Notes under the pieces: generated by a model
The model's database searches: none
Told to the model about the DNA's origin: nothing
The model's input: only the letters and a program-made list of their open reading frames with translations
In this document: one piece after another, positions 1 to 64,000 of the stretch
Numbering within the stretch: position 1 is the stretch's first letter
Layout of the letters: each line of letters begins with the position of its first letter
Translations under genes and position numbers: made by a program
Assembly: GCF_006345805.1 (NCBI RefSeq)
Contig: NC_043004.1
Coordinates: 93,806,001-93,870,000 of the forward strand
DNA: 64,000 bases
Source: Octopus sinensis
Taxonomy: Eukaryota
Direction: 5' to 3'

Positions 1-506
1 ACCACATGTCCTGAGCCGCCTGTGTGTGGGTTCACGACTGCAGCTCCCAGTGTATCCTCACCTGCTACTTCGCCGTTTCCCCATCGCCACAGGACTTTGG
101 GATGGTGTCATGGCGTCATGATGTCGTGACATGCGCGTGACTTGGATTATAGTGAGGGTGACTTGCGCAGGATCAGCCTCACTCTCTCGTCCTGGTGCGC
201 CGGATCCAGTGGCAAGACAAAGTCAAGACGACTGGGGTAGACCAAGATGCAGGAGCTGCCGGAAGGTGGCACGCATGGCGCAATCCAACCGCCTTAGGGG
301 CTCCACTCCGGATTTTGGATGGCCATTGACTCATGAGAGAGTTCCTCTGCCCTTTGACAGGTTTTGTTTTTAGTCCTGCTGGGTGTCCAAATCACCCTCC
401 TCACCAGGAAATCTTGGTGGGGTTGCCAGTTTAGTCGCCAACGACCCGACATGTAACAGGTTGTACTGGGTTACATGTTACCAGTAGCTCCAAGCGGAGA
501 CCTGAC

Positions 507-508
<2 letters not shown>
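1..508 (-). mobile_element. RTE-clade LINE 5' region (5'UTR), truncated by window edge
   Basis: GC-rich block ending at a (TA)n tract; motifs GCAGGAGCTGCCGG and CCAACCGCCTTAGGGGCTCCACTCCGGATTT resemble reverse-complemented RTE/BovB-type 5'UTRs (recognised from memory). Confidence 0.5.
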
Positions 509-544
<36 letters not shown>

Positions 545-639
545 ATATAATATATATAGTACTAGCAGAATTGCCCGGCGTTGCTCGGGGCTGAATGCTT
601 GAAAGTACTGTTAATGATTGCACTGAATTTGATGATTAT

Positions 640-1190
640 TCAGGTAAATATTGATATAAGTTTACGGTGGGAGATAAGACTTAACGATCAACGTGTGCCA
701 TTGCATTGTTTTGGGGGAACCAAATTTCTGATGAGCATTATAGGGGCACCAACTTTAAGTTTGAGAAAGTGTGGTGGTAGCCCAGGTGCTCAAAGGAATT
801 GAGTATATCTATTGGATAGTTGATGACGTCCTCTGGGTCAGGAGTTGTATCGATAGACTGATATACATAGACTTCCCAGGAATGAGTTTTAGCATTTCAT
901 CATTAATATGGTGAACAGTTTTTTCCTCGGGGCAGTATAGCCTTTTTGCCAATCCAATCCATATTCTGATAATTAGCTTGTAGATCTGGGAACACTGCAT
1001 CTCTGAGATCAGAAGGCGTCTTAACAATGGTACAAATGGAATCGATGGCAATATTACCATTTTCATCCCCTGGTATTTTGCCTTCGCCAAGTGCTAGGAG
1101 GGTGTGAGGAAATGCTGCTGATGTGATATTACGTCGCATATGAGCACGCATATTGGTGTGAAGGTTGAGAGTTACTTCCCTTATTAAAAA
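640..1190 (-). pseudogene. PIF1-type RepHel helicase fragment (frameshifted)
   Basis: Minus-strand peptides [64 protein letters not shown] match the C-terminal half of Helitron PIF1-family helicases; broken by frameshifts and stops. Confidence 0.85.
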
Positions 1191-1398
1191 AATATGCATT
1201 AAAATGGAAAAAAATGATGGTAAATTATTTGTAAAATCATAGACTCATCGTAGACGCGCGCTAATACCCAGAAGGGCTCGATATGAATCACGACTATAAG
1301 ATACCGGTTTTGGTTAAACTGCATTGCAAAATGTGGGAGTAGTTAGGAATCTAAATCGGAGTAGACAGACACACAACCTTTCTTTTATATATAAATAT

Positions 1399-2070
1399 TT
1401 TCGTCCTAAAAAACTTTGTATGGATTGCATGGTTACCTCTATGGAAATATATACACGCACATTATACATACATGTGTGTATAGATGAATATATAAATACA
1501 TTTAAATATCTATATACACTTTTGGGCGATCTTTCTTTTCTTAGAGATAACTTTAGATCTTATATTCGTCCTAAAAAACTTTGTATGGAGTGAAAGGTTA
1601 CCTCTATGGAATATATACACACACATTATACATACATCTGTGTATAGATGAATATATAAATACATTTAAATATCTATATACACTTTTGGGCGATCTTTCT
1701 TTTCTTAGAGATAACTTTAGATCTTATTTTCGTCCTAAAAAACTTTGTATGGAGTGAATGGTTACCTCTATGGAAAATATACACACACGTTATACATACA
1801 TGTGTGCATAGATGAATATATAAATATATTTAAATATCTATATACACTTTTGGGCGATCTTTCTGCTACTTGTATATACTTTAGATCTTATATTCGTCCT
1901 AAAGAACTTTGTATGGAGTGAAAGGTTACCGCTATGGAAATATATACACACACATTATACATACATCTGTGTATAGATGAATATATAAATACATTTAAAT
2001 ATCTATATACACTTTTGGGCGATCTTTCTGCTACTTGGATATAGGACTTATATTCGTCGTAAAAAACTTT
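1399..2070. repeat. ~164-bp tandem repeat, ~4 copies
   Basis: TTCGTCCTAAAAAACTTTGTATGGA.. recurs at ~1400, 1565, 1729, 1893, 2053. Confidence 0.9.
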
Positions 2071-2929
2071 CCTGTCACACACTCACGCACACGCACACAC
2101 ACACACACACACGCACGCATCCTCACACACACACACGCACACACACACACACTCACACACACGCACACGCACACGTTAGCTTACAATTTTATTTATATAT
2201 TTGCGTCTCTATGTGTGTAAATAGGAAGTGGGAATGTAGAGTGAAAGAGTCACTAACTACAGAAAGTGAATTACTTCCAATTTATTCGTTGCACATTGTG
2301 TGTCTGCGTGTGCGTGTGGTGTAAACCAGACTAAGAAAAGCATTTGACATACACACCAGAATGTGAGTTTTCTGTAAATTTTGCTTAATTGGAGTTTAAA
2401 TTTTAAAAACTGGACCTGGCATGACTCGATGCATTCTACTCTTAAAAATGCTAGGTAAATTGTAATTGAAGAAATCCTATATTGTAGATTTCTATAACTG
2501 ACAAAGGGAGGCAGATAAAATCTGCCTTTTATAATAAGATATATATATATATATATACCGCTTGGATCGCTTTCAATGCCACTACGTCCCGTCCGATTCG
2601 CTCCAAAATTTACAGGGACATGTAGAAATAGGTGACGAAGCTCGTGGGCTACCTTAGAAATCCCTATCTTAAAAGGTGTGGTTGCTAGGGGCCATCTTCC
2701 TCACTCACGCTATTTCCTCCAGTACCCTCTCACTCCCCTTTATATATATAACTTTGATAGGTCCACTACCGTTATTTAAAGTATCTGTCACTCTCGCTAT
2801 TTCCTCTCTTTTTCACTCACTCTGTTTCTTACCTTCCCATTACATCGACGTTCTTTTACGTATCTGTCTGTCACCAACAACACACGAGCATGAGAACAAA
2901 TATTATGAATCAGATATTCTTGCGTTCAT

Positions 2930-3120
2930 TTATATGTATGTGTGTGTGTGTGTTCTATATATAAATATGTATATATAATGTATGCGTGTGTGTGTCTGTG
3001 TTCTATACATGAATATGTATATATAATGTATGTGTGTGTGTGTGTTCTATATATAAATATGTATATATAATGTATGTGTGTGTGTTCTATATATAAATAT
3101 GTATATATAATGTATATATA
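2930..3120. repeat. ~40-bp minisatellite (TG-tract + TTCTATATATAAATATGTATATATAA)
   Basis: Four to five visible tandem units. Confidence 0.8.
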
Positions 3121-3589
3121 CAAAGTGTATATATCTGTAGTTATGTATATTAAACTTTCTCATACTTTTTCATAGTTATATATATTTTTAAACAAATTAT
3201 AAATATAATTTAATAATTTTTATTTTCAATTTAATTTGAATTTTTCAATTATATATTTTCTATATTATATTTTTTTTTTATGTTTTTGTTTTTGGTTTTT
3301 CACTGTTTGGTTTGCCTAACAATTCCATTTTTCACTTAAAATTTCAACCCCAATTAAGCAAAATTTAGAGAAAACTCACATTGGGGTGTATGAGTCAAAT
3401 GCTTCTCTTAGTGTGGGATACAGCACACTTAATTTGCTGGAGAATTAAGTTCCTGGATTTTCCTGAAGAGAAGGCTGCAAAATGGACTCCTTATTCAATC
3501 CGAATTAGGGACTTTGCAGCCTTTGAACCATATGTAGAAAATAATAAAAAGGAATTTTATTAAATCTTCGTTTCTTCCTACACTAAATA

Positions 3590-3652
<63 letters not shown>

Positions 3653-3708
3653 CGGAGATGTACTCGCATAGCAAGTAATTTGATCTGAGATCGTGTGCTG
3701 AAACGAAA

Positions 3709-3986
3709 ACAAATGCAGCGTGGAAGGTGTTTATAAGCCATTTAGAAACACACAAAAGCCGTTCGATTCACTTCAACATTTAAGTTTAATTTGTCAAAAT
3801 ATTTTCGTCGCTAAAATCCGCGACCTGTTCACTGACAAATACCGTGCAGCACGGACTTTGTCAGTGACAGGTCGCGGATTTTAGCGACGAAAATATTTTG
3901 ACAAATTAAACTTAAATGTTGAAGTGAATCGAACGGCTTTGTGTGTTTCTTAAATGGCTTATAAACACCTTCCACGCTGCAATTGT
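3709..3986. repeat. Fold-back palindrome (~135-bp arms, centre ~3848) of a Penelope-like pLTR remnant
   Basis: Arms are reverse complements apart from a few single-base indels; centre CCGTGC-A-GCACGG; flanked by (TA)n; related single copy at 47540-47680. Confidence 0.9.
3790..3839 (-). ncRNA. Minimal type-I hammerhead ribozyme, G3:C8 core variant
   Basis: Minus: tttgtca-GTGAACA-g-gtcgc(ggatttta)gcgac-GAAA-atat-TT-tgacaaa; 7-bp stem I, 5-bp stem II, palindromic stem III AATATT. The mirror copy on + at 3857-3905 lacks one core A. Confidence 0.65.
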
Positions 3987-4060
3987 GTTATTATTATTAT
4001 ATATATATATTATAATATATATTATATATATATATTATATATATATAATATATATATATA

Positions 4061-4378
4061 TATTTATTACACACATGTGAGTGAGAACACTTTGAGATAT
4101 TTTTGGTATCTAACATATGTCAGATACTGCGAGCGCTGCTTCTGATTGGTCAATCCATGGTGATGACCCGACGTCACGGTGACGGCACTACTTTTGTCAT
4201 TCATAAGTTACAACTAAACGTGAAGAATTTAGTTACTGGGTTATAAAATATGGTCGTTTATTCGTGTGTAATAAATAAAATACCAAACTCATTCCCTATG
4301 GATACCGTATTTATTACAACTCGTTTACAAGCCACTCGTTGTAATAAATACGGTATCCATAGGGAACTCGTTGGTATT
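4061..4378. mobile_element. Non-autonomous element with two inverted-repeat pairs (possibly Crypton-like)
   Basis: TATTTATTACACAC (4061) / GTGTGTAATAAATA (4264); perfect 29-bp IR 4292-4320 / 4338-4366. Family assignment is a guess. Confidence 0.4.
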
Positions 4379-4389
4379 CTCTATATATA

Positions 4390-4465
4390 TTCAGTCAAAC
4401 TAATGCACCTGCTTGTTATTCCTGCACCTGTCTTCGTCTTTTGTTGTTTTCTGTAAATATATCCT
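4390..4465 (+). mobile_element. 3' tail fragment of hammerhead-bearing element family (also 5125-5180 minus, 61710-61765 plus)
   Basis: Shared CACCTGTCTTCGTC..TTGTTTTC.GTAAA motif, each copy next to a microsatellite. Confidence 0.6.
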
Positions 4466-5286
4466 TTTATATATGTGTGCTGCAAGATTCTTGATGTGAA
4501 ACCGTGCGTTGAAACAGATATTGTTGTATTTCGAGATAGTTATTTTTTCCCTCTTTTTGCCAAATAAACAGGCGCACTATCACTCATTTATTACTGTTCT
4601 TATTCTTATGTATGTATGTATGTATGTATGTATGTATGTATGTATGTATGTATGTATGTGTGTATGTATATACTTACATATATATGTATATACATATGCA
4701 TATATGGGTTCAGGACGTCACAGAAGGTAAACAACAGGAAATACGAAATACGAAAATATGGAATACGAACTGTTTTGCGAACAGCGAAAGAAACAATAGT
4801 ATCGATAATGCCCGAAATTGCGTTTGACTCCTCTTGCTGATAACTGATGAAGAATTTGTGACCTGTGTGTTTTCTGTTCGCCTGTGCATTTAGTATGTGT
4901 TCGTTTGTTTATTTACAATACGTTTATTTTTAATTATATATTTATAGATATGTCATATTTTCCGTTTGTTGTATTTTTATTTAATCCTGAAGATATTATT
5001 TATGTAACGCACGCACTCATTAATCTTTTACCTATATATATATATATGTGTGTGCGTGTGTATGTGTGCGTGTGTGTGTGTGTGAGTGTGTATGTGTGTG
5101 CGCGCGCGTGTGTGTGTGTGTGTAGTTCAAATTTACAGAAAACAAACGACGAAGACAGGTGAAAGAACAACAAGCAGAGTTTGAAGGTTTTTTAGTTATA
5201 GAAATCGACCCCAGGACTTACTCTTTGGAACCCTAGCACTTATTCTATCGGTTTCTTTTTCCAAAACGCTAAGCTACGGGGACGTG

Positions 5287-5364
<78 letters not shown>

Positions 5365-5832
5365 CGTAGGAGTGACTGTGTGACAAGAAGTTTGCTGCCT
5401 GGTCACTAGGTCAAATAGATTTGGACGATGGAAACTGAAAAAAGCCCGTCGTATAACGTGTTGTGGGCCGGAGGGGGCTAGCTTCGTGCTTGTCCCAGAC
5501 AACCGCTTGTTGACTTCCTTTCCATCCCCGCAACTTAGAAGTTCGACGAAATTAACCGATAGAATATGTCGAATGACTGAGACAAGTAAATGTTTTTTTT
5601 AGATATATCGTAGTAATATCTAATGTAGTTGTGGTTTACGACCAGTCAGGACGTTACAATTGGTTTTACACTTTTTATACTCTTAGCAATATAGACGTCT
5701 CCCACGGCTAAGAACGTAAAAGGCGCGAAAGCAAAGGTGACTCCCTGACCGGCCATACCAGCCACATAGTTTCGGGTTCATTCACATTGCGTGGCACCTT
5801 AGAACCTAGGGTTGGATTCAAAATTCTACCAG

Positions 5833-5878
5833 GACACCTGATGAAGGCTGGAGAGTAAATCAGCCGAAATTTTGTGGT
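5833..5878 (+). ncRNA. Degenerate minimal hammerhead (same family as 38325)
   Basis: gacac-CTGATGA-a-ggctg(gagagtaaat)cagcc-GAAA-tt-TT-gtggt; stem III CG replaced by TT; downstream tail matches 38370-38420. Confidence 0.6.
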
Positions 5879-6467
5879 AGCAACAAACAAGATGAGGACA
5901 AATATCCGTCCAATGTAAAAAATGTAAATATTGTACAGAATTCCTCATCTCTAAAATATAGCACAATTTATGATTGTTTCAAAAATTCCATGTTGACTTA
6001 ATCTTGCATCGTGTTTTTAAACGACTCCACAATTAATGATGTAGTCATATCCGTTGTACAGATACCCCGTTCATAGAAATGATCCCTCGCAACTCTCTAC
6101 AAAAAATAATATGCTGAAGTGTTTGTCTATCGCTTAAATATAGGACATTAATCAATGTTTATAGTGGACGGCACAGCGGTCACGTTTATACATGATTGAA
6201 GATAAGTCAAAATGAATTTGTAGAAATAATTGTAAACTATGAAACAAAAATAATAACGCAAACTCCACTTTTCAGTGCTTATTACTTCTGTAACCCCTCA
6301 GAGGAAACATGACTCCTCCTTCACTCCTCTCCACCCTTCATTTATGGTTTGAGAATAATTCTATAATTGTTGTAAACTGGAATGGAACTTACTCTCTTTC
6401 TGCTGACATCCATTCACCATTTAATGCTACTTGCTTTGCATCTTTTAGAGAAATAGATTAGATATAA

Positions 6468-6761
6468 CTAGCAGTATCGCCCGGCGTTGCTCGGGTTTGT
6501 AAGGGAAATAACTATATAAGCATTTTTAGAGAGTTATAGCCAAAAAAATAGCAAAAAAATGCATTAAAAATGGAAAAAAATTATGGTAAATTTTTTTTTA
6601 AATCGTAGACTCATCGTAGACGCGCGCTAATACCCAGAAGGGCTCGATATGAATCACGACTATAAGATACCCGTTTTGGTTAAACTGCACCGCAAAGTGG
6701 GAGTAGTTAGGAATTTAAATCGTAGGAGACAGACACACAACCTCTCTTTTATATATAAAGA
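6468..6761 (-). mobile_element. Non-autonomous Helitron
   Basis: Minus: A|TCTTTATATATAAAAG ... CCCGAGCAACGCCGGG-CGATACTG-CTAG|T; no TSD. Confidence 0.9.
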
Positions 6762-6789
6762 TAAACTCAAAGAACAACTAGAAAGTGAA

Positions 6790-7225
6790 AGTAGTTTCTA
6801 ACTTAGGATGTCTCATAGATAGTGGTGGCAATGGTGTTGGAGGTGGTAGATGTGGTTATCATGGCAGTGGTGGTGTAGTGGTGACAGTGGATGTGTATGA
6901 TGGCAGAAATTATAGTGTTGGTGTTTTTGTAGAGGGTGTGGTGGTGGTGGCGGCAGTGGATGATGATGATAATGATGATGATAGTAGTAGTAGCATTGAT
7001 TATGTTAGGATGTCTCATGGATGGTAGAGTTGAAGACATTGCAGAGTGTAGTGGTGGTGAAATTGGTGATTTTGAATATGATGCTGGTATTGATCTTGGG
7101 GTTGTGGTTGCAGAAGATGGTTGTGGTGGTGGCATTCGAGGTTGTAGTAATGGTTGTAGTGGTGGTTGTGAAGATGATTCTGATATTGATAGTCTTTGCA
7201 TTGAGGTGGTGGCAGAGTCAGAGTA
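6790..7225. repeat. (GGT/GAT)-rich low-complexity tract
   Basis: Degenerate trinucleotide repeats; short internal duplication TTAGGATGTCTCAT. Confidence 0.8.
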
Positions 7226-7995
7226 AATAAGAGCCGAGTTAACACAAGATTCTTAAATTTCGGAGATCATAAGATAGAGAGCAAGAAGTTAAAAGTTCCA
7301 ATACTGGCCCAATACCTACACCCCAGATTCTTCAACTATTTTATAAGAAAGGGGTTAATGGCAGGATAGGGATTCAGCTTTAAAATAAATTGTATAACAA
7401 AAAATACATAAATAATTACTGCTCCAACGATGTATTTTAGTATGTGTGTGTGTGTGTGTAAGCAATGCAAACAATGGAAAATAATTTAAACACTCATTTT
7501 CTGATGTCTAAGGATGGATATTTATGCGTATGAATCTTTTTCTTTTTATTTTCTTTGAAATATAATTCTAGGGAACTGAAAAAGCTGTGTACGATGCCAA
7601 GCGAATTTAGCTATTTACGATGAACGGATGTTTACGTTACAAACGAATCTGTAGGTCTGTTTACATGTTTACGTTAACTACGTCACAAAATAGCTGTTTA
7701 CGTCACAGTAACAATATTTTGAGAGGCAGTAAATAATATGAGGTCGAAAGAAAGAATATCATTGGTTAAAATTCGAATTATTAAACAACGTTAAACTTAG
7801 AAATTACAATTCCGTTTTCATTTTGGTTTACAATTATGTTTTCTTTTGACACATTCTACCAGTATACGAAGTTTCAAATTGTTTAGTTAACTAAGAAAAT
7901 CTGGCCTTCAAACTGAAAAGATCCCGAGTTGCTCGATTAAAGGCGGTGCTCCAGCATGGCCGCAGTCAAATGACTGAAACAAGTAAAAGAGTATA

Positions 7996-8028
<33 letters not shown>

Positions 8029-8099
8029 AGTGGTGTTTATCGTTGAAAAATTTATTCATCATTGGTCTGCTCTGTCAAGTCTGATTTGAGGCTAAGCAA

Positions 8100-8370
8100 C
8101 AAGAACATCACCATCATGACTGGCAAGATTCTTGCCACCACTACTGCCATTCTTACCACCACCACCACCACCACCACCACCACCACCACCATCGTCTCAA
8201 TCATCATCATCAGGATCATTATTTTCATTCCCGTCCTCACTATCTTCATCCTCCGCCCCATTACCGTCGTCATCATCAGCATCTCAATCGACACAACCAT
8301 CACAATCATCTTTCTCGTCCTCACCTTCCTCATCGCCAGCCCCATCGTCATCATCATTCGCACCGTCATG
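8100..8370. repeat. (CAC/CAT)n low-complexity tract
   Basis: Trinucleotide repeats giving poly-T/P/S ORFs. Confidence 0.85.
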
Positions 8371-9649
8371 AGCGTAGACACTTAAATACTTAACATCCCG
8401 GAAATATGTGATTAAGTGTTAGCGAATATGACATCCCTTTATACCCGGTCTCCCTCACGTATACATACACATAGACACATAAGGTCTCACACACAAACGC
8501 TCGCATGTACAAATATTCGCAAACACGCACGCACATGCTCACATACATGCCTTCATACGCAAAAAAAAAATGCCGAAGATAACCAAATAACAAAAAATAA
8601 ACACACACAGCACACATAAGAAGCAACAAAATTCAGACATTTTCTGTGTAATATCCTTTCAACAGTGTTCTACAACATTTTATCATTATTATTTTTTTTG
8701 TACCCAAGACCACCAACGTGGCCTCGTTACCAATGTTAAAGTCCGCCCCCAATTCCAGAACTAACTCGACCTGTTCAAATATACTAATCAATGTTTTATT
8801 TTTGCTTTATTTTGTTTTGTTTTTGCGCTTTCTTTTTTTTTTTTTTACGAATTCCCTGCTGTTTTGAAAACGGAGACAATTGCAGATGTTTAGGTGTGTT
8901 TCTTGTAAGAATTATTTTATTTTATCTTTCCTTACCCCACGTAGCTGTCAGGAATAGATACAAGATTAATCTGGGAATTTTCAGTCTTAAGGCCAGAGGC
9001 TGCAATTGTTCATTTATTTCTCAGTAATACATACCAGAACAACGAGAAAATGTTCAATCTCAGATAGTTAGTACCCGTCAGTCAGTCAACCTAGCTGTTA
9101 AGAAAAAATTACCAGAACCAGTCGGGAGTGTTCAACTTCATTCGGCAACTAGCTATCAAGAATATGTGCTAGATAGATCTATCTAAAACTAAAGTCCAGC
9201 AGTCTAGATTCGTCTTGCCATGGTTAAACTGCATGACGGATTAAGTCTAAAACACATGGAAAGGATTGGTCGTTTATTTGTAAAGCTGTTACTTCACGAT
9301 TTGTGCGAACCCATGTTATAGCAGAGAGAGAGAGACAATGTAATGACTGATCTGCTATTAGTATTTATCTTGCCCAGACGGTGAACTGGCCGAGTATTAA
9401 CACGGCGGGCAAATTGTTTAGCGTTCTGAGTTCAAATTCCGCCAAGGTCGTCTTTGCCTTTTATCCTTTCGGGGTCGGTGAAATACGTACCAGTTGAGTA
9501 CTGGGGACGAAGTAATCGCCTTATTCCATTCCTACCCTCGGAAATTACTGGCCTTGCGACAAAATTTGAAACCATTATTAATAAGCGGCGAGCTGGCAGA
9601 ATCGTTAGAATGCCGGGGAAAATGCTTAGCGGCATTTCTTCAGGTTTTA

Positions 9650-10940
9650 CGAGGGGCGTTCAATAAGTAATGCCCCTGACCCACTTGCAGTTGTTTGATC
9701 TAGCTGAAATTGCATGTGCAATTATTTATAGCTCTATAGATTAAGTGGCAACTTACAGCTCTGAACTAATTGTGGTTTCTGATTTACAGGTGTTTGAACT
9801 GAGTCAAGTGTGAAATGGAGCCTGTTGAGTGTCGAGCAGTGATCCAGTTTTTGCATTTGAAAGGACGCACACCACGGGAGACTTTTGATGAAATGAAAGT
9901 AACTTATGGTGATGATGCCCCATCATATGACCTTGTAAAACGATGGCATTGTGAATTCAAACTTGGTCGGAACTCTGTGGAAACGGCTCCCAGATCTCGT
10001 CGCCCCACTTCTGCCATTGATGAGGCATCTGTCCGTCAAGTTGAGGCTGCCATTTTGGAAGATCGACACATAACTATTCGCCAAGTAGCCCATGAGGTCA
10101 AAATTAGTACTAGGTCTATGGAAACTATCATTCATAACCATTTGCATATGCAAAAGGTGTCTGCCAGATGGATTCCCAGGTTGCTCACACCTTTCCAGAA
10201 GCAAGAACACGTCGAGTGCTCAAGGATGAATTTGGAGATGTGCCAAGAAGATGAGTCAACATTTTTCAAAAGACTGATTACACAGGATGAAACCTGGGTC
10301 TATCACTATGATCCAGAGACCAAAGCCCAGTCAATGAAGTGGAAGCACCGTGACTCACCTCCTCCAAAGAAGGCAAGGGTGCAGCCCTCCGCTGGCAAGG
10401 TCATGCTCACAGTCTTCTGGGACCAGGACGGAGTAGTGATGACAGATTTTCTGGCAAAGGGTACTACAATTACAAGAGCCTATTATGCTTCACTTTTGAG
10501 GAAATTAAGAGAAGCTATCAAAATCAAGAGGCGGGGCAAGATCAGCAAAGGCATCCTCCTCCTGCAGGACAACGCTCCGGACCACAACTCGCGTGTCGCC
10601 AGATCAGAAGCACAGGCATGCGGCTATGAACTCCTCCCCCATCCCCACTACTCTCCTGACCATGCACCCTCTGATTTTCACCTCTTCCCAGCCATGAAGT
10701 TGTTTTTGAAAGGAAAGCGTTTCCCAGATGATGCAGCCTTGATTTCTGAAGTCACGTCGTGGTTGGAGGACCAAGCTGGGGTCTTCTACAAAAACGGCCT
10801 CCAGAGCTGCATCAAACGATGGATGAAATGCGTAACTCTGGGTGGTTCCTATGTAGAAAAAGACTAATAACTGTGCCAAGTTTCGTTACTTTACTGCTAT
10901 GGGAGGTGGGTTAGGGACATTACTTATTGAACGCCCCTCG
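9650..10940 (+). mobile_element. Complete mariner transposon (irritans-like), ~1291 bp
   Basis: TIRs CGAGGGGCGTTCAATAAGTAATG / CATTACTTATTGAACGCCCCTCG; TA duplication on both sides; inserted into a family-D SINE. Confidence 0.97.
9815..10867 (+). CDS. Mariner transposase, DD34D, 350 aa, uninterrupted
   Basis: N-terminal HTH region, WIPRLL (WVPHEL motif), ITQDETW, LLQDNA, YSPDHAPSD; 34 residues between the 2nd and 3rd Asp. Confidence 0.95.
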   Translation: MEPVECRAVIQFLHLKGRTPRETFDEMKVTYGDDAPSYDLVKRWHCEFKLGRNSVETAPRSRRPTSAIDEASVRQVEAAILEDRHITIRQVAHEVKISTRSMETIIHNHLHMQKVSARWIPRLLTPFQKQEHVECSRMNLEMCQEDESTFFKRLITQDETWVYHYDPETKAQSMKWKHRDSPPPKKARVQPSAGKVMLTVFWDQDGVVMTDFLAKGTTITRAYYASLLRKLREAIKIKRRGKISKGILLLQDNAPDHNSRVARSEAQACGYELLPHPHYSPDHAPSDFHLFPAMKLFLKGKRFPDDAALISEVTSWLEDQAGVFYKNGLQSCIKRWMKCVTLGGSYVEKD

Positions 10941-11026
10941 TATGTTGAGTTCCAATAACGACGATTTTGATTTTACCTTTCATCCTCTCAGAATCGATAA
11001 AATAACTATCAGTTATTCAGGTTGAT

Positions 11027-11341
11027 GGTGGAGGCGCAACGGCCCAGTGGTTAGGGCAGCGGACTCGCGGTCGGAGGATCGCGGTTTCGATTCGCACACC
11101 GGGTGTTGCGTGTGTTTATTGAGCGAAAACACCTAACGGTCCACGAGGCTCCGGCAGGGGGTGGTGGTGACCCCTGTTGTACTCTTTCGCCCCAACTTTC
11201 TCTCACTCTTTCTTCTTGTTTCTTGAGTAACGCTGCGATGGACTGGCGTCCCGTCCAGCTGGGGGGAACATATACGCCATAGAAACCGGGAAACCGGGCC
11301 CATGAGCCTGGCTAGGCTTGAAAAGGGTGCATAAATAAAAC
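11027..11341 (+). mobile_element. tRNA-derived SINE family A (tail type 1, V-domain-like)
   Basis: Head GGAGGCGCAACGGCCCAGTGGTTAGGGCAGCGG..GGTTTCGATTC; TSD TTCAGGTTGAT (11016-26 / 11342-52). Confidence 0.85.
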
Positions 11342-12064
11342 TTCAGGTTGATATAATTGCCCAGCGCCTCCCCGCAAAATTTTCAGGATTATCAAGGCGG
11401 TGAGTTGACAGAATCTTTAACACGACAGATAAAATGCTTGCCAGAACTTTTCCTAGCTTTACGTTCTGAGTTCAAAAAACCTCGACGTCGACTTTGCCTT
11501 TCTTACTTTCGGGGGTCGATAAAATAGTTACTAGTTGAGTATTGGGGTTGATGTAATTTACTAATCTCCCTAAATTTCGAGCCGTGTGCCTTTAGTACAA
11601 AGATTTATTATTATTAAAGCACAAGGCGACGAGCTGGCAAAATCGTTAGCACACCGGGAAAAATACTTGGCGGTATTTCGTCCCATCTTCAAGTTCCGAG
11701 TTCAAAGCCCGCCGAAGTCGACTTTGCCTTTCATCAAGCACCAGTTGTATACTGGGGTCGATGTAATCGACTAGTCCCTTCCCCTAAAATTTCAGACCTT
11801 GTGCCTTTAATAGAAAGGATTATGAAGAAGGCAGTGAGCTGGAACAATCATGAGCACGCAGGACAACGTGCTTTGCAATGTTTCTTTCTGCTTCTTGTGT
11901 TCTTAGTTCAAACGCCGCTGTGGTCAACTTTGCTCTTCGTCGCTTCAGCGTTGATAAAATAGTACCAGTTGAGCACTGGGATCGATGTAATCGACTAGTT
12001 CCTTTCCACAAATTTCAGGCTTTGTGTTTATGGTAGAAAGAATTATTATTATTATCGTAGTAGT

Positions 12065-12280
12065 TGTTAAGATCTTAGTAAGCATTGATTGATCAAGGCA
12101 TATGTAAGAAAGTATTTAAGCAGCGGCCATTGGGTCTCTTTTGTAAGCCATACTGTAATTTAGAATTACGTTGTCCAATATGTGTCCTTCCCTTTTTTAA
12201 GACGGTAGGATGAGATTTGAATTAGATTTGTCTGTTATTTATAGCACACCAAGTAGCTACATACAGGCTCACTCGATGTC
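12065..12280 (-). mobile_element. Old dispersed repeat (related copies 29790-29950 and 30070-30270 on +)
   Basis: Diverged similarity: GCAGCCAAA..CTCAAATC..CCT..CGTC.TAAAAAAGGAAGGACAC. Confidence 0.45.
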
Positions 12281-12901
12281 TCAGTAGAGAGGAGATCACC
12301 GTAGATGTTTAGTTGTGTTTACAAGAAAGATAACTAAAACATCTGTGGTGGTCTCTGTATGGAAAAATGGGAGGGAAGTTGTTGAGGAAATACCCGAAGG
12401 TAAATTCAGATGAAGGAGTTTCCATATAGACACTTGACTTGTTCAGTAAATAAATGTTTATATCAACAAACTCCCTGTAGCTCTTCGAATGAGAACCACA
12501 TGCTTTTGTTTTGTTTTATTTTTATAGTCTATTAGTCAGAGTCGGAAGACAAGTACCCATGACCCTTTTCAGACTCTTTGAGGCTGACGGAAGAAAGTGG
12601 GGAAACTATTTTTAGAGCGGAAACCTAGCCCAAATACTTGCAAAAGATAGGACTTTCTAAAAGGGATCCAAGGACTGGCGGTGTCACTAAACCATGAATT
12701 GGATTAATTGAACCACCTAAGAACAAAAGCAATCTTATCGATAGGCTTTCATTTATTACATTTAATCTCACAATGATTTAATCCGTTCGAGACTAGAATA
12801 GAAGAAAGTTTTCTAAAGTGTCAGATACTGGGATCGATTTCAAAACTACGTAGTTGTCTCCATTTCCAAGAAAGATACATAGTGTACAGCTAAACTATAT
12901 G

Positions 12902-13381
12902 TATTTCTTTACTGCCCACGAGGGGCTAAACACAGAGGGGACAAACAAGGACAGACAAACGGAATAAGTCGATTACATCAACCCTAGTGCGTAACTGGCA
13001 CTTAATTTATCGACCCCGAAAGGATGAAAGGCAAAGTCGACCTCGGTGGAATTTGAATTCAGAACATACGGCTACGCATTTCGTCCGGCGTGCTAACGTT
13101 TCTGCCAGCTCGCCGCTTTCAAATCAAGAATTCCATGGCCGGATATATATTTCTTTACTGCCCACAAGGGGCTAAACACAGAAGGGACAAACAAGGACAG
13201 ACAAACGGGTTAAGCCGATTACATCAACCCTAGTGCGTAACTGGTACTTAATTTATCGACCCGAAAGGATGAAAGGCAAAGTCGACCTCGGCAGAATTTG
13301 AACTCAGAACATAATGTCAGACGAAATATGGCTACGCATTTCGCCCGGCGTGCTAACGTTTCTGCCAGCTCGCCGCCTTTA
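12902..13381 (-). mobile_element. Tandem dimer of family-D SINEs within one 17-bp TSD
   Basis: Two full copies (12902-13117, 13148-13378); TACAGCTAAACTATATG at 12885-12901 and 13382-13398. Confidence 0.85.
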
Positions 13382-13530
13382 TACAGCTAAACTATATGAC
13401 TAATTTGTTTCTTTACTAGCTACCTTTGCATCAGGACCCTACTTGAGCCGATTGTTGTGCAACAATTTGTACTGGGATTCGTAAACTACGAAACTGAAGC
13501 AACTGATACCCAACCTCAGTATCAACAAGT

Positions 13531-13919
13531 AGTGGAGGCGCAATGGCCCAGTGGTTAGGGCAGCGGACTCGCGGTCATAGGATCGCGGTTTCGATTCCCA
13601 GACCGGGCGTTGTGAGTGTTTTTTATTGAGCGAAAACACCTAAAGCTCCACGAGGCTCCGGCAGGGGATGGTGGTGATCCCTGCTGTACTCTTTCACCAC
13701 AACTTTCTCTCACTCTTACTTCCTGTTTCTGTTGTACCTGTATTTCAAAGGGCCGGCCTTGTCACTCTCTGTGTCACGCTGAATATCCCCGAGAACTACG
13801 TTAAGAGTACACGTGTCTGTGGAGTGCTCAGCCACTTACACGTTAATTTCACGAGCAGGCTGTTCCGTTGATTCGGATCAACCGGAACCCCGTCGTCGTA
13901 ACCGACGGAGTGCTTCCCC
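13531..13919 (+). mobile_element. tRNA-derived SINE family A (tail type 2)
   Basis: Same head as 11027; tail CACGAGCAGGCTGTTCCGTTGA..CGTAACCGACGGAGTGC; TSD ATCAACAAGT. Confidence 0.9.
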
Positions 13920-14426
13920 ATCAACAAGTCAATTAATTTCAGCAGAAATAACGTTGAATGGAAGGAAACCAGGGTTCTGGTTTTAGTAAACTCCATTAAA
14001 AAATTACTGAAGACCTGGTAGAGCAGTTAAACTGAGCGATGGTTTTGTTATGTTGCTGTTCCACTACGTTTTATTGCTAAGTTCTGTTGCTGTACCTCAG
14101 CTTTTGAGATTTGAGCATAAACATTTGAGAATATCCAAGACAAAACACAAAAACGAATAGAGCATACCTCAACTTACGCCGTTTCGAGCTACGTCTTCTT
14201 CAATGTTACATTGTTTTTTTTAAAGAAATTAATGGAAAAAAAAATAATAAACCTCAATATATTCGATTTTATGCCGGTCTCAGCGGCGTAAAGATATTTT
14301 TTTAATGTTATTTAAAAGCATATAAATTTTAAACATTTCAATACTGAAGTGGAAAATCAAATACAAGACGTGAAAATATATATACGAACCATTTATTAAA
14401 ACAGATACAAGCTAATCATTTTTTTA

Positions 14427-15135
14427 TCAGGTCATCCCATGAGTTCTGTCCGAATTTTGAATAAAGAAAACAAGTGATCAAACGTTATATTTAATTGAAA
14501 TTTAATCATCAATGTACTTTCTCTGATTATCTATGACTTCCTTCCATCTATTTTCAAGCTTTTTAATCCTATCAATGTAAAACTCTTTTGGTTTCAAAGC
14601 GAAGAACTCTGAAATGTCAGTTTCGACCTCCTCCTGGCTTGCGAAAGTTATGTCCCCCAAATGATTCTGTAAACTACGAAACAAACAGTAGATCTGAAGG
14701 AGCAAGGTCGGGAGAATAAGGTGGATGAGGAGTTTTTTCCCAACCAAGCTCTTTGATCTTCTGTGATGTGATCTTTGCAGTGTGGGGTCGCGCATTGTCC
14801 TGATGAAACATCACTCCTTTTCGATTCACTGAAGTGGGTCTTTTTTTTCTTCAAAGCTTGATTCAAACTCTCTAATTGCTGACAGTAAACTTGAACATTG
14901 ATTGTTGCATTAGGTGGTAACAATTCAAAGTGAATTACTCCTTTGTAATCCCACCAGACAGAGAAGAACCTTTTTCCCATGAAGTTCCCTTCTCGGTTGT
15001 GGTTGAGCTTTTTACCTTTTACCAAGCCACTGTTTACGACGTCTAACATTTCGATATAAGATCCATTTTTCGTTACTAGTCACAAGTCTATACAAAAAGG
15101 GATAAATTTCATTGGTCGCCATCAATGAAATAGCA
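14427..15135 (-). pseudogene. Degenerate mariner element (second family), 3' part with one TIR
   Basis: Fragments VWWDYKGVIHFELLP, SPDLAPSD, FFALKPKEFY..I.KLENRWKEVID; TA|TCAGGTCATCCCAT terminus; frameshifts. Confidence 0.85.
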
Positions 15136-15804
15136 TTAAGTATTTTGGACACTTAACCTTCTTGTGGCACCCGGGTTGACTGATCGACCCAATGTAACAA
15201 ACGTTTTGAAGTGTAATAGCCAACCAGAGATCGTCTTTCAGTAGATATAATATAAAACTAAATAATATAAATGGTTTTACATATTAATAAAGTAGTTTTA
15301 GGCACTTTATCTTTTATTTTCTACATGCACCCATCATTTACAATCTCCGCATAAAAACATTTTGGTCGTTTTGGCTACACATACCAATGTACCGTGTGTC
15401 TCAAAAAGGTATAATTACAAAAAAGCAAGCAAAAACAAACAAAAGAAAAAGGATCACAAAGATTCTTAACAGAAGGCAAAATGAATAGGAAGAGAGGGAA
15501 ATAAAACCTTAGAATTACGTGGACGGATAATAAAAACAAATATAGAGAGATAGTGATGCACTGAAGTAATGCAGTGATGCAGTCCGTATCTGATTATGGT
15601 GATAACGTATCTAGGACAACAAATGAATATATGGCTACCTGGCGTCATCCATTCCTGCCCAACGGCTTAAACCTTCGGACACTAAAAAGATGCTGTATTA
15701 AATCCGAGCGAAACAGTGTTCATTTAACGAGATACTTCCTATAACATCACTCGAAGTCGCTTTGCACCAAGGGATGCACCACAACTAGTTGTGTAGTTTC
15801 CTAC

Positions 15805-15905
15805 CCGCGAGAGATCGATGCAAGATGTGTCGAAACGATCGTTGTGAGCAATAAAGTTTTCCTGTGAATTCCATTTTCCGTCTTTATCACCTGTTTTATT
15901 GTTTT
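15805..15905 (+). mobile_element. 5'-truncated pLTR-like fragment with 3' half of a hammerhead
   Basis: GAAA-cgatcg-TT (palindromic stem III) followed by AATAAA and a T-rich tail into (TA)/(TG) repeats; CUGANGA half is missing. Confidence 0.4.
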
Positions 15906-16361
15906 ATATATACACATGTAAATGTGTGTGTGTGTGTGCGTGTGTGTGTGTGTGAGTGTATGTGTGTGTACACGAGTTAACGTTCTACATGTATACATAT
16001 TATAGGCAAATACAGACACTAACAGATACAGACACATATACTGCACATACATGTATTTTATTCACTGTTTCCAGTAATATCGAACCAAGAACTTCTTTTA
16101 AGTCGGTAACAATCGAATGCACGTCCTTGAAAAACTTCAACAAAGGCGAACTATGTCTGTCGTTCTCGATGCGTTTCCTACACAAGTCTATGAAGAAGTT
16201 TTATCGCAGACATCTCCAAAGCTTCAAGCCTTCCAACAGTGTGTATGCATTTAGTATGATATACGTATGGCTCTTTATCTATATATTTATCTATCTATCT
16301 ATCAACTTTGTATGTATATAATATATGTATGTCTATATGTATACATACATGCATACATACA

Positions 16362-16586
16362 TACGTGAACTATTGAGGAATTTACAGCTACTCTATCCAG
16401 ATTGCAAGTTTAGGTTTATACCTGTAACTATCGGGACACTGGGATATGCAACACACTGCCTAAATACCAATCTTGAGAAATTAAGCTTCTCAAAATCAGA
16501 AAGGCCAAAGCTGATTTGAAGACTATAGATCCAATCCATCAGTAGAACTGTTAAAATCTGTGAAACTTTCCAGAAGTTTATCATTT
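16362..16586 (+). pseudogene. RLE-type (R4/Dong-like) LINE C-terminal endonuclease remnant
   Basis: ELLRNLQLLYP..KFRFIPVTIGTLG...L.KL resembles the IPVVIGALG region of R4-clade ORFs; stops follow. Confidence 0.6.
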
Positions 16587-17859
16587 CAATAGACATGAGC
16601 ATGTCTACACATGCAACTCTATGCATGAGAATACATGCATAAAACAAAAGATACATATCTGCACATATACATACATAAATACCCTGCTGATGTTGAGGAA
16701 ATTTCAATGAAGGAGCTTTGGATCTAAGTTAGAAATTGGCCCTTTCTCTATTAGCAAAAGATCTTGAAATACAACTGAATAATGACAAACATACATACAT
16801 GCATACATACATACACTTTGTACATACACTTTGTACATACATGCATACATACATGCACTTTGAACATACACACACATGAGAAAACATGTTGCCAATCCTT
16901 TCCGAAATATTGGATTCTTTCATTTATAAAATGGACTTCCTTTTTGGATGTAAGAACTATTTTTTTATTAGTTCATCCGTTAAATTAAAAATATTATCCT
17001 CAATGACCTTCATTTTATCTTTCCAGTTTTTTCTCTTCCTTTTTACCTACCCTTTTATCACGGTTTTTCTTTTTCATATTCTTGATTTATATATTTATTA
17101 GATAATCAAACGTGTATGTCGAGTGTTTTCTGTTTTTTATTACATGAATGTTTCCACTTAAAAATATTATTCTTTTCAAGAGATGTCAAACTAACATAAT
17201 CTTGAATCATCTGTACTATAACATGAAATGGTAGAAAATGTGGACTGAATTTTCATAAATTGCTATTTGTTTTAAAGAGTGTTTTTTTCTCCTTCTTCAG
17301 TTTCATTAGAGGTGTCATTTAATTATTATTATTATTTCCTTGTTAGGTCTTTTTCTTAAATATACATTTCATATATTTTTATACATTTATTTCGCGTCAA
17401 TTGGTTTAAACTGTATGCCCCTTTAATTAGAAATTGATTTATTAAAACCTAAAGAAGGTTTGGATATACTAAGTTAGGATGTCAGGAAGTCTCTCTTTAG
17501 TAGAACCGCCAAACCAAATGTAATCTGTCAAAGTTGATGACATCAACATCTTCAAGAATACCGAGAATTTCTTGGAACAAATAATTAAAAACTAAATAAA
17601 TAAAACGGATAGGGGATTTACATAAGACGAAAATACTTCTTTTTCACAGTTTTTTTTTATTTCAATAATGGAATTCGTAGCTTAGCAATATCTTCTTAAT
17701 TTAAATCATAGTCTTATAGCTGACACATCAATTACTGGGTTAGTAAGTGTACAAACCGAACGATCAATGGTTCACATCAAGTTCCATGTTCTTAACAGAT
17801 ACACTTAATTTTTTTTTCCATTTGCTAGAACAAGGTCAGAATTTTGAGGAGACCGAATT

Positions 17860-18025
17860 ACTGCATCGACCCCATTTTTAAACTGATTCTTATTTTATCG
17901 ACCCCGGAAGGATGAAAAGCGAAGTCGACCTAAGCGGGTTTTGTTCTCAAAACGTAAAGAGTCGGAAGAAGTCCTGCTAAGCATGTTGTCCGGCATGATA
18001 GGCATTCAGCCAGCTCGCTGCCATT
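17860..18025 (-). mobile_element. Family-D SINE, diverged
   Basis: ATCGACCCCGGAAGGATGAAAAGCGAAGTCGACC..GCCAGCTCGCTGCC. Confidence 0.8.
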
Positions 18026-18544
18026 ATAGTCATAAATAAATAGCATAGTATTGGTATATGTAACAATACTACAGTCATGCTACAGAGCTGGAGCGTGTAA
18101 AAGGAATCTATTGCTACTCAAATATTCTAGATTTTATACTTTCCCATATCTGTGTGAGTAGATGAAATTCATTCACCAGCACATGGCAATTTCTAGTAAC
18201 AAATCTGCAACATTAATCTTCTCCCCACTCACCCTCTCACTTACGCTGCTTTCATAACGGCTTCTCCCTGAAATAATACAGTTGCCCGCCACGATTGAAG
18301 CAATATCCACCCAGTTCCCCCAATTCATCATTCATGTTCCTCACTACAACACATCCACCAAAATCTGAACGAAACATGTTGCCCGAGTTTTCTCCCTAGA
18401 ATAGCATCCCTCTGGTAATCCCTCTCCACCGACAGTTTATTTTCTCCCTAAAACACTGCAGAATTCAAATTCAACATAAACCACATTGACATCGTATATC
18501 TGGTATGAAGATCGCCTCAATTCCTTGCTTAAATGATTTCTAAT

Positions 18545-18962
18545 GTGGTTGGCATCCTTTTTGTCTCGGGAGACAACGGAGTTGCGCATAAAGTAGTCTA
18601 GTCCGGCTTTTACATTTCATATCCTGATACATTTCCTGGACAAACACTCCCTCTGGCAGGTACCGCAAATGTAGCGAAGACTGTTCCTGGCTGGTTGTAA
18701 TGCCATAGTTTCTTGTTGACGTCTTTTCTTGTCTTTCCATTTCTCCTCTCTCTCTCTGTCACTCCTTTGTATTCCCTCTCTTACGGTACGTCGCCAGTCT
18801 CCACGGTTGTCGGCAACCGCCTCCCAATCGCTAATATTGATGTTGCAGGCCTTCATGTCTCTTTTGCAAACATCCTTGTAACGTAAGAGCGGTCTACCCA
18901 CAGACCTAGTACCCCTAGCAAGCTCTCCGCAGAGTATGTCCTTGGGGATTCTGCCATCTTTC
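18545..18962 (-). mobile_element. 5'-truncated RTE-clade LINE (ORF C-terminus + 3'UTR)
   Basis: DGRIPKDILCGEL..G.R..GRP.LRYKDVCKRDMK..W...A..R..WR..V..G and C..C.R.CLS; 14-bp TSD AAATGATTTCTAAT (18531-44 / 18963-76). Confidence 0.92.
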
Positions 18963-19808
18963 AAATGATTTCTAATACAGCTACACAATCAGAAAGTTTT
19001 TATGAGAGGGTAAAGTGGATTAAATCGATGGCAATACTCAGCGGATATTTTATTTTAACCACAAACTCGACATTGGTGGTATTTTAACTGAGAAACAATC
19101 GCAAAACTTTTTGCCCGTTCCTCAAACTGTTTTGAACTTTTCACCTACATGTTTAAAAAGTAATCTATAAAGCCACCGCCAACCACTTAATTGTAGCCCA
19201 ATGTTAAATTATCCAGAATATTTCAACAATTTTCTGTTTTATATTTTCACTTGTTTTTAGAAGAAATTTTGTATAGTTTTGTGCAAAACTTTTTCTGTCT
19301 GAGCGATCAACGCTTGACTGTTTTGCTGAAGACGCCATTTATTCTCAGAAAATTCAGAAATTTAACTCTTCAATTTAGTTATACGGAGAAAAGACACAAG
19401 CCTTTAAATTACATAATAAGGAAAAATTCTTGCTGGATCTAACATCGAATAGAAATTTCGCAATTATTTCAATTCATTAATTATGTGACTACGCATCTTA
19501 TTGCGTTATAATTCCTCGGTTTCCAGGACGAATTGGCGACAAAGATTATATTATTATATCGGCATTTTAATTGCTATTGCATGCTTTCTAAACACAACCG
19601 CTCCCAGCTTGCGTCTCCCTCAAGTATGTGCAGAATCTTTGTGTCGTTTTGTAGTTTTCTGTTGTATTGTTATATTACGTGCCATAGGTGCAGTACCATG
19701 GATGTGTATAAGTCTTGTTTACATTTTGTTGCCGAATTTTTTTTCTAATTAAACTCTTTATATTTTGCATTGCTTCTTCATTTCAGTCTCCATTATAGTT
19801 GCTTTGTG

Positions 19809-20407
19809 AAGGCGCATGGCTCAGTGGTTAGAGCGTCGAGCTTACGATCGTGAGGTTGTGTGCTCGAATCCCGGACCGGGCTGCGTGCTGTGCTCTTGAG
19901 CAAGACACTTTATTTCACGTTGTTCCAGTTCACTCAGCTGTAAATATGAGTTGCGACGTCACAGGTGCCAAGCTGTATCGGCCCCTTTGCCTTTTCCTTG
20001 GATAACACCGGTGGCGTGGAGAGGAGAAACCGGTATGCATGGGCGACTGCTGGTTTTCCATAAACAACCTAACTCGGACTTGTACCTGGAAGGATAACTT
20101 TCGGTAAAATTACAGATTAACACCAGCACGATTTTCAGTAAGAAAAAAAAAATCGGATTTTTTGCGTGGAATCAAGTACCCTGACCTCCTAATATGCTGG
20201 AAATCCCATATTTTGGTAACCCCCCTCCGGACCAATTCCGAACCAAAATATGGGATTTCCAGCATATTAGGTCAGGGTACTTGATTCCACGCAAAGAATC
20301 CGATTTTTTTTTCTTACTGAAAATCGTGCGGGTGTTAATCTGTAATTTTACCTAAATTTCTAGGTACAATCCCATGGTCTGTGTCGTGACCGAAGGGGGT
20401 TCTCAGA
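19809..20407 (+). mobile_element. tRNA-derived SINE family B interrupted by a MITE
   Basis: Head GGCGCATGGCTCAGTGGTTAGAGCG..CTCGAATCCC, body TTGAGCAAGACACTTTATTTCACG; TSD ATAGTTGCTTTGTG. Confidence 0.9.
20103..20352. mobile_element. Fold-back MITE, 250 bp, Merlin-like
   Basis: ~110-bp TIRs starting GGTAAAATTACAGATTAACACC; 8-bp TSD TAACTTTC / TAAATTTC. Confidence 0.8.
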
Positions 20408-20793
20408 ATAGTTGCTTTGTGAATCTTAAAGGATATTGGCAAAACCGGAATAGTTACACACATAAAAAAAATTTGCATTCATAGAGTAGCTATATATGAC
20501 ACTACGCATATATACGTGAAATTACCTTTTTGTTTGAACGTATCAGTATGTCCTACTGTGTGTTCAATTTTCGTTCTCTGAGCCCTTTTGTGCATTGTGT
20601 GTGTGCTGTGTGTGTGTAGTTGTGTGAGAAATCTTTTGCTGTGCGCACTATATGATGGTGGTATTATACGAAGACTTTAACCCTGTAAATTATGTAATTT
20701 TGTTTATTAGTCTCCGTTTTAACTAAGACTAATCAATGGTTCTTGTTTTTCTGCTTAATTTTGTTAATTAAATTAGTATCTAGTTGAGCATAT

Positions 20794-21088
20794 TGTCGTT
20801 TGTTCCTTCTCGAGCCACGCCTGGCTCATAGGGCCGGTTTCCTGGTTTCCTAGGCGTATAGGTTCCCCACCTGGACGGGACGCCAGTCCGTCGCAGGTGA
20901 TCTGCAAGATGCAGGAGGAAAGAGTGAGAGAAAGTTGTGGCGAAAGAGTCAGCAGAAGTTCGCCATTACCTTCTGCCAGAGCTTAGGAGATTCGCTCATA
21001 AATACACACATTGCCCGGTCTGAGATTCGAACCCGCGACCCCTCGACCGCGAGTCCGCTGCTCTAACGTCTAGGCCATCTGCCTCCAC
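20794..21088 (-). mobile_element. SINE family A-related (tail type 1)
   Basis: Reverse-complement tRNA head; TSD AGTTGAGCATAT. Confidence 0.85.
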
Positions 21089-21429
21089 AGTTGAGCATAT
21101 AATGGCTTATAAATAGAACAGCTAGAGTATTGCAATTTCTTGTCTAAGATTTTGCATTTATCTATTTTAAGTATTAATGTAGTTCATCTATAATATTCCT
21201 TCCTAAAATGATCTTTCATTTATATGTGTTGAACTATGTCTAGTTCGTTGCTTCCAAAGCATTTTAAGTCTGTGCTTTATAATTTTGTCTTATCTCTGTT
21301 TATCTTACATGACTTTGCTGGTGCTTATTCATATCTCTGGGTTAAATTTCCTATTAATTCCACTAGTAAATCCAGGCACTCTGTCGTAGAGTTTCTAGTT
21401 GCTTATTATCTACAGCATACATCTTGAGT

Positions 21430-21727
21430 GTGGAGGCGCAATGGCCCAGTGGTTAGGGCAGCGGACTCGCGGTCATAGGATCGCGGTTTCGATTCCCAGA
21501 CCGGGCGTTGTGAGTGTTTATTGAGCAAAAACACCTAAAGCTCCACGCGGCTCTGGCAGGGGATGGTGGTGATCCCTGCTGTACTCTTTCACCACAACTT
21601 TCTCTTACTTCCTGTTTCTGTTGTAATTTCTGTTGTAATTTCCACGTTAATTTCACGAGCAGGCTGTTCCGTTGACTCGGATCAACCGGAACCCTCGTCG
21701 TCGTAACCCACGGAGTGCTTCCACCAC
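21430..21727 (+). mobile_element. SINE family A (tail type 2, internal deletion)
   Basis: Near-identical to 13531; TSD ACATC(T/G)TGAGT. Confidence 0.9.
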
Positions 21728-21941
21728 ACATCGTGAGTTTATCCATATGCAAAGGACGATTAATTCTGCTCCAGCACAATTTGTATCCTAGATCAGCATC
21801 GTTTAACACGTTACTTTCACTTTGCAAGCGTAATAACATGTCCTGTACTTTCCCAGGTTTATTATCTTAAGAATATTATTTCTCTTGCTAGCATTTTTCT
21901 AAGTAATTCAAGTTTTTTTCTAGGCTATGCTATTATACTAA

Positions 21942-22337
21942 TCTTTATATATAAAAGTCAAGTTGTGTGTCTGTCTCCTACGATTTAGATTCCTAACTAC
22001 TCCCACATTTTGCGGTGCAGTTTAACCAAAACCGGGTATCTTATAGTCGTGATTCATATCGAGCCCTTCTGGATATTAGCGCGCGTCTACGATGAGTCTA
22101 CGATTTTTAAAAAAATTACCATCATTTTTTCCATTTTAATGCATTTTTTCGCTATTATATAAGGGAAGTAACTCTCTAAAAATGTCTACGATGAGTCAAC
22201 GATTTTTAAAAAAATTAACCATCATTTGTTTTGCATTTTTAATGCATTTTTTTGCTATTTTTTGGCTATAACTCTCTAAAAATGCTTATATAGTTATTTC
22301 CCTTACAAACCCGAGCAACGCCGGGCGATACTGCTAG
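21942..22337 (+). mobile_element. Non-autonomous Helitron
   Basis: A|TCTTTATATATAAAAG ... CCCGAGCAACGCCGGG..CTAG|T; internal partial duplication. Confidence 0.92.
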
Positions 22338-23019
22338 TTAATTATATGTCAATTAATAATTTAAGATTTTACCTTATTGAAAATATGCCGGTGACATATA
22401 TTAAAAGTCCCCTTATAGAATTATATTCATAAAAAAAGTATACAACAATATTATCACCCTCAAAATTGAGAAACAAACATGCATAACTTTTTTTCTTTTA
22501 AAACTTCATTGTATGAGAGTGATACCATGACATTCCTCTGATTGAACTCTATCATTTAAGCTTAATTAAAATATAGTTTATTTTTTAAATAAAAAGTTAA
22601 TTATACTTAAATCCAATTTTTTGCCTTACTTATATACTTTTTCATGATATTTTACCTCACAATGTTTTTTATACAAATTTTTGTTGTATGGTACCAATAC
22701 TCATGCTTTCCTCGCGCTTTCTTCTATTATTGAAGCTAAGATAAATATATTAAGAATATTATTCAACTACTACTGTACTTGAATGATGTATATATATGTA
22801 TATATATTTGTGTGTGTGTCCGCCATTGCTTGACAACTGATTCTGGTGTGTTTATGTCCCCTTAACCTAGCGGTTCGGCAAAATAGACTGATAGGATAAA
22901 TACTAACGTTAAAAAGAATATTCCCGAGGTCGATTTCTTCGACTAAGAACCTTTAGAAATTTAATATTTCTGATTTTGGTGATCAGTGAATAAACTTCTC
23001 TGAAAATATATATATATAT

Positions 23020-23274
23020 TTACGAAGTCTAGAGAAATATCTTCAGCTAGCAGGCCTCTGCTACTCTAGATTGATGATGGGCAAAACCCAGAAACATGCA
23101 TGTCTCTAGATGCAGGCCTAGCTGTTGGGAGTGTTTGTCTCCCCTTCGTAAATATATAAGGACACAGGATATGTGTCAAGGCCGACAGGAAGCGTCGATG
23201 CTTCCTAGGGCTAAACAGCGGTGGTGTAATTCCCTTACAGGACTGTCACGTTAAGTTGACAGTAGGCAACCACT
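23020..23274 (+). mobile_element. Short hammerhead-bearing element between (TA)n tracts
   Basis: ~255-bp unique block between two (TA)n tracts, containing the ribozyme below. Confidence 0.6.
23065..23110 (+). ncRNA. Minimal type-I hammerhead ribozyme, U3.G8 variant
   Basis: tctaga-TTGATGA-tggg(caaaa)ccca-GAAA-catgcatg-TC-tctaga; all three stems pair; GUC triplet at 23102-23104. Confidence 0.8.
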
Positions 23275-23714
23275 ATATATATATATATAATTATGCACAT
23301 ATGCATAAACCTATACATATACATACATATATGTACATATAAGCATACACACACATATACAAGTGTGTGTGCGCGTTACCACATTACAACTGTTTCTATG
23401 CACATATATCAATCATTTCTGAATTTCACCAACTTATACTAATGTGCTTAACTGAGGAGGTATAAAAACACAGAAACATGTAAGTTGCTTTCACCAGCTC
23501 ACTTCAACATCAAGATATACTCTCGTCTGCATCATATTAATTTACTGCAATTTCCGACTGGGCGATTGCTTGTTGATTTGAAATTTCTAACACAAATAGA
23601 TTAGGTTTTTGCTCAGTAATTATAGAGATAATATCGGCTAAGAGATTTATTTTTATCTCACTATATTTCGTAGTTGAGATTTCTATTGGGCATATGTTTG
23701 TGCGTGCTAGTATA

Positions 23715-24173
23715 TATATGTGTGTGTGTGTGTGTGTATGTGTGTATATGTGTGTGTGTGTGCGTGTGTGTGTGTATGAAACATACATCTGTACACGTAT
23801 ATATATATATAATATACATATGCAAAGTATATATATATATAATATACATATACACAGTATATATATATATACATATATATACATATACACATATATGCAT
23901 AAATGTATGCATATATATATATATATACATACAAATACATAAATACGTACATACATTCCTATGTATGTACGTATATAGAAATGTATATATGTAGATGTAA
24001 ATAAATATGTACTTTTATATGCTCATTTGTTTGTATGTGTAAATATATACATATATATGCATGTATATACACATATGTAGCTATGATATATCTATAAACG
24101 TACACATATACGTATTTGTATAGGTATATAAGTATATATAAATGCATATATATACGTATATGTATATATATAC

Positions 24174-24218
<45 letters not shown>

Positions 24219-24280
24219 CACACACACATATATATATATATACACACACATATGTACATACATCTGTGTATATATATGTG
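23715..24280. repeat. Compound (TG)n/(TA)n microsatellite
   Basis: Directly visible. Confidence 0.9.
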
Positions 24281-24777
24281 GTGTTCAAAATAAAACCTGC
24301 TTATTTTTATTTTCCTTCAGCCAAACAGAACGCTCTCTCTTCGTGCAGAAACTCGCTTATAAATTCTCTCAACACTTCTTTTCTTTTCTACCAATTAAAT
24401 TTAGCATTTCCAAAATGTCTTACAAATTACAACCACCAAAATTGCATGCTCTGGTCTCTAAATACCAGGTTGGATATAATTTGCATATATCGGTGCAAAT
24501 TAAAGACAACATTAAACATTAGATTTGGAAATGGGGTAGGAATAGCTTGCACTCATATCAATGTCACAATTTTGCATAAGATCTGGTTAAGGAAAGTGCG
24601 TAACGGCTTGCAAAATATTTCTGTTGAATATTTATTTTTTTCTGTCTGTTGATTATTTTTTTTCGTTCTTTCTTAATTTTTTCTTTTACATGAAGACCAT
24701 TTATACATTGATTTAATACAGTTGAAAAACCAGAGATTATAAATCAGAGTGTTTGAACTTCTCTTTTTCAAGATTAC

Positions 24778-24823
<46 letters not shown>

Positions 24824-24856
24824 GATTATTATTATTGTGGTGGTGGTGGTGGTGGT

Positions 24857-25060
24857 GGTGAGCTGGCAGAATTGTTAGCACGCCGAGCGAAATGCTTAGC
24901 AGTATTTCGTCTGCCGCTACGTTCTGAGTTCAGATTCCACCGAGGTCAACTTTGCCTGTCATCCTTTCGGGGTCGATAAATTAAGTATCTGTAAAACACT
25001 GTAATCGACTTATCCCTTCCTTCAAAATGGCTGCCCTTGTGGCAAAATTGGAAACCATTA
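24857..25060 (+). mobile_element. Family-D SINE between (TTA)n tracts
   Basis: GTGAGCTGGCAGAA..GTTCTGAGTTCAGATTCC..CTTTCGGGGTCGAT. Confidence 0.85.
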
Positions 25061-25073
25061 TTATTATTATTAC

Positions 25074-25112
<39 letters not shown>

Positions 25113-25814
25113 CGCGTGAGAGAGCAGCACATGCCATCTACCCCTCTGATAAGGGTATACCAGGCAAATGGATCACAACCATATGTACGCGACATGCGGA
25201 TCTCATATCAAGATAAACAGCGCATGACCTTGCAGGTGGGGGCCTATAAGAATTTTCTTCTAGTGGAGTAGCCCATCCCACCCAAAAAGTCTCTGTATAA
25301 GGACTGTATAAGAATAATGAATGAAACACCCATGTTTCTAGAGATGAATTTTTCAAACCTCAAAGAATTCCTCTCAACACATGGCTATGATGCCCCCCCC
25401 CACTTCTGCTCATGATCAGAGATGCTCATATCGGCAGCCACAAAGGGACATGCTCAACTGGTTAAGGACAAGCAATTGACAAGCAAATCTGTGGTAATGA
25501 GCAGAATATTTGCTGTAGCCCATCTTTTACACTAAGCCAAAACATGTAACAGATTAACAGAAACAATAAACAGCTCGACAAACTACACTGTGCTATAATT
25601 AACTATGTACTTCCTTCCATCCATACACTTACTCGAACCTAAACCGTGATCAGTTTCGCTTTTAATCCATCCGAGTGATTACACAAGTATCATTGAAGAA
25701 AAGAAAAGAAAAAAAAAACACTAATCTTGATACAATCGCCCAACTCCTTCCCAAAACTATCGTGGTACTTCGCCCAACGTTTAAAGTAATTCTTATTACT
25801 ATTATTATTCTGCC

Positions 25815-26340
25815 GATGTCGACTTTGCCTGTCATCCTTTCAGGGTCGGTAAATTAATTACCGGTGAAACACTAGGATCGATGGAAACGATTAGTCTTCA
25901 CCACCATCACCACCACCAAATTGTGTCTATAGTAGAATCGTTAGTACGCCGGGTAAAATGTTTAGTGGCATTTCATCTGTCTGCATGTTCTGAGTTCAAA
26001 TCCCACCGAGGTCAACCTTGCCTTTCATACATTCGGGATCTATAAGACAGGTAACAGTCGAGCACAGGGGGTGAATATAATCGACTAGCCCCTTCCACAA
26101 AATTTCCGGTCCTGTGTTATACTGAAAAGGTGCCAGGTTCTCAGAGTCGTTAGCACACCGGACAAATTGTTCATCGACATTTAGCCTTTCTTTACGTTCT
26201 GAGTTCAAATTCCGTCGAAGTTGACTTTACTTTTCATCCTTTCGGGATCGAGGAGATAAGTAAGTACACGGGGTCACTGTAATAGACTATCTTATTTCCC
26301 TAACGAATTTCAGGCATTGTGTTCTATAACAGAAATTATC
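25815..26340 (+). mobile_element. Head-to-tail cluster of diverged family-D SINEs
   Basis: Three units with the GTCGACTTTGCC..TCATCCTTTCGGG motif. Confidence 0.75.
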
Positions 26341-26356
26341 ATTATTATTATTATTA

Positions 26357-26395
<39 letters not shown>

Positions 26396-26968
26396 CATTA
26401 TTATGTGGTACGAGGCATTGTGGCCAGAGTAGAAATAATTATTATGATGAGGTAGATGAAAGGAAGAGATAACAGAGCCAGCAGATAGAAAACCAAGACT
26501 AGTGAGTGAGAGAGGTGGTGAATGGAAGAATATGGAGAAGGAAAGGCTAGAAGACGGAAGAGGTGATACGAGAAGAAGAAGAAGAAGAAGAAGAGCCAAT
26601 GAAAGTTGAAAGAAGGAATAACCCTGAGTAGAGACAACAGATGGAAGCGCCAGCGAAACATCGTAGAAAATATCTCACTGCACTTAATAACGCTACATCT
26701 TCCGAGTAAATGCCGCTGCGGTCAACGTAGCTTTTTACACACTCACATTCCTCGCAACCCAAACAAATTATATCGACTTTCCAAGACCTGTTGCTGTTGT
26801 TGGTTTCTTAGCACCTGATCGGTCTTGATTAAACAGAGGAACGTTCAAGTCAAGTCCATCACGTTTTTTTTTTTCTTCTTCAAACATAGTACAACTTTCC
26901 GCATCACTCTGTAGTCTCGACCCATTCCCGCCCGTGAATGCAACGCCATAAACAGTAGGGCACGCGCC

Positions 26969-27080
<112 letters not shown>

Positions 27081-27119
27081 ACACGTGTATATATATATAT
27101 ATATATATACATTCTTTCT

Positions 27120-27334
27120 TCTATTCTTTTACTTGTTTCAGTCATTTGACTGCGACCATGCGGGAGCACCACTTTTAGTCGATCAAATCGACCCCAAGAC
27201 TTATTCTTTTTAAGCCTAGTACTTATTCTATCGGCCTCTTTTCCTGAACCGCTAACTTACGGAGGTGTAAACACACTAACATCGGTTGTCAAGCAATCGT
27301 GGGGAGGACAAACACATGCACACAATTAAATACA

Positions 27335-27394
<60 letters not shown>

Positions 27395-27550
27395 CGACGG
27401 GCTTCTTTCAGTTTCCGTATACCAAGTCCACTCACAAAGCTTTGGTCGGCCCGCGGTTATAGTAGAAAACACTTGCCCAAGTACCACGCAGTGGGATTGA
27501 ACGGGGAACCATACGGCTGGAAGCGAGCTTCCTACCACACACAGCCTCGC

Positions 27551-27552
<2 letters not shown>
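27120..27552 (-). mobile_element. tRNA/CORE-type SINE family C with internal microsatellite
   Basis: CTTGGGCAAGT CORE-like motif, internal (TA)n, 3' GACTGAAACAAGTAAAAGA tail (reverse complement). Confidence 0.85.
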
Positions 27553-27616
<64 letters not shown>

Positions 27617-28067
27617 CAAATTGAGATAGGGGTTGTAAATGCAACCTTCCATGGGATAACATATATCCAATATACTGCTAGTGAAGTACCCAACAAAGTT
27701 AATACATAAATGTTAATGATTGCGATGCAATCAATTCATTTACTGTATTATATGGGCAAAGGTAAAATGATTTACCACAAATTACTAATACAAGATAAGA
27801 AAATGGAGAAATACATCTAAATCAAATATCAATTACCAGATAATACTCAATCACATACTTTATTAAACCACCACATAAGAGACTGTAGGGTTAAATATAA
27901 AAAGCAGAACAAATCAGTGTACATAAAGGAATGTACATAAAAAAGTGTACATAAAAGAGTAATGTTGTATAATAAGTAGAATATATATAAAAGAGAATAT
28001 AAATATAAGTAAATATAAATATAAGTATAGATTACATCTTACAGCTATATATATATATAAATATTAA

Positions 28068-28138
<71 letters not shown>

Positions 28139-28217
28139 GATATTTTCGCGTGAGAATAAAGGCAGTGATAGAAATGTAGAGGAAAAATAAAGAAAAAAGT
28201 TGGAGAAAATGCTATGA

Positions 28218-28253
<36 letters not shown>

Positions 28254-28904
28254 GACATTTTACAATACTGCTATTTTCTACGAGTGTTTATGTACTATAA
28301 ACAGTCTTAACTGTTAAGAGATCCTTAATTACCCTAAGACATCTAAATATTATTACAGCTGGAGCGCAGGCAGCTTGTGAATGATATTGTATGAATTATT
28401 TTGTTTTACTCCTCAACTTACGAGTTCAAATCTTGCCAGGATCGATGGGGAAAAAATACAAATTTCTATATCTCCCACCCAATTGCCTGACCATGAGTCT
28501 AAGATAGAAATCAATATTAGAAAATCACCGGAATAAATGACCGCAATATGAAAATGGCTTCAGCATTTATCAACACGAGTAAAGACTGATAGAATCGGTA
28601 GAACATCGGATAAAACACTTGTTAGAATTATGCCGAAGTCGACATTGTCTTTTAATTTTTCGGGGTCGATAAGATAAATACTGATCAATTACTGGCGTTA
28701 AGATATTGGAATATACTCTCCTTCAAAATGTGTACCCTTAAGTCTAAATTACTATTATTTCAATTAAATTTATTTCTTTTATAGCGACTCAACGAAAAAA
28801 TCTGTTTAGCTCAAGTGCAAGAAAGCAGCTCTTAAAATTCTAAAATGTTTTCGATTGCAATCTACAGATATTTTAAAATACACATATTTCTTTTTTTTGT
28901 TTTT

Positions 28905-29305
28905 TTTCACTTGTTTCAGTCATTTGACTGCGGCCATGCTGGAGCACCGCCTTTAGTCGAGCAGATCGACCCCGGGACTTATTCTTTGTAAGACCAGTAC
29001 TTATTCTATCGGTCTCTTTTTGCCGAACCGCTAAGTTACGGGGACGTAAACACACCAGCATCTGTTGTCAAGCAATGCTAGGGGGGGGGCAAACACAGAC
29101 ACACAAACATATACACACACATACATATATATATATATACATATATACGACAGGATTCTTTCAGTTTCCGTCTACCAAATCCACTCACAAGGCATTGGTC
29201 GGCCCGGGGCTATAGCAGCAGACACTTGCCCAAGACGCCACGCAGTGGGACTGAACCCGGAACCATGTGGTTGGTAAGCAAGCTACTTACCACACAGCCA
29301 CTCCT
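28905..29305 (-). mobile_element. SINE family C
   Basis: Full-length match to 41313, 46873, 60958. Confidence 0.9.
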
Positions 29306-31590
29306 ACATTCTTTATATATTTCAAACTTTCATGAGTAACCAGAAATCTGATCGTAATCCAAACTGTGGTTTCCACCCCAGTAGAGAAGAATTTGTAAAC
29401 TGGTACTCTAGAATAGGGCTTCATAACCAGAGATATGAGACTCGGTCTCTAATATCGTTTTTCTATGAATGAATATGACTGAACCTTGTGATTTTCTTAC
29501 CAGTTCTGTTTCTGGTTATACATATGTAAAATAAAATCAAGCTATTGATATATTTTAAACATACTGATATCTAATAAAACTGGTGATGATGATGATTTCG
29601 ACTGTCTGGTGCAGTGGGTATGGGGATATATTGGACAATTCTTTTAGATTCTAGAATCGAAAAATGTTAAGACTCCTGTTCAAGGGCAAAGAGTAATTGG
29701 TATTTCTTATTTCAAATGAACGGTGGATTTCGCTAAATTCAGATTTCACAGTTCCAACCAGTGATCGTCTCTGAGCCCCAAAAGGATCCTCTTCGTATGC
29801 AGTCACTCGACCTTCTAGAAATAGCCAAATCTCTCTCAAATCTCATCCCATTCTCCAAAACACAATGGATGATGCAGCCCTAGACACACTATGCCAGAAA
29901 AAAAATCATAGAATGGAATATCTTTGATGAAACTGGCTTAGATTAAGCAGCCAAGTTAGCGTCTCAGGCTTCATAAGGAATCAGAAATTCAGAAAGTCCT
30001 CATCGTGGACATAAGCAATTTGTCTTAGCAACGTTTCTCTCACGTATCTATTTCTTGGAATGGTTAGAGAACCCTTCTAAGTGGTCGTTCGATCTGTTAG
30101 ATAAAGCAGCCAAAGCTTCCTCAAATCATCCCTCTCTCGTCGTAAAAAAAGGAAGGACACAGACAAAGTAGTCACAGACGGAGGATGTCTGAATAAAAGA
30201 TGAACTGATCGTGGTTGGAATGCCTTTGTTCGTATATCTACTGAACAGAGCTAATCTAAAGTTAAATGAAAGTATAACCAGCTGCCACACTCAAAAGACG
30301 GTGCCATTTAGTAGCATGTACCATGCTTTCACTAATTGTTTTAGGTGGCCGTGTAGTCACAAACAGACATAGGCATCCACTAAGCTTGCTCGCCACTGAC
30401 CTGCTGGATCATCCCTGAGTGACAGCTGAAGTTAGGGAGGACTGCACCAGCACCTGGCTGGTACTAATTACAGGTGTATTAACTAGAGTAACCTGAAATG
30501 AAGCGTTTAGTTGAGAAACACAGTATATCACCCGGCCCAGGAATTGAATCCACTACCTTATAGATCATGTGCTTTGCACTCAAACCACTAGGCCAGGTAC
30601 CTTCACTGAAGCTAAACAAGCAACAATAACCATCGTTCTATTACAACAAAGCTTTGTTTGGGATATTTTCTGTTTGGTTGGCACTATTCAATTTCTTCAA
30701 TTTTTATTCTAATTGATTTCATATTTCATGTGTTGATATAGTTTTGCATGGTAATCATTGGCATGAAATTCATATCCGCCATAAATCAATAAATAGTAAA
30801 TAGCTTTTAAAGTTTGCAAATTTTGGGTAATCTTAGACAATTGAAAACCACAGATATACAGGTTCCTGTTTCCATAGAAATAAGCTAAGCCACTACCAAG
30901 CTGCTTACCCACGTAATCATTTTTCGCTTATTAAATGCTTAACACACATGAGGTGTAGGGTGGTTGTGAGAGATGCTAAAAATAATAGCTAAATAGGCCT
31001 TAAATCACGCACCAAAATTTTGGAAGGTGGCGGGGTGCATAATCATATGAATTCCCGTGTGTAGAATACAAATTTGCAAAAATTTTCAGAAAATTCCCTA
31101 AACTAAAAAAGTTCTGAGGGGTTATATGGCATGTGTAAAACAGAATCCCGCCAGTATTTCATTTGCTTACAGTTGACAACACGTGCTGTCACGCACAAAA
31201 AAAGCTTCCAAATCCTGCTTTCTGGTTGGCTAAAAATTACCTCTGTAACTTTCTTCAAAAAATATCTGGAAAAAGTAAATCAGCCGCTGATATTCAGGAT
31301 GGAAAATTACATCAATACTCCAAGTTTTAAAATTTTCACAAAAATGTAAAATTTCCACGGGTGCAGCCAAACAGAAAAGCATTATATGTCTGTAATGTAG
31401 CTGCATCTGCTCCAATTAGATTTAATTATTGATAAAGTCCCTAAATGAGACCGTACGCAATATATCATAATAGGTGATCCCACTATGGGTGTATTGAGTT
31501 TGTACACATTTTTACATAGCTTTTTCCTCAAGACTTAATGATGATGCTCATTGAGCGTGTTTCTAAACGTATGTGCAAACATAAAGAGTA

Positions 31591-31928
31591 AAGACTCCCT
31601 TCGGTCAAGAATAACCATGGGATTGCACCTAGAAAGTTCCTCTCCGATGCTCCAGCCCGGGCAAGGTTGTTTTTTAGAAGACCAGTAGTTGCCCATGCAT
31701 ACCAGCGTCCCCTCTCCACGCCACCATTGTTATCCAAGGGAAAGGCAAAGACTAATGCAGCTTGGCACCAGTGACGTCACAACTCATTTCCACAGATGAA
31801 TGAACCGGAGGAACCTGAAATAAAGTATCTTGCTCAAGAAAACAACAAACAGCCCGACCCGAGAATCGAACTCACTGCCTCATGATTGTGAGCCCAACGT
31901 TCTAACCACTGAGCCATGCGCCTTCACA
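31591..31928 (-). mobile_element. SINE family B
   Basis: Reverse complement of the 19809/42472 family. Confidence 0.85.
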
Positions 31929-33283
31929 TGTACAATCATAAGGTTGCAGAAATGCTATATTAGTATGCAGATTGGGTCTGCATCTATATGTCACAGGACT
32001 GATGTACTTGTGTACACAGAATAGTCTGTTAGTGTGTAGACAGCTCGATTAATGTGTCTGAATGTAGATCAGTCGGTCTGTATGTGTGTATGCATGTGTG
32101 TGTTTGTGTGCGCGCGCGAGTGCATATGCGTCTATTTGTATTTGGTGCAAGAGAGAGGGAGAGAGAGACCGTGTTGTTTTTGTATTTGAGTTCGACACTC
32201 TTTTTATACTTATCTAGCATTTACTATTCGTCGTCGCAAGCAAACACAAATTGGTCATAATAGCGTGTGTGGGGTAATGTATGGAGTGTGTATAACCCGT
32301 TGTATGCATGAGTGTGTGAGTGCGCGTGTATGACACGCATATCTATACGTATCTACGCACACACACAGTACAAACCTGACTTTACACTAATTACAGACGA
32401 ATGAAAACAAAAACAAAAAACAAAGTATCGCGAGCAATTAGACTCAGCGGTTTTCTCAATGACTAAATGTTATATCGAGGTCAGCAGGTCATTCATTAAC
32501 TGCCCTGGACACCACCTTAAGTGATAGTAGTTGAGTTTAGAACCTTGAAGCTTAATTGTTCTAGTTTAGTAGCCTTGAGGTCAATAGTTATTAGTATAAC
32601 GACTAACATAAGAAAGCAAATGTTGCGCAGTTATGCCTGACTAATAGTAGTTGCCATCCATTCAACCTATATTATTTTCTACTTCTTAATAGTAACATTC
32701 CTTGCTTAGATATATATTCCAGTCAAGGCTATTACTTGCATTGACCCGAAACTTTTTCCGTGCGCAAAAACGAACTTGTTAATTTAAAGGAGCAGTTTAT
32801 ATCCTTTATTCAGTATGAGTATCTTTTTTAAAGCTTGTTTTGATTTTTTTGGCAGATATCTAATCACATTCCTTGAATTTTCTTCCACTATTAACTCTTT
32901 CAACTTAACAGGTACCGCCTGAAGAAAACTATAATTTCCTCTGCACTGATGATAAGCTTAATCGGTCGGCCAGTTTAAACAACCACCTGGTCGGTCCTTA
33001 GACGTCCTTAGTAGGGTGCAGCGTGTTTTGATCGGCCAGTTAAAAGCACCCACCTAACCCGCGAATATCTCTAACAGAGTCCACTGTGTTTCATGCATTC
33101 GAGACTTAGGAAACCTTACGTTTGTTTCGGAAGTCTTGAAACCGTCATGGACATTATACTTTCACCGCTGAATATTGCTGCCATTAGACCGCTGTCTTGC
33201 TGGGGCACAACCTTGAAGAATGTTAGTCGAACGAATTATTTTTTAAAACCTTGTACTTCATACCAACATCGGTTGTGGGACAC

Positions 33284-33364
<81 letters not shown>

Positions 33365-33518
33365 CATACATACGACTTGCTTCTTTCAGTTTCTGTCTAC
33401 CAAATCCACTCACAAGACTTTGGTTGGCTAGAGGCTATATATTGACAGGAGAGGATTGCTCAAGATACCCCGCAGTAGGATCGAACTCGAAACCATGTTG
33501 GTAGGAAGCAAACTTCTT

Positions 33519-34942
33519 TTATTTCTTTTAAATTGCCATAAAGGCATTACACAGAGGGGGACACTACAACATATGTGGGGACAAATAACAATTAAAAATA
33601 TAAAACTAAGATATGATATAATGAATGACACATGAAAATGAAGATGAAAAACAAATTAAAATATGATAACATGAATATATGAAAATGATATTATGAAGAG
33701 TGTGCTAAGCACCCCACACTGAGTAACACAACTTCGCCACCTCTGGGTCCTAAGTCCTTTTTCTCCTTCAGTTCAATCCTTTTACCCCTTTCTCCATAAC
33801 TTAGTGACATCATTCTCTCCGCCATGCATTCGTAACCTTTTTCACCGGAGGGAGGGGGTCTTCTAAATTTTGTGGTGTCTATTCTTTCTACTACTTTTTT
33901 TCTTGTGGGGAAATGGGGTGGGTGGGTTTGGATTCTGTATGGGGAGGGTGGGTCTTGGGTGGGATAGAGTTGAACTGGGGTACCACATCATACTCAGTGT
34001 TTTTTTCTTTTTTCTCTTTCTCCTTCTGCTCTCTGTAACTTTCCATTCTTCCTCCGTCTCTCTTTTCTTCCTTTTTCTCTTCCGTCTCCACAACTGTATC
34101 TTCAGTCATTGTCCTCTGTAGAGGGCCGTATGCTCTAATGCGGCCCTTTTGGCCACATTTAAAACAACGTGGTACTCTTCCCTCTGCCCACACCCTCAGC
34201 ACGATTTCCCCCAACGTCACTGTCTCTGCCAAGTTCTCCAGTGGACCCTCCTCTGCCTGAATAATGAGTTCAAGAGTCCTTCCTTTCCACCTTCCTTCTT
34301 CCATTTCTGTGGCTTGGAGGACAGCCACCTTCTCCTCGCTTCCAACAAGGACAGCTGCCACTACCCAAGCCACTTCTATATCTGATGGAATTGCTTCTAC
34401 CCTCACCTTGGAAGTCTTTGTTCCAGAGTATGTGGGCAGAAGCAACTTTTCCTCTGATTTCACCGCCACACTCGCCGGCCTCTTCGCTTCCTCTACTGTC
34501 CTAAATTGGACGACCATTGTCCTATATCTTCTTCCTTTGGTTATGTACATTATCTCCTTTGTTCGTTCCCTCAGCGCCTTTTTCACTTCTGCCTCCACCT
34601 GTTCTCCCTTTTTTTCCTTTCATTGAGTACACCTTATAGGTGATCATTTTATTCTCCATCCTCTCCTTAATTCCTTTGGGGAGCGACAACTTCACGTCGC
34701 CGCCCACCTTCTGAGCCATCTTCCCGTACTCCTTGAGACCAGCCAAGTCCAGCTCCCTTCAGCAAAACTCCTTGTCTTCAACACTCCGTCCATCTTTACG
34801 ACCATCCTTACCAGCTCCTCCTCCTCCTCCGACGACGACGACAACTCAGACCCGTTAAGGTCTGAGTACATCTTCTAAGCAATACAAAAAACTACGTCCG
34901 ACTCTTACAAAATCCAGACAGCAAATAACCCGACGCATGCGC
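33519..34942 (-). mobile_element. ~1.4-kb non-autonomous L1/Tx1-like retroelement (ORF1/gag-like remnant + 3'UTR) inserted in a family-C SINE head
   Basis: ORF 33891-34598 with degenerate CCHC knuckle RCFKCGQKGRIRAYGP; AATAAA at the 3' end; 15-bp TSD GGAAGCAAAC(T/G)TCTT (33504-18 / 34943-57); the SINE resumes after it. Confidence 0.7.
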
Positions 34943-35559
34943 GGAAGCAAACGTCTTACTACACAACCACGCTTGCGTCTGCTAATTTAAAACAAAAAGA
35001 GAAAAAAGTAAGCATGATATTGCGTCGTCATCACTTCACCTTCGCCTCGTTTACATTAAAATCTAATTATGTTCGGTATAACATAACTTACCCTATTAAA
35101 TGACCATGGAAAATGTTACCTCCTCGAGTAACAAACGTTATATAAGCTACGGATTTCAGATTTGATAAAATACTAGATAAACTAACCAAAGAGTCACCCA
35201 CTCTGCTCTATACCTCTATCCAAGAAACTAACTCCCGATAGCTTAGAGATTATTAACTTTTGACGTCTCAGTTGTGAAAAGGTGGAATGATTCAATGTTG
35301 TAAAACTGTAACGGTACCAATATGGAACAGGAAAAAAAGAAAAACAAATTCACAAATGTTTCCGCTCTTTACATTGATATGTTCCAGTTACCAAATAGTT
35401 TTGTCCTATGATAAAACGCTGATTTCTTTCAAATTCTATTATCATCATCACTACTATCCATGTCCAAATGTCGATATCAAATGGAATTCTTTATTTAGAG
35501 ACAAATACTCACCAATATATTGGTGAGTGAATATTTGTCAGTAAATAAAGATTGTAGCA

Positions 35560-35730
35560 ATTTCGAGGAAGGGAGTGAGTCGATTACTCAACGGGTACTC
35601 TTATTTTATAAACAGTAAAAGGATGAGAGACAAAGTGAACCTCGGCGGAATTTGAACTCAGAACGTAAAGACGGACGAAATACTGCTAAACATTTTGCCC
35701 GCCGTGCTAACAATCCTGCCAGCTCGCTTC
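35560..35730 (-). mobile_element. Family-D SINE, diverged
   Basis: CTCGGCGGAATTTGAACTCAGAACG..GCCAGCTCGC. Confidence 0.8.
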
Positions 35731-35959
35731 CCTAAACTGTGCTGTATTGACCAACTCAAATAGACCGAAAGGTATTCTGTCATTGTCCCTTGCATACAAA
35801 TAAAAATTGTGCTCTCATTTCTTGAAATCATCTCCATTTGTCTTCGGGAGTCGCAGGAAATTGCTGCTAGATTTTCTTTCTCCAACTCGGAGGAAGTGAG
35901 GAATTTCTATAAATTCCGAATTTATTGCATACGGTATCTAATTATCAAGATTTCTTTAC

Positions 35960-36306
35960 CGATGCAGCCAGTCTTTGAAGCGCCACTCTAGACGCTTTCG
36001 TAGTCAGCCGTCGCCACTGGCCTGTTCTCTGTCATGCGTGGCAGACCCACTGTCTTGTGGCCTGTCCAGTCCTTGATGTCAAACCAGGATTTTCTGTTTC
36101 ACCCTCCCTCAGCTGTACTCTGAAAATGGTTTTAGACAGGGAGTTGTGGCAGGATATCTGATCATACCAGGAAAACTTTCGCCTTCTTACCTGCACCAGG
36201 GGTGGTTCCTGCCTACCAGTGTATTTGTTGACTTACTACCTTACAAAGCTGTTCGCTTCGTGCTCTGTGTACGAGATGTGTAGCAGCCTTCTGAAGCACT
36301 TGTGCA
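35960..36306 (-). pseudogene. RTE-clade LINE ORF 3' remnant
   Basis: Minus peptide KCFRRLLHISYTEH.ANSFV....RRRKFSWY..I..HNSLSKTI with stops. Confidence 0.75.
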
Positions 36307-37019
36307 CCTCCCTTTAAATTATTATCCAAATTCATTCCCTTAGTCTCTTTGAGTTATTTCCCATTGCACTTTTTTAATATTTTTAATTATCTTATTCTTA
36401 ACAGTTAGCTAAATTGGGGCTACATTTCTGTAGAAATTCTCTGTGCTTAGCAGCACCGAAAACTCCAGCAACGAATTTGAAATCACAGCTCCCAATCTGA
36501 TGTATTACCCGATGTATTAGTAATCAGTCAGGCCTTCTAACTGGCAATTAACCTATTAATTCGAAGTGAAACAATTTAAAAATTAGTCACTTTGAACCTA
36601 GATGACTTACACAACTGCTTCTTCTCAATCGTTATCCTGACGGTTGGTAATTAAACTATTTTCTTTTTCCTGAATGATTCAATCTTACAATAGATTTCCA
36701 ACCGTCTACAGCACAACCACAGCAGCACTAATATTATAGAATCGATAAGTTACACATAAAGAATTGAGTGACTCACTTCACTTCTTTAACGTTTCTACAT
36801 TCGCAGCCATAGTCGTTTTTATTTCAGTTCACACTTGAAGATTTGTTAGCTTTATCCCAACTCCACACATTCTTTCACGCTCCTCTCTTTTTTTAAATCT
36901 AAATTTCGTCGTCTATAATTTCTCTTGTTCATAGCAAATCATCCTTCAAATAAATGTTACATCTAGAACCTATTCCGTGTATCAAAATGTTTCTTTTACC
37001 GAAGTGCTTCCCCTGTTAT

Positions 37020-37340
37020 AACTGGCACTCCGTCCATTACAACAACGAGCGTTCCAGTTGATCCGATCGATGGAACAGCCTGCTCGTGAAATTAACGTGC
37101 TACTGGCTGAGCAACCCAGAGAAACGCGAACTTTTAACGAAGTTCTCAGGGAGATTCAGCACAACACAGAATGTGTCACGGCTGATCTTTTGAAATACAG
37201 GTACTACTCATTTTTGGCATCTGAGGGGATTGGAGCAACGTGAAATAAAGCATCTTTCGTAAGGACACAGCGCTCCGCCGGGAATCGAACTCACGATCGT
37301 GAGCCGAATACCCCGACCACTAAGCCACGCACCTTCACGC
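37020..37340 (-). mobile_element. SINE with family-B-like head and tail type 2
   Basis: GGCACTCCGTC..GGAACAGCCTGCTCGTGAAATTAACG at one end; GGGAATCGAACTCACG..CCACTAAGCCACGCACCTTCAC at the other. Confidence 0.75.
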
Positions 37341-37729
37341 GCTTTCCTTATAGAAAAGATATGAAAATGGCAGTAAAATTAATCTACATAGTTTCAGATC
37401 CAGTACCACTGCATAACACCTTAAGTAAATGGTGATCAAAAGCCTTTTAGTGTAATTCAGTACGGCCTGTCGGAAGGATCGCTCTTGTCCTCAGATGGTA
37501 GATTTCATTCATTGTCTGGTTTGATACCACCACATGGCTTGTGGATGGTCTTTAGCAGAGTCCATTCTGAAGCAAACATTCAAACAAAGTCACCGGTCTA
37601 AACATAATTTCTTTCTTTCCTGTCAATAGACTCGGAAGTCTTGAAAAATGTCATGGGCAGTGACATAAAATAAATCGTAGGAAAATCGAATCGATCCTCC
37701 AGAGTTTTTTTTTTTCTGTGTTGATTGCT

Positions 37730-38095
37730 TTTTCTTGTCAGAAGAGTGCTGTCTCTTCATCGAACATTGCACGATCACGTGCACGCAGATGGCTTTTAAG
37801 CCCAACTTTTGTTCTACGGGAATGTACACAGTTATGACATTTGAAGAATACCCATTTGTTTTTCTTTTCACTACGAATGTATCATTGTGCGTATGACAGT
37901 ACAACCATCTCACAAGCAACTCGATTTCTCCCTGGCTCACTTGGCTTTAGATAGCTAGGAAACCCGCCCCTTGAGAAAGCAAATCGTCCACACATATTGC
38001 AACTGAATTCCTGCTGCGTTTGTGCAAACACTGCATTTGGGTCCCACTTACAGAGCGAACGCTTCAAAGCAGCATGCTCTACTCGCTTTTGTTCA
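37730..38095 (-). pseudogene. RTE-like LINE 3' end with degenerate C2H2-like zinc fingers
   Basis: FSCNMCGRFAFSRGG and (frameshifted) FKCHNC..S.RTKVGLKSHLR. Confidence 0.45.
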
Positions 38096-38194
38096 AAGAT
38101 GCCCACAACTGTACTTGATAGTTTTACCCCCCCCCTCCCCATCACACACACACACACACTATTTGTATATAGTCGTGGACAGGTTATTCAGTGA

Positions 38195-38232
<38 letters not shown>

Positions 38233-38324
38233 TAATAATAATAATAATAATAATAATATTAATAATAATAATAACATCGAAAAAATACCTTAGGAATAAG
38301 AACTCAGGTTCGATATTTCCCCAG

Positions 38325-38370
38325 GACACCTGATGAAGGCTGGAGGGTATATCAGCCGAAACGTTGTGTT
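38325..38370 (+). ncRNA. Minimal type-I hammerhead ribozyme (canonical core, loop-less stem III)
   Basis: gacac-CTGATGA-a-ggctg(gagggtatat)cagcc-GAAA-cg-TT-gtgtt; follows a (TAA)n tract. Confidence 0.8.
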
Positions 38371-38611
38371 AACAACAAACAAGACGAGGACAAATGTCCG
38401 TCATATGTAAATAATGTAAATAACCTAACAGTTCTGTCAATAAACTGTCATATTCATACGCACGCTCGCGGACGCACACACACATGCACCTCACAAACAC
38501 ACAAACATATATACACTACAAAATACACGCACACAAGCACGACACACTGTTTATATGTTCGTAAACAAAATTGGAGATAAATAAACGACAACGAAACAAT
38601 TGTATGTGCGT

Positions 38612-38655
<44 letters not shown>

Positions 38656-38759
38656 ACGCGTAACTGAATGCATAAGTGTGTGCGTATATGTGAGTTTAGT
38701 ATATACATGTAAACACTTGTACGCACAATCATGTATAAAATGACAAAAGTACAACAGGT

Positions 38760-38830
38760 TTACCTATATATGTTCGTGTATATATGTATATATATTATAT
38801 ATATATATATATTATATATATATCTGTATG

Positions 38831-38883
<53 letters not shown>

Positions 38884-38954
38884 ATATATATGTACATATA
38901 TGTATGTATATATATGTATATATGTATGTATATATATATGTATGTATATGTATG

Positions 38955-38985
<31 letters not shown>

Positions 38986-39200
38986 TATGTATATATATAT
39001 ATGTATATATATGTATATATATATATACGTATGTATATATATGTATGTATATATATATGTATATATATATGTACGTATATATGTATGTATATATATATAT
39101 ACACACACATACATACATATTTATCAACATACATGTGTCTGTGTATATACAAATATAGATGTATTAATAAACACACACAAACACACGTGTGTGTGTGTGT
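38760..39200. repeat. (TA/TATG)n microsatellite
   Basis: Directly visible. Confidence 0.9.
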
Positions 39201-39593
39201 GTAATCATCTTCAAGTTCTGGAATTCCTACGGATAAGATTCTGTTAAGTTGTTTATTTGTTTTCTTACGTGGGAAAGGCTTTGGTCTTATGTACTCACAC
39301 ACACACATATACACACAAGTATATACGTACATACATACTTTATACATATATATATACATACATATATACATAACTCTTCTATACTCATGTGTTATGAGAA
39401 TCTTGGCGGAAGAAAAGGAGTCGAGGATAGGTTCTTAAAATCTGTTATATTTGATAAGAAAACAAATTAAAGAAAAACCGGAAGAAAACAACTTCTTTTC
39501 TTTGTTAAAAGTACGAAGATTTCTTCTCACTCCACCTCTTCTCGTCTGTCTCTTTCTCTCTGTTTCTTTCTCTTATCTACGAGTCTCTCTCTC

Positions 39594-39636
<43 letters not shown>

Positions 39637-39912
39637 GTATGTCTACTTCTTTGCTTCCCTTTCTCATTCTTAAATGCTTGTTGTTCTGCGTTTGACCAAC
39701 GAAGACACGCCTCAAACGATAATGGTTTCTAATGGGTTTAATAAAGCGAAAATTCAAGTAGGAAAAATTTTTAACTAACTTATTATAATGAACACTAACT
39801 AAGAAGAAGAATAAGGCCACAGATGTTTTTGGTAAGAGAGCTAAGAGATACTCATGTACCAGGAAGGTACAGAGTGCATAGCACACATCTCTCTTAATAT
39901 TTAAATGGTAGT

Positions 39913-40345
39913 AAGGCGGCGAGGTGGCAGAAACGTTAGCATGCCCGGCCAAATGCTTAGCGGCATTTCGTCTGCCTTTACGTACTGAGTTCAAATTCCA
40001 CCGAGGTCGACTTTGCCCTTCATCCTTTGGGAGTCGATAAATTAAATACCTATTTCTTTGTTACCCACAAGGGGCTAAACACAGAGGGGACAAACAAGGA
40101 CAGACATAGTTATTAAGTCGATTACATCGACCCCAGTGCGTAGCTGGTTCTTAATTTATCGACCCCGAAAGGATGAAAGGCAAAGTCGACCTCGGCGGAA
40201 TTTGACTCACAACGTAACGCAGACGAAATACCGCTAAGCATTTCGCCCGGCGTGCTAACGCTTCTGCCAGCTCGCCGCCTTAAATTAAATACCAGTTACG
40301 TACTGGAGTCGGTCTAATTTCGGGCCTTGTACCTAGAGTAAAAAA
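39913..40345 (+). mobile_element. Family-D SINE with a second family-D SINE (40051-40280, minus) nested inside
   Basis: TSD TAAATTAAATACC (40038-50 / 40281-93). Confidence 0.88.
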
Positions 40346-40770
40346 GAATTTTTAAATGGCAGCCTATTTACTAACTTAAGGAGAATGAAAGGCAAAGTCA
40401 ACTTCGGTGGAATTTGAACTCAACATAGTCGATTGCAGTGATCACAATTAATTGCAGTTATATTTTTCATTGTCTCCAACGATCAAATACGCCACAGGGG
40501 AAGGACGATGGCAATCTTAGAGAAGGTAATAAAAGTGTTAAATGGGGGATGGATTGCAATTTGTGAGACGGTTGAAGATAAATGAAATTCTTGGTATATC
40601 GATCGAGGTGGCCAAGGTTAGGAAGAAAAAAATGAGCGAGTGAATAGGCTAAAAGTTGAGCCCAGCGGGATTTAAACCCAGAACGTAAATTATAATGACG
40701 TTTTCTGATACGGAATCAGTGCCACACATTTCGATGCGAGTAGATCACTCCCAGTATATTACTAACACGT

Positions 40771-41003
40771 AAAGGCGGCGAGCTGGCAGAAACGTTAGCA
40801 CGCCGGGCGAAAAGCGTAGCCGTATTTCGTCTGTCGTTACGTTCTGAGTTCAAATTCCGCCGAGGTCGACTTTGCCTTTCATCCTTTCGGGGTCGATAAA
40901 TTAAGTACCAGTTACGCACTGGGTCGATGTAATCGACTAAATCCCTTTGTCTGTCCTTGTTTGTCCCCTCTGTGTTTAGCCCCTTGGGGGTAGTAAAGAA
41001 ATA
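40771..41003 (+). mobile_element. Family-D SINE, full length
   Basis: TSD TATATTACTAACACGTA. Confidence 0.92.
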
Positions 41004-41312
41004 TATATTACTAACACGTACTTTGTAGAACTTGAAGGAATAATAGCCAGAACTGACTGCGTAATATCGCTTATAAATATATTTTCAGCAGAAAAAATGT
41101 AGTGCACCAAACAAAGCATAATGTGGTATTTAGTTACGCTTCTTCGCGTTCTGAGTTCAAACGATGCAAGGGTTAAATTTGTCTTTTAAGTTTCCGGGCT
41201 CAATAAAATATAATATTCGCTAATTACTTCGATCGATTTCGTTGTCTGCTTCCACTCTAAAGCACACACAGAAAATGTGTGACCTTGTGACAATGTTAGA
41301 AATCAATGATAT

Positions 41313-41713
41313 ACTCTTTTACTCTTTTACTTGTTTCAGTCATTTGACTGCGGGCCATGCTGGAGCACCGCCTTTAGTCGAGCAAATCGACCCCGGGACT
41401 TATTCTTTGTAAGCCCAGTACTTATTCTATCGGTCTCTTTTGCCGAACCGCTAGGTGACGGGGACGTAAACACACCAGCATCGGTTGTCAAGCAATGCTG
41501 GGGGGACAAACACAGACACACAAACACACACACATATATATACATATATACGACAGGCTTCTTTCAGTTTCCATCTACCAAATCCACTCACAAGGCATTG
41601 GTCGGCCCGGGGCTATAGCAGAAGACACTTGCCCAAGATGCCACGCAGTGGGACTGAACCCAGAACCATGTGGTTGGTATGCAAGCTACTTACCACACAG
41701 CCACTCCTGCGCC
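41313..41713 (-). mobile_element. SINE family C
   Basis: Full-length copy. Confidence 0.9.
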
Positions 41714-42471
41714 TTTTTTTTTTTTAAGTGAGTCATTTCATTCTTCGATATTTTAAGTTGATCTCAGGTCTTTACTGTTGTTGATAAACAAACATCGATC
41801 TTTAGAGCAGCTTGACTCCATTGATGATTCACTTTGCTACTCAGTGTTTTTGGTCGTGGGTGATCCATCAGATGGGTAAAAAGTTGAGTACAAATAATAT
41901 GATTTCTGCGAGAACATCCCAGTTTTTTTTCAAACTGTTACTCACTCAAAGTATGATAATGTGTACACCCATATATACGTGTATTCTTGAATGTTTTTAT
42001 ATCAATTTCGCTCTCTCTCACTCCACCCTACACACATATATATATATATATATATATATGTAGGTAATTTTATTTTAATTCTCTCGCAGGAAGGATTGGT
42101 TTGGTGAGTCGTGTTCTGTCTTGCCTTCGAAACACGCTGGAGTCGAACTAGTGACAGCTGATGAAGGGGATTTTTCCTTGTGTAGTATGTCCTGTACTCT
42201 GTTTTTCTGTTGTAAAAAAATGTTTTTTCCGTTTTCGGTTCTCGTTGAGTTCTACGTCCAGTTGTGGTGTCCTGTACTCACGTATATATATTTATATATG
42301 CATTTATATATACATGTAGATGTAGGTACGTACATATATGTTTGTATGTATGCATATATTTTATTTATTACACTATATATATATATATATAGACACAGAT
42401 ATATGTATATGTATGTATGCATACATATATGTGTATGTATATAGATGTATGTATATATACGTATATATATA

Positions 42472-42790
42472 TGAAGGCGCATGGCTCAGTAGTTAGAACG
42501 TCGGGCTCACAATCATGAGGTAGTGAGTTCGATTCCCGGACCAGGCTGTGTGTTGTGTTCTTGAGCAAGACACTTTATTTCACGTTGCTCCAGTTCACCT
42601 CAGCTGTAAATATGAGTTGCGACGTCATTGCCCCTTTTGCCTTTCCCTTCGATAACATGAGTGGTGTGGAGAGGGGAGGTTGGGATGCATGGGAGACCGC
42701 TGGTCTTCCATAAACAACCTTGTCCTGATGGGTGCCCCGGAAGGTAACTTTCTATGTGCAATCCCATGGTCATTCATGACCGAAGGCAGT
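42472..42790 (+). mobile_element. SINE family B
   Basis: tRNA head GGCGCATGGCTCAGTAGTTAGAACG..GTTCGATTCCC plus family body. Confidence 0.88.
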
Positions 42791-42796
42791 CTACCC

Positions 42797-42841
<45 letters not shown>

Positions 42842-43584
42842 ACACACACATACACACACACACACATACCTTTTATGAAATAATTTAATTGATCGGATCT
42901 CCAGGATTTCAGTTGCATGCAGCTCTGCATTATACTCCTCTGTATTAGATTAGTGTGTTGTCTGTTAGCCGAGTCCGCAGAGGAGCTTTCTGTGATATGT
43001 CACACGAATTCCTTTACTACACTACAAAATTATATATTTTTACTGCATATTACTTTATATTGTATTCTGCATTTACAAACGAGACGGCATACAGAAAACG
43101 AGAAATTAAATTCGTCAGCTAATAAATATTTAACCTTAAGCTTTCATTATATTTAGGAAAGTCAATTAAATTTAAGGTCTTTTTCACATCAGACATCGAG
43201 TTTACTCCCCGATGAACGCCCACCTTCTATTTTTAATTACTTTAATTAATATAATTTAATCTAAATTTCGAGTGTGTCTCTCCAGCCTTTCATTACCAGA
43301 ATTAATCCTCAAGCTAATCACTTTCTACTCCTCACACCAGATATAACATTTATTAATTAACTAAAATTAAATATTTACTACGTTAATTAAGTTAGTGTCG
43401 ACTTAACTGGCAGCTGTTATGCTTTGCTGCAAATGCGATATAATCTCTCCTTGTTAGGAACACTATCTACCGCATTATCAGAAGAATTTGGTAATTATTC
43501 CCAATAGTTTGTTGAATTGGTTTAATGTAGAACAATATGGTCTACAAGAAGATATAAACTCATAGTCTATCCTGCCAATCCACC

Positions 43585-44020
43585 AGCTAGATTGCACCTA
43601 GAAAGTTAACCTCCGAAGTACAAATCCGAACAAAGTTGTTTATGGGAGACTAGCAGTCGTTCATGCATACAACCTTCCCATCTCCACGCCACCTATGTTA
43701 CCCAAGGGAAAAGCAAAGGCCGATACAGTTTGGCACTAGTGACATCGTACCTCATTTCTCCCGATGAATGAACTGGAGCAACGTGAAATGAAACGTTGAC
43801 ACCGCCGGATTGAATGGTACTGCATAGGTGTCGAAACCATAATGATATCCGTGGGGCAGCTGATGATGGAGGTATGCTGAATAGTTGGAATGGCTGTTTT
43901 TGTATATGTGGATTATATACATAACACACAGTCCGATTCAAGAACATAGCACACAGTCCGGTTCTGGAATCGAACTCACTACCTCGTGATTGTGAGCCTA
44001 ATGCTATAACCACTGAGCCT
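43585..44020 (-). mobile_element. SINE family B carrying a foreign ~121-bp insert (43795-43915)
   Basis: SINE body interrupted by the inverted copy of 45112-45232. Confidence 0.8.
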
Positions 44021-44448
44021 CTCAACTTATATTTCTAAAAAGTATCCAAAACTGAAACTAGCATCCATAAATCATTTGAGTTTTATATCTTCTAAATTTT
44101 GACCAATGACTTTCAGTTTTCCACTCCAAGTGTTTTCGGGTACTTAGCACTTAAAATTAACTTAACTTGCTGAATTATATTTTAAACTGAAATGGATTAG
44201 CATTTCATTCCAACGAAAGCCCAAAATAAACCCGTTATTCATTTACGCACTTCCAACTACTGAACGCTTCGGTAAGCCTCAGCTACATGAATCATTAAAG
44301 ACTAACTCTCTTTTTCTCCCTCTCCTCCTTTCTCACTAATTCACTTTCTTTCATTCTTCCCCAGTATGTATGAATGTATGTGTGCGTGTTGTATATATAT
44401 ATATATATTATATATATATTATATATATATATTATATATATATATATT

Positions 44449-44502
<54 letters not shown>

Positions 44503-44539
44503 GTATGTATGGTTATAATATATATAGTATATTTATATA

Positions 44540-44761
44540 TTCTTCACTTGTTTCAGTCATCTGACTGCGGCTACGCTGGAGCACCGCTTTAGTTGAATAA
44601 ATCAACTCCAACCCTTATTCTTTGTAAGCCTAGTACTTATTCTATCGGTTTCTTTGCCGAACTGCTAAGCTATGGGGACATAAACACACCAACATCGGTT
44701 GTCAAGCGATGGTGGAGGACAAGCTCAGACACCAAATACATACATACATACATGCATGCAT

Positions 44762-44817
<56 letters not shown>

Positions 44818-44821
44818 CACA

Positions 44822-44872
<51 letters not shown>

Positions 44873-45030
44873 CGACGGGATTCTTTCAGTTTCCGTCTAA
44901 ACAAATTCACTCACACGGCTTTGGTCGGCCTGGTCTATAGTAGAAGAAACTTGCCGAAAGTGCCACGCAGTGGAACTTAACGTGGAACCATGTGGCTAGG
45001 AAGGAAACTTCTTATCACACAGCCACTCCT
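44540..45030 (-). mobile_element. SINE family C with expanded internal (TA)n
   Basis: Family motifs on both sides of the microsatellite. Confidence 0.85.
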
Positions 45031-45591
45031 TTATATAGTATACTTATATATATATATCAAAAGGATGTGTTATATTACTATTCCACAGCCATACCAATAA
45101 TCCAATAATACTAATCCACATATACAAAAACAGCCATTCCAACTATTCAGCATACCTCCATCATCAGGTGCCCCACGGATATCATTATGGTTTCGACACC
45201 TATGCAGTATCATTCAATCCGGCGGTGTCAACAGCACTAGAATAAGTGTTGTTTGGGAACAAAGAGACCACTGCATTCAAACACATTTACCCAATGTACA
45301 ACCGTATCGATAAATTCCATAAGTAAATTACAACCCCTCCTAAATATGTAACTAAACAGCGACAATTCTATTAAGTCATAAAAAAACTATATCCCTAGCG
45401 TTTTTATATATATATATATATATTAATAGTTAATGCCAAGCTAATATGCCAGTCCAGATATATAAGATGAATGCTGCCGTTGATTAACTCCAAGAGGCCA
45501 TCGCCTCCAGCTAGCTATGTGACACTCTAACCTGTGTCCATTATAACCTTCGAACAGGGGAGGTCAGCCGCTTCCCCTTGCTGTCAGGTAT

Positions 45592-45632
45592 CTGCAGACT
45601 AGTTTCAGGGTATTTGCGCCTTATCAATGAGG
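45592..45632 (-). ncRNA. Degenerate hammerhead-like motif, possible U3:A8 variant
   Basis: Minus: ctca-TTGATAA-ggcg(caaata)ccct-GAAA-ctag-TC-tgcag; stems I and II imperfect; within a block between (TA)n tracts. Confidence 0.4.
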
Positions 45633-45646
45633 AGCAACCGAACCCA

Positions 45647-45689
<43 letters not shown>

Positions 45690-45769
45690 ATATATATATA
45701 TCTATTGATAGAAATGGCAAGACAACAAAAGAATAGTGTGTAAAGCAAAATCGCGGTAATGATGACGCC

Positions 45770-45949
45770 ATATCTGATGTTGATAACTTTTTTTAACTAA
45801 CAGGATGAAAGCTTCTTCATCAGTGAAATTCAAGCACTGCAACACAGATGGAAGAAGTGTGTGGACCACAAAGGGGACTATATTGAAAAACAAAGTCACA
45901 TTCCATGAAAATATCTTAGTCAGCCTATGAACTTTTCAGCCGACACTCG
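45770..45949 (+). pseudogene. Mariner 3'-end remnant with TIR
   Basis: QDESFFISEIQALQHRWKKCVDHKGDYIEK, then GAACTTTTCAGCCGACACTCG|TA. Confidence 0.75.
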
Positions 45950-46872
45950 TAGGTACCGTTTCAAGCAAGTTAAATAATTATATCGAATGTTTCTCATTGT
46001 CTTGCCCGCAAGTCGTATTTAATCTCTCTATGAAATTAGAACCTTTTGTGTAATGTTTTCTTTTGATATCAACTTATATTAATTTCATATTAATTTGAAA
46101 CCGACTAGTTACACCTTTATTACGGCTCATCAGGATTCGCTCACATCTAGTTTTCAAGATACCGGACGTAAGTAATGGATGGCTACTTGTTGAAATGTAA
46201 ACAAAATTGTACCAGGAGAAGCCATTTACAAATTGGTATGAGGTTAATGACCTCAAATTAATAACCACAACATCAATGCATTATGTTTTATAAATAAACA
46301 TGTACACAGAATTATATCTGTATATGTAGTCTTGTATGAAATTATGTTTCATGTTTTTGTGTATATAAGTATGTATATACATCTGTATGGAGATACGGCT
46401 CCTGATATTATTCACCTATGACGTCAAGTAATATTCAGTCAACTGCTTTCATCCAGAAGAAAATTGGGCGTGTGGTGGCATGTCGAAGTTAATTTAGTGT
46501 GTTATTTCCTTTAGAATTGGGCTGGAATGACAAATTACCTTCCCTTTTCCTGTGAGAAGCAGTTTGCAGTATTTTGCCATATTTCTAAACGTCGGTGCTT
46601 TGTCTTGAAATACAGAGTTAATGTTTGCATTTCTTCCGCCATTTTCCCGATTTCAAAATGTACATTTAAAGGATGCTGTACTATCTTCTAATTTGTGGCG
46701 ATGAAATTATCTGCTAAAATGGCGCTGGTGATTTTTAAACGGGTGCTACATTTGTGAGTCTTACATCGATAGTCAAGACGTCACCGTACAAACTTCATTA
46801 TCAAAGCTGATTCATTTCTCATTAGGTTCTTGTTTAAGTAATGACGCACCGATTCATCATTCGTGTACCCAT

Positions 46873-47103
46873 ATTCTCTTTACTCTTTTACTTGTTTCAG
46901 TCATTTGACTGCGGCCATGCTGGAGCACCGCCTTTAGTCGAGCAAATCGACCCCGGGACTTATTCTTTGTAAGCCCAGTACTTATTCTATTGGTCTCTTT
47001 TGCCGAACCGCTAAGTTACGGGGACGTAAACACACCAGCATCGGTTGTCAAACAATGCTAGGGGGACAAACACAGACACACAACCACCACACAAACAAAT
47101 ATA

Positions 47104-47164
<61 letters not shown>

Positions 47165-47321
47165 GATGGGCTTCTTTCAGTTTCCGTCTACCAAATCCAC
47201 TCACAAGGCTTTGGTCGGCCCGAGGCTATAGTAGAAGACACTTGCCCAAGACGCCACGCAGTGGGACTGAACCCGGAACCATGTGGTTGGTATGCAAGCT
47301 ACTTACCACACAGCCACTCCT
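46873..47321 (-). mobile_element. SINE family C
   Basis: Full-length copy with internal (TA)n. Confidence 0.9.
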
Positions 47322-47602
47322 TTTAATGTAGCATTAAAAGAATAATCACTTTGTCTTCAAAAGAAGATTCGACAAGAAACTGCTGAATACGACAATGCTG
47401 CATCAGCATTTTAAGAATAGTATTCAGTGATCACTAGTAACAGCGACTGATATTTTTAGAAAAAAAAAAAATACTTGGTAAAAGAATATATGCTACAACC
47501 CATCATACAATATCCAAATAAAGGCGTAAAACTGTAATGATTTTATAAACCATTTAAGAAACACACAAAATCCGTTAGATTCACTTCAACATTTAAATTT
47601 AA

Positions 47603-47653
47603 TTTGTCAAAATATTTTCGTCGCTTTGAGACCGCGACCTGTTCACTTACAAA
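47603..47653 (-). ncRNA. Second G3:C8 hammerhead copy
   Basis: Minus: tttgtaa-GTGAACA-g-gtcgc(ggtctcaaa)gcgac-GAAA-atat-TT-tgacaaa; loop II differs from the 3790 copy while stem II is conserved. Confidence 0.6.
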
Positions 47654-47770
47654 ATTCACTGCATCACGGAATTTTGTCAGATATATAGATCTTTCAAAAT
47701 GTGACCTCGTGTATACCGTTGGCGATTTTTTTCCTCTGTCTTCCCTTCTCTGGATCTTTCCTTCTCCTAT

Positions 47771-47805
47771 GTTTCCGACGAAGAGCTCCGCTCGAAACGT
47801 TAAAC
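47771..47805 (+). ncRNA. Minimal hammerhead, U4C-mutated (element 47690-47890)
   Basis: gttt-CCGACGA-a-gagc(tcc)gctc-GAAA-cg-TT-aaac; element ends in (TA)n. Confidence 0.6.
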
Positions 47806-47995
47806 CCTCCTTCTTTCCTTCTTTCCTGAGCGTCCAATAATACTATATTTGTTCCACGTCCTCGCGTTGTGTTTTCTTGTTTGGATTAACTATATATATA
47901 TATATATATAGATATATATATACATACATACATACATACACACACACACTCACACACACACACGCACAGACACACACACACACACACACACACAC

Positions 47996-48027
<32 letters not shown>

Positions 48028-48449
48028 ATACATATCCATAAGAGAAACAAAATAAAATTAATAGAACAACAAAGACAATCAGCTGCATATTATATGCCAT
48101 GTAAAATAGAATCTCGATTTATTGAAATTATTTACGCTTCCAGAGAAGGCAGAATAGTTGCTTGGTGGAAATGGGGGACAACTGCAAATAAGAGGGGGAA
48201 ATATATACAAATACACACACACACATATGAGAGGGCATATTCAAGAGCAGTGGTTCTCAAACTTTCCAAAACATTTTGACATAGATTCGTGTACCGTAAT
48301 TTCCGGACTATGAACCGTGATGAGAATAGGTGTCTGGCAAAGGGCAAAGCCATGCGGAAACATGCACCGGTGAGGATAACGACGACGAGAGACATGCAAA
48401 CGAGTGGATTGCAATAGTGGAATGGTGAATCATGTGAGCGTAGAATACC

Positions 48450-48941
48450 TATTTCTTTACTACCCACAAGGGGATAAACACAGAGGGGACAAATAAGGAC
48501 AGACAAACGGATTAAGACGATTACATCGACCCCAGTGCATAACTGGTACTTATTTAATCGACCCCGAAAGGATGAAAGGTAAAGTCGACCTCGGCGGAAT
48601 TTGAACCCAGAACGTAGCAGCAGACGAAATACCGCTAAGCATTTCGCCCTGCGCGCTAACGTTTCTGCCAGCTCGCCGCCTTATACCGACAGCACATGCA
48701 CGATCAACCTATTTCTTTATTACCCACAAGGGGCTAAACGTAGAGAGGACAAACAAGGACAGACATAGGTATTAAGTCGTTTACATCGACTCAGTGCGTA
48801 ACTGGTACTTAATTTATCGACCCCGAAAGGATGAAAGGTAAAGTCGACCTCGGCGGAATTTGAACTCACAACGTAACGGCAGACAAAATACCGCTAAGCA
48901 TTTCGCCCGACGTGCTAACGTTTCTGCCAGCTCGCCGCCTT
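48450..48941 (-). mobile_element. Two adjacent family-D SINEs
   Basis: 48450-48682 and 48710-48941; the second has TSD TGCACGATCAACC. Confidence 0.88.
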
Positions 48942-49254
48942 ACGTGCACGATCAACCGTTATACCCGCATATTTTACGTCGGCCAATCACTCTTGTTGTA
49001 CAAAGTGTGATTAACAAACGAGCGTGTAGGAGAGGCGTGCGGTTTCGAGGTTCACAACAAAGTAGATGAAAAATATATTGTAAATCCATTCACCTGAAGT
49101 GTTGACCTGCTTATCATAAATAAATTTCCCTGATCCCGTCTTTATTTTTTAGTTTGCCAAATTTTTGCACGCGCATTTATATTTTCAGCTCTGACAGAAG
49201 TGCACCGGATTTGAACTCATGACAGATACATTAGTCGCCCAATACTTTGTCCAT

Positions 49255-49420
49255 CGGTATTTCGCCTGTCTTTATGTTCTGAGTTCAAATTCCGCCGAGA
49301 TTAACTTTACCTTTCATCCTTTCGGGGTCAATAAATTAAGCACCAGTTACGTACTTGGGTCGATCTAATCGACTGGTTCCCTCCCACCAAATTTAGGGCC
49401 TTGTGCCCAGAGTAGAAAAA
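49255..49420 (+). mobile_element. 5'-truncated family-D SINE
   Basis: GTTCTGAGTTCAAATTCCGCCGAG..CTTTCATCCTTTCGGGGTC. Confidence 0.8.
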
Positions 49421-49848
49421 AAACTTTGTCCATTGAACTATTTTGTTTGCAGTTATATATGCATTTTTGTATCTGCATATGGATACGCATGTGTGCATAT
49501 ATATAGGTGCAGGCGCATATGAAAATGTATGTGAGTGTTTGTGAACGTGTCTCTCTCTGTAGGGTGGATGTGTGTGTGTGTGTGTGTGTGTGTGCGTGCG
49601 CGCATGTGTGTATGTGTGCGTGCATGTGGGTATGTATGTGTGACACAAATTAAGCGATGAAATTAGGAGAGGAAGTAAGTAACTGTGTCACTCACTTCCC
49701 GCGAAGAAACCTAAGTGACATCAATTCTTGACAACAGATTTAGCATAAGCTCGCATTTTATTTTACTGAATCCAAAGGTGTCTCACTCTCCAACCACCTA
49801 ACCATCCAACCAACCAACCAAACAAGCAATCTTCCACCCATCTCTCTC

Positions 49849-49887
<39 letters not shown>

Positions 49888-50707
49888 CTCTCTCTCTCTC
49901 TCTCTCCTCTGACATTCACTCTGCTCATTTGTCTGCATGCCTACTTACCTAACAACTTGCCTATATCTATCTTTCTATTTATTAATCAGTCTGTTCCTCT
50001 GTCTCTCTCTGTCTCTGTCTGTCGTTCTCTGTCTGTCTGTCTGTCTGTATGTATGTATGTATGTATGTATGTATGTATGTATGTATGCATGTATGCATGC
50101 ATGTATGTATGTATGCATCTTTGCATGCATGTATGTATGTATGTATCTAGTCTAATCTCTGTGTCTGTCTATCTGTCTGCTTTTCATCTGTGTGTATGTA
50201 TATATATATATATATGTAAGAAAGCGTTGTGCTAGAAAGAGCAGTAGAAATCTCAAAAACCACAAAAAAGGATAAATTCTAGAAAGAAATGAAAATTAAA
50301 AACGTTTACCATCTCAACTATTTCCCAGACCATGGTTTCTAACTATTTCCAGCAAAAAAAAAAAAAATTCACTGAAGGCCATACTGACAGCCAGATCCAC
50401 ATGTAGAACTAACGGTTTGTATATCCTAACTTTTCAAACCACTGCGCAGACGCAGATTATACCCGGCGACAGAGAGGATGCCGGTAAAAATTTCGAACAA
50501 ATTTATCAAACAATATTTAAACATAATAAATAGGTTAATAATAAATATTATTACCAGTGGCCTAGCACAAAAAACGAAATCTCAAAAACACAAAAAAGAT
50601 AACTTTAACATTCTCGAAAGGAATGAAAAACAACGCTTTCCTATTTTGGAAGCTCTTATTGTATTTCTATATGAATAATATATAGTCTAATGACTAATTC
50701 GTTATAT

Positions 50708-50775
<68 letters not shown>

Positions 50776-50776
50776 T

Positions 50777-51087
50777 AAATGAAAAGAATGGAGTCGAACG
50801 AAGATTTTAACAAAATTCTTCTACTTTCGACATATGTTTCGAAGACTGCATACTCTTAATTCCGAAGGAATGAAGGTTGCATTATGCCGTCTTCTCATCG
50901 GAAATACAAGGAACCTCAATCAGCCTCAAGACGTCTTGAGGCTGATTGAGGTTCCTTGTATTTCCTGATGAGAAGACGGCATAATGCAACCTCATTCCTT
51001 CGGAATTAAGAGTATGCAGTCTTCGAAACATATGTCGAAAGTAGAAGAATTTTGTTAAAATCTTCGTTCGACTCCATTCTTTTCATT
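50777..51087. repeat. Spacer-less palindrome, ~155-bp arms, centre ACGT at 50931-50934
   Basis: Arms reverse-complementary except for ~2 single-base indels; abuts (TA)n. Confidence 0.95.
50961..51040 (+). ncRNA. Type-I hammerhead ribozyme with long stem II and palindromic stem III
   Basis: tttc-CTGATGA-gaagac.gcata[...]tatgc.gtcttc-GAAA-catatg-TC-gaaa; the mirror copy on minus (~50825-50904) lacks one core T. Confidence 0.8.
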
Positions 51088-51511
51088 TTCATATAAAAAA
51101 ACACACAAATTTCCACACACGAACACGGGGTCTGCCCTTGGCATGTAACTTCAACCGTGTTTTACTGACGTGAATTTGCTACCCAGGTATCGATAACCGA
51201 ATTATCCATACTAGGATAATTAATTCATCTCTTATATATATATATATAATATATATATATATAATATCTATATATATATATATATAATATTCACACATAC
51301 ACCACACAGCAAAGAGAAGAAACAGTAAACAGTGACATCGAAGTTCCACCAGTGGTTGCATTAATGCGACTGTCTGATGAAACTTCCGCCGAAACGCCAA
51401 GGCACTATGCTGTAAGTACTCAATATCATTTACATTTAACATTTTTAATAACACAAAACCCACCATAACGCTTTTACATAAGCTATAAGTTGGCTTTGAT
51501 ATAAGTAACCC

Positions 51512-51665
51512 GAAGGCGACGAGCTGGCAGAATCGTTAGTACGCCGGGCAAAAGCTAAGTGGCATTTCGTCCGTCTTTATGTTCTGAGTTCAAATTCCAC
51601 TGAGGTCGGCTTTGACTTTCATCCTTCTTGGGATTCGATAAGAAAAGTACTAGTGGAGAACTGTA
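51512..51665 (+). mobile_element. Family-D SINE, diverged
   Basis: GGCGACGAGCTGGCAGAATCGTTAG..GTTCTGAGTTCAAATTCC. Confidence 0.8.
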
Positions 51666-52083
51666 CCTATCTTAGACAGCTTTATAGAGAAGTGTAGAAC
51701 AGCTTTATAGAGAATTGTCTTGAAGGTCAGGACCTGATAGATCCGACCTGTATCGATATGCAGCATTGGCATCCGCAGGTGGCTGCGTTGAGGATGAAAG
51801 TAAGAGATTTCCTTCGAATAATGGAGTCCTGTTCGAAGGAAAATTATAATTATCTCTTTTGGGGCCCCGACTTACTGCTGAGGGATTGTCCGCAGGCAGC
51901 AAGAGAATTGATGGGAGATGGTTGAAGAGACTTGGTGTCTCAGTTTGTGTAAGAGGTTTATTACCTTATTTTGTGTGGGAGGTTTTTTGTAAAAAGACAA
52001 AAGAAAATTTGTAATGTAATAAAAACTAAAGTGAGAGGTTTAATACCTCATTTTGTTTTTTTTAAGTAGTTAAAAAAAATAGA

Positions 52084-52582
52084 GGCACATAAAAAACACC
52101 ATCCGAGCGTGGACGTTCGCCAGCCTCGTCTGGCACCTGTGTCGGTGGCACATAAAAAACACCATCCGAGCGTGGCCGTTCGCCAGCCTCGTCTGGCACC
52201 TGTGTCGGTGGCACATAAAAAACACCATCCGAGCGTGGCCGTCCGCCAGCCTCGTCTGGCACCTGTGTCGGTGGCACATAAAAAACACCATCCGAGCGTG
52301 GCCGTTCGCCAGCCTCGTCTGGCACCTGTGTCGGTGGCACATAAAAAACACCATCCGAGCGTGGCCGTCTGCCAGCCTCGTCTGGCACCTGTGTCGGTGG
52401 CACATAAAATCACCCACTACGCTCTCGGAGTGTTGGCGTTAGGAAGGGCATCAGCTGTAGAAAAGCACTGCAGATCTGACTGGCCTGGTGCAGCCTTCGG
52501 GCTTGCCAGACCCCAGTTGAACTGTCCAACCCATGCTAGCATGGAAAGCGGACGTTAAACGATGATGATGATGATGATGATG
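52084..52582 (+). mobile_element. RTE-derived bipartite SINE/non-autonomous element with five 63-bp tandem units
   Basis: 63-bp unit at 52084, 52147, 52210, 52273, 52336; then GGCGTTAGGAAGGGCATC (RTE 5'UTR-type motif) and CCCATGCTAGCATGGAAAGCGGACGTTAAAC(GAT)n tail. Confidence 0.8.
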
Positions 52583-53194
52583 AGTATTAAAGAAGCAAAA
52601 CATCGGGAAGCGTTTTTTGTCTTCTCCCATCAATATCATCCTTTTTCATCATTTATCTCATTAATGTTTTTGTCCAGCCCGCAAGCTACTCTGTGTCATG
52701 CCTTTATGGCAAAATTTTGAAATAAAGCAGTTGTTGAGAACTGGAATCGATATAATCGACTTACCCACTCATCCGAAACTGCTGGCCTTGTGTCAAAATG
52801 TCAAACGAATATTCAAATAAAAAATAAATATACCGCGTGTCATACGATATGTTTTAGAAAGGGAGCGAGTATTGTCTGCGACATGATTCGGCCGTATATG
52901 TGTGCATATATGTGTATGAATGTGTGCGTGTGTGTAAAAATGAAGCTTATTTTTAAAACCAGATTTAAGAATAACAGCAATGTCAAATTTGTAATAGAAT
53001 TTGTTCTGACAGGGACTTGCCGGTTTATAATATACACACACACATACATGTACACAGACGCACACACAGATATGTATACAGGGTGCGATGGGTAAATTCT
53101 TTTTACTATAGGCACAAGGCCCGAGATTTTCGGGGAGGGGGCCTTGCCTTAAAGGAAGGCGGCGGGGCAATATTCACGACAGATTCGACCGACA

Positions 53195-54020
53195 ACCGAA
53201 TTCGTCCCACACGTGACAGTAGCTGTTCGATATAAGCCCACAGGTCTGAAATGTTTGGACAATGCAGGAGTGTGTGCAGAACGGTTTCGTTGCTCTGACG
53301 GCATCTCGGGCAAGTCGGTCCGGTTCTTTTATGAACCGTGTTTGTAGAGTTTATTCCGAACGGGCAATGTTTCCCGATAGCACTGCAAGGCCGGGAATCT
53401 CTGGAAATTGTCCATAGGCCTCGGCCCGAAAGTGGTCCTGAAGAAGCTGGTCAGGTATTCTTCGTCGACGCCCAGTGTCTTCCTAAGAACGTCGTCGTAT
53501 CTCCCCTCCACTAATTCTCTATAGAACGCCTTCGTGGAATTAAAGTCGCACAAATTTGATCCCGGACGGGCAGAGTTGCCCGAGAGCAACGCGTCACTCG
53601 CGGTGCCATTCGCCCCGCCTCGGTCTCTTTGATCCACTATTGCAGCTGCGGGAAAGCGCTTCTCAGAAACAGTGACCACCCGTGTTCACCGTCTTCTATG
53701 AAACGCTGGAGATGTTGCAGTCTCAGCGCATGTCTGCGCATCATTAACCACAGCATGGCCAGCCCTCCATTTAGCGGACGTTGGCAGCAAATGGATCACT
53801 TCCACAAATAGCGGAAGAGTATGCGTTCCAGTTTTGTGATGGTGGTTGGGAAAGGCACGACCGACGGGTAGACAATAGTAGAAGACGGATGTACGCATTC
53901 GTCACTTCAGCCTAAACTTTCAGAGATAGCTTCCTCTCGGCACATTGCTGGGTGAGAGTGGCCACCTACTCGATGTCTCGTCTGAGTTCTCCTCCATTTG
54001 GAGGTTTCGACCGAACCAGA
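53195..54020 (-). pseudogene. L1/Tx1-clade LINE ORF2 3' remnant
   Basis: LPVRNKLYKHG followed (frameshift) by CPRCRQSNETVLHTLLHC, a zf-RVT-type Cx2C..Hx4C knuckle. Confidence 0.75.
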
Positions 54021-54049
54021 CCTCAGACAGACAGACAGACAGACAGATA

Positions 54050-54428
54050 TCTCTCTCTATATAAACGGCAGTTTGTCTGTGCGTGTTTCTGTGTGTCTGT
54101 TTGCTTGTACCCTCACCCTGACCACGGCTTTCAACCGATTCTGATGAAACTTGACACACACATAGCCCAATGTCATATTTCAAAACTAACGCAGCGAAAA
54201 TTTTGAAAAGTTCCCCCAGTTCTGAAAAAAATCGATAAATTCGACATGGGGTCGAGAATTAGGAATACGAACCACAAACTGTCTAGGGGACGCAACTCTA
54301 CCTTTTTTAAATCCAAAAAAAAATTTACCATCATTTTTCCATTTTTTGCTATTTTTGGCTATAACTCTCTAAAAATGCTTTATAGTTATTTCCCTTAAAA
54401 CCTGAGCAACGCCGGGCGATACTGCTAG
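54050..54428 (+). mobile_element. Non-autonomous Helitron, different 5' half but shared 3' end
   Basis: A|TCTCTCTCTATATAAAC ... CCTGAGCAACGCCGGGCGATACTGCTAG|T. Confidence 0.88.
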
Positions 54429-54444
54429 TATATATATATATATA

Positions 54445-54473
54445 TATAGATAGATAGACAGGCAGATAGATAG

Positions 54474-54564
<91 letters not shown>

Positions 54565-54573
54565 GTAGACTGG

Positions 54574-54652
<79 letters not shown>

Positions 54653-54655
54653 GTA
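54445..54655. repeat. (GATA)n microsatellite
   Basis: Directly visible; others at 28066-28140, 57265-57385, 57533-57582. Confidence 0.95.
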
Positions 54656-54924
54656 TGGAACAGACTGAGTGGATTTGCCTGCACTTTTTAGCAGATAGCC
54701 CATGTAGAGGCTGTCTCATTAGCAAGCCTTAGAAAACTTTTGAAACCTCTCTATACGATTTCTTTTGTTTCCCCTGGGCTTTTCCTTCAGAGATTCCGTT
54801 GGAATATTAACCTGTTTGATCTTACAACGCAGCCATATTACGTCAGTCGGTGTCTTTATCCTACAGTCATTAGATGATCAAACGACGATAGGTCGAATTA
54901 TTTAAATCAATAAACTATATGCTG

Positions 54925-55300
54925 TCTACCACAACTACCGTCATCAACAGCACCACCATAACTAACACCACACCGACAATGGCACCAACACTACTAACAA
55001 CTCAAACACTGCAATACAACCAACAGCAACAGCAACTACAACAACACTGCAAACAACATCCTCAACATCCCTGCAGACTAACCACCACCACTACAACCAT
55101 GCCGCCCTCAACCACCACCATTAGCCACCACCATCATTTTAATCATAATAAACTCTTCAACACCACGACCATCATCACCACGCCCGCCATCACCACGAAC
55201 ACCATCGCCACGCCCACCATTATCTTAATCACAATAAACACACCAACACCACGCCCACATCACACCACTGTCGTACACCAATCCCTTCACCACCAATTAA
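54925..55300. repeat. (CAC/CAA)-rich low-complexity tract
   Basis: Degenerate trinucleotide repeats. Confidence 0.8.
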
Positions 55301-55894
55301 AAATGATATCTTAAATGAACGATTTGAGTTTTAATTATGATACAAGCATTAATCTGAAATACCAACAGTGTAGACACTCCCACAACATTTGAACTTCGAA
55401 CTTCATATGTATGGTGCCGAAGAAATTGACCGTAGACACTGAAGATATTTCTATGAGGACCCTAGAAATACAAGAAATAGTTAACGCATTTCACTCAAAC
55501 CACATCCTAGGGGAATTACAACAGCTCCTTTATAGGATCCAGTTAGCTCAAGACATCATCAAGAGGAACCACGTCCGGTTTCGGCCCCTACTCCTCTTGG
55601 AGGTGTCTTCAGCTCTGGTGTTGGGTGCATGTCTTCTTTCTTCTTCTTTCTTCTGTTCCCTGGCCTCTTCGATGTATCGTCTTTCGAAAAAAATATCAAA
55701 GAACATAAAGAACGTTGTTGGATAATGCGTTGCGGGTTATATACATCTATGTTTGAACAAACAGTCGGAATGTTTATTGCTGCCATGGCCTTAAACGCTT
55801 TTGTCACTGTATTTCTGTGGAAATTGATTTTGAGTAAATTAATTTCGAAAATAATAATGAATGAAGTAAAATAACTAAATTATTAAGCTGGCAG

Positions 55895-56670
55895 ACGGTG
55901 GCGAACTGGCAGAACCGTTCCCGCGCCGGACAAAGTGCTTCGTGATATTTCGTCCGTCCTTACGCTGTGATTTAAAATTCTTTAGAGATCATCCTTTCGG
56001 GGTCGATAAATTAAGAACCAGTTGAACACTGGGGTCGTTGTAATCGACTAGTCTTCTCCCCACAAATATCAAGCCTTTTGCCTATAAAAGAAAGGGCCAT
56101 AAACTGGCTGAACCTATGTTATGGTAGAAGATAATGTGATGACTGATCTGTTATTACTATTAATCTTGTCAAGGCGGTGAGCTGGCAGAATCGTTACTGC
56201 GCCGGACAAAATGCTTAGCGACATTTCGTCGTCTTTACGTTCTGAGTTAAAATTCCGTAGAGGTCATCTTTTCGAGGTCGATTAAATAAAAACCAGATGG
56301 ACACTGGGGTTGATGTAATCGACTAGCCTTCTCCTACCCCGCCCCCCCCCCAAATATGAGGCAAGTTGGTATGAAAAGGGTTAAAGATGGGGTTGCTCAG
56401 TATGGGTTTATCTGAAATAAACAGCAACAACAACAGCAATGTTCCGAAATAATCTCAGTACACAGTACAATTTGTCATAATATAAGCTGGTTGAACCTTA
56501 TGTTATGGTAGAAAACTATGTGATGACCGATCCGCTATTGATCTTGTCAAAGCGACAAGCTGGCAGAAACGTTACCGCGCCGGAAAAAATGTCCAGCCGG
56601 ATTTCTTCTGAGTTCAAATGCTGAGTTCAAATTGCTGGCCTTCAGTCAAAATTTGAAACCATTATTATTA
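55895..56670 (+). mobile_element. Head-to-tail family-D SINE cluster with duplicated upstream segment
   Basis: Units at ~55895, 56170, 56548; the ~70-bp leader GAACCT.ATGTTATGGTAGAA..TGTGATGAC.GATC precedes two of them. Confidence 0.75.
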
Positions 56671-57294
56671 AGCTGGTGTTTGGACATAATTTAACACGAA
56701 ATTTTGATGTAGGTTTTACATTTAGATCACTTAAAAACGAGAAGTTTAGTCTATAGAACCAATGATGGTCTGAGGCAAGTTGGTATGAAAAGGGTTAAAG
56801 ATGGGATTGCAATATTCCGAAATAATTTCAGTAAATAGTACAGTTTGTCACGCCATCTCTTGAGAGGACAGTTGTAGGACGGCTTTTCAAATGAAAGATC
56901 TTAACAACAGATAAATTAGAGAAGTGTCAGAGTGAGAAAAAAATCAAAACCGAGATAAAAACAAGTTATTAACCTTTCCAAGTGATGCGAAAGGAAAAGA
57001 TAAAACACGGAGAAGACGACAGGGGGCGCTTTTATCATTGTAATTTACTTTTTTTTTTGTCGTTCGGATACTTACAATAATATAGTAGTTACACATCTGT
57101 GTAAAGACGTACGTCCATGTATGCCTTCATACGTACACACACATGCATTTATATGATACACACACATATGTGTATATATGTATATATATATATATGGGCA
57201 TAGTGAGAAAACTGAGTGATGTGGATAGAGAAACTGACAAACAGACGGACGGACAGACAGACAAATAGATAGATAGATAGATAGATAGATAGAT

Positions 57295-57387
<93 letters not shown>

Positions 57388-57531
57388 TGTTTCTTTATTA
57401 GCCACACAGGGCTGCACACAGACAGGACAAATTACAAGGTACAGCTTTTCTTTTGGGGGTAAAAAAAAGGGGGTTTGGTTTTCGATCAAAAGGGATCGTA
57501 AAAGGAAAGAAAGAGGACAAAAAAAGGGGGG

Positions 57532-57585
<54 letters not shown>

Positions 57586-57839
57586 GAGGAAACACATTGA
57601 GATTGAGAAAAACCTGACAGGCAACCAAATACTGATATATAGTCAAGCAGTTTCACAATCTATAACTTTAAAGTTTCTGAACTTACACTTTACACACACG
57701 CACACACACACACACACTCACACACACACACACATACACGCACACACACACACGCACACACACACACGCACGCACGCACACACACACTCACACACATTCA
57801 CGCATACATACTTGTATACGCATAAATACATAGACACGT

Positions 57840-58576
57840 AGAAACCTATGTGCATACAAAGATACCTACGCATATACGTACATAGAAACAAATATACATC
57901 ATACATACATGCATAGGTACATACATACATCAGGCATTCAAAGAAACATAGACACATACTTACACACATATGTATATACATTATTACCGACATACATACC
58001 TAAATACACACATATATATATATATATACAAGTATACATACGTAGAAAGATACATACATACCTACATACATACATACATACATACATACATACATACATA
58101 CATTCATACATACATACATACATACAAACACACATACATACATACATACATACATACATGCATACATACATACATTCATACATACATACATACATACATA
58201 CATGCATACATACATACATGCATACATACATACATACATACATACTTACACACATACATACATACATACATACATTCATACATACTTACATACATGCATA
58301 CATACATACATACATGCATACATACATACATACATACATACATACATGCATGCATACATACATACATACATACATACATACACATACATACATACATACA
58401 TACATACATACATTCATACATACATTCATACATACTTACATACATGCATACATACATGCATACATACATACATACATACATACATACATACATACATACA
58501 TACATTCATACATACATACATACATTCATACATACATACATACATACATACATACATACATACATACATACATACA

Positions 58577-58607
<31 letters not shown>

Positions 58608-58620
58608 GTACATACAAACA
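57840..58620. repeat. Long (CATA)n microsatellite
   Basis: Directly visible; source of the HTYI/MYVC ORFs. Confidence 0.95.
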
Positions 58621-59143
58621 TTCGTAAGGATATGTGAGTGAATGTGTGTATGTGTATGTGTACATATGTGTGTACGTTTGTCTATGTGTATACCCAACAC
58701 GTAGCGCGACGATACTGTAGACTGAACTTCAAATCATCTAAGCGCACATCATCTAATTTTATCCTCTAAGTTATTTTGACCCTGATGTCACAGGTGAGAC
58801 AGTAACAACGTGACACTTCAAAGGGTCCAATACTGAAAGATTTCAATACTGTAACATTGTCTGGTCTGGTCTATCTGTCTGTCTGTCGGTCGGTCTGTCT
58901 GTCTATTTCCCAGAGGTCCTGATAAACAGTTAAATACAAAACGAATTACACGGTTGCATATATATATATAAGCCATACGCAGACATATACAACTACACAT
59001 GTGTATATACATATAAATACACTGCTGTAGACAGCCACACATACGGTCTTATTTTTTTATTGATATATTCTGTCATAGCATTTCTCTCTGTACAAAAGTC
59101 TAAAAATTGATTAAAATCATCATCATTCTCCCTCTGTACCACC

Positions 59144-59177
<34 letters not shown>

Positions 59178-59183
59178 TTATTA

Positions 59184-59348
59184 TAGGCGTAGTACTGGCT
59201 GTGTGGTTAGTAGCTTGCTTACCAGCCACATAGTTCCGGGTTCAGTTCCACTGCGTGGGACCTTGGGCAAGTGTCTTCTACTATAGCCTCGGGCCGACCA
59301 AAGCCTTGTGAGTGGATTTGGTAGACAGAAACTGAAAAAAGCCCGTCG

Positions 59349-59382
<34 letters not shown>

Positions 59383-59678
59383 GTAATATATATATATATA
59401 AGTATATGTATATTATGTATGTATGTTATGTATGTATGTATGTATGTATGTATTGTATGTATGTATGTATGTATGTTACGTATGTGTGTGTGTATATGTT
59501 TGTGTTTGTGTTTGTCCCCCGAACATCGCTTGACAACCCAGAGGTTCGGCAAAAGAGACCGATAGAATAAGTAGTAGGCTTACAAAGAATAAGTCAAGGG
59601 GGCGATTTTCTCGACTAAAGGCGGTGCTCCAGCATGGCCACAGTCAAACGACTGAAACAAGTAAAAGAGTAAAAGAGT
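59184..59678 (+). mobile_element. SINE family C
   Basis: Head GGCGTAGTACTGGCTGTGTGGT..GGTTCAGTTCC, ACCTTGGGCAAGT, internal microsatellite, AAAAGAGT tail. Confidence 0.9.
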
Positions 59679-59924
59679 ATATAAAACGTTTCTGATTCAA
59701 ATTGGTGCCTTTCATAAAACGAAATGTCTTTATTTCTGGTGTTTTCAACATCATAAATAATCACATCAGAGTTTAATGTGACGATTTAAAAAAATATTAG
59801 CGGTTAGCAAATATTATTCTTCGGATGAACAAAGGAGACAATTCCGAACATTTTCTCGTTCTTGGCTTTCACCAATAGAAGTATAGCCTTTGCTAGTTGT
59901 TTGTTGTCATTGTAGTAATTAGTA

Positions 59925-60250
59925 AAAGACCCCCTTCGGTCATGACTGACCATGGGATTGCACCTAGAAAGTTACCCTCCTAGACACACGTTCGGGCAAG
60001 GTTGTTTATGGAAGACCAGCAGTCGCCCATGCATACCAGCCTCCCCTCTCCACGCCACCACTGTTATCCAAGGGAAAGACAAAGGTCGATACAGCTTGGC
60101 AGTTGTGACGTCGCAACTCATTTCTACAGCTGAATGAACTGGAGCAACGTGAAATAAAGTGCCTTGCTCAAGAACACAGCACGCAGCCCGGTCCGGGATT
60201 CGAGCTCACAACCTCACGATCGTAAGCTCGACGCTCTAACCACTGAGCCA
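59925..60250 (-). mobile_element. SINE family B
   Basis: Reverse complement of the family consensus. Confidence 0.88.
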
Positions 60251-60271
60251 TACTATAGAGAAATGTTTATA

Positions 60272-60852
60272 AAACTAGAAAAGCACTCGGAGAGCGCAGA
60301 CCTCCGCCAAGCAGCTCATTTCCATCCATATACACACGCATGCTGAAAATCGCCCAATTTCCCAAAGGAACGCCGGCAAAAAAACTTCCTTGGCGGGGGT
60401 AAAAAAAATAACAAGGGATCATCTGAAGCAGTTATAATACATCAATGACAACAGCAAGTTCTGCAGACCTCCTCCGCCAAGCAGCTCATTTTGAGATAGA
60501 TACGCCAGTAAAATTACTAATTGAGAAACGAAAATAAACTTTGGAAACAGCAACGCCACCATAAGTTATGTGGAAACGATAAACGTGTTTTCAAGGGAGA
60601 TAATCAAAGAACGTAACATTGTAATACTTCATGTAAAGTAAATATAACAAATGAAAAATCCTTCAAGAATCCATACAAATCCTCGAATCACTACCAAAAT
60701 TTCATCATCTGTTCCTTGTATCATTACCAATTTTTCCTGCACGTTTCATCAAATACCGTTCATAACTTTTTTTTAGTTATTTTGCACACAGACGGGAAGG
60801 CGGACAAACCAACGCCGATGAAAACATAATCTCCTTCCTTGGCGGAGTTAAT
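60272..60852 (-). mobile_element. Helentron-associated non-autonomous element (HINE/DINE-1-like), two tandem units
   Basis: Subterminal IRs ACCTCCGCCAAG / CTTGGCGGAG, 3' hairpin GCACTCGGAGAGCGC, T/A-rich flanks; extra sub-TIRs at ~60390 and ~60470. Confidence 0.75.
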
Positions 60853-60957
60853 AATCCCCTAGCAAATTTAATTAATTGTTAATTTAATTATAAAGTAAGT
60901 TATGCACTTATTTACGATGTAAAAATGTGAGTTTTTTTTATGTCTAATCCTTTTCCT

Positions 60958-61344
60958 TTCCTTTTACTTGTTTCAGTCATTTGACTGCGGCCATGCTGGA
61001 GCACCGCCTTTAGTCGAGCAAATCGATCCCAGGGCTTATTCTTTGTAAGCCTAGTACTTATTCTTTCGGTCTCTTTTGCCGAACCGCTAAGTTACGAGGG
61101 ACGCAAACACACCAGCATCAGTTGTCAAGCGATGTTGGGGGGACAAACACAGACACACAAACACATATATATGCATATATACGACGGGCTTCTTTCTGTT
61201 TCCGTCTACCAAATCCACTCACAAGGCTTTGGTCGGCCCGAGGCTATAGTAGAAGACACTTGCCCAAGATGCCACGCAGTGGGACTGAACCCGGAACCAT
61301 ATGGTTGGTAAACAAGCTACTTACCACACAGCCACTCCTACGCC
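60958..61344 (-). mobile_element. SINE family C
   Basis: Full-length copy; a 5' half copy lies on + at 61419-61585. Confidence 0.9.
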
Positions 61345-61642
61345 TAATATTTGATTTACGCTAAAATTTCAGCAATAGATTTGAAACCTACTATTTTGCT
61401 CGTGTTTATCACCCACATAGGCGCAGAACGTGGTTGTGTGGTAAGACGTTTGCTACACAACTACATTATTCTGAGTTCAATCCCACTGCGTCGTACCCTG
61501 GGTAAGTGACTTCTACTATACTCTCGGGTCGACCAAAGTCTTATGAGTGGATTTAGTAGGCGGAAACTGAAAGAAGTCAGTTGTGTATACATATCGTTAG
61601 CCACTACACACATTTTTTTCTCTCCTTATTTTTTCTGTGTCC

Positions 61643-61678
61643 CTTTCTGTAGAAGAGCGTAGGCTCGAAACGTAAAAG
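61643..61678 (+). ncRNA. Minimal hammerhead, A6U-mutated (element 61590-61770)
   Basis: cttt-CTGTAGA-a-gagc(gtag)gctc-GAAA-cg-TA-aaag. Confidence 0.55.
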
Positions 61679-62142
61679 ACTTTTTCTATTCCTGAGCGTT
61701 ATACTAATACATCTGTTTGTTTTGTACACCACCTGTCTTCGTCTTGTTTTTTCGTAAACTCTCCCTATTTATATATATATGTTCTATCTAGAACATTAAC
61801 AGATACGAAGTTCACTCACACATACACTTATAAACAATTAAAACAACACACACACACACACACACACACATACACACACACACACACACACAGAGTTACT
61901 ACCATCTGCATACGGACACATGCACTCAGTTACAGCCACACACGCACACATACATGCTATTACACGTGCGTGCACACATACCCACACATACGCACAGATA
62001 CCTCCTTCTCTTACACTCTCCTGCCTTAGAAAAAACTTTTTCTTCATCCATTCCCTTCCGGTCATTTCAGAATGTAACTACAAGTGGATTGTTGGTAAAT
62101 TTTCCCCGTCTTCCTTTTCTCTTGGACTTTCCTCTGTCTCCT

Positions 62143-62177
62143 GTTTCTGAAGAGGAGCTTTGCTCCAAACGAAAAAC
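62143..62177 (+). ncRNA. Degenerate minimal hammerhead (element 62070-62285)
   Basis: gttt-CTGAAGA-g-gagc(ttt)gctc-CAAA-cg-AA-aaac; paralogue of 47771. Confidence 0.5.
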
Positions 62178-62288
62178 TAACTTTCTTTCCTTCCCTGAGC
62201 GTCTGTTAATACATTGCATTTACCACGTCCTCGCGTTGTTGTTTTTCTCCTCCTTGTGTTTATTTTTTGGGGTGGTGGGGATTAATAT

Positions 62289-62341
<53 letters not shown>

Positions 62342-62609
62342 TCAGACCATTATTTAGATAACGATAATATCAAATGGCCAGCATGGAAAAAAACCGTATA
62401 GGTAATAATATTATTGATATTTGATAATATAAATATAATTATAATTAAGGGTACGGAAGAAGCACCACCTTGTCTCAGGAATAGCAGTCAAAACTGACTC
62501 AAGAACCACGTCATGCGTTCATACTGCACAGGTGAAAAGATAAATGAACAAAGAAATTAGCAAAAAATGAGCGGTTAGCTCCAAATCGACGATTTCAGGC
62601 TTAGTAATA

Positions 62610-63414
62610 CAATAATCCCTCGATTATCGCGGGTGTTACTTTCCCAAAAGCCCCCGATAGTTGAAAATCCGCGAAGTAGAAACAGAACTTTACTGTATAC
62701 TTTTTTTATATTTTTATAATTTGTATATATTTAATTTATTACAAATGCAAAATAACACCACAGAGGAATCGATGTTACGTTCCAAAAAAACCTTGCGATA
62801 GATGAAAATCCGCGAAGTAGAAACAATACCGCATATTTTTGCATTCCCCACCTTGAGTACTGTTGCCTTCTGTGGGCCCCCCATACGAAACAACTCATTA
62901 TGAAAGTAGAAGCACCCCAGAGGTCCATAACAAGAAAGATAGACGGCATGAGAGGCATTGATTATTGTGACCTGGGCTTATACAAATTATGTATGTATTT
63001 ATTTTATTATTTTTATATATTTGAGCTTTTATAAACTCTCCCCCACACTCTTAGGAGTACCCGTGTCTTCTCTTTTTTTCCTTCCGAGTTTCGTTTGCCA
63101 TACAGTATGTGCGATTCTTTGTTTACTCATCTACGGTACACTACATATTTTCTTTTAATATATTTTAATTAATGTGTTATACACAGCAGTACTGTATTGT
63201 ATTTTTATTTATCAATTTATAATTTTTTTAAGCGTGAAAATGCTTATTTTATCACAGAAATAACTAAAATCTAAGAAAATATAAATACCTATCGGCAGCA
63301 GAAACCCGCGATATACTGCGGAATACGCGATATAAATTTACATATGTTAGCATGAAAAGTCCGCGATGTAGTGAGGGCGTGATTAGTGAACCGCGATATG
63401 GCGATTGATTACTG
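62610..63414. mobile_element. pogo/Tigger-like non-autonomous DNA transposon
   Basis: TA|CAATAATCCCTCGATTATCGCGG ... CCGCGATATGGCGATTGATTACTG|TA; internal ~60-bp duplication. Confidence 0.75.
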
Positions 63415-64000
63415 TATAGGCGAAATTATATTTTTTTTTAATTAATCCTGATATTGCAGTGTTGCTAGCAGGTGCTTGTGTGTACGTGTTTCTGTGTATA
63501 TGTATTTCTCTGTGTCTCTACATGTGTGTGTGTGTGTGTACGCGCGTATTCGATCCGACTCCGCCACGTCGCAGCCTATTTTACACAATGAACCCATTAA
63601 TAAGTAGCATTAAAAAAATCTGAAAGCAAAGTGTTTCTTTAAACCACTTAAAGCGTACAGAGAAGGAAGCTGAAGAGAAATCACCAGTTCTCTTCAACTG
63701 AGAACCAACAAGTAAAATTGTTCACACACTTCACTTTTGCACTATGTATTATAAGCGTAGATACACACACACACACACACGCACACACACAATAATACAT
63801 GTATACATGCATATATACATACATACATGCATTACATACATGCATGCATACATACATGCATATATGCACACATACATACGCATACCCTCACACACATCAA
63901 CAAAGCAATGAAAGACTCAACTATCATGATAAATATTGATTTCTTCCATAAAAATACACGTATTTATGTATGTTTGTATGTATGTCCGTATGTATAATAC

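What the first reader, a model, noticed from the sequence alone, without database searches (positions are those of the whole stretch)
3709..3986. G3:C8-swapped hammerhead in a head-to-head fold-back
Seen: core GUGAACA in place of CUGANGA, i.e. C3G and G8C together. It also occurs in an independent copy at 47603-47653 whose loop II differs while stem II is kept. The 47.6-kb copy also has a short inverted stub (ACAAAATTC..GAATTTTGTC) at about the same position as the 3848 palindrome centre. Established: double 3/8 swaps restore the tertiary pair. Inference: a natural rare-core ribozyme family whose fold-back point is intrinsic (hairpin-primed second strand or inverted pLTR). The UUU triplet would predict slow cleavage.
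Basis: partly seen in the sequence, partly recalled or inferred. Interest (0 to 1): 0.8.

Follow-up and report, generated by a model that had tools for sequence, protein, structure and literature searches.

The report
Jumping-gene ribozyme with swapped core pair
An octopus jumping gene carries, in thousands of copies, a hammerhead-shaped RNA motif whose central base pair is naturally flipped and which likely still cuts itself slowly, and the mirror-image repeat around it likely arises when two short copies of the element's RNA are pasted in back to back.

Summary
Confirmed and extended. The motif is a minimal type-I hammerhead in the pseudo-LTR/5' UTR of a Penelope-like retroelement (RT plus GIY-YIG; 92 nt upstream of the start codon). 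G3:C8 is the family norm: 6,441 genomic matches, 94% with C8, and 0 of 100 non-C8 copies C3:G8. The sister family and outgroups have C3:G8 or U3:A8, so the swap is natural and probably derived. The fold-back point is real but is the transcription start: 64 of 99 copies begin at +1 to +7, and 12 of 13 complete ones carry an untemplated, cap-like G. In 43 of 52 head-to-head insertions exactly one arm carries the 60-nt tail; none has two tails or two short arms. The palindrome is therefore most likely two short cDNAs from capped, uncleaved RNA joined at their ends, not a snap-back or read chimera. Cleavage is untested. Under 1% of copies start at the predicted cut; a few re-copy from exactly that base. 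I found no natural G3:C8 hammerhead in the papers I could read (one key paper was unavailable). This scan noted G3:C8 candidates in two other genomes. New variant of a known kind.

The parts
3650..3708 (-). PLE 'tail' (about 60 nt), on the left arm only; codes for residues about 11-31 of the element's ORF; abuts a (TA)n tract
   Evidence: the ORF continues from here in the near-full-length copy L086; only one arm has it in 43 of 52 head-to-head insertions
3709..3847 (-). Left arm: short copy of the element's 5' end, from about +8 after the transcription start through the hammerhead and start codon
3739..3741 (-). Start codon of the RT-GIY-YIG ORF, about 92 nt downstream of core G3
   Evidence: L086 core at 3865, ATG at 3957
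3790..3839 (-). Minimal type-I hammerhead motif: stem I 7 bp, core G3-U-G-A-A-C8-A9 (3832-3826), extra G 3825, stem II 5 bp with G10.1-C11.1, GAAA, palindromic helix III, UUU triplet, predicted cut 3797/3796
3842..3854 (.). Head-to-head junction of the two arms' 5' ends, through a 3-nt TGC microhomology just inside the transcription start
   Evidence: many loci have similar but not identical junctions
3845..3986 (+). Right arm: short copy from about +4 to the first (tail-less) 3' end; its hammerhead (3857-3905) lacks one A in the core; followed by (TA)n
47542..47664 (-). Copy of an older subfamily (other loop II, G3:C8 core at 47646-47640, one stem I mismatch)
47665..47680 (+). 16-nt stub of the second, inverted arm of the 47.6-kb insertion

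Best explanation
This is the 5' end of a Penelope-like retroelement that carries a minimal type-I hammerhead motif with a naturally swapped G3:C8 core pair, which likely cuts only slowly or with help, and the palindrome is likely two short cDNAs of the capped, uncut RNA inserted back to back. Shown: the motif lies in the pseudo-LTR, on the sense strand, about 92 nt before the ORF start and again about 1 kb after its stop; G3:C8 is fixed in the family; sister elements have C3:G8 or U3:A8. Inferred: an internal promoter starts a capped RNA 22 nt upstream of G3. The element's GIY-YIG endonuclease nicks both strands of a (TA)n tract. RT primes on each nick at one of two internal sites in the first ~30 codons, 60 nt apart, which makes the tail. 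In a transcript that starts in the upstream pseudo-LTR these sites lie only ~145 and ~207 nt from the cap, so RT runs off the 5' end, often copying the cap as an extra G. The two cDNA ends are joined by microhomology. The ribozyme would work as a dimer through its palindromic helix III or with the element's protein, and would trim a small share of the RNA.
For: PLE identity: open frames up to 807 aa with YVDD, DKSG, a CX3CxxC linker and YQIKC..YIGET; tandem pLTR-ORF-pLTR copy L086. G3:C8: 93 of the first 100 of 6,441 matches (hand count); 386 lack C8, none of the first 100 of these is C3:G8; four loop-II types and four upstream types all keep it; no other letter listed at positions 3 or 8 in contigs of 4 runs from 4 coded organisms (6 rows hidden). 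Covariation: sister family B C3:G8, family C C3:G8 (338 matches vs 3 control), metagenome relatives L207 and L211 C3:G8, L208 and L209 U3:A8; 3:8 paired in 12 of 12 rows, 90% of cells paired vs 66% shuffled and 29-51% slid; A+B sisters, SH-aLRT 100. Start site: 64 of 99 5' ends at +1..+7; 12 of 13 at +1 preceded by G where the template has T/C (P=6e-7). Two 3' ends: 39 and 44 of 99, also as loose ends in all 4 runs. One tail per insertion: 43 of 52, none with two tails or two short arms. Published: two RT starts define the tail, both strands are cut, uncut RNA is the main template, C3G/G8C partly rescues a PLE hammerhead (PMC11167929). Hint of cleavage: L243 and L307 have both arms starting exactly at the predicted cut with tandem re-copies of the first 11 nt, a signature also seen at the cap end (L077, L134).
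Against: No cleavage assay. Junctions at the predicted cut are 31 vs 14 and 19 at the two neighbours (P 0.01-0.02), but a wider hand tally shows no clear peak (first 100 of 160: 9 at the cut, 9 at +4, 7 at -1, 6 at -4, first 100 of 288: about 5 at the cut). At most 49 such copies against 6,441 motifs. The motif stacks unfavourable features: swapped pair, UUU, and G at the extra position where the published consensus has H. Sister family B has A9C, so this clade may tolerate decay. Three of the four metagenome rows were found with a descriptor that required 3:8 pairing, and all 12 rows were hand-picked. 21 of 25 scored arm pairs share loop type, which does not exclude one RNA used twice. The start site is not confirmed by RNA reads. 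The tree is a quick, midpoint-rooted one.
Confidence: 0.75

Rival explanations
1. The motif descends from a hammerhead but no longer cuts. Its sequence is kept because it overlaps the internal promoter (+23 to +60) or a protein-binding hairpin, and G3:C8 is a frozen accident.
For: Insertions come almost wholly from uncut RNA. No clear peak of 5' ends at the cut in the wider tally. Sister family B carries A9C. G8 is 40 of the first 100 non-C8 copies against A8 17 (hand count), as if an unpaired G3.G8 form once transposed. In PMC11167929 catalytic mutants do not impair insertion in vitro.
Against: Both positions changed to restore a Watson-Crick pair, and C:G, U:A and G:C all occur among relatives. 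Stems and core persist while loop II changes in sequence and length. Copies with re-copying that starts exactly at the cut. The 10 G3.G8 rows examined (three from one tandem cluster) fall on mixed backgrounds, not in one subfamily.
Confidence: 0.2
2. The palindrome forms by snap-back: the first cDNA folds at an intrinsic hairpin and primes its own second strand.
For: Junctions cluster within about 20 nt and often use microhomology; 18 use the stem I repeat. 21 of 25 scored arm pairs have the same loop type.
Against: One arm has the tail and the other does not in 43 of 52, in either order. Arms come from different subfamilies in L006 and L026 and by eye in L183/L184. Solo copies without a partner (35 of 87 loci) start at the same place with the same extra G. 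Spacers between arms differ from locus to locus.
Confidence: 0.07
3. The palindrome is a MITE or fold-back DNA transposon with terminal inverted repeats, or a chimeric-read artefact, and the hammerhead look is chance.
For: The unit is a near-perfect ~280-nt palindrome flanked by TA tracts. Rfam lists no hammerhead. The arm differences in the window include single-base indels typical of long-read error.
Against: The arms are the 5' end of an RT-endonuclease element. Arms are unequal and long inverted versions of 1.3-1.5 kb exist (L083, L084). 52 loci have distinct junctions. Opposite-strand joints also stand in contigs of 3 of 4 public runs. The structure covaries across families.
Confidence: 0.02

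Closest known systems
Minimal type-I hammerheads of Penelope-like elements (Cervera & De la Pena 2014, PMC4209133)
   Same: Position in the pseudo-LTR, extra nucleotide between 9 and 10.1, G10.1-C11.1, palindromic short helix III, NUH triplet, thousands of dispersed copies, pairs on opposite strands 100-700 bp apart.
   Different: Core is G3:C8; 0 of the 56 motifs in their Fig. S3 have it (53 C3:G8, 3 U3:A8 by my reading). The extra base is G (consensus H; 1 of 56 has G). Stem I is 7 bp.
Poseidon element of the green anole, PAc (Frangieh et al. 2024, PMC11167929)
   Same: Hammerhead next to the ORF start, two internal RT starts that define the tail, AT-rich targets, both strands cut, uncut RNA as main template; C3G/G8C made in the lab partly rescues cleavage.
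   Different: Here the swap is natural and fixed. The tail is 60 nt rather than 30-40. The protein has the CX2-5CxxC linker of Neptune/Nematis-type elements. Most insertions are 145-207-nt cap-to-RT-start copies.
Natural core variants of hammerheads (Perreault et al. 2011, PMC3088659)
   Same: Natural covariation at 3:8.
   Different: They report U3-A8 only.
Twin priming and cap-derived untemplated G in LINE-1 (review PMC4859970)
   Same: Inversion by priming from both target strands; an extra 5' G marks complete copying of capped RNA.
   Different: LINE-1 uses one RNA primed at its poly(A) end and then internally. Here both arms are copies of the same 5' segment, primed at two fixed internal sites.

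Membership tests
Hammerhead ribozyme, type I | Helices I and II around the core, G10.1-C11.1, G12-A13-A14-A15.1, A15.1-U16.1 | tested here: met
   covariation
Hammerhead ribozyme, type I | Core C3-U-G-A-N-G8-A by sequence | tested here: not met
   G3 and C8 in 93 of 100; U4, G5, A6, A9 are canonical
Hammerhead ribozyme, type I | Watson-Crick pair between positions 3 and 8 | tested here: met
   G3:C8; C:G, U:A and G:C among relatives, 12 of 12 hand-picked rows
Hammerhead ribozyme, type I | NUH cleavage triplet | tested here: met
   UUU at 3799-3797
Hammerhead ribozyme, type I | Site-specific self-cleavage | not testable with these tools
   Indirect genomic test inconclusive
PLE minimal hammerhead | Extra nucleotide between 9 and 10.1; palindromic helix III; location in the pLTR | tested here: met
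   the extra base is G rather than consensus H
Penelope-like element, EN+ | Single ORF with RT and C-terminal GIY-YIG endonuclease | tested here: met
   Motifs seen in the translations; Pfam returned no family for either fragment, so the naming rests on motifs
Penelope-like element, EN+ | Pseudo-LTR from partial tandem, inverted 5'-truncated copy, tail on one end | tested here: met
   L086 tandem; L083, L084 inverted
Neptune or Nematis clade | CX2-5CxxC linker before the endonuclease and microsatellite targeting | tested here: met
   CQSNCAVC; TA-rich 3' flank at 81 of 131 ends; features as listed in Craig et al.
Neptune or Nematis clade | Placement in an RT tree with named reference elements | not tested
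   No named references were available; Nematis-like is my recollection only
Non-LTR retrozyme | Head-to-tail tandem monomers, each with a hammerhead | tested here: not met
   Copies are solo or head-to-head
MITE / fold-back DNA transposon | Equal terminal inverted repeats unrelated to an RT element | tested here: not met
   Arms are unequal and belong to an RT element

The most novel reading that the evidence does not exclude
A natural, active G3:C8 hammerhead, so far known only as a laboratory rescue mutant, became fixed in a young high-copy retroelement, perhaps through an unpaired intermediate whose fossils remain. Its thousands of short insertions record the Penelope mechanism directly: two RNPs prime on opposite nicks at two fixed sites, run off at the cap or, rarely, at the ribozyme-cut end, re-copy that end in telomerase-like repeats, and join head to head.
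Probability: 0.4. Interest if true: 0.75.

Novelty: new variant of a known kind. Interest (0 to 1): 0.6.

Why it matters
The 3:8 pair is the contact that defined the active hammerhead fold. A natural G3:C8 family, with a C3:G8 sister and U3:A8 cousins, is evolutionary confirmation and shows that descriptor and Rfam searches miss large families. The role of hammerheads in Penelope-like elements and the origin of their inverted repeats and tail are open questions. This family gives thousands of short insertions with a mapped start site, a strict one-tail-per-insertion rule and an estimate that under 1% of templates were cut, which makes those questions directly testable.

Tried and rejected
Rfam scan of the window: no hammerhead in the 150 rows shown. 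Pfam: no family for either ORF fragment. Canonical C3:G8 subfamily inside family A: not found; the 338 canonical matches were family C in 14 of 15 loci viewed and unrelated in 1. G3.G8 intermediate subfamily: G8 is over-represented but the copies have mixed backgrounds; inconclusive. Peak of 5' ends at the cut: weak against the two neighbours, absent in the wider tally; inconclusive. One search used a structure string with stems II and III off by one column and was discarded. The first 5'-end mapping used one upstream variant and undercounted; redone. The dimer energy evaluation failed (invalid structure) and the cofold did not give the helix III dimer, so dimer formation is not supported by computation here. 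RNA: no RNA holder listed on record; the four guessed-RNA runs are contigs and show neither strand nor starts. No raw long reads were offered, so the window's own junction and the missing A in the right arm were not checked against reads. The careful tree did not finish; the quick tree is used. Papers not held: Lunse et al. 2017 (PMC5785218), Przybilski & Hammann 2007 (PMC1986816), Martick & Scott 2006 (PMC4447102). One supplementary file of PMC4209133 was not searchable.

Full report
Observation. The minus strand of 3790-3839 reads as a type-I hammerhead: stem I of 7 bp, core G3-U-G-A-A-C8-A9, an extra G, stem II of 5 bp closed by G10.1-C11.1, GAAA, a palindromic AAUAUU and a UUU triplet. It folds as predicted, z -3.4. 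The two arms are 94.8% complementary, but the right arm lacks one A in the core. The 47.6-kb copy has the same core, another loop II, one stem I mismatch and a 16-nt inverted stub. Rfam lists no hammerhead in the 150 of 166 rows shown.

What the repeat is. A genome search with the left arm gave 30 loci. Four continue past the fold-back point into a microsatellite-rich UTR and a GIY-YIG coding region. Searching with that region gave 20 more loci; 19 show the same motif downstream of the ORF on the sense strand, and several have long open RT-endonuclease frames. L086 is a partial tandem: motif at 3865, ATG at 3957, an ORF of about 1,070 codons with one frameshift, then the motif again at 8226. 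L083 and L084 have 1.3-1.5-kb inverted copies at their 5' ends. The protein has DKSG, YVDD, a CX3CxxC linker and YQIKC..YIGET, the features Craig et al. list for Neptune and Nematis elements (passages). Pfam names nothing. The best named homologue is a hypothetical Octopus vulgaris protein at 55% identity, which itself matches this genome at up to 99%, so the host is an octopus. The window's left arm carries the start codon and first 31 codons; its last 60 nt are the PLE tail.

G3:C8 is the family state. The pattern with positions 3, 7 and 8 free has 6,441 matches and 0 control matches; 93 of the first 100 are G3:C8 and none C3:G8 (hand count). 386 lack C8; of the first 100 of these 43 have U, 40 G and 17 A, none is C3:G8, 3 are U3.G8 (one belongs to family C) and 2 A3:U8 (hand count). 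Four loop-II types and four upstream types all keep G3:C8. Contigs of four runs from four coded organisms list no other letter at 3 or 8 at 3% or more; 6 rows were hidden and coverage dips there.

Relatives. Family B (55% protein identity) has C3:G8, the same extra G, a compensated stem II and A9C. Family C has C3:G8 with A9 (338 matches vs 3; 14 of 15 viewed loci) and is closer to B than to A. Of 14 metagenome loci, four gave a motif just behind the ORF: L207 and L211 C3:G8, L208 and L209 U3:A8; the others mostly lack flanking DNA. On 12 hand-picked rows 3:8 is paired in all (6 C:G, 3 G:C, 3 U:A); 90% of cells pair against 66% in shuffles and 29-51% in slid controls. Three metagenome rows were found with a descriptor that required the pair, the three G:C rows are one family, and two rows are misaligned at their 3' side. 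A quick, midpoint-rooted tree makes A and B sisters (SH-aLRT 100) with the four metagenome elements outside, so G3:C8 is most simply derived in family A.

The fold-back point. I took the loci of the first 100 matches and scored 99 motifs. 5' ends pile up: 64 at +1 to +7 from an A 22 nt upstream of G3, 17 at +8 to +17, 7 at -4 to 0 and 11 further upstream. Of 13 that start at that A, 12 are preceded by G where long copies have T or C (P=6e-7); over all loci 21 of 25. Untemplated G marks reverse transcription of a cap in LINE-1 (review passages), and Penelope has an internal promoter in its pseudo-LTR (passages). I infer this A is the start site. 3' ends are bimodal, 39 at 120-128 and 44 at 180-185 nt after G3, matching loose ends in all four runs. 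Of 87 loci, 52 are head-to-head; 43 pair one tailed with one tail-less arm, none has two of a kind, and 9 have one otherwise truncated arm. Arms share loop type in 21 of 25 scored pairs, differ in 2 and are unclear in 2; L183/L184 differ by eye. For the anole element, RT starts at two internal sites that define the tail, both DNA strands are cut and extended, and uncut RNA is the main template (main text parts 1-2). The simplest model is two cDNAs primed on opposite nicks, each running from one RT start to the cap, joined by microhomology. Snap-back cannot give mixed-subfamily arms or solo copies with the same 5' end.

Does it cut? Not shown. Copies with the core must come from uncut RNA. Copies starting at the predicted cut number 59 by exact pattern, against 20 and 23 at +1 and -1. 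After removing internal changes, duplicates and 18 stem I fold-backs: 31, 14 and 19 (P 0.010 and 0.024). A wider hand tally finds no clear peak. L243 and L307 have both arms starting exactly at the cut, with tandem re-copies of the first 11 nt, and L240 has one re-copy; re-copying is also seen at the cap end (L077, L134). That fits an RNA end at the cut but rests on three loci. I put in vivo cleavage at about 0.6.

Literature. Cervera & De la Pena 2014 (text parts 1-2 of 4, supplement file 2 parts 1-2) describe these minimal motifs, U3-A8 variants, low activity and opposite-strand pairs; none of the 56 motifs in Fig. S3 has G3:C8, and one has UUU. Perreault 2011 (section 8 and passages) report only U3-A8 in nature. 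G3:C8 appears as a laboratory rescue in PMC11167929, PMC8495972 (passage) and PMC3884650 (passages). Searches for a natural G3:C8 returned none. Lunse 2017 on PLE hammerhead variants could not be read and may contain one; I saw only a review's account of it. Searches found no paper on cap-G short inverted PLE copies. PMC7229834 (passages) and the 2026 retrozyme preprint (part 1 of 5) added nothing on this. That G is disfavoured at the extra position is recalled, not read. Earlier scan notes list G3:C8 candidates behind Penelope-like RTs in two other genomes, unverified here.

Verdict. A new natural variant of a known ribozyme in a known class of retroelement, with an unusually clear insertion record. 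Interest 0.6.

Noticed in passing
window 47771-47806 (+), degenerate relative near 62145-62180: Another PLE-type minimal hammerhead with C3:G8, extra A and GUU triplet. This copy and one in L121 have U4C, while L123 has U4.
   Followed up: partly
window 38325-38372 (+) and 5833-5880 (+): A further canonical minimal hammerhead family with a 6-bp stem II; the 5.8-kb copy is decayed.
   Followed up: partly
L120:6864-6912 and other family B loci: The young sister PLE family has a fixed A9C change in an otherwise canonical core; metagenome relative L208 has C9 too.
   Followed up: partly
L307, L243, L240; L077, L134: Tandem re-copies of the template's first 8-14 nt at 5' junctions, starting at the predicted cut or at the cap, resembling repeated RT jumps at an RNA end.
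   Followed up: partly
L075, L165, L181, L327-L343: C8-to-G changes are over twice as common as C8-to-A (40 vs 17 of 100); possible unpaired intermediate or mutational hot spot.
   Followed up: partly
L116:4258-4300 and 4622-4664 (+): Two copies 364 nt apart of a U3:A8 hammerhead with GUC triplet, retrozyme-like tandem.
   Followed up: no
L083 (minus strand, about 1.4 kb at the locus end): Asn-rich frames from another PLE-like element with a GIY-YIG-type end lie close to the family A insertion.
   Followed up: no
window 27350, 29103, 41506, 47119, 59190, 61137: A dispersed ~220-nt repeat that resembles octopus SINEs; the name is recalled, not tested.
   Followed up: no

Follow-up and report, generated by a model that had tools for sequence, protein, structure and literature searches.

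A canonical type I hammerhead in a solo, 5′-truncated copy of a 355-nt octopus repeat, likely a Penelope-mobilised retrozyme

Does the hammerhead motif at positions 23065–23110 of the window (the whole 64-kb stretch of Octopus sinensis DNA analysed here) mark a working ribozyme that assembles through two palindromic helices, or a decayed member of a wider family? An earlier note had described it as a 46-nt hammerhead with palindromic stems I and III and a U3·G8 core. With a probability of about 0.8, we propose that it is a canonical type I hammerhead in a solo, 5′-truncated copy of a 355-nt repeat, that this repeat is likely a Penelope-mobilised retrozyme, and that the window copy itself is likely slow or dead.

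The hammerhead and the state of its core

Reading of the sequence confirmed each part of the motif (Table 1): every stem is Watson–Crick paired and the GUC triplet is in place. Both stem I strands are the palindrome TCTAGA, as described, which counts as one fact rather than two, since a palindromic strand forces an identical partner. The size of 46 nt did not hold up, because stem I runs on via a UAC bulge into a rod spanning 23015–23156. None of 200 shuffles folded as well as this rod (z −5.8); a 66-nt piece folded alone did no better than its shuffles (z −0.95). In 68 of 75 copies TAC stands directly 5′ of stem I, and a loop II starting with CAA is conserved, the window copy carrying a G-to-A change relative to the family majority at 23085 in this loop. 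By analogy with the canonical type I fold described in PMC7229834 and PMC4209133, the UAC bulge is predicted to dock on loop II.

Table 1. Coordinates of the repeat copy and its parts in the window
Feature	Positions	Strand	Remark
5′-truncated repeat copy, ~0.9 unit	22952..23274	+	Locus L001; circular positions 50>17 of the L066 period
ATCAGT(G) motif	22982..22988	+	57 nt 5′ of 23039; predicted snRNA-type promoter element
5′ arm of extended stem I rod	23015..23064	+	Ends in UAC bulge 23062-23064
LINE target	23039..23054	+	Duplicated in other copies, empty in window copy; base 1 is the predicted transcription start
Stem I 5′ strand TCTAGA	23065..23070	+	Palindromic in window subfamily only
Catalytic core TTGATGA (U3-U4-G5-A6-U7-G8-A9)	23071..23077	+	Private C-to-T change at T23071
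Stem II (4 bp) and 5-nt loop II	23078..23090	+	Paired strands 23078-23081/23087-23090
G12-A13-A14 (GAA)	23091..23093	+	
Self-complementary stem III ACATGCATGT	23094..23103	+	
C17, GUC triplet	23104	+	Predicted cut 3′ of 23104
Stem I 3′ strand TCTAGA	23105..23110	+	
3′ arm of extended stem I rod	23105..23156	+	Includes stem I 3′ strand; from folding
Three small hairpins	23161-23177, 23187-23206, 23242-23263	+	3′ part of copy, 23161..23263

G5, A6, A9, G12-A13-A14, A15.1-U16.1 and H17 are all present, and the three helices surround the core in type I order. This arrangement is backed by covariation: in 12 copies hand-picked to span several subfamilies, 14 of the 17 pairs changed on both sides, a count matched by none of 500 shuffles and compared with 1–3 pairs in slid controls. 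The stems are thereby seen to be conserved in related copies, a point on which the earlier note had staked its reading. A loose type I scan of the 64-kb window returned two motifs, the 23065 region and one at 50965; a stricter type I descriptor gave a single match in the window and none in 300 approximate dinucleotide shuffles (19.2 Mb, both strands). Rfam yielded no window match at gathering score, and the 94 weak matches at E≤10 within 18000–28000 were microsatellite-driven, with no hammerhead family among them. Judged from its sequence, the catalytic core at 23065–23110 belongs to a canonical type I hammerhead. Cleavage is expected after C23104, at a site whose surrounding structure is established by covariation.

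The core departs from that of its relatives at position 3. The base at 23071 is C in all 31 other copies of a first alignment and in all 53 aligned relatives of a larger set; in exact genomic patterns the C3 version has at least 39 matches and the U3 version at least one, the window itself. In contigs of four sequencing runs guessed to be RNA, 23071 reads C, not T, in three, and the fourth lists no difference, at low depth. Among 75 distinct hammerheads (from loci L001–L143, two of the 75 belonging to unrelated families), positions 3 and 8 are C-G in 65, U-A in 8 and U·G in 2, and in a sister set (n = 33) they are U-A in 32 and U·G in 1. The Watson–Crick 3–8 pair thus switches by whole subfamily, with U·G confined to single copies, and is a property of the family that the window copy (U3·G8) lacks. 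Compared with the family majority, the copy has 9 differences over 323 positions, where the family median is 2.8%, so that its divergence appears ordinary, like that of a neutral copy, and the comparison of copies marks U3·G8 as its private decay. A strong slowdown is expected from C3U on structural grounds, and the private C3-to-U change is predicted to make the window copy, in all likelihood, a slow or dead ribozyme. C3-G8 is a Watson–Crick pair in the active hammerhead fold (PMC3884650, PMC3088659).

The window copy had been put forward as the best candidate here for a still-active ribozyme. This view had to be given up because U3·G8 is a private decay; the copy is, moreover, solo, 5′-truncated and ordinarily diverged, and the hammerhead at 50965 has C3-G8. 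Some residual activity may be preserved by a U·G wobble. Computation populates the active monomer fold slightly more in the window copy (0.7–1.0%) than in a C3 copy (0.3%). Hammerheads are not equally tolerant of core changes (PMC3884650, PMC2920678), and a natural variant that combines U3/G8 with an added insertion has been described (PMC7151607). The literature searched, which was covered in part, yielded no measured rate for a U3·G8 or C3U core. Only one of nine predicted retrozyme dimers is described as cleaving (10.64898/2026.07.22.740005), so even intact copies of the family may be inactive.

Other hammerheads and hammerhead-like sequences were also seen. The motif at 50965, on the plus strand, lies in a near-perfect inverted repeat (50768–51095) and is a second type I hammerhead, with an unmutated C3-G8, a long stem II, a palindromic stem III and C17 at 51036; the mirrored arm misses one core base. 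The inverted repeat resembles a Penelope-type end with an inverted 5′ copy, and a decayed relative lies at 3449–3572. Loose core-like matches at 38330, 51374 and 23452 (plus strand) and at 55612 and 14203 (minus strand) include some that look like minimal hammerheads of Penelope-like elements (PLEs) and may be chance. Within the repeat family, one subfamily (L088, L104, L118, L129 and others) has two features fixed in many copies: C4 in the core and a U·U mismatch at the base of stem II. A U·U mismatch at this place, found in some subfamilies, also occurs in HHR_Amex2 (PMC7229834), and U4C has been reported to lower hammerhead activity in vitro (PMC3088659).

Palindromic stems and predicted dimer formation

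The same note had held that the motif could fold as a monomer or as intermolecular dimers and multimers through two helices. What stood is the dimer through stem III, which folding favours and which is the published norm. The double hammerhead is the cofold minimum, at −30.5 kcal/mol compared with −17.2 kcal/mol for two monomers (2 × −8.6); these are secondary-structure energies, with tertiary energy not counted. The active monomer fold makes up <1% of the secondary-structure ensemble. Of the 13 sequences found for stem III, seven are perfectly palindromic over 6, 8 or 10 nt, and 11 self-pair once G·U is allowed. Four different central dinucleotides occur among the seven palindromic types, and the palindromic character of stem III persists across subfamilies. 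A palindromic helix III with cleavage in the dimer is the model published for animal type I hammerheads (PMC4209133). From the modelled energies, the conserved stem III palindrome most likely serves double-hammerhead pairing, and cutting in the family is predicted to take place in pairs held together by the stem III palindrome, not by two palindromes.

What did not stand is multimerisation through two helices as a special feature. Retention of TCTAGA/TCTAGA in 54 of 75 copies would favour the earlier model, in which an active ribozyme at this site uses both palindromes to build dimers and higher multimers, but all 54 are close kin, and diverged subfamilies pair stem I without a palindrome. Only one of five fully paired stem I types is palindromic, the other four being no palindromes, and stem I of the sister subfamily is non-palindromic. 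Pairing itself is held by compensatory change in all six pairs across the 12 hand-picked copies. A dimer needs no palindrome in stem I because this stem pairs the 5′ strand of one molecule with the 3′ strand of the other. In L082, which has a naturally non-palindromic stem I, the dimer lies within 0.2 kcal/mol of the cofold minimum, and in L146 the double hammerhead lies 1.0 kcal/mol above it. The 6-bp stem I palindrome forms a duplex of only −5.2 kcal/mol compared with −13.3 kcal/mol for stem III, and such like-with-like pairing of stem I gives no active site. The perfect stems, the intact GUC site, the cofold preference for a dimer, a promoter-like motif retained in the window copy and a possible U·G wobble do accord with the model of two working palindromes; since U3 is private to this copy, the copy has diverged as a neutral one and the stem I duplex is weak and builds no active site, we consider that model unlikely. 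Among the subfamilies compared, only one has a palindromic stem I, and there by chance.

Taken alone, the motif is unremarkable: both a palindromic helix III and cleavage in the dimer are already the published norm, and the window copy is decayed. The family, by contrast, forms a natural series with stem III palindromes of 6, 8 and 10 nt and with C3-G8, U3-A8 and C4 cores, with which the choice between monomer and dimer can be tested directly. The flanks of L028 and L094 hold two more type I hammerheads, unrelated to the others, that have GUA cut sites and a self-complementary stem III.

The repeat unit and its probable mobilisation

The window holds no second copy of the repeat, so that its copy is a solo monomer; it ends at the commoner 3′ end of the family, in a (TA)n run, and no ORF of 120 aa was found over 22952–23274. 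A genome search with 23020–23275 gave 3338 candidates, of which 40 were scored, the full-length matches being 93–96% identical; the 3′ part (23161..23263) is common to more diverged subfamilies. Its period is 355 nt in locus L066, with a GC content of 42%. Folded as a circle, the natural L066 unit reaches −135.6 kcal/mol with 69% of its bases paired (z −9.5; 0/60 shuffles). The sequence past the 3′ end of many copies is the sequence found 5′ of the ribozyme in others, and the junction is read through at 12 loci. The 3′ ends fall into two clusters ~58 nt apart; the 5′ ends are ragged, often with an inverted piece, and no fixed 5′ boundary was seen. Flanks of (TA)n are frequent among the copies.

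A sister subfamily (2530 candidates) is 57% identical and has a period of 358–362 nt, and two whole hammerheads in tandem occur at 5 distinct places among 30 of its loci. No such tandem was found in the window subfamily among L001–L073, where the longest continuous stretch is 468 nt, and a pattern search for it, which sets a lower bound, gave 0 matches; partial tandems of up to 468 nt do occur there. The contigs of the four runs guessed to be RNA are far deeper on 23155–23256 than on the ribozyme. We rejected this skew as an expression signal because three large runs of unknown kind are equally skewed, and we read it as the 3′ part being shared by subfamilies.

The unit is non-coding, falls within 150–450 bp, has a GC content below 50%, bears a canonical type I hammerhead with a short palindromic helix III, and folds, by computation, into a strongly self-paired circle. 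All of these traits are those of metazoan non-LTR retrozymes as described in PMC7229834, examples of which are 350–390 bp in Mytilus, Rtz331 and Rtz353 in axolotl, and 225–245 bp in Acropora. Unlike the elements described there, the window subfamily occurs as solo copies and partial tandems, with tandem dimers only in its sister; helix III is longer here (3 bp plus a tetraloop), and the repeat is known here from DNA. It also fits the monomers described in 10.64898/2026.07.22.740005. The words ‘Octopus’ and ‘cephalopod’ are absent from the main text of PMC7229834, and no report of cephalopod retrozymes was found in the part of the literature searched, whose supplements may include such repeats.

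Likenesses to PLEs are equally clear. With the hammerheads of their terminal repeats (pLTRs), as given in PMC4209133, the family shares the palindromic helix III, the dimer model and, in one subfamily, the U3-A8 covariation; with PLEs in general (PMC8557442, 10.64898/2026.07.22.740005) it shares 5′ truncation, partial tandems, inverted 5′ copies, an optional 3′ tail and microsatellite flanks, the tail measuring ~58 nt here as against 30–40 nt in PLEs. In contrast to PLE pLTRs, the repeat comes without an RT/endonuclease ORF and its hammerhead is canonical, not minimal.

In the cycle that we envisage, transcription would start near 23039 from an snRNA-type promoter within the unit, marked by ATCAGT at 22982. 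A fold of stem I (including the UAC bulge), stem II and the core, for which covariation speaks directly, would then form, and the RNA would be cut after C23104. Two units would, as computed, pair via stem III into a double hammerhead, since stem III makes a poor hairpin yet is self-complementary. As in published retrozymes, tandem transcripts would be cut to unit length and would then circularise, and a Penelope-like RT/endonuclease would copy the circles back into the genome. Copying of this kind would produce fixed 3′ ends, ragged 5′ ends, inverted 5′ pieces and partial tandems, which is the pattern observed, and the Penelope-like insertion marks described in PMC8557442 match the ends of the repeat.

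The unit closes on itself without the RT and GIY-YIG ORF of an autonomous Penelope-like element: its flanks lead back into the unit itself, where no ORF is found, and sister units stand head to tail at 358–362 nt. These features make it very unlikely that the repeat is instead the solo pLTR of an autonomous Penelope-like element and no stand-alone retrozyme, a reading to which the insertion marks of Penelope type, the predominance of solo copies and the kinship of retrozymes and pLTRs described in 10.64898/2026.07.22.740005 lend some weight. The hammerhead, too, is canonical, with a 6-bp stem I, a 4-bp stem II and a bulge, and not of the minimal PLE type described in PMC4209133, and the only shared long neighbours found are L1/Tx1-type LINEs.

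Other repeats surround the element in the window. A SINE-like interspersed repeat (22786–22946, minus strand) lies directly 5′ of it and has at least seven further window copies of 69–81% identity. A mariner-type transposase with a 354-aa open frame and matches to the Mos1 HTH and DDE domains occupies 9803–10867 (plus strand), and a shorter remnant of a mariner-type transposase occupies 14648–15079 (minus strand). A scan of 17 window ORFs for host gene context gave mariner transposase matches only. At 1436–2011, a unit (family D5) occurs four times at a spacing of ~164–172 nt.

Promoter-like motif and LINE landing site

In the U2 and U1 genes of this genome, ATCAGT lies 57–61 nt 5′ of base 1 at 19 of 20 and 18 of 20 loci, respectively (37/40). 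The upstream regions of the window copy's own family, many of them truncated, contain an exact ATCAGT in 22 of 41 cases, 15 of these at 57–58 nt, where chance predicts 0.0014 per site. With the motif 57 nt upstream, at a spacing as in the U1/U2 genes, 23039 is likely the transcription start, and transcription from this base is predicted. The case is weakened in the sister subfamily, because none of its 17 upstream regions has an exact ATCAGT; one has it with a single mismatch, and otherwise the subfamily shows a two-mismatch version. A conserved AT-rich hairpin at the longer 3′ end could be an RT recognition signal; the same motif stands ~85 nt 5′ of U1 genes, so that it may instead be promoter sequence.

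Newt satellite 2 has an snRNA-type promoter (Coats et al. 1994, cited in PMC2220036) and, like the present family, is a hammerhead repeat of ~330–355 bp in which this promoter is internal, predicted here from the U1/U2 motif. The octopus repeat differs from it in being dispersed, with no satellite arrays, and in that its promoter is a predicted one. The motif suggests that snRNA-type promoters drive retrozymes outside amphibians.

Several other copies of the repeat are interrupted at the equivalent of 23039–23054, 26 nt 5′ of stem I. The inserts encode pieces of endonuclease, RT and zf-RVT, with L1 ORF2 as the nearest solved structure; their frames are broken, and the domain scan was run on separate pieces. 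One insert measures 5.4 kb, and those of a second family are mostly ~1.65 kb. The 3′ ends of the two LINE families run into the repeat group at 14 of 30 and 22 of 30 loci (36 of the 60 sampled), counts that were obtained by querying with the last 300 bases of each family and reading the flanks, that include the query copy, and that lean to close relatives because the sets are the best 30 of 229 and the best 30 of 318 candidates. The remaining LINE copies sit elsewhere, so the site is preferred, not exclusive. Where present, the hammerhead core begins 19–34 nt past the LINE end. Target duplications of 14–21 bp were found at 24 of 60 short loci, most of the others having no LINE 5′ end within 1.8 kb; none was found at L077, L078 (where a 12-mer proved spurious) or L080. 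Three or more subfamilies, which differ in target sequence, carry such insertions, all of them co-oriented and with the ribozyme intact downstream, and contigs of run X17, labelled as another organism, join a LINE end at 23039 as well.

An APE endonuclease, an RT and a C-terminal zinc-binding domain, together with a duplicated target and one site of a multicopy sequence found in well over 20% of the flanks, are the marks of target-specific Tx1-clade LINEs given in PMC4494074, and from them we infer that the inserts belong to this clade. Tx1-type LINEs target other repeats, Tx1 inserting in Tx1D, Keno in U2 genes and Tx1-Mar in Mariner-N4 (PMC4494074). Unlike the targets described for these three, the present one is a ribozyme repeat whose subfamilies are only ~57% alike and is a predicted transcription start. 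LINEs aiming at a single base of a ribozyme repeat would extend the known range of Tx1 targeting; none aimed at retrozymes was found among the papers searched, a part of the literature.

The least probable reading of the locus, and one that we discount, is that of a SINE-like element with an snRNA promoter, copied by L1/Tx1 LINEs and carrying the ribozyme as a passenger, for which the tight physical association with two LINE families and the promoter-like motif might be cited: the LINEs inside the unit carry target duplications of their own, the inverted 5′ piece at L064/L077 derives from an empty unit, so that the LINE there arrived after the repeat, the copies contain sequence 5′ of the predicted start that a plain SINE would lose, and the ribozyme pairs covary between subfamilies.

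For the preferred reading, a Penelope-mobilised retrozyme into other copies of which LINEs inserted, the LINEs probably favour the 23039 position because transcription starts there. A wider scheme, to which we would give less than even odds, is that these ribozyme replicons run on a borrowed U1/U2-type promoter, that L1/Tx1 LINEs home via the promoter complex and not via the sequence of the cut site, and that Penelope enzyme, retrozyme and LINE form a chain of parasites. Guidance by the promoter is suggested by the same landing position in subfamilies only ~57% alike and by a sister LINE lineage at base 1 of U2: L193, the sole U2 locus without ATCAGT, has a related LINE end at base 1. If the scheme is true, a LINE would acquire an upstream promoter and, ~65 nt past its 3′ end, a regenerated hammerhead that could define the end of the LINE RNA. 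Should the promoter complex set the aim, it would represent a mode of LINE target choice worth testing.

The LINE that ends at base 1 of the U2 gene in L193 is 72% related to family A, and short LINE-end matches occur in the U1 cluster (L201, L202), though not at base 1 by the pattern used. Copies of family B (L114, L116, L120, L124, L125, L129, L130, L133 and L139) almost all measure 1.62–1.69 kb; their near-uniform length, intact ends and duplications suggest a short non-autonomous element. L075 contains an ORF1-like frame with a weak zinc knuckle. At L132, L109 and L131, LINE copies are stacked head to tail with a regenerated target between them.
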